DNA of 64,000 bases from NCBI RefSeq assembly GCF_000027125.1, contig NC_017626.1; one strand, given 5' to 3'. Below, in pieces: positions 1 to 64,000 of this stretch (the stretch's first letter is position 1; every line of letters begins with the position of its first letter). A program made the translations under genes and the position numbers. This DNA is from Escherichia coli 042 (GTDB taxonomy: Bacteria > Pseudomonadota > Gammaproteobacteria > Enterobacterales > Enterobacteriaceae). A model generated the notes under the pieces. It saw nothing but the letters and a program-made list of their open reading frames with translations, was not told the DNA's origin and did no database searches.

Positions 1-15004: not shown

Positions 15005-15402
15005 CGCTTCAGTTCCTGTATCAGCAGAGTCAGGAGCTTTTCGCTGACATTGCCATTGAAGCGGAGCGTCCCGTGCCGGAACGTTACCTCACAGCTGATA
15101 CTGAGGGTTTCCGGGTCCTCTGCGAGCGATTCTGGCTGTTCGGCAGCTGCATCGAGAGTCACAGGAAGTAGCTGGGGGCTCTCTGAAGAAGGTAATAGCA
15201 GCTTTCCCTCGCGCCATTGTTGTCGCCATTTGAACAACAGATTGGCGTTAATGCCATTTTCAAGAGCAAGTTTTGAGATGGATATCCCGGGTTCACAGGA
15301 GGCAGCAACGAGCAGCTGTTTAAATTCGGGAGGATAATTAGGGAAGCCTTTTCGCCTGCCGGGAGTCACATTTTTCTGCATATCTGACACTTTGGTTCCC
15401 AC
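15001..15402 (-). CDS. IS66 Orf1 (TnpA-like, helix-turn-helix)
   Basis: 133-aa ORF overlapping orf2 start by 4 nt; ...RRKGFPNYPPEFKQLLVAASCEPGISISKLALENGINANLLFKWRQQ... Confidence 0.85.
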   Translation of the reverse strand: MGTKVSDMQKNVTPGRRKGFPNYPPEFKQLLVAASCEPGISISKLALENGINANLLFKWRQQWREGKLLLPSSESPQLLPVTLDAAAEQPESLAEDPETLSISCEVTFRHGTLRFNGNVSEKLLTLLIQELKR

Positions 15403-15735
15403 TACTTATTTGGTGGACACCACTTTGTCTAATTCGTCAGATTCTGACCAGACGGTTCAGGCTGTACGCTTACCACTATTTTATCCCTGTTGAATTTGGT
15501 TAAGCCGGTGCAGACGCGCCGGGAAACGCACACCTGAACCGGCACAATAAAATACAATACAACCCCCTGTTACTGGAGATACGAATGGAATGACGAGGCA
15601 GCCTGTCAGTCACAGGGGGCTGTTGGCATAAAATCAACGGAAAGGCCACCAACACCGGAATTAAGCTCCACAGTCCCCGCACTGGCAATCCATTCCCGGG
15701 AAAGGCATCACCGCAAACTGCTCCGGAGGCAACCA

Positions 15736-16170
15736 TTACAGCCTCTGTAACGGATTATCAGCCCTGGCATCTTCCGACGGCACCTCCTGCCGCCCCCACG
15801 CCCTGCTGTATACCCCGGTACCGCAGCGTGGGCAGCACTTTTCCCCCTCATAATCTTCGTCACACATCACACAAAACCACTTTCTCACCTTCACCGTATA
15901 ATCCGGAACCGTCATGCCCTGCAGATGCAAACGACGGGCCTCTTTCTCTGCCGGGTCAAGCCAGGTACATCGCAGCAGGATTTTTTCAGCGACAGTCATC
16001 TGGTCATGTTCAAACCACGGTGGTTGTCCGTCATTGCCCCGCTGAAGTGTTAACGGGCATCCACAGGACACACAGCACAAAACGTCCTGTCGGTTGTGCT
16101 TCGCAGCTTCTTTCGCCGTAACAAAATGGCCTTTGCTGTCATTCGCCATATAACAGTTCAGAATTCGCAT
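15736..16170 (-). CDS. hypothetical cysteine-rich (zinc-ribbon-like) protein, paralog A
   Basis: Start set at MRILNCYMANDSKG, preceded by AGGAGG; CxxC clusters (CCVSCGC, CVMCDEDYEGEKCCPRCG) and PWFEH motif. Confidence 0.5.
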   Translation of the reverse strand: MRILNCYMANDSKGHFVTAKEAAKHNRQDVLCCVSCGCPLTLQRGNDGQPPWFEHDQMTVAEKILLRCTWLDPAEKEARRLHLQGMTVPDYTVKVRKWFCVMCDEDYEGEKCCPRCGTGVYSRAWGRQEVPSEDARADNPLQRL

Positions 16171-16565
16171 ATTTCCTCCTGAGTTGTCCGGGGAATACTG
16201 AATCCTCCGGTCTGGCAGTGTGTGCAGTACTGCTCCCCATAATAATCGTGGTGACATTGTCTGCAGTGCCAGCTGGCTTTACGCACCACGGGTAAGGCAT
16301 CCGGTACGAATTGCTGCAGACGTTTAATCAACTGTATTTCTCTGCGCTCCGGCCTGACATAAGGGCACTGTTGACCGTGCTCTGTCAGCCTGTCGTCAGT
16401 GTGTTCAAACCAGGGAAGTTCAGTTTCGTATTGCGGATGGTATCTGAGTGCACTGCCACACAAGTGGCAGGTGTAGTTAGCATAAGGTGCGGCCTGTGCA
16501 GTACGGGCGCCCGTCAGACGTCCGTTGCCATCAAGAGCGATAAAGGATTTTGCGTACATAGTCAT
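16158..16565 (-). CDS. hypothetical cysteine-rich (zinc-ribbon-like) protein, paralog B
   Basis: 135-aa; CHLCGS, CRQCHHDYYGEQYCTHCQ and LPWFEH motifs; 3-prime end overlaps start of paralog A by 13 nt. Confidence 0.5.
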   Translation of the reverse strand: MTMYAKSFIALDGNGRLTGARTAQAAPYANYTCHLCGSALRYHPQYETELPWFEHTDDRLTEHGQQCPYVRPERREIQLIKRLQQFVPDALPVVRKASWHCRQCHHDYYGEQYCTHCQTGGFSIPRTTQEEICEF

Positions 16566-16818
16566 ATACCTCAGCCGCCAGACGACACGCAGGCAACAGC
16601 CGTCCCGGTACGGGCAGCGTGGTCAGGGTGTGAATGGCGGTTCAGTTAAAATCTGGACTGGAGTTTGGGTAAAGCAGGCTGGTTGCTGTTACAGCACTGT
16701 GGTTGTCACACAATGGAACACTGACGTAAAAAACAGTCAGTGGGCGAGTGGATACATCGTTGCTGCCAGACAACAACCCATACTTTTGGTTTGCCGGATA
16801 TTGGCGCGCCAGTCGTGC

Positions 16819-17424
16819 TCAACTCCGGCTACAGCCAAAATTGCGCTCACCGGTGCAGTGAGCTTTGGTATGCTCCTTCGCCAGATAGTCAGCACGTTCC
16901 AGCACTTGCTGAAAGCCGGTGTCATCATTACGCGCCAGCCACACCGCCGGCCAGGCCGGAAAATGCACCAGCGTGGCATGGCACCCGACATCCACTCCCA
17001 GGGCACTGCACCACGCCTGTTTAATCATCCCGGCCAGAGACTCCGGAGCGCGGTAATCACCGGCACGACACCAGGTATCCCGGTTGACCAGCAGCATCAG
17101 GTGATAGTGTTTTTTACCTTTGCACTCCCCAAACTCCCGGGCCCAGACGTAATGCAGGGTTGTGGGATGCACGCGTTTACCTTCCCGATGCTTACGTTTC
17201 TGGTAAGCGTCGATTCGGGCTTTCAGGGCATTGATGAAGCGGGATATCACAGCTGCGTCCGTTGCTGCCGGTACATCCGGGAGACGCAGGTCAACCCGCA
17301 ATGCCGTCAGGCGGGGATGAACATTCAGTGCGTGCCGCACCGTCTCACGAATACGTTGCTGCCAGAAGGGGTTGTATTTGTAGGTCATGGTTAAATCTCC
17401 GTATGGTTCATACGGAATAGCCAC
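16819..17424 (-). CDS. inovirus Gp2-like / YfjJ-YagK family protein (prophage-associated)
   Basis: 201-aa translation ...MTYKYNPFWQQRIRETVRHALNVHPRLTALRVDLRLP... recalled as the YagK/YfjJ family; true start may be the internal Met at 17388. Confidence 0.6.
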   Translation of the reverse strand: MAIPYEPYGDLTMTYKYNPFWQQRIRETVRHALNVHPRLTALRVDLRLPDVPAATDAAVISRFINALKARIDAYQKRKHREGKRVHPTTLHYVWAREFGECKGKKHYHLMLLVNRDTWCRAGDYRAPESLAGMIKQAWCSALGVDVGCHATLVHFPAWPAVWLARNDDTGFQQVLERADYLAKEHTKAHCTGERNFGCSRS

Positions 17425-17583
17425 GTCGTAAAAAATACGCAGAGTCCCTGAAGTGACCTCCGGCAGGACACTGTCTCAGGCACTCTGTGATAACCCGAAC
17501 GGTCGTCTCCGGACTGACGGTTGAATTTTCAGCGTCGTTTTTTAATGTAAAAAACCGGTTACGGGTAAGGCTGTGAGGAGGGA

Positions 17584-17787
17584 GTGATGGTGATACGCAA
17601 AAAGAAGTGCAGGGACTGTGGAAACGCGATTACTCATAATACAGTGTGTTGCCCGTATTGTGGTTCTGTCGACCCCTTCGGCTACTACCGGAATACAGAC
17701 CGTATCGTTACCATACTGCTGGCGCTGATTATTGTGGTCCTGCTGACTACTGTCAGCGTCAGTGTGTGTATACTGTGTAGCTGGTGA
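17584..17787 (+). CDS. hypothetical small zinc-ribbon membrane protein
   Basis: 67-aa; CRDCGN...CCPYCGS followed by a hydrophobic segment. Confidence 0.35.
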   Translation: MMVIRKKKCRDCGNAITHNTVCCPYCGSVDPFGYYRNTDRIVTILLALIIVVLLTTVSVSVCILCSW

Positions 17788-19016
17788 GATAACGGTTCAT
17801 GTATCCCCTGAGCTGACAGTGTACCGTGTATATTAAGCGTAACCGACAGGTTCTCCTTCATACCATATTAAATTTTCCAGGGATTGCCGCTGCCTTATTT
17901 CGTCCCATACAGGAAAACTCATCTGGGTTTCTGACAAATACGCGAAACTCACAGCCCCTCAATATCAACCACACGTTGTAAGCCGGTAATACCTGAAAAT
18001 CAGCCTATTACCGCCCACGCCTCCGGCACCATTCCCTTTTGATTTCGAATTCTTTGTTGTCGCTATACCGCTTAATGTTCCCGGTCCTCCGGTGCAGATA
18101 ACACCGGAGTCATCGTAGCGCTGCTTCAATATTCAGGTGACATATTTCCAGACGGAAGCCGGCGCGCGATCGTAAAGTTTGTTCATTGTCAGTTCTGCCA
18201 GCCGGTTGTCAACGGCAGAGTTAAAGGCTTCCAGCTCCGCAAGGGTAAGTTTATAACGCGTGTGGGAATTCACTTTTCCCGCGTCTCCTGACGTATTACG
18301 GGCTGCCACTTACCAGGTGTCCCGCAATACAGCCTTAGTGTTCCGTTATCGGGGATCCGGACGCACCGCAACAACCGGGGAAGTATTTCTGGTTTAGAGC
18401 AGTGTCAAGAGGGATTTCTCAGCCCCTCACTCACCGGCTCAGTCTCAGGGCAGGAGCATTAATACGCTCAGTTCATGTCTTATACAGGAATGGGCACAGG
18501 GGGAGCTGGCGTGTCACTGCTGATTTTACGCATCAGCGTTCATGTATCTGCACTCTGATACATGAACGATTCACAGCGCTCTGTTACCGGAGAGATTTAC
18601 TCTCTTAGCTTACTCTGGCAAATCCTTTACGTTACTCTCTGATGACTTCTTATATTTATAATACCAATCAGACAGCCTTATCCCATCGGTGATATCAGTC
18701 TCCTCCTCGCCAGGAACGGGCTGACTCACTGTAACCACCTCCGAAAACAACTCTGCAATTATCAGAACGCCTGCTTCTCTCCCTGTCCTCACGAAAACTA
18801 TCCCCTCTTTATCGCGCGTGCGTGCGGAAGCATCTTTTCGCAACAACCACCCGGTATACCGGTACGGCTCAGCCACCGCAACCTCCCCGTTTATCTCCTG
18901 GCGGTCACATTCCCGATTATTTTTTACGTTTCTCCCCGGTTGTTATGCCGGTGAAGGTGGCGCGCTGTTTTCATGACCACACCGGCTGGTTTAACAACAT
19001 CCGGAGGAACATTCTC

Positions 19017-19223
19017 ATGGCTACCCCAGTTTCACTGATGGATGACCAGATGGTCGACATGGCATTTATCACTCAACTGACCGGCCTGACAGATAAGTGG
19101 TTTTACAGGCTCATCAGGGATGGGGCCTTTCCGGCTCCCATCAAGCTGGGCCGCAGCTCCCGCTGGCTGAAAAGTGAAGTGGAAGCCTGGCTGCAGGCGC
19201 GTATTGCACAGCCCCGCCCGTAA
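19017..19223 (+). CDS. AlpA-family prophage transcriptional regulator (tentative)
   Basis: 68 codons from MATPVSLMDD...; ...FYRLIRDGAFPAPIKLGRSSRWLKSEVEAWLQ... resembles AlpA-type regulators. Track ORF 18822..19223 is over-extended. Confidence 0.55.
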   Translation: MATPVSLMDDQMVDMAFITQLTGLTDKWFYRLIRDGAFPAPIKLGRSSRWLKSEVEAWLQARIAQPRP

Positions 19224-19302
19224 TTTCTGACCGTTATCCGTTCACCCGCAGCAGACGTAATCCCCGGCCTGCCGGCGGCATTCTGCTGCCTGTTATATCC
19301 CC

Positions 19303-19920
19303 GTGAGGAATATGAAAATGAAACAACAGTATCAGACCCGCTACGAATGGCTCCACGAAAGCTACCAGAAATGGCTGACCGGCTTCACCCGGCACGCCGT
19401 ATCCTGGGGCGTGTGTCATCCGAATATCTACTACTTCCATAATCTGACGCCCGGTTGGGTGTCATTCAATGGTGAAAAACCGGAGATTGCCATCGTACCC
19501 CAGAGCCTGCACCGGCTGATTTATGGCCCTGACAAACGGGCCACGCCGCCCCTGGATGATGATCTGATTGTGAATTTATGCACCAGTGAACATCTGCTGG
19601 TTCATCATCCGATGCTGGAAGGCATTCTCCTGTCTGAATGTGAACGTCTGAGGCAGCGTTCTCTGGCAAATAAACTGATCAGCCTCTTCCGTCAGTTTGG
19701 TGGCACGGAGTTGCGCCTCAAACTGGTCTGGCTTTGCTGGCTTGATTTAATGACCGGAAACAGCCTTGAAGACTGGAAAGAGAACCTGAAACGGAAATCA
19801 GAAAAAGAGCTGGAGGAATGGATCATCAACCGTCAGAGGCAGAGCGCAGCACTGACGGATCTGATGGATCAGTACGTGCTCCTGGCATACCGCACAACGG
19901 TTGACGATAGCCGCAACTGA
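19303..19920 (+). CDS. hypothetical protein
   Basis: 205-aa ORF downstream of the AlpA-like gene; no family recognised. Confidence 0.4.
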   Translation: MRNMKMKQQYQTRYEWLHESYQKWLTGFTRHAVSWGVCHPNIYYFHNLTPGWVSFNGEKPEIAIVPQSLHRLIYGPDKRATPPLDDDLIVNLCTSEHLLVHHPMLEGILLSECERLRQRSLANKLISLFRQFGGTELRLKLVWLCWLDLMTGNSLEDWKENLKRKSEKELEEWIINRQRQSAALTDLMDQYVLLAYRTTVDDSRN

Positions 19921-21122
19921 TGCCGGTTGCTTCCGGAAGGTGTGACAAAATACGGAAATGATGATGCTCCCGGCCCTGCATGCTCACCTGCAGAGCGTGT
20001 TCGTCGTCATCATACTGAGCCATGACGGGCGTCTTAAGGGCATCCTGTCATTGCTGAGCAGGCAACACCACCAGAGGAGCCACGGACAGGGATGTTCTTT
20101 ACAGCCCGATACACGCCAGGTTCTCAGCAGACTGAATGTGCAGGTGCGGTTATTCACCAGAAATGGCATGCTGCGGTACATACCCATCCTGGTGACAATA
20201 TGTACGTGGCGACAGCGATCCCGGCACTGTGGAAGAGACTCACTCAGCCTGCAGGATATTCTTTCCGGCATCCGGGAATGTCCGCCTGAATGCAAACAGG
20301 ATGATATTTGAATCCGTAATACTGTTCTTTCATCATAAATAATTTATGCAGATACAGTTAACCGTTACAGTAGCCGGTTTGTTTTACCGGGAAATAATAT
20401 CCGTCAGACTGATGCCGGAACATATCTGAAACACGTTATGATGTTTTGTTATCAGAAATGTTGTATATTCTTATCCGTGGCGACAGTTTAATGCCCTCTG
20501 GTATCACCTTGGATAATGCATATCCTGCGATGATTCGTTATATTTACGGGACACGCCTCTTTTCATTGTGCTCCTTTTCAGACTTCATTTTCCGTAAGTG
20601 TTCCCCGGCATAAAGGAGGTACCTTTCTGGCGTTTATAACTCTCTTTATCGGTGACGCCGGTAATACAGGGAATACCACACCGACAAACGAGGTATTAAC
20701 AGACGATATTTCAGTGTCCATAATTTTTCTGTCCGGTTAAATAACGTCAGTCTGCTGCCCTCTGACTGTAATCATCAAAGCCGGAATGCATACCGGGTTA
20801 CAACGTAAAAAAAGTGATGCTGGCCCCCGGTGCAGCTGGCGGGCGAAACATGTTTACCTTTCAATACCCCCTGTCTGCAGTCTCCACTCTTCCATCCTCT
20901 TAAGCTACGTCGGCCACATGAGTGCACTTCCATGATAACAGGTATTCCTGTCAGCATAACGAAGCTGGTTACCTTCCCTTCCTCCTGCATTTCCTGTCAG
21001 AATGACTGTACAGCGCGCAGATTGCCTTTTTATTGACCACCTTAATATACCATTATAAACTTCTTTTTATCATGTTATTATCACCTTATTATGTTTAATT
21101 TTTAAGCAGCCGGAGAAAGGGG

Positions 21123-22001
21123 ATGGTTCAGAAAATTTTGTCGGATAAGGTTATGAATGAAAGAACAAATGCGTATTACTCTTATTATCTTGGAGGGCGT
21201 AATATCTCCGTACTGCCCCTTAATGTTTATGATCCCCCGGAACGTTTTATCGCTTACATAAAAAAAAACAGAGAAAATCTGAACATCACACTTTCAGATT
21301 TTGAACTTGAACAAATAATTTCTGGTATGCGTCTGAAGGCCCTGGCCTTCCTGGTCCCCCTGGAAAAAATATCCTGGATCGCGGGCAGTGAACGCGCATG
21401 CTTATTTTCCTGGTATCTGTTGATGCAGTTTATCCAGAATAACAGGGCAAAAATAAGCGCAGACTTGCTTCAAAAGAATAAACTGTATCTTAAAGAAGAG
21501 TATCTGGAAGGGAATGCCTTCCCGTCGGACTCATCGACACAGTTCAGACAAATACTCAGAGTTCTCGATATTCTTTCTGATAAGAATTTGCGGGATGAGT
21601 GGATAATCCAGACCAAAGACAGATGGATGCGGGCATTTAAATCAAAGAGTCCTTTCAGTTACCTCCTCCCGGAGAACGAACATGAATGCATATGGACATG
21701 GAATTATTTGAAGGGAAAAAATATTGCACTGGAAAAACTGGCCAGTTTTCCTGGTTCTGCTGATATTTACCACGCAATTCACCTTTCATTTGACATATGG
21801 GTTACCTGTCCACTCACCTCACCTGACGATATAAAAAATTTCAGAAACAGTTTCAATAAGGCCAAGGCGCAGCGCAAGTACAAAAAATGCAGGAAGATAA
21901 AGTCAATGTACAGTTTTTTCTTGACGCAGAAACCAGGGCGCAGCTCAAAGAATTATCGAGGGTCAGAAGACTCAGTACCGGCGAAATGCTGCATGACCTG
22001 A
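21123..22001 (+). CDS. hypothetical protein (AT-rich; 3-prime end uncertain)
   Basis: 292-aa ORF; low-complexity tail, with an alternative frame carrying a conserved-looking peptide (see finding at 21887-22039). Confidence 0.4.
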   Translation: MVQKILSDKVMNERTNAYYSYYLGGRNISVLPLNVYDPPERFIAYIKKNRENLNITLSDFELEQIISGMRLKALAFLVPLEKISWIAGSERACLFSWYLLMQFIQNNRAKISADLLQKNKLYLKEEYLEGNAFPSDSSTQFRQILRVLDILSDKNLRDEWIIQTKDRWMRAFKSKSPFSYLLPENEHECIWTWNYLKGKNIALEKLASFPGSADIYHAIHLSFDIWVTCPLTSPDDIKNFRNSFNKAKAQRKYKKCRKIKSMYSFFLTQKPGRSSKNYRGSEDSVPAKCCMT

Positions 22002-22123
22002 TTGTTGAAGAGTATAAAAGGTACCGACATTCCAGATAATTTCAGACATATATTATCTCTGTGAGTCCCCCGCCACCTTTCCGGTGTGCGGGGGTTTTGT
22101 CTTTTTTCACCGGGAATACATGT

Positions 22124-22996
22124 ATGAATCCGTCTGATGCCATTGAGGCAATTGAAAAACCGCTCTCCTCCCTGCCTTACTCACTTTCCCGTCACATCCA
22201 GGAACATCTGCGCAAACTCACCAGTCACGAACCCGTGATTGGCATTATGGGTAAAAGCGGGGCCGGTAAATCCTCACTCTGTAATGCACTGTTTCAGGGG
22301 GAGGTCACCCCGGTCAGTGATGTTCACGCCGGCACCCGGGAAGTGCGGCGCTTCCGTCTGAGTGGCCACGGTCACAGCATGATTATCACTGACCTGCCCG
22401 GGGTGGGCGAGAGCCGGGACAGGGATGCAGAGTATGAAGCCCTGTACCGTGACATTCTGCCTGAACTTGACCTGGTACTGTGGCTGATTAAAGCCGATGA
22501 CCGTGCCCTGTCTGTGGATGAGTATTTCTGGCGACACATACTGCACCGGGGACATCAGCAGGTGCTGTTTGTGGTGACGCAGGCCGACAAAACGGAGCCC
22601 TGCCATGAATGGGATATGGCCGGCATTCAGCCTTCTCCCGCACAGGCACAGAACATTCGTGAGAAAACAGATGCGGTATTCCGGCTGTTCCGGCCCGTAC
22701 ATCCGGTTGTGGCCGTATCGGCCTGCACCGGCTGGGAACTGGATACGCTGGTCAGTGCGCTCATGACAGCGCTTCCCGACCATGCCGCCAGTCCCCTGAT
22801 GACCCGCCTGCAGGACGAGCTGCGCACGGAATCTGTCCGGTCTCAGGCCCGTGAACAGTTTACCGGTGCGGTGGACCGGATATTTGACACGGCGGAGAGC
22901 GTCTGTATTGCCTCTGTTGCACGCACGGTTCTGCGTGCCGTCCGTGACTCGGTGGTCTCTGTTGCCCGCGCTGTATGGAACTGGATTTTCTTCTGA
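22124..22996 (+). CDS. YfjP/YeeP-family GTPase (CP4-type prophage)
   Basis: Start at MNPSDAIEAIEK; P-loop GKSGAGKSS, DLPG; near-identical to recalled K-12 YfjP. Confidence 0.85.
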   Translation: MNPSDAIEAIEKPLSSLPYSLSRHIQEHLRKLTSHEPVIGIMGKSGAGKSSLCNALFQGEVTPVSDVHAGTREVRRFRLSGHGHSMIITDLPGVGESRDRDAEYEALYRDILPELDLVLWLIKADDRALSVDEYFWRHILHRGHQQVLFVVTQADKTEPCHEWDMAGIQPSPAQAQNIREKTDAVFRLFRPVHPVVAVSACTGWELDTLVSALMTALPDHAASPLMTRLQDELRTESVRSQAREQFTGAVDRIFDTAESVCIASVARTVLRAVRDSVVSVARAVWNWIFF

Positions 22997-23368
22997 ACAG
23001 TCTGCCAGGGGAAATGCCTGATTACATTGCGTTAACCAACTGAAAACATGACACAAACACCTCATGCTCCTCCTGTTTCTCTTGCGTGACCGCCTTGCAA
23101 TCAATAGAATAAAACGATCGATAAAACAGGTATCGATCGTTACTATCGATCGTTTATAGTGGTTAATGGTCTGCGAAAAGGCAGCTGAATCTCTTCATCA
23201 TGCAGAACGGAATTGCACACAACGGACTGATACTTCTCTGGCGGATGAGAGAGGGGAAGCATTTATGCCCGGGAAAAACCACTTTATCTGACCATGCTGT
23301 TTTGTACCTGCCGGTATCCACATTTGTGGGTACCGGCTTTTTTATTCACCCTCTGTAAGGAAAAGCTG

Positions 23369-26215
23369 ATGAAACGACATCTGAACACCAGCTACAGGCT
23401 GGTATGGAATCACATTACGGGCACCCTGGTGGTGGCTTCCGAACTGGCGCGCTCACGGGGAAAACGCACCGGTGTGGCGGTTGCGCTGTCTCTTGCTGCT
23501 GTCACGTCAGTCCCGGTACTGGCTGCTGACACGGTCGTACAGGCGGGAGAAACCGTGAGCGGCGGAACACTGACAAATCATGACAACCAGATTGTCTTCG
23601 GTACGGCCAACGGAATGACCATCAGTACCGGTCTGGAGTATGGGCCGGATAACGAGGCCAATACCGGCGGACAATGGATACAAAATGGCGGTATCGCCAA
23701 CAACACTACTGTCACCGGTGGTGGTCTTCAGAGAGTGAATGCCGGAGGAAGCGTTTCAGACACGGTTATCAGTGCCGGAGGCGGACAGAGCCTTCAGGGG
23801 CAGGCAGTGAACACCACTCTGAACGGCGGTGAGCAGTGGGTACATGAAGGCGGGATTGCAACGGGTACCGTCATTAATGAGAAGGGCTGGCAGGCCGTCA
23901 AATCCGGCGCAATGGCAACCGACACGGTTGTGAATACCGGCGCGGAAGGGGGACCGGATGCAGAAAATGGTGATACCGGGCAGTTTGTTCGCGGAAATGC
24001 CGTACGTACCACTATCAATGAAAATGGTCGTCAGATTGTGGCTGCTGAAGGAACAGCAAATACCACTGTGGTTTATGCCGGCGGCGACCAGACGGTACAC
24101 GGGCATGCGCTGGATACCACACTGAATGGCGGTTACCAGTATGTGCACAACGGAGGCACAGCCTCTGACACGGTTGTAAACAGTGACGGCTGGCAGATTG
24201 TCAAGGAAGGTGGTCTGGCGGATTTCACCACCGTTAACCAGAAAGGCAAACTGCAGGTGAACGCCGGTGGTACAGCCACGAATGTCACCCTGAAGCAGGG
24301 AGGCGCACTGGTCACCAGTACGGCGGCAACCGTCACCGGCAGCAACCGTCTGGGCAATTTCACTGTGGAAAACGGTAATGCTGACGGTGTTGTTCTGGAG
24401 TCCGGTGGTCGCCTGGATGTACTGGAGGGCCATTCAGCCTGGAAAACACTGGTGGATGACGGCGGAACCCTGGCAGTGTCTGCCGGTGGTAAGGCAACAG
24501 ATGTCACCATGACATCCGGTAGTGCCCTGATTGCAGACAGTGGTGCCACTGTTGAGGGGACCAATGCCAGCGGTAAGTTCAGTATTGATGGCACATCCGG
24601 TCAGGCCAGCGGACTGCTGCTGGAAAATGGCGGCAGCTTTACGGTTAATGCCGGAGGACTGGCCAGCAACACCACTGTCGGACATCGTGGAACACTGACG
24701 CTGGCTGCCGGGGGAAGTCTGAGTGGCAGAACACAGCTCAGTAAAGGTGCCAGCATGGTACTGAATGGCGATGTGGTCAGTACCGGCGATATTGTTAACG
24801 CAGGGGAGATTCGCTTTGATAATCAGACGACACCGGATGCCGCGCTGAGCCGTGCTGTTGCAAAAGGCGACTCCCCGGTAACGTTCCATAAACTGACCAC
24901 CAGTAACCTCACCGGTCAGGGTGGCACCATCAATATGCGTGTTCGCCTTGATGGCAGCAATACCTCTGACCAGCTGGTGATTAATGGTGGTCAGGCAACC
25001 GGCAAAACCTGGCTTGCGTTTACAAATGTCGGAAACAGTAACCTCGGGGTGGCAACCTCCGGACAGGGTATCCGGGTTGTGGATGCACAGAATGGCGCCA
25101 CCACAGAAGAAGGTGCGTTTGCCCTGAGTCGCCCGCTTCAGGCCGGCGCCTTTAACTACACCCTGAACCGTGACAGCGATGAAGACTGGTACCTGCGCAG
25201 TGAAAATGCTTATCGTGCTGAAGTCCCCCTGTATACATCCATGCTGACACAGGCAATGGACTATGACCGGATTCTGGCAGGCTCCCGCAGCCATCAGACC
25301 GGTGTAAACGGTGAAAATAACAGCGTCCGTCTCAGCATTCAGGGCGGTCATCTCGGTCACGATAACAACGGCGGTATTGCCCGTGGAGCCACGCCGGAAA
25401 GCAGCGGCAGCTATGGCTTCGTCCGTCTGGAGGGTGACCTGCTCAGAACAGAGGTTGCCGGTATGTCTCTGACGACAGGGGTGCATGGTGCCGCAGGCCA
25501 TTCTTCCGTTGATGTTAAGGATGATGACGGTTCCCGCGCCGGCACGGTCCGGGATGATGCCGGCAGCCTGGGCGGATACCTGAATCTGACACACACGTCC
25601 TCCGGCCTGTGGGCTGACATTGTGGCACAGGGAACCCGCCACAGCATGAAAGCGTCATCGGACAATAACGACTTCCGCGCCCGCGGCTGGGGCTGGCTGG
25701 GCTCACTGGAAACCGGTCTGCCCTTCAGTATCACTGACAACCTGATGCTGGAGCCACAACTGCAGTATACCTGGCAGGGACTTTCCCTGGATGACGGCCA
25801 GGATAACGCCGGTTATGTGAAGTTCGGGCATGGCAGTGCACAACATGTGCGTGCCGGTTTCCGTCTGGGCAGCCACAACGATATGAGCTTTGGTGAAGGC
25901 ACCTCATCCCGTGACACCCTGCGCGACAGTGCAAAACACCGTGTGCGTGAACTGCCGGTGAACTGGTGGGTACAGCCTTCTGTTATCCGCACCTTCAGTT
26001 CCCGGGGTGACATGAGCATGGGGACAGCCGCCGCCGGCAGTAACATGACGTTCTCACCGTCCCGGAATGGCACGTCACTGGACCTGCAGGCCGGACTGGA
26101 AGCCCGTGTCCGGGAAAATATCACCCTGGGCGTTCAGGCCGGTTATGCCCACAGTGTCAGCGGCAGCAGCGCTGAAGGTTATAACGGTCAGGCCACGCTG
26201 AATGTGACTTTCTGA
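23369..26215 (+). CDS. flu: antigen 43 (Ag43) self-associating autotransporter adhesin
   Basis: Start at [25 protein letters not shown]; repetitive beta-helix passenger; C-terminal beta-barrel ending ...GQATLNVTF. 948 aa here. Confidence 0.9.
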
Positions 26216-26249
26216 TAATCAGGTCACTCTCCTTCAGGCCCCGGTCATC

Positions 26250-26444
26250 ATGACCGGGGCTTTTTACTTTCAGGGAGCAACAGATATGCCGGGTTGTACA
26301 TCACGTTTATTGCCCGAAGGCCCTTTCTCACGCGAACAGGCTGTTGCCGTCAAAACAGCTTACCGCAATGTGTTTACTGAAGATGACCAGGGAACATATT
26401 CCCGGCTGGTTATCCGTAATGCTGAAGGTCAGTTGCGCTGGTGA
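26250..26444 (+). CDS. small conserved prophage protein (DUF905-like, tentative)
   Basis: 64-aa ORF between flu and the DUF932 gene, position typical of CP4-like islands. Confidence 0.4.
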
Positions 26445-26598
26445 TGCCGGAACACAGCTTAATACTCAGCTCGCCAGTTAAGGGCTTCTCAGACAATAAA
26501 CGTCATTCATTTCATCTGTCAGGCCGCGTCTTCTCCGGGAGACGCAGCTTTTTCATTTATTACACCAGTAAATCGTAACCACCGATAAGGAGCAAATT

Positions 26599-27417
26599 AT
26601 GCGACTAGCCAGTCGTTTTGGTTATGCGAACCAGATACGCCGTGACCGTCCGCTGACACACGAAGAACTGATGCACTATGTTCCCAGTATTTTCGGTGAA
26701 GACCGGCATACTTCCCGCAGTAAACGATATGCGTACATTCCCACCATCACCGTACTGGAAAGCCTGCAGCAGGAAGGTTTTCAGCCATTCTTCGCCTGCC
26801 AGACCCGCGTGCGCGACCCGGGCCGCCGGGGATACACAAAACACATGCTGCGTCTGCGGCGGGCCGGAGAGATAAACGGAGAACATGTCCCTGAAATTAT
26901 TCTGCTCAACTCTCATGACGGTACCTCCAGCTACCAGATGCTGCCGGGTTACTTCAGATTCGTCTGCCAGAATGGCTGCGTCTGCGGTCAGTCTCTGGGG
27001 GAAGTGCGTGTTCCACACCGGGGAAATGTGGTGGAGAAAGTTATCGAAGGGGCTTACGAAGTGGTGGGGGTTTTTGACCGGATTGAGGAAAAGCGTGATG
27101 CCATGCAGTCGCTGGTCCTGCCGCCACCGGCACGCCAGGCGCTGGCACAGGCGGCACTGACTTACCGTTATGGTGACGAACATCAGCCAGTCACCACCGC
27201 TGACATTCTGACGCCACGACGCCGGGAGGATTACGGTAAGGACCTGTGGAGTACTTATCAGACCATCCAGGAGAATATGCTGAAAGGCGGGATTTCCGGC
27301 CGCAGTGCAAAAGGAAAACGTATCCACACCCGTGCCATTCACAACATCGACACCGATATTAAGCTCAACCGCGCATTGTGGGTAATGGCAGAAACGCTGC
27401 TGGAGAGCCTGCGCTGA
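26599..27417 (+). CDS. DUF932 / YfjQ-like protein
   Basis: 272-aa MRLASRFGYANQIRRDRPLTHEELMHYVPSIFGEDRH...; recalled as the YfjQ family. Confidence 0.75.
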   Translation: MRLASRFGYANQIRRDRPLTHEELMHYVPSIFGEDRHTSRSKRYAYIPTITVLESLQQEGFQPFFACQTRVRDPGRRGYTKHMLRLRRAGEINGEHVPEIILLNSHDGTSSYQMLPGYFRFVCQNGCVCGQSLGEVRVPHRGNVVEKVIEGAYEVVGVFDRIEEKRDAMQSLVLPPPARQALAQAALTYRYGDEHQPVTTADILTPRRREDYGKDLWSTYQTIQENMLKGGISGRSAKGKRIHTRAIHNIDTDIKLNRALWVMAETLLESLR

Positions 27418-27758
27418 TGCAGCATGTCCCTGAAGGCGTGATTCAGGCACCAGAATCACCCGACGCCCCGGAGGCGCTGCCGGGGTGTCGTTCCATTTCT
27501 GATGATGACCTGTGCGCCTGGTGTACCCGTCTGCTTTACCGTCCCGGAGAAATCAGTCTGTGCAGACTGAGTATACAGGCAATGGCATCTGGCCATCCGT
27601 CTGTGACCGGAACGGTTACGCGTACGGCTGTCCGGAATTTCAGCCGAATATCATTCATCCCTGATATTACCGGGTCATCACGGTCAGTGATGAACGTGAT
27701 GTTGCCAGGTCCCGACCTTTACTCCCTCTCATTTATTCACATTACAAGGATTTCATAC

Positions 27759-28232
27759 ATGAAAACATTGTCTCAGAACACCACCTCTTCGGCCTGTGCA
27801 CCGGAGACTGACCTGCAACAACTGGTTGCCACCCTCGTCCCTGATGAACAGCGCATCAGCTTCTGGCCGCAGCACTTTGGCCTCATTCCACAGTGGGTGA
27901 CCCTGGAGCCCCGTGTCTTCGGCTGGATGGACCGTCTGTGCGAAGACTACTGCGGTGGTATCTGGAATCTGTACACCCTGAACAACGGCGGGGCATTTAT
28001 GGCACCCGAACCGGATGACGATGATGACGAAACATGGGTACTGTTCAATGCCATGAACGGTAACCGCGCTGAAATGAGTCCGGAAGCTGCCGGCATTGCT
28101 GCCTGTCTGATGACGTACAGTCATCATGCCTGTCGTACGGAGTGTTATGCCATGACGGTCCATTATTACCGGCTGCGGGATTACGCCCTGCAGCATCCGG
28201 AATGCAGCGCCATTATGCGCATCATCGACTGA
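27759..28232 (+). CDS. antirestriction protein (KlcA/ArdB-like, YfjX family)
   Basis: Start at MKTLSQNTTSS; 157 aa with acidic stretch EPDDDDDE. Track ORF 27378..28232 is over-extended. Confidence 0.75.
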   Translation: MKTLSQNTTSSACAPETDLQQLVATLVPDEQRISFWPQHFGLIPQWVTLEPRVFGWMDRLCEDYCGGIWNLYTLNNGGAFMAPEPDDDDDETWVLFNAMNGNRAEMSPEAAGIAACLMTYSHHACRTECYAMTVHYYRLRDYALQHPECSAIMRIID

Positions 28233-28724
28233 ATGGAGAGAAGTACAATGCAACAGCTTTCCTTTCTGCCCGGAGAGATGACGCCCGGCGAGCGCAGCCT
28301 CATTCAACGGGCCCTGAAAACCCTGGACCGCCATCTTCATGAACCCGGCGTGGCCTTCACCTCCACCCGTGCGGCACGAGAATGGCTGATTCTGAACATG
28401 GCGGGACTGGAGCGTGAAGAGTTCCGGGTGCTGTATCTGAACAACCAGAATCAGCTGATTGCCGGTGAAACCCTCTTCACCGGCACCATCAACCGCACGG
28501 AAGTCCATCCCCGTGAAGTGATTAAACGCGCCCTGTATCACAATGCCGCTGCTGTGGTGCTGGCACACAATCACCCGTCCGGTGAAGTCACACCCAGCAA
28601 GGCAGACCGCCTTATCACGGAACGTCTGGTACAGGCACTGGGCCTGGTGGATATCCGGGTGCCGGACCATCTGATAGTCGGTGGCAGCCAGGTTTTCTCC
28701 TTTGCCGAACATGGTCTGCTTTAA
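28233..28724 (+). CDS. RadC-like JAB-domain protein (YeeS/YfjY family)
   Basis: JAMM motif HNHPSGEVTPSKADRLIT. Confidence 0.8.
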   Translation: MERSTMQQLSFLPGEMTPGERSLIQRALKTLDRHLHEPGVAFTSTRAAREWLILNMAGLEREEFRVLYLNNQNQLIAGETLFTGTINRTEVHPREVIKRALYHNAAAVVLAHNHPSGEVTPSKADRLITERLVQALGLVDIRVPDHLIVGGSQVFSFAEHGLL

Positions 28725-28786
28725 CCCGTCACAACCACATCACACCTGTTTTCACTTTTATCTTCTGTCTTCAGAGGTATCCCACC

Positions 28787-29008
28787 ATGAAAATCATCAC
28801 CCGTGGCGAAGCCATGCATATTCACCGTCAGCATCCGGCATCCCGTCTTTTTCCGTTCTGTACCGGCAAATACCGCTGGCACGGCAGTGCTGAAGCGTAT
28901 ACCGGTCGTGAAGTGCAGGATATTCCCGGTGTGCTGGCCGTGTTTGCAGAACGCCGTAAGGACAGTTTTGGTCCGTATGTCCGGCTGATGAGCGTCACCC
29001 TGAACTGA
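28787..29008 (+). CDS. DUF987 small protein (YeeT-like)
   Basis: 73-aa MKIITRGEAMHIHRQHPASRLFPFCTGKYRWHG... Confidence 0.6.
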   Translation: MKIITRGEAMHIHRQHPASRLFPFCTGKYRWHGSAEAYTGREVQDIPGVLAVFAERRKDSFGPYVRLMSVTLN

Positions 29009-29170
29009 TGTTCCGTCACCCGGAAAACGAGTACGACTGGCTGAGCTCAGACGCCGCTGTGGATGAGGTCCTGCTCATCAACGAATACACCTTTACCGAA
29101 GCCGGTCTGCGCGCCGGCTGACCCGTCATCGTTAAACTATCATTCACCGATTTTCTGTGAGGATTTTATC

Positions 29171-29539
29171 GTGTCAGACACACTTTCCGGGACAACGCAT
29201 CCCGATGACAATGACGACCATCCCTGGTGGGGACTACCCTGCACAGTGACGCCCTGTTTCGGCGCCCGTCTGGTGCAGGAGGGTAACCGGTTGCATTACC
29301 TTGCCGACCGTGCCGGTATCAGAGGCCGGTTCAGAGATGCGGATGCGTACCCTCTGGACCAGGCCTTTCCGCTGCTGATGAAACAACTGGAATTAATGCT
29401 CACCAGTGGTGAACTGAATCCCCGCCATCAGCATACCGTGACACTGTATGCGAAGGGGCTGACCTGTGAAGCCGACACCCTCGGCTCCTGTGGTTACGTT
29501 TATCTGGCTGTTTATCCGACACCTGAAACGAAAAAGTAA
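29171..29539 (+). CDS. cbeA: CbeA/YeeU-family type IV antitoxin
   Basis: GTG start; [52 protein letters not shown]... close to K-12 YeeU. Confidence 0.8.
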
Positions 29540-29628
29540 ACCACCGGAATAACCTTCTGCTCCGGCCTGGTGTTTTCACCACGCCACTGTCCCATTTTTT
29601 ATCTCTGCATATCAGGAAAATCTTCAGT

Positions 29629-30003
29629 ATGAAAACATTACCCGACACGCATGTACGGGAGGTATCGTGCTGCCCGTCTCCCGTCACCATCTGGCAGACA
29701 CAGCTCACCCGACTGCTGGACCAGCACTACGGCCTTACGCTGAATGACACACCGTTCGTGGATGAACGTGTGATTGAGCAGCATATTGAGGCAGGCATTT
29801 CACTGTGTGACGCGGTGAACTTTCTCGTTGAAAAATACGCGCTGGTACGTACCGACCAGTCGGGATTCAGCGCAGGAGCCTCGTCGCAGTTAATCAACAG
29901 CATTGATATTCTCCGGGCTCGCCGGGCAACAGGCCTGATGACCCGCCACAACTACAGAACGGTGAACAATATCACCCTGGGTAAGTATCCGGAGGCGAAA
30001 TGA
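29629..30003 (+). CDS. cbtA: CbtA/YeeV-family type IV toxin (cytoskeleton-binding)
   Basis: 124-aa [43 protein letters not shown]...; immediately downstream of antitoxin. Confidence 0.8.
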
Positions 30004-30142
30004 TGAAACTGGCCCTGACACTGGAAGCCGACAGTGTTAACGTACAGGCACTGAATATGGGGCGAATTGTCGTTGACATTGATGGTGTTAATCTCGCTGA
30101 ACTGATTAACATGGTCTGCGATAACGGCTACTGGATTTGCCC

Positions 30143-31048
30143 CTATATTTCCAGACACCTGTTATCACTTAACCCATTACTGGCTTGCTGCCGTAGATAT
30201 TCCCGTGGCGAGCGATAACCCAGTGCACTATGCGGATGCCATTCGTTATAATGCTCGAACGCCTCTGCAAGGTTCTTTGCTGCCGTTAACCCGTCTGGTT
30301 TGGGCATGACACTGATGTAGTCACGCTTTATCGTTTTCACGAAGCTCTCTGCTATGCCGTTACTCTCCGGACTCCGCACCGCCGTGTTCTTCGGTTCAGG
30401 CCCCAACATCCGGGCAAACTGCCGTGTTTCATTAGCCCGGTAGCATGAACCATTATCCGTCAGCCACTCTACTGGAGACGCCGGAAGCTCGTTGCCGAAA
30501 CGGCGTTCCACCGCTCCCAGCATGACGTCCTGTACTGTTTCACTGTTGAAGCCGCCCGTAGTGACCGCCCAGTGCAGTGCCTCACGGTCACAGCAGTCCA
30601 GCGCGAACGTGACTCGCAGTTTTTCTCCGTTATCACAGCGGAACTCGAACCCGTCAGAGCACCATCGCTGATTACTTTCTTTCACAGCCACTCTGCCGGT
30701 ATGTGCCCGTTTCGATGGCGGTACAGCGGGTTTTCGCTCAAGCAACAGCGCATTCTGGCGCATGATCCGGTAAATACGTTTGGCATTGATCGCAGGCATA
30801 CCATCAAGTTCGGCCTGTCTACGAAGCAGCGCCCATACCCGACGATAACCATATGTGGGCAGCTCTCCGATAACATGGTGTATACGGAGAAGCACATCCG
30901 TATCATCTGAGTGACGGCTGCGGCGACCATCTTTCCAGTCATCGGTTCGTCTGAGAATGACGTGCAACTGCGCACGCGACACCCGGAGACAACGGCTGAC
31001 TAAGCTTACTCCCCATCCCCGGGCAATAAGGGCGCGTGCGCTATCCAC
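30143..31048 (-). CDS. insD: IS2 transposase OrfB (InsD)
   Basis: 301-aa integrase-core transposase. Confidence 0.9.
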
Positions 31049-31416
31049 TTTTTTGCACGCCCATATTCAACGGCTTCTTTAAGGAGTTCATTTTCCATCG
31101 TTTTTTTGCCGAGCAGGCGCTGGAGTTCTTTAATCTGCTTCATGGCGGCAGCAAGTTCAGAGGCAGGAACGACCTGTTCTCCTGCGGCCACAGCAGTAAG
31201 ACTTCCCTCCTGGTATTGCTTGCGCCAGAGAAATAACTGGCTGGCTGCCACACCGTGTTGCCGGGCAACAAGGGAGACTGTCATTCCCGGTTCAAAACTC
31301 TGCTGAACAATAGCGATCTTTTCCTGTGTAGTACGCCGTCTGCGTTTCTCCGGTCCTAAGACATCAATCATCTGCTCTCCAATGACTAGTCTAAAAACTA
31401 GTATTAAGACTATCAC
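31006..31416 (-). CDS. insC: IS2 OrfA (InsC)
   Basis: Helix-turn-helix ...[47 protein letters not shown]... Confidence 0.9.
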
Positions 31417-31854
31417 TTAAATAAGTGATATTGGTTGTTTGGAGATTCAGGGGGCCAGTCTAGCTACTCCCTTCGTGTTGTTGATGAATCTGACCGGACC
31501 TCAGCAGACTGCACGCCACCATTTGTTGCCCTTACCGGCATACGCTGCAGTACCGCACATATCACGGAAACGGACAACGCCTGGCTGTACTCGCTGTCAC
31601 ACCAGACCAGTGACTTCGGTGAATCAGAATGGATTCATTTTACCGGTACCGGTTATCTGTTACGTACCGATGCGTGGTCATACCCGGTTCTGCGGCTTAA
31701 GCGCCTGGGGCTGTCAAAAACGTTCCGTCGTCTGGTCGTCACACTCATCCGGCGTTATGGTGTCAGTCTCATTCATCTGGATGCCAGTGCCGGATATCTG
31801 CCGGGTTTACCCACTTTCGACTGGTAATCCGGAAATTCACAACATGAAATCATT

Positions 31855-32020
31855 AACCACGGAAACAGCGCTGGATATTCTGATTACGTGGCTGCAGGAC
31901 AATATCGACTGCGAATCGGGAATTATCTTCGACAACGATGAGGATAAAACAGGTTCGGCAGCACTGTTGCGCTGTATCGAACAGGCCAGGGAGGGTATCC
32001 GTACCCTGCGCCAACAGTAA
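31855..32020 (+). CDS. hypothetical small protein (55 aa)
   Basis: MKSLTTETALDILITWLQDNIDCESGIIFDNDEDKTGSAALLRCIEQAREGIRTLRQQ; start chosen within track ORF 31439..32020. Confidence 0.35.
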
Positions 32021-32929
32021 CTTTTGCACCAGAACCAGTGAAGATCACTCACCCGATTTCACTTCCCTGACGTCAGCCTGAACACGGCTGGCGTTTTCAT
32101 TTATAAACAGAAAGGAAAAATGATGATGTCAGATACCACACTCTCCCGCCCGGAGGTGGTCAGCGGGCATACGGACGTTATCTATTCCACCTCAGTCTGC
32201 CACATTCTGGCTGTACGAAAGAGTACACTGTTGCCAATCGACACAATTATCCGGCATCAAGTAAGCGATATCAGTTAACCGATATAGATGGGGAAGATGC
32301 TTTTATCCGGATTGGTTCTATCGCGATGGTGCGAGTACCACTTGATGCAATGGCGCCTGTCGAGGAAGATGACGAGTAACAGAGCTCGGTATCTCAATCA
32401 GGACCTGATTGTCCTGGTTCGATGCCGAAAACCAGTGATTTTTCGTGTTGGTATCTGTGTTGGTATAGGATGGTGTTGTTTATTATTAACAATTTTAAAT
32501 CATGAGGTTAAATCGCATGTTTGAGTCCGGCCTTCGCACCACATCGTATGCAAATCGAGTCGCTCAAGGGCGGCTTTTTTTGTACCTGTGTTTTCACTAC
32601 TTTGTTTGCATGTAACGCTGATAATCTAAGAACTTCGGAAGCCCCATTTCCATCAATGATGTTCATTCATCATCCTGAAAATTAAGTAGATATAAAACTT
32701 CATTGCCTTGGTCTAATGGCACAGAAATAGATTGCATTTGGCGAGTGGCATTCTTAGTGCGTCGTTGTTTAGTCATGAAACGATGCGTAAAATTGCTGAT
32801 TTTATGTGTCAAAGTCCCGCAACCGGAGATGGCCTTACTTCAATGATCAACCACTATTGACGTATCCTTTTAATATCTTGATTCAATTCAGCAGGTTATC
32901 GTCCAAAGTACAGCGAAGAGAGAGAAAAG

Positions 32930-35821
32930 ATGATTGGTACAACACCTTATCATGCGAAATATTTTGCGCATGAACTTTCCATTCTTCATTCAAACAATGG
33001 GGTGGACCGTCTGTCTCAATCGCTGTTTGATGCAAGCGTAGATCTAAACCCTCATCAAATTGAGGCGGCTCTTTTTGCTATCGAAAATCCGCTAAGCAAA
33101 GGTGTTGTGCTTGCCGATGAAGTTGGTTTGGGTAAAACCATTGAAGCTGGACTAGTGCTTTGCCAGTTGTGGGCTGAAAGAAAACGTAAACTGTTGATCA
33201 TTTGTCCTGCTTCACTGCGTCGCCAATGGGCGAGCGAGTTACAGGAAAAGTTCAATCTACCTTCTCAGGTGTTGGACGCGAAAATGTATAGCCAGCTTCA
33301 AAAAGAAGGGATCCATAATCCCTTAAATAATAAATCGATCACTATCATGTCATACCACTATGCTGCTCGGTTAGAAGAGAAATTGGTGGCTGAAATGTGG
33401 GATCTGGTTGTTATCGACGAAGCCCATAAACTGCGTAATGCTCATCGAGAAAGCAACAAAATGGGGCAAGCGTTAAAGCGTGCGCTTGATGGGCGGAAGA
33501 AATTACTACTGACCGCAACGCCTTTACAGAACTCGTTGATGGAACTGTATGGCATGTCGACGCTTATAGATGAACATACCTTCGGCGAAGTTAAAGCGTT
33601 CAGAAAGCAATATATGCAGGCAGATAGCGATATTGCGGAGTTGAAGGGGCGATTGTCGCGTTTTATCAAACGAACTCTACGCAAGAATGTGCTGGAGTAT
33701 ATCAAGTATACAGAACGTAAAGCGATCACTATTCCTTTCTATCCGAGCGAACAGGAGCAGGATCTTTATGAACGCGTACAAAAATTGCTTGAACGTGAGG
33801 ATAGCTATGCCTTACCAAAACGACACCGGCATCTGACGGGGCTTATACTCAGAAAACTACTTTCCTCAAGTACGAAAGCCGTATTGAATAACTTGCAGAT
33901 CCTTAAGACTCGTTTAGAAAGGTTAAAGCTGGAAGGTATCGTTGAAGATGATATGGACATCATCCAACAGATCATAATGGATGATGATCTTGAAGATGAC
34001 ATCGTTGAAGATGCCGAATCAGTAGCGCCAGATACAGAGTGCAAATCTGTGGATTCAGATGCGCTTCAGGCAGAAATCAATGAGCTGGAATCACTCATTG
34101 TCAAAGCAGAACAGATTGGCACTGATACCAAATCAAAAGAGTTGCTTTCTGGCCTGGAGCAAGGTTTTGCACAGCTTGCCGAAATGGGGGCTGCAAAAAA
34201 AGTCATCATCTTCACGGAGTCGATGCGAACTCAACAGTACCTTGCACATTTTCTGGAAAACAATGGCTACCAGGGAAAAGTAGTAACCTTTAGTGGCACA
34301 AACAATACACCGCAGGCAAACAAGATCTACCAGCAATGGCGCGAGGAATATCAGGGATCTTCTCGTATTACCGGGTCGGCGCAAATTGATAAACGCTCGG
34401 CTTTGATCGACCACTTCAAAGATCATGCTGAAATCATGATAGCTACAGAAGCTGCAGCTGAAGGGGTGAACCTGCAATTTTGTTCGCTACTGATCAATTA
34501 CGATTTCCCCTGGAACCCACAACGCATTGAACAGCGTATTGGACGTTGTCACCGATACGGGCAAAAATTTGATGTGGTTGTTATTAACTTCCTCAATCAG
34601 CGAAACCAGGCCGATCAACGCGTTCTTGAACTCTTAACTGAAAAGTTCAGCCTGTTTGATGGCGTGTTTGGCGCATCGGATAGTGTGCTTGGCAGCATAG
34701 AAAATGGTGTGGATTTTGAAAAAAGGATCCAGTCAATTTATGAGTCATGCCGTACCCCCGAGGAGATAGAGCTGGCTTTTGAAAGGTTGCAGAAAGAGCT
34801 GGAAGATGAAATCAATCTCAAGATGCAGAAGACGCAAGAACAGTTGCTTGAGCATTTTGATGAAGATATTCACGATATCCTTAAAATAAGGCTTGATGAA
34901 GCTCGGGAGCGCCTGGATAAAGTCGGTCGTTGGTTTTGGGCCGTGACCTGTCAGCAGCTCAAACAATATGCTGATTTTGATCATGAGCATCATCGTTTCA
35001 CTTTACGTGAATCAGTCAATGAACTGCCTGTCGGGCAGTACCAGCTGTTGCGCAAAGATGGCAGGCAAAATAGTGCGTTACAAATGCAGGATCACCACAG
35101 TTTTGCATATCGGATCAATCATCCGCTGGGTGAGTACGTCATTGAGGGAGCCAAAGCCCAGGAGACGAAAACAGCTGAAGTCATCTTCGATTACAGTAAC
35201 CACACAACGAAAGTTTCGGTGGCTGAGCAGCTGAAAGGGCAATCAGGATGGTTAACACTAAATTTGCTTACTGTTGATGCGTTTAACAGGCAGCAATTTT
35301 TAGTCTTTACCGCGAAAACTGACAACGGACGTGTGGTAGATGGTGAAGCTTGTAAACGTCTGTTCAACTTGTCTGCAATAACCAACGAAAAGCTGGATAA
35401 TTCGGCAAGTTTAGATGCATTACCTGATGACTTGATCTTACTCAAGAACAGGCAAATTGACGCCAGGCTTGCAGAAGTTTTGGAGCAGAACTATGTCCTT
35501 TTTGAAGCGGAAAGAGATAAGCTGGAAAAATGGGCTGAAGACATGATCTTTGCGGCGGAAGAAGCATTACGCGATACCAAAATGCAAATCAAGTCGTTGA
35601 AGCGAGAAGCCAGGCTGGCGCAATCGATCGAAGAACAAAAGCAAAACCAGGAAAAGCTTAAGCTACTGGAACGGCAGCAGAAGCGTCAACGTATGGAAAT
35701 TTTTGACATTGAAGATGAGATCGCCGACAAGAGGGATGAACTCATCAGTGCCCTTGAAGAGCGGATGAAGCAAAAGACGGATATCACCGAGCTGTTTACC
35801 ATCCGCTGGAAAGTTATTTAA
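32930..35821 (+). CDS. SNF2-family ATPase, RapA/HepA-like, short N-terminus
   Basis: 963 aa. Motif I LADEVGLGKTIEAG, motif II VVIDEAHKLRN, motif III LLLTATPLQN, motif VI QRIGRCHRYGQ; C-terminal coiled-coil-like region. Several blocks resemble RapA; RapA N-terminal domains absent. Confidence 0.85.
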   Translation: MIGTTPYHAKYFAHELSILHSNNGVDRLSQSLFDASVDLNPHQIEAALFAIENPLSKGVVLADEVGLGKTIEAGLVLCQLWAERKRKLLIICPASLRRQWASELQEKFNLPSQVLDAKMYSQLQKEGIHNPLNNKSITIMSYHYAARLEEKLVAEMWDLVVIDEAHKLRNAHRESNKMGQALKRALDGRKKLLLTATPLQNSLMELYGMSTLIDEHTFGEVKAFRKQYMQADSDIAELKGRLSRFIKRTLRKNVLEYIKYTERKAITIPFYPSEQEQDLYERVQKLLEREDSYALPKRHRHLTGLILRKLLSSSTKAVLNNLQILKTRLERLKLEGIVEDDMDIIQQIIMDDDLEDDIVEDAESVAPDTECKSVDSDALQAEINELESLIVKAEQIGTDTKSKELLSGLEQGFAQLAEMGAAKKVIIFTESMRTQQYLAHFLENNGYQGKVVTFSGTNNTPQANKIYQQWREEYQGSSRITGSAQIDKRSALIDHFKDHAEIMIATEAAAEGVNLQFCSLLINYDFPWNPQRIEQRIGRCHRYGQKFDVVVINFLNQRNQADQRVLELLTEKFSLFDGVFGASDSVLGSIENGVDFEKRIQSIYESCRTPEEIELAFERLQKELEDEINLKMQKTQEQLLEHFDEDIHDILKIRLDEARERLDKVGRWFWAVTCQQLKQYADFDHEHHRFTLRESVNELPVGQYQLLRKDGRQNSALQMQDHHSFAYRINHPLGEYVIEGAKAQETKTAEVIFDYSNHTTKVSVAEQLKGQSGWLTLNLLTVDAFNRQQFLVFTAKTDNGRVVDGEACKRLFNLSAITNEKLDNSASLDALPDDLILLKNRQIDARLAEVLEQNYVLFEAERDKLEKWAEDMIFAAEEALRDTKMQIKSLKREARLAQSIEEQKQNQEKLKLLERQQKRQRMEIFDIEDEIADKRDELISALEERMKQKTDITELFTIRWKVI

Positions 35822-35826
35822 TTGAT

Positions 35827-38800
35827 TTGAAAGAGAAAATAATGAGTAAGTACAACGAATTAGTTAAGAAGTTAAAAGAAATTTTTCAGATTGATCGACC
35901 AGAACTGGATTTCGGTATTTATCGTATTTTAAATGCACGTGCTGATGAAATTAACGACTATCTGGATAATAAGCTGAAGGCCAAAATCCAGTCTGCGCTG
36001 GCGGATGCAGGAAATGCCAATAAATCAGAATTAGAACATCAGTTGCAACTGACAATAAAAGCGGCAACTGATGCGGGTGTAGACCCTGCTGATAGCCCAA
36101 AAGTACAGGAGCTTAAAAAGCAACTGGCGGCTATGGCATCCGGAGCAAATGAGCATGAAAATGCAGTATTTTCCCATCTGCTCACTTTCTTTTCGCGTTA
36201 TTATGACAACGGCGATTTTATCAGCAAACGCCGTTATAAAGGTAATACCTACGCCATCCCCTATTCTGGCGAAGAAGTGATGTTGCACTGGGCAAATAAG
36301 GACCAGTACTACATTAAAAGCGGTGAAAACTTCGCTAATTATTCGTTCAAATTAGAAGACGGTCGTAAAGTTAGCTTTAAATTGCTCGCAGCGGACACAG
36401 CAAAAGATAACCGTAAAGATAATGAATTAGATCGCTGCTTTGTACTTATTGAGCCGCATGTTCGTACCAAAATTGATGAAGAAGGCGATGAGTACGAACA
36501 AGAATATAAGCCAGTAGAAGTGGTGAAAACTTCATCTGTGGTTGACGGTAAACTCGTTGAAACAGAAGAGTTAGTTATTCATTTCGAATATAAGGCAATG
36601 AAAAAGGGCACTAAGCAGGATGCTTTAGTGCAGTCCGCTATTTCAAAAATTCTGGCTGATAAAACAGTACAACAGCATTGGGTTGATCTTGCTAAACGTG
36701 CGCCAACCGAAAAAAATCCGTCACGTACAGAGTTGGAGCGTCATTTAACAACATATACCCAACGTAATACGGCTGACTACTTTATTCATAAAGATCTCGG
36801 TGGCTTTTTAACGAACGAACTGGATTTTTATATTAAAAATGAAGTAATGAATCTCGATAATGTGCAAAATGCAGAAGTGTTTGCTAATATTGAGAAACAA
36901 CTGCGCATGATTCAATGTTTGCGTGCTGTTGCGCTGGAACTCATCACTTTTTTGGCACAGATTGAGAATTTCCAAAAGAAACTTTGGACTAAGAAAAAGT
37001 TTGTTGTAGAGACAAACTATATATTTACCGTAGATAAGTTACCAGAGGAATTATATTCAATTGTCATTAAGAATGATGCCCAATGGGAACAATGGAAGCA
37101 ATTAGGTTTCCTCAGCGATTTTTCGGGAGATAGAGAGAAAACTCTGAAAGAAAAACAAGGGTTAATTGTTGATACTTCATTATTTGATTCCAAGTTCAAA
37201 GAGAAATTTATCAACAATATCGCTGATGTTGACACAAATGTTTCCGCTTATTTATATAGTGGAGATAATTATCAAGTGTTAAATCTTATTAAAATAAAAT
37301 ATAATAATAAAGTTGATGGTATATATATAGATCCACCTTATAATACCAATGCGTCTGAGATTTTATACAAAAACGGTTATAAGGATAGCTCATGGTGTTC
37401 TTTAATGAGTTCTCGTTTAGAGATAAGTAAATCCTTATTAAAAGAAAATGCAGCTACTTGTACAACTATTGATGAGTATGAAGTTGCTAATTTGGAATTA
37501 TTGCTAAAAGAAACGTTTACAGGATATCAAATCAGACCTGTTGTTATTGAATATAACCATCGAGGACGAGTTAAAAGTAATTTCGCTATTACCCATGAAT
37601 ATGCTTTATGGACCTTACCAGAAAATAAAGATGTAATATCGAGACAAGTTGAAATATCAGAAGAAATTAGGCGTAACTTGCGTAGAACTGGTTCAGGTTC
37701 TACTCGTGCCGAATCTGAAAGTCAATTTTATGGCATCGAAGTTGACAATAATACCCTCGAGATTGTCAATGTAACCGAAGCTTTACCAAGTTTAGATTCA
37801 GCAATTCCTACGCATCTAAATAAAGATACAACAATGGTATGGCCAGTAGATGACCAAGGGGTTGAGCGGCGCTGGTACTATGGGCGAGATCGTGTTATTC
37901 GCGAAGCTAAAGAAGGTACTGTTTGGGCGAAAAGAATAAAAGGTGAGATACAAATACATTACAGACAAGCAGGAAAACCTAAAATGCGTAAATCTGTATG
38001 GATTGGTCCAAAGCTTGACGCAAGTACCTATGGTTCGGAACTATTAAATAGTTTGTTTAACGTGACTCAGATTAATTTTTCTTTTCCAAAAAGTATTTAT
38101 GCGGTTAAGGAATGTTTAGAGTCGCTTAGTAATTCGAAGTATGCTCATTTCTTAGACTATTTTGCTGGCTCTGGTACTACAGGGCATGCAGTGGTAGATA
38201 TGAATAGGGATGATAATGGTTTTCGAAAATTTAGCTTGGTCGAACAAGGTGAATATTTTTATTCTGTTACCTTGCCTAGAGTAAAAAAAGCTATTTTTAC
38301 AACTGATTGGAAGTATGGAAAAGCACTAAGCTGTAATCCAGTTGAGCAGACATTAATAAAATATATTAAAATTGAGAGTTTTGAGGATACTCTTAACAAT
38401 ATAGCACTGAAACGTACTGAAACAACAAAGGATCTTTTCGACGATCTTAAAGAAATTCGAGAGGATTATGTTCTTAACTATATGCTTGAAACAGAAAGCA
38501 AAGGCTCACTACTCAATACTGATAATTTCAAAAAACCATTTAACTACGAAATGGATGTTACAACGGATTCCGCAGGTGCTACTGAGCGTAAGAACATCGA
38601 TTTAGTTGAAACTTTCAACTATCTCATTGGCTTACATGTGAAATCCATCGAATCCAATATCGAACGTGGCTATGTGCGTGTTGAAGGAACGCTACCAACT
38701 GGCGAGCGTACCCTTATTCTGTGGCGCGATTGCGACAAGATCGGCTATGAAGAATTGAATAAATATGCCAACAGATTCGATTTATATGCAAAAGAAAATA

Positions 38801-38946
38801 CGTTCGACGTTATCTATATCAATGGCGATCATAACTTACCTACCGCCTTTACCGTTGATGAAGAAGACGGCGAGATTGTTCGTAGCCTGAAAATCCGCCA
38901 GATCGAACCTGAATTCTTGAACCTGATGTTTGCGGAGGAGGTTTAA
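35827..38946 (+). CDS. DNA methyltransferase, N6-adenine/N4-cytosine (beta-class order), Type III Mod-like with N-terminal extension
   Basis: 1039 aa. Motif IV DPPY (IYIDPPYNT, about 37330) precedes motif I FxGxG (DYFAGSGTTG, about 38160), with a roughly 290-aa variable region between; about 500 aa of unrecognised N-terminal sequence. 6-nt gap after SNF2 gene. Confidence 0.8.
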   Translation: MKEKIMSKYNELVKKLKEIFQIDRPELDFGIYRILNARADEINDYLDNKLKAKIQSALADAGNANKSELEHQLQLTIKAATDAGVDPADSPKVQELKKQLAAMASGANEHENAVFSHLLTFFSRYYDNGDFISKRRYKGNTYAIPYSGEEVMLHWANKDQYYIKSGENFANYSFKLEDGRKVSFKLLAADTAKDNRKDNELDRCFVLIEPHVRTKIDEEGDEYEQEYKPVEVVKTSSVVDGKLVETEELVIHFEYKAMKKGTKQDALVQSAISKILADKTVQQHWVDLAKRAPTEKNPSRTELERHLTTYTQRNTADYFIHKDLGGFLTNELDFYIKNEVMNLDNVQNAEVFANIEKQLRMIQCLRAVALELITFLAQIENFQKKLWTKKKFVVETNYIFTVDKLPEELYSIVIKNDAQWEQWKQLGFLSDFSGDREKTLKEKQGLIVDTSLFDSKFKEKFINNIADVDTNVSAYLYSGDNYQVLNLIKIKYNNKVDGIYIDPPYNTNASEILYKNGYKDSSWCSLMSSRLEISKSLLKENAATCTTIDEYEVANLELLLKETFTGYQIRPVVIEYNHRGRVKSNFAITHEYALWTLPENKDVISRQVEISEEIRRNLRRTGSGSTRAESESQFYGIEVDNNTLEIVNVTEALPSLDSAIPTHLNKDTTMVWPVDDQGVERRWYYGRDRVIREAKEGTVWAKRIKGEIQIHYRQAGKPKMRKSVWIGPKLDASTYGSELLNSLFNVTQINFSFPKSIYAVKECLESLSNSKYAHFLDYFAGSGTTGHAVVDMNRDDNGFRKFSLVEQGEYFYSVTLPRVKKAIFTTDWKYGKALSCNPVEQTLIKYIKIESFEDTLNNIALKRTETTKDLFDDLKEIREDYVLNYMLETESKGSLLNTDNFKKPFNYEMDVTTDSAGATERKNIDLVETFNYLIGLHVKSIESNIERGYVRVEGTLPTGERTLILWRDCDKIGYEELNKYANRFDLYAKENTFDVIYINGDHNLPTAFTVDEEDGEIVRSLKIRQIEPEFLNLMFAEEV

Positions 38947-38948
38947 GA

Positions 38949-41900
38949 ATGGCTAAAAAACCGACCACCGGTAAAGCAGTTAAAAAAGAGACTAACAGCA
39001 AGCTGAGCTTTCATAAGCAGTTGGTTTTAAACCGCTTTATGTTCCATTTTTTTAAAGATGGCACATTGCAAGGTTTGAAGAATCGGTTAGGCGAGGATCG
39101 CTTTGAAGGCATCCATGAAGATGGCCAAAGCTTATTCTTCCATGAGCTGAGTAACTATTTATTCGAGGTCGATCTTATCGATCTCGATGAACTGCGTCGT
39201 TACGATCTCAATATCGTGCAGCACTGGCAGCAGATAACCGAGCACCGTAATCGTAAAGAAGACACAGTGCTGAACATGAAATATTTTCAGTACTTGTCGC
39301 TTCTGTTTACCGAGATCTACCTGGACTGGTACTTCAACCGTAAACAGCAATTACTCGATGGGCTAAATAACGAGCTGGCAGCATACAATGCTGAAAATGA
39401 TAAAACAGCAAAAGACCGGGCTAATCAGTTCAAATCATACGTTCTGGATGATTTGAATAAACTGGCATACTGGAACGCTACTGGTTCTGGTAAGACACTG
39501 CTATTACATGTCAATATTTTGCAATATTTACATTATTTCCAGAACGGTAATAGCCATCATTACCCGGATAAAATCATCCTGCTTACGCCGGATGAACGCC
39601 TATCGAAGCAACATTTAGATGAACTGGAAAACTCAGGATTTACCCAATACCAGTTATTCGATAAGAGTAAATCCGCGCCATTTAAAGGCACGATTGAAGT
39701 TATTGATATCAATAAACTTGCCGATGAAATGGGTGACAAAACTGTTGCCGTTGAGGCATTTGAAGGCAACAATCTGGTCTTGATTGATGAAGGGCATAAA
39801 GGCACAGGAAGTGCTGCTGGTGCCTGGATGCGCCGTCGTGACAAATTAACGCGTGACGGATTTGCGTTTGAATATTCAGCAACTTTTGGCCAGGCAGTGG
39901 CCGGTGGCAATAATGTTGAGGCAGTTGAAACAGAAATTCAGAAGAAAAAAGCAAAGCTGCTTTTTGAAACAACTGCCTTAGGTAAACTGAGCGAAGAACA
40001 GTTAGCGCAAATAGCATTAACCAGCGAAGAACAACGTGATGCGCGTATTCAGGCGACACGAGAAGTCTATGGGAAATCGATTCTGTTCGATTACTCCTAT
40101 AAATTCTTCTATGAGGATGGTTATGGTAAAGAATCACTGATTCTTAACCTTAATCCTGAAGAGGATAAAAAAGATGAGCGTCGGTATGAGTATTTTACCG
40201 CGTGTTTGCTCAGCTTTTATCAGCAACAATATTTATTCAATAAGAATAAAGAAAAATTAAATGAATTTAATATCGAAAAACCGCTATGGGTTTTTGTCGG
40301 TAACACCGTAAGTGGTGAAGATTCAGACATTCACGCAGTACTGCGTTTTTTAGCATGGTTTTTAAATCATGAATCGCAGGCAAAATCGTGGATTAAAGAT
40401 CTCATTGAAAATAAAGCGCGAATTCTTGATACCAAAGAGCGTAACATTTTTGAAAATCGCTTTACCGCACTAATGAACGGCCCGGAAGATATCTACGCAG
40501 ATATTCTTTCTCGTTTGTTTAACACCACTCACTCAGGTCAGAGACTGCGAGTTCTGAATTTAATAGGCAGTAAAGGTGAACTGGCATTACAGGTTGGTGA
40601 GGCCGAACCGTTTGGTCTTATCAATATTGGTGATGCACCGTCTCTTTACAAAATGTGTGAAGAGGATACGACATTTGATTATCAGAGAGATGATTTTGCG
40701 AAGTCACTCTTTCATACGTTAAATGACAAAGACTCGCAACTACATATTTTGATCGGCTCGCGAAAATTTACTGAAGGCTGGAGCAGTTGGCGCGTCTCAA
40801 CGATGGGATTGCTCAATATGGGCCGTGGAGAAGGTTCACAGATCATTCAGTTATTTGGTCGTGGCGTTCGCCTTAAAGGTCGCAATTATTCTTTGAAACG
40901 CAGTACACCCGGTGAGCGTCCGAAAGGGTTGCATCTGGAAAAATTAGAGACACTGAATGTATTCGGTGTACGTGCCGATTACATGGCAACCTTTAAACAA
41001 TACCTGGAAGATGAAGGGATTACGCCAAGTGACGAGATCCTTGAGCTGAATTTTGAAACTCGGCCAAATATGCCAGCAACCAGGCTTAAAACACTTAAGC
41101 TTAAAGATGGTTATAAAGATAATCAAAGACTCGGCTTTAAACGTGTCTATTTTCCCGAATTGTATGAAGTTCCTGCTGATTTTCAGGGGAAAATTAAGCA
41201 GCCGCATATTAAGCTGGACCTATACCCGAAACTTGAGTCGATTGATACCAGCAGAAAAGGGGACAATACTCCGGTTAACGTGCGTAATGAAGCGAAGTTA
41301 GATTATAAAATCATTAGTGCGTTTGATTTTGATCGGCTTTATCTCGCCATTCAGAATTATAAACTACAACGCGGCTGGTCAAATTTACGTGTGGATAAAC
41401 AACGTTTGATCGACTTTTGTACCGGTAAGACAAAGATCGGAAATAGTTGGTATACCCTTTTGATTCCAGCTTCAGAGCTTGAGATTAAGCAATATGCAGA
41501 TATTGCTAAGCAGGAAGATATTATGCTTCGTCTGCTGACTGATTATACTGATCGCTTTTACAACACATTGAAAAATGCTTATGAAGGTCAGTTTTATGAA
41601 GTCACGCAGGTGAAAGAAGATGATCCTGGTATGATCAAAATGTACCATTTCGAGATCGAAGAAACTGATGATGGGTTGGCATATGCCAGTCGGCTGGAAC
41701 AATTACAACAATTGGTCATCGACGGCGAAATCGGTAAAGCAAAATCCTGGAGTGCATCCGGGATGGTTGCTATTACCTTTGATAAACATCTCTATTATCC
41801 ACTTCTTTCGATTGAAAAAAATGCCAACATACCGCTAAAAATGCGACCGGCAGCACTGGGTGCATCAAGTGAGATTACTTTTGTCCATGATCTTCAGTCT

Positions 41901-42329
41901 TTTGTTGATTCGACAAAAGGGCAGAAAATTATTGGTGATAAAAGTTTATATCTGCTAAGAAATGCGGATTCTAAAAATAGAGGCCTGGGCTTTGCTACTG
42001 CGGGTAATTTTTATCCGGATTTCTTATTGTGGTTAGTCGATGATAAAAGTGGTAAACAATGGTTAAGTCTTATTGATCCAAAAGGCATCCGCAATCTTAA
42101 TCTTGATGATCCAAAGTTCGGATTATATAAAGAAATCAAGAATCTTGAACATAAATTATCGGATGATAACTTATCATTAAGTGCATTTATTGTTTCTGAA
42201 ACTTGTTATGTTGACTTAGTAAACGTACCTGATTCAAAAGAGAATCTGGAAGCCAGAAATGTGCTTTTTATTGAGGATACTGGCTCATTGTATCTGGAGA
42301 AATTATTCAGTAAGATGGTTAGCGAGTAA
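38949..42329 (+). CDS. SF2 helicase with C-terminal PD-(D/E)xK-like motif, Type III Res-like
   Basis: 1126 aa. Walker A NATGSGKT, DExH LIDEGHKG, SAT, QLFGRGVRLKG; C-terminal YPDFLLWLVDDKSGKQWLSLIDPKG. Start 2 nt after methyltransferase stop. Confidence 0.8.
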   Translation: MAKKPTTGKAVKKETNSKLSFHKQLVLNRFMFHFFKDGTLQGLKNRLGEDRFEGIHEDGQSLFFHELSNYLFEVDLIDLDELRRYDLNIVQHWQQITEHRNRKEDTVLNMKYFQYLSLLFTEIYLDWYFNRKQQLLDGLNNELAAYNAENDKTAKDRANQFKSYVLDDLNKLAYWNATGSGKTLLLHVNILQYLHYFQNGNSHHYPDKIILLTPDERLSKQHLDELENSGFTQYQLFDKSKSAPFKGTIEVIDINKLADEMGDKTVAVEAFEGNNLVLIDEGHKGTGSAAGAWMRRRDKLTRDGFAFEYSATFGQAVAGGNNVEAVETEIQKKKAKLLFETTALGKLSEEQLAQIALTSEEQRDARIQATREVYGKSILFDYSYKFFYEDGYGKESLILNLNPEEDKKDERRYEYFTACLLSFYQQQYLFNKNKEKLNEFNIEKPLWVFVGNTVSGEDSDIHAVLRFLAWFLNHESQAKSWIKDLIENKARILDTKERNIFENRFTALMNGPEDIYADILSRLFNTTHSGQRLRVLNLIGSKGELALQVGEAEPFGLINIGDAPSLYKMCEEDTTFDYQRDDFAKSLFHTLNDKDSQLHILIGSRKFTEGWSSWRVSTMGLLNMGRGEGSQIIQLFGRGVRLKGRNYSLKRSTPGERPKGLHLEKLETLNVFGVRADYMATFKQYLEDEGITPSDEILELNFETRPNMPATRLKTLKLKDGYKDNQRLGFKRVYFPELYEVPADFQGKIKQPHIKLDLYPKLESIDTSRKGDNTPVNVRNEAKLDYKIISAFDFDRLYLAIQNYKLQRGWSNLRVDKQRLIDFCTGKTKIGNSWYTLLIPASELEIKQYADIAKQEDIMLRLLTDYTDRFYNTLKNAYEGQFYEVTQVKEDDPGMIKMYHFEIEETDDGLAYASRLEQLQQLVIDGEIGKAKSWSASGMVAITFDKHLYYPLLSIEKNANIPLKMRPAALGASSEITFVHDLQSFVDSTKGQKIIGDKSLYLLRNADSKNRGLGFATAGNFYPDFLLWLVDDKSGKQWLSLIDPKGIRNLNLDDPKFGLYKEIKNLEHKLSDDNLSLSAFIVSETCYVDLVNVPDSKENLEARNVLFIEDTGSLYLEKLFSKMVSE

Positions 42330-42341
42330 ATAAATATGATT

Positions 42342-42374
42342 CTGCTCCATATCTCTGTGAGATATGGAGCAGAT
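42342..42374. terminator. hairpin between convergent genes (candidate bidirectional terminator)
   Basis: Inverted repeat CTGCTCCATATCTC / GAGATATGGAGCAG at 42342-42374, between stop of 38949..42329 (+) and stop of 42376..42678 (-). Confidence 0.55.
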
Positions 42375-42375
42375 A

Positions 42376-42678
42376 TTATCGCCAATGTGCAGGAATAATT
42401 AAGTCAAACGATTTTGCTGCATATTCAAGCATTTTTATTATTTCCCGGTGTCGTTCCTGGTCGAAAGACTGTCCATTTTTTCTACACTCTATAATCCCTT
42501 GTAATTCTTTTAGGTTAAACATATCAAGAAGATATAAATTTTTCCAGGTTGGTTGCCCGAAGAGGTTATAGACTGTTTCCGTAGCATCTCGTTCACTTGC
42601 TAATCTTTTCTCTCCTTCTATTCTTTCAAAAAATATTTCAGCTGTTTCTTTATCATCATAAGTATTTAATAATTCCAT
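42376..42678 (-). CDS. hypothetical protein (100 aa)
   Basis: AT-rich ORF convergent with the helicase gene; no family recognised. Confidence 0.4.
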   Translation of the reverse strand: MELLNTYDDKETAEIFFERIEGEKRLASERDATETVYNLFGQPTWKNLYLLDMFNLKELQGIIECRKNGQSFDQERHREIIKMLEYAAKSFDLIIPAHWR

Positions 42679-42990
42679 TATGATTTTCCTGATTAATGAA
42701 TTGATATCACGATAATTATATCATGAATAGATGTAAATTTACTATGTATATAAATTAATGTACAGTTCAACATGCTAATTATTTTTTAATTTGTAATGTC
42801 GATTGGTTAATAATTGGATTCTCTTATAATGAATATATATTTACTCTGACTAGAATATTTGTAAACGTGTTTTATATTGAGATTTTAAAATTGATTTATG
42901 GCTATGTACTCATAAATAATACTTTCGGTGTCAGAAAATACTTTATCTATTACATTTAAAATTCTAGGTGAAAGATATATAATGGTTACC

Positions 42991-43484
42991 TCACCCCCTA
43001 AAAAACTCTTTCCGATACCACTCTACAACCCCCTCAAAAGGGTAATTTTTACGCACCTGTGGCAACGCAATAATTTTTCCGTCAAAATCCCAGAATGACC
43101 TCTCAATGATCTCTCCGCCGTTTACCGCATCCAATACCAGTACCCGCATATTTTCATCCAGGCCAATCGTTCCTTTATCAAAGGCTTTATGATGTATCGC
43201 GCAAAGCGCCAGGCCATTGGGAATTTCACAAGGGCCACCATGTTGTTTCCATTTTATATGTGTCGCTTCCAGTGAGACGGTGGAGTTGCCGTAACAAATA
43301 TTAAAGCTACATATTGCGCACTGGTAGTTATAAGCGCGTAATACATGTTTGCGAAATAATGGGTCACGCTGCTTACGGATTTGCTGGAGAGCAAAAAAAG
43401 GCTCGTCAGCGATTTACTGGAAGCCATTGATATCCCTGGCAGTGAAATAATTGCGATCATGCTCGCAAATTTTCTGCGGTTCAA
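42991..43484 (-). pseudogene. HNH-nuclease-like gene, frameshifted
   Basis: Minus-strand frame ending at 42991 reads ...YNYQCAICSFNICYGNSTVSLEATHIKWKQHGGPCEIPNGLALCAIHHKAFDKGTIGL... but has no start; the ATG at 43484 is in another frame. Frames meet near the A7 run at about 43391-43399. Confidence 0.5.
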
Positions 43485-43638
43485 GCCTGCAAGCGAAGAT
43501 ATATTACCTTGATCTCATATGTTTTTTTACTTCCTGTGTGCCCTAATTGCCATGCGATGTTGCACCGACGCAAACCACCGTTTACGCCGGAGGAGTTAAA
43601 AGCGCTGATGGATGCGAATAAATCAAATTAATGAACGC

Positions 43639-44619
43639 TCACCTTTCGCGCCAAAACTGCAAAATTGCTTCTACAAACCTGTCAGAAATAATCCCTCGAC
43701 GGGCTGCCGCGCTGAAATGACTGCTTCGCAGTGCCGTCGTCCAGTTCTCCGGTGACCGGTACGCTGAACCGTAATATCCCGTGCTTAAATCGTCCGGATC
43801 TTCATCAGGCGCGTTCGTCAGTCCTCTTGCACCTTGTTGCTGGAAGTCGACGAAAATAATATTGGCTAGAACATTATTTTGATAATTGCCATAAATAGCT
43901 TCATACGCATGAGGGAAATTTTCTTTCCAGTACCAGGTGGTATCGCCGCAAAACCACGGCGCGTCAGTAATTTTATTAAGCTGAGAATGGTATTGTTTTA
44001 GATCCCTACGAAAGGCGTCAACCATATGATTAAAGTGTTGAGGGTGTGACGCGTAGTCACTGGTCATTAAGTCAAATTCGCCTTGCATCCAGCATACGCC
44101 GAGGAATTTGTTCTGCGGATTTTTTGCCAGTGCGGCTCGCGTTCTGCTGACTAAATCCTGGTATAGCGGAGTATCCGTTCCCCAACGACAAGCATCATGG
44201 CTGGCTCCGTGCCGTTCTGAATATGTCCCTTCGCTGCCCGCGGTAAAAGCCGATCCGCCACGGCAACACGGAACGATGAGAACCCCTGCATTATCAGGAA
44301 TAAAGGGCAGTAATTTCCGTGCTATATGTAGTGCCTGGCCAACGGTGCCGTACTGTGTTTGATGATTCGTTGCCAGAGGATGGTGATAACCCTGCATATC
44401 CTGAACATCGTGTGGGCAGTGAGTCAGTGGAATAATGTCGTTAAAGTGACATGACGGGCCTCCGGGATGTGTATGCGCAAATCTCGCTAATTGTTTAATT
44501 CTGGGATGAGGCGCATCTTCCTTGTCCGGTAATGGTAGTCCTTCGCCATACGCCATGGCATTAGACTGACCAGCAACGGTAAGAACATAGTAATAATCGG
44601 GCGATATTATTGCGTTCAT
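43639..44619 (-). CDS. nanS: N-acetyl-9-O-acetylneuraminate esterase NanS
   Basis: MNAIISPDYYYVLTVAGQSNAMAYGEGLPLP..., recalled as K-12 NanS (YjhS). Confidence 0.85.
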   Translation of the reverse strand: MNAIISPDYYYVLTVAGQSNAMAYGEGLPLPDKEDAPHPRIKQLARFAHTHPGGPSCHFNDIIPLTHCPHDVQDMQGYHHPLATNHQTQYGTVGQALHIARKLLPFIPDNAGVLIVPCCRGGSAFTAGSEGTYSERHGASHDACRWGTDTPLYQDLVSRTRAALAKNPQNKFLGVCWMQGEFDLMTSDYASHPQHFNHMVDAFRRDLKQYHSQLNKITDAPWFCGDTTWYWKENFPHAYEAIYGNYQNNVLANIIFVDFQQQGARGLTNAPDEDPDDLSTGYYGSAYRSPENWTTALRSSHFSAAARRGIISDRFVEAILQFWRER

Positions 44620-44683
44620 ATAATTTTCGCGTAATACAAATGACAAATTGATAGCAAGGCCCCTTTACCGGGGCCCTGAAGTG

Positions 44684-45790
44684 TTAGTTTTGTACTGTGA
44701 CTTTATTATCCTTCACAGAAATTAAAACTGAATCCGTCACCGCTTTGCCGCCTGCAGTTTCACCGCCAATAATTAATAAACTATTATTCCAGGGCAATGA
44801 TACTCCGTAGGCCCGACCTTGCGATAATTCGCCCGATTTATCCCATTTCCCGTTATGCCAAAGATGAATATCAGCGCTATATGATTTTTTCAGGCCTTCA
44901 TGCGCATAGTTCTTACCGTTCTGGTAATTTTCTCGTGAACCTTTGAATCCGGCCCCTCCGGCAAATATAAGTGAGTCATTGCTCATGCCTGCAAAACCGC
45001 CAGCGACGCCATCTGGTGATGCGACGGGAGCAAGCTTATTCCATTTTAAATTATTACCGGTGAAATCAAGTTCAAATACGGCATCCGTTCGCAATCCTGG
45101 TTTGGCTTCGCCATTAATAAGCCAGGTTTTATCACCTTTATTCACAACCGCCGCACCAGCCGTTCCGTACCAGGGAGATTCGCCAGCGTAACTCCATTGC
45201 TGTGTAGAGGGATCAAAAGACAACAGAAACTTATTGAAGAAATAATCTTCTGCTTTTTTGTCAAAATAGTGGGCGTTGATTTTATCTATAGTGGTTGAAT
45301 CTTTTCCAGCTTCGTTGAGATCTTCAAAATAGCCATTGAAGATATTCTGGTTAACACCGCCAGTAACATAAGCCTTGCCGTTGTGTACAAAAGTCACATG
45401 GCCCGCCATGCCCATCGGCGCGTGCGACATCAATTTAACCCAGCTATTGGTTTTGGGGTTGTATTTGTGTACGTCATTAAATACCTGAGTCAAGCCCTCG
45501 CTGTTTTTGCCAATGCCGCCAAACACATACAGATTACCATCAATAAATGCAGAGGTTGCTTGATCTCTCGGTCCACCAGGGAATGCAGCTAACGCTGTCC
45601 ATTTTTTATCTTTGGCCTGTGTATCCAGCTTGTACCATGCTGTACCTGCGCTACCTAAACCAATGTAGACAGTGTCGTTATCAATTGCTCCGGTACCACT
45701 TTTAAATGGCACAGGAGTTTCCGGTAATACAGACGCGTTTGCGGCAAATGAAGCCATTATGATAGCAAGCGCCGTTATTGTTTTATTCAT
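44684..45790 (-). CDS. nanM: N-acetylneuraminate epimerase (mutarotase) NanM
   Basis: Start at MNKTITALAIIMASFAANA; Kelch-repeat protein recalled as NanM (YjhT). Confidence 0.9.
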   Translation of the reverse strand: MNKTITALAIIMASFAANASVLPETPVPFKSGTGAIDNDTVYIGLGSAGTAWYKLDTQAKDKKWTALAAFPGGPRDQATSAFIDGNLYVFGGIGKNSEGLTQVFNDVHKYNPKTNSWVKLMSHAPMGMAGHVTFVHNGKAYVTGGVNQNIFNGYFEDLNEAGKDSTTIDKINAHYFDKKAEDYFFNKFLLSFDPSTQQWSYAGESPWYGTAGAAVVNKGDKTWLINGEAKPGLRTDAVFELDFTGNNLKWNKLAPVASPDGVAGGFAGMSNDSLIFAGGAGFKGSRENYQNGKNYAHEGLKKSYSADIHLWHNGKWDKSGELSQGRAYGVSLPWNNSLLIIGGETAGGKAVTDSVLISVKDNKVTVQN

Positions 45791-45809
45791 TGTGACTGTC
45801 TCCTGTCTA

Positions 45810-64000: not shown

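Follow-up and report, generated by a model that had tools for sequence, protein, structure and literature searches.

The window, a stretch of 64,000 nucleotides of the Escherichia coli 042 chromosome (contig NC_017626.1), contains at positions 42991-43484 a minus-strand feature that was originally predicted to be an HNH nuclease-like gene inactivated by a frameshift near an A7 tract. A stop-free HNH-type frame extends on this strand from approximately 43415 to a TGA codon at 42991-42993 and translates as IADEPFFALQQIRKQRDPLFRKHVLRAYNYQCAICSFNICYGNSTVSLEATHIKWKQHGGPCEIPNGLALCAIHHKAFDKG...FFRG. This frame is real and, as predicted, lacks a start: it matches both Pfam HNH_2 (PF13391, E-value 1.7e-8) and the NCBIfam profile NF045808, and the first ATG, GTG, or TTG codon in it is the ATG at 43149, past the HNH motif. 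The motifs CAIC, EATHI, and NGLALCAIHHKAFD of an HNH domain (CxxC, H...N...H) are present, and the catalytic signature, formed by CxxC, E-A-x-H-I, N-G-L, and H-H-K-A-F-D, is still intact. The match to NF045808, which has a cut-off of 180 bits, reaches 187.6 bits and covers profile positions 149-284 only, and window segment 42991-43413 (minus strand) corresponds to the C-terminal 138-140 residues of a protein named 'phosphorothioated DNA-binding restriction endonuclease'. The remnant HNH half is 83-89% identical to full proteins of the type that combines a sulfur-binding domain (SBD) with an HNH domain. In strain FORC_031, which is 99.9% identical to the window over 1,371 nt, RefSeq annotates the equivalent of 42991-43413 as a pseudogene ('incomplete; missing N-terminus').

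On one side of this locus the E. coli chromosome carries nanS (43639-44646), nanM, and nanC, and on the other side a variable island with IS elements, a CbtA/YeeU toxin-antitoxin pair, Ag43, and the fec genes. RefSeq calls nanS a partial pseudogene in several genomes; the nanS of the window (minus strand) is an uninterrupted 335-codon ORF, and the call looks like an annotation inconsistency. Opposite the 3' end of nanS, RefSeq also places a hypothetical ORF of 29-30 codons on the plus strand (43631-43720), which is named 'YthB' in K-12. As had been noted, the HNH-type gene is convergent with an operon: it lies on the strand opposite to a plus-strand operon that ends at 42329, with a minus-strand ORF between the two (Table 1). 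The 3 operon proteins, a helicase, a methyltransferase, and a restriction subunit, have lengths of 963, 1039, and 1126 aa, respectively, and from its PADLOC matches the operon is assigned to the type III-like restriction-modification (R-M) systems, with an added SNF2 helicase. The intervening 100-codon ORF has no Pfam, NCBIfam, or PADLOC match, and it travels with the type III-like system in FORC_031, 3CM, and F9792. A strong hairpin with a 15-bp stem (TCTGCTCCATATCTC ACA GAGATATGGAGCAGA) is located at 42341-42373, between the stop codons at 42329 (plus strand) and 42376 (minus strand), and probably serves the convergent genes as a terminator in both directions. A promoter scan of the remnant region returned counts no higher than those of shuffled sequences, and terminator predictions were not informative for the remnant.

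Table 1. Coordinates of the features at the remnant locus and in its surroundings (positions in the window).
Feature	Position	Strand	Evidence or remark
Neighbouring operon of three genes: SNF2/DrmD-like helicase, type III-like methyltransferase, type III-like restriction subunit	32930..42329	+	PADLOC DrmD, MTase_III, REase_III
100-codon hypothetical ORF (WP_000421876) between remnant and operon	42376..42678	-	
3' remnant of the SBD-HNH gene, codons 153-290 (linker end and HNH), with stop TGA 42991-42993	42991..43407	-	Gap-free alignment to intact genes (L003, L005); Pfam; NF045808
Frame opened by the native ATG, 57 codons (MASSKSLTSLFLLSS...) up to TAA 43254-43256; out of frame with the HNH domain, native residues limited to MASSKSL	43254..43427	-	
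T7 run (A7 on the plus strand), 9 nt 3' of the junction, CT[T TTT TTG] in the ATG frame	43393..43399	-	Sequence, alignment
Deletion junction, single copy of the 8-bp repeat AAATCGCT	43408..43415	-	BLAST segment overlap; common to 367 genomes, 8 carriers, and 5 metagenome contigs
Native start, ATG 43425-43427 followed by GCT TCC AGT, identical to intact alleles	43416..43427	-	Alignment
5' leader and divergent intergenic stretch kept from the intact locus, 97% identity with strains that have intact alleles; holds TTG 43484 and a small hairpin (43451-43468)	43428..43525	.	
Second, unrelated remnant: last 34 codons (LLPVCPNCHAMLHRRKPPFTPEELKALMDANKSN) of a 216-aa HNH endonuclease	43527..43631	+	Intact in strain E275a (WP_001037966)

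Intact alleles of the gene

Intact genes are present in strains 3CM, F9792, and GF124.3 (WP_021557484, WP_000168560, and WP_000168555). The intact gene is 873 bp long and encodes a protein of 290 aa with an N-terminal SBD, a C-terminal HNH nuclease domain, and a computed mass of 33.2 kDa. Residues 5-142 of this protein align to the SBD of ScoMcrA (PDB 5zmo, E-value 6.5e-8; also 5zmn and 5zmm), its C-terminal part aligns to the HNH enzyme TagI, and NF045808 matches it at positions 2-284 with 438.6 bits. The intact alleles occupy the same place as the remnant, flanked by nanS on one side and by a variable defence island on the other. In 3CM and F9792 the flanks are the same as in the window; in GF124.3 an McrBC island is found instead. 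The loci are orthologous because flanks are shared and the alignment of the window against strain 3CM is collinear and free of gaps except for a single deletion.

A 436-bp deletion between short direct repeats

The alignment with the intact gene of 3CM consists of 2 gap-free blocks, 43700-43408 (293 nt, 96.9% identity) and 43415-42330 (1086 nt, 93.0% identity), which overlap on the 8 nt AAATCGCT, and the 436 bp that lie between them in the intact gene are absent from the window. Intact alleles contain 2 copies of this repeat, one at nt 13-20 of the gene and the other, in the form AAAT(C/T)GCT, at nt 449-456. The start of the intact gene reads ATGGCTTCCAGTAAATCGCT|ACAGCAG... and the region around nt 449-456 reads ...GAAGAAAT(C/T)GCT|GACGAGCTGG..., and the junction in the window reads ATGGCTTCCAGTAAATCGCT|GACGAGCC.... 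Comparison with intact homologues, which had been proposed as the way to locate the lesion, thus shows a 436-bp deletion with its junction at 43408-43415, and it is at this junction, and not at the homopolymer at approximately 43391-43399 as originally thought, that the 2 frames meet. Both frames belong to a single gene, as shown by the alignment to intact alleles, and not to unrelated genes.

The deletion removes codons ~7-152 and with them the whole SBD (approximately residues 5-142), which is therefore missing from the window copy. In addition, because 436 = 3x145+1, the native ATG no longer opens the frame of the HNH domain. The window copy keeps this ATG (43427) and the first 20 nt of the gene, and no continuous ORF of approximately 290 codons starts from it, owing to the deletion and the frame shift; the only product that can be read from it is a 57-residue nonsense peptide, MASSKSLTSLFLLSSKSVSSVTHYFANMYYALITTSAQYVALIFVTATPPSHWKRHI. 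The ATG that had been placed at 43484, in a frame different from that of the HNH domain, proved to be a TTG. This upstream start is indeed in a different frame, but all it opens is a mechanical ORF across the 5' leader, and the gene's true start is the same ATG that intact alleles use (Table 1).

The 436-bp gap is unlikely to be an assembly artefact because it is present in 367 independent complete genomes. These were found in a population survey of 5,426 complete E. coli genomes, in which a 99-nt query spanning the junction gave a full-length match in 367. The mechanism is thereby corrected from homopolymer slippage to a microhomology-mediated deletion of 436 bp, which may have arisen by replication slippage or by illegitimate recombination between the short direct repeats. 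Since the lesion is this deletion, resequencing of the A-tract is uninformative for restoring the full-length gene. The loss may have been tolerated because an enzyme that restricts nothing but modified DNA would be dispensable. A dnd or ssp phosphorothioation system, which was considered as a cause of the loss, was not found in the ~50 kb of annotated context. From these comparisons, we consider that the feature at 42991-43484 is most probably the non-functional remains of an E. coli gene for a phosphorothioate-dependent restriction endonuclease (SBD and HNH), with a probability of approximately 0.93. The part of the original prediction that spoke of a decayed gene was thus borne out, the cause of the inactivation being the deletion between 8-bp direct repeats, which removed the SBD and left the rest out of frame, and not a frameshift near the A7 run.

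The T7 run adjoining the junction

The A7 run (T7 on the coding strand) exists where it had been seen, but it is not the lesion. It is as long as its counterpart in intact alleles, CTGGGTTTTGA, and the segment that contains it, GAGCCTTTTTTTGCTCTCC, is collinear with GAGCTGGGTTTTGATCTCC of intact alleles, with 5 substitutions and no indel. Therefore, the homopolymer is not where the frame was lost, and on this alignment we regard the run as a bystander that adjoins the junction. The frames do change within about 10-20 nt of the run, as would be expected if a single-nucleotide indel within the A7 had inactivated an otherwise complete HNH gene. This simple reading is refuted by the alignment to intact alleles, in which the tract segment is collinear without any indel and the 436 bp, with the whole N-terminal domain, are missing; moreover, a corrected tract would produce a 145-aa fragment and not the 290-aa enzyme. 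We therefore consider it next to impossible.

The 5 clustered substitutions that create the T7 run have been seen only together with the deletion. The run of the remnant (CCTTTTTTTGCTC, minus strand, 43388-43400) and a T7 run on the plus strand (TGTTTTTTTACTT, 43518-43531) form an imperfect inverted repeat whose arms are ~120 nt apart, and the plus-strand arm reads GTTTTTTTGCTGCC in other strains. Quasi-palindrome templated mutation from one arm could be the source of the 5 substitutions in the remnant.

A different role for the run would be that of a phase-variable or recoding site: slippage of the DNA to T8, slippage during transcription, or a -1 shift of ribosomes on U UUU UUG would join the native ATG to the HNH frame and yield a 145-aa SBD-less nuclease at a low or switchable level. 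Since the frame is off by +1 nt after the deletion, either an additional T or a -1 shift would put it right, and the run is part of a slippery heptamer in the X XXY YYZ phase, from which a -1 shift out of the ATG frame enters the HNH frame. The catalytic residues of the HNH domain are kept, the tract results from clustered substitutions found only with the deletion, and SprMcrA-S, which has a naturally truncated SBD, is an active non-specific nickase (PMC7461809). By this account, the T7 substitutions would be a secondary adaptation that allows a low-level -1 shift and thereby the synthesis, from the old promoter and start codon, of an HNH nickase of 145 aa without an SBD, and a dead modification-dependent restriction gene would have been partly rescued as a low-level, modification-independent nuclease. 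However, the length of the tract does not vary among strains. An 86-nt query containing the T7 segment matched in 370 genomes, in 305/370 exactly, and the T8 and T6 versions of the same query each gave 0 exact matches among the 5,426 genomes. The T7 run was also invariant, with the same junction, in 8/8 carriers read directly and in the 5/5 contigs retrieved by a metagenome scan for the T7 motif. Elements that stimulate programmed -1 frameshifting are lacking as well: the 93 nt downstream of the tract fold at -17.2 kcal/mol, with a z-score of -0.84 relative to shuffled sequences, and are thus not unusually structured, and no Shine-Dalgarno-like (AGGAGG-like) sequence is present 10-14 nt upstream of the tract. 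Furthermore, the A13/FDAARGOS_1254 group has lost 2 further single nucleotides, the first from the leader and the second from immediately ahead of the tract, which breaks the phase relation between the ATG and the HNH frame.

Selection on the HNH frame

No in-frame stop codon was found within the HNH frame in any carrier examined. Among the 8 carriers, this frame has accumulated 15 nonsynonymous and 6 synonymous changes (dN/dS ~0.68), a ratio that does not differ from the neutral expectation (p = 0.43), whereas the HNH half of 2 intact alleles differs by 4 nonsynonymous and 11 synonymous changes (dN/dS 0.09). The 2 ratios, 15:6 and 4:11, differ from each other (Fisher p = 0.017), and the remnant looks as if it has drifted roughly neutrally since the deletion. 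The frame downstream of the heptamer is thus not under the purifying selection, nor its phase as conserved, as in programmed -1 sites. Together with the constant tract length and the unremarkable downstream structure, this drift argues against the slippage-prone switch that had been offered as the alternative to a decayed gene: we judge such a switch very unlikely, and an adaptive origin of the T7 substitutions equally hard to credit.

The same drift bears on a further possibility, namely that the frame is a stand-alone HNH gene translated from a non-canonical ATC start at 43413-43415. A cluster of 82 database sequences, 141-aa 'HNH endonuclease' entries (P0001), begins with MADEPFFALQQ..., that is, at that ATC. 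This codon is part of the deletion junction and is directly preceded by a TAA in the same frame, the one sequence that resembles a Shine-Dalgarno element (AGGGA) belongs to the ATG at 43427 in the other frame, and the current RefSeq annotation replaces the protein call by a pseudogene. As the frame also drifts neutrally, we consider an ATC-initiated gene extremely unlikely. The P0001 cluster, which stems from older annotations, is probably an annotation artefact that persists in protein databases.

The remnant differs from intact alleles at 43-48 of 417 nt, with a dS of about 0.27, compared with a within-carrier dS of about 0.05. We rejected the idea that all of the ~10% divergence of the remnant is decay that followed the deletion, because a dS of ~0.27 is far above the within-carrier value. 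This dS is too high for post-deletion drift and therefore indicates that the deletion hit an allele that was already divergent. In agreement with this, a database fragment (P0002) shows part of the divergence of the remnant in a gene that still has upstream sequence. No intact ancestor of the divergent T7-type allele was found in an exact-pattern scan of one genome per species, nor in the metagenome scan, in which all 5 loci found are deleted. A protein search with the 140-aa frame returned only fragments of <250 aa and none of the 290-aa proteins.

Distribution of the deletion allele

With a reconstructed full-length gene as query, at least 80% was covered in 1,706 of the surveyed genomes, and the deletion allele appeared as 2 pieces; only about 31% of the complete E. 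coli genomes thus have the EcoWI-like gene at full length. By the junction-spanning query, 367 of about 370 T7-type alleles carry the deletion. The 8 carriers read directly fall into 3 sublineages with different DNA 3' of the stop codon, one formed by the window, GF130, and A3, another by clone D i14, KE48, and GIMC1410, and a third by A13 and FDAARGOS_1254. The deletion allele is therefore old and occurs in at least 3 diverged sublineages with different downstream islands. Its junction, AAATCGCT between ATGGCTTCCAGT and GACGAGCC, can conveniently serve as a lineage marker for about 7% of E. coli genomes.

The edge of a defence island and a second nuclease remnant

Homology between strains ends within about 10 nt past the stop codon of the remnant (window 42985-42995; loci L002, L007, and L008). 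The cargo beyond this point is the SNF2 and type III-like R-M operon in the window, McrBC in GF124.3, another type III R-M system in A13, and an IS630-family element (ISEc40) with fragments in clone D i14. Because the cargo differs right after the stop codon, the hotspot for defence-island insertion beside nanS has its border at the 3' end of the gene.

Divergently upstream of the main remnant lies what is left of a second nuclease gene (Table 1), which was likewise shortened by a deletion between repeats: the 583 bp at its start, bounded by copies of a 12-bp repeat (TTTGCTGCCTGT in E275a), are gone, and a single copy, TTTACTTCCTGT, is present at 43526-43537 in the window. In strain E275a the situation is reversed: the 216-aa HNH gene is intact, and the gene for the phosphorothioate-dependent enzyme is reduced to 150 bp. 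Hence, 2 adjacent nuclease genes have both been removed by repeat-mediated deletions.

Discussion

The remnant is an ordinary, old pseudogene of a known enzyme family and is already annotated as such. It adds another case of a modification-dependent restriction gene that has decayed at the border of a defence-island hotspot and matters little in itself, although the state of the allele is relevant to predicting whether a strain accepts phosphorothioate-modified (dnd+) DNA. In its SBD-HNH architecture the intact protein belongs with EcoWI and SprMcrA, enzymes that cut near phosphorothioate sites of the sequence GpsAAC/GpsTTC and restrict dnd+ plasmids (Front Microbiol 2020, PMC7461809; PLoS Genet 2022, PMC9521924). 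The intact alleles resemble EcoWI, which has a predicted mass of 33.4 kDa (PMC7461809), in being SBD-HNH proteins of 290 aa and 33.2 kDa with a full-length match to NF045808 (438.6 bits), a comparison made by size and architecture. Neither PMC7461809 nor its supplement gives a sequence or accession for EcoWI, and the intact allele is either EcoWI or merely a close homologue of it. The window copy differs from EcoWI in that it is without an SBD and out of frame, and for this reason it is predicted to be unable to recognise GpsAAC/GpsTTC or to restrict dnd+ DNA. Judging from the sequence, we would expect the window allele to be negative for phosphorothioate-stimulated cleavage and for restriction of dnd+ plasmids.

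ScoMcrA, like SprMcrA a type IV phosphorothioate-dependent HNH endonuclease of Streptomyces, provides the structural counterpart of the N-terminal domain of the intact allele, which aligns to its SBD; unlike ScoMcrA, the E. coli gene is without an SRA domain. SprMcrA-S, a natural SBD-truncated form in which an in-frame truncation of 87 aa leaves an active non-specific nickase (PMC7461809), resembles the window allele in that both are natural N-terminal truncations of SBD-HNH enzymes. However, the truncation of SprMcrA-S is in-frame, whereas the window allele has lost the entire SBD, is frameshifted, and has no start codon for its HNH frame. An SBD-less HNH nuclease would, if anything, act as a non-specific nickase. 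With contingency loci and programmed -1 sites such as dnaX (A AAA AAG), the remnant shares a 7-nt homopolymer that is in phase, so that a -1 shift links the 2 frames; it differs from them in that its tract is without length polymorphism, without a stimulatory structure, and without purifying selection downstream. A parallel is found in K-12, where the same gene has been degraded independently. There, a 206-bp 5' fragment, annotated as a 'restriction endonuclease' pseudogene, lies between yjhR and ythB/nanS, in the same position adjoining nanS at the edge of the fec-to-nan variable island. The K-12 fragment keeps part of the SBD end and has lost the HNH end, whereas in the window the reverse has occurred.
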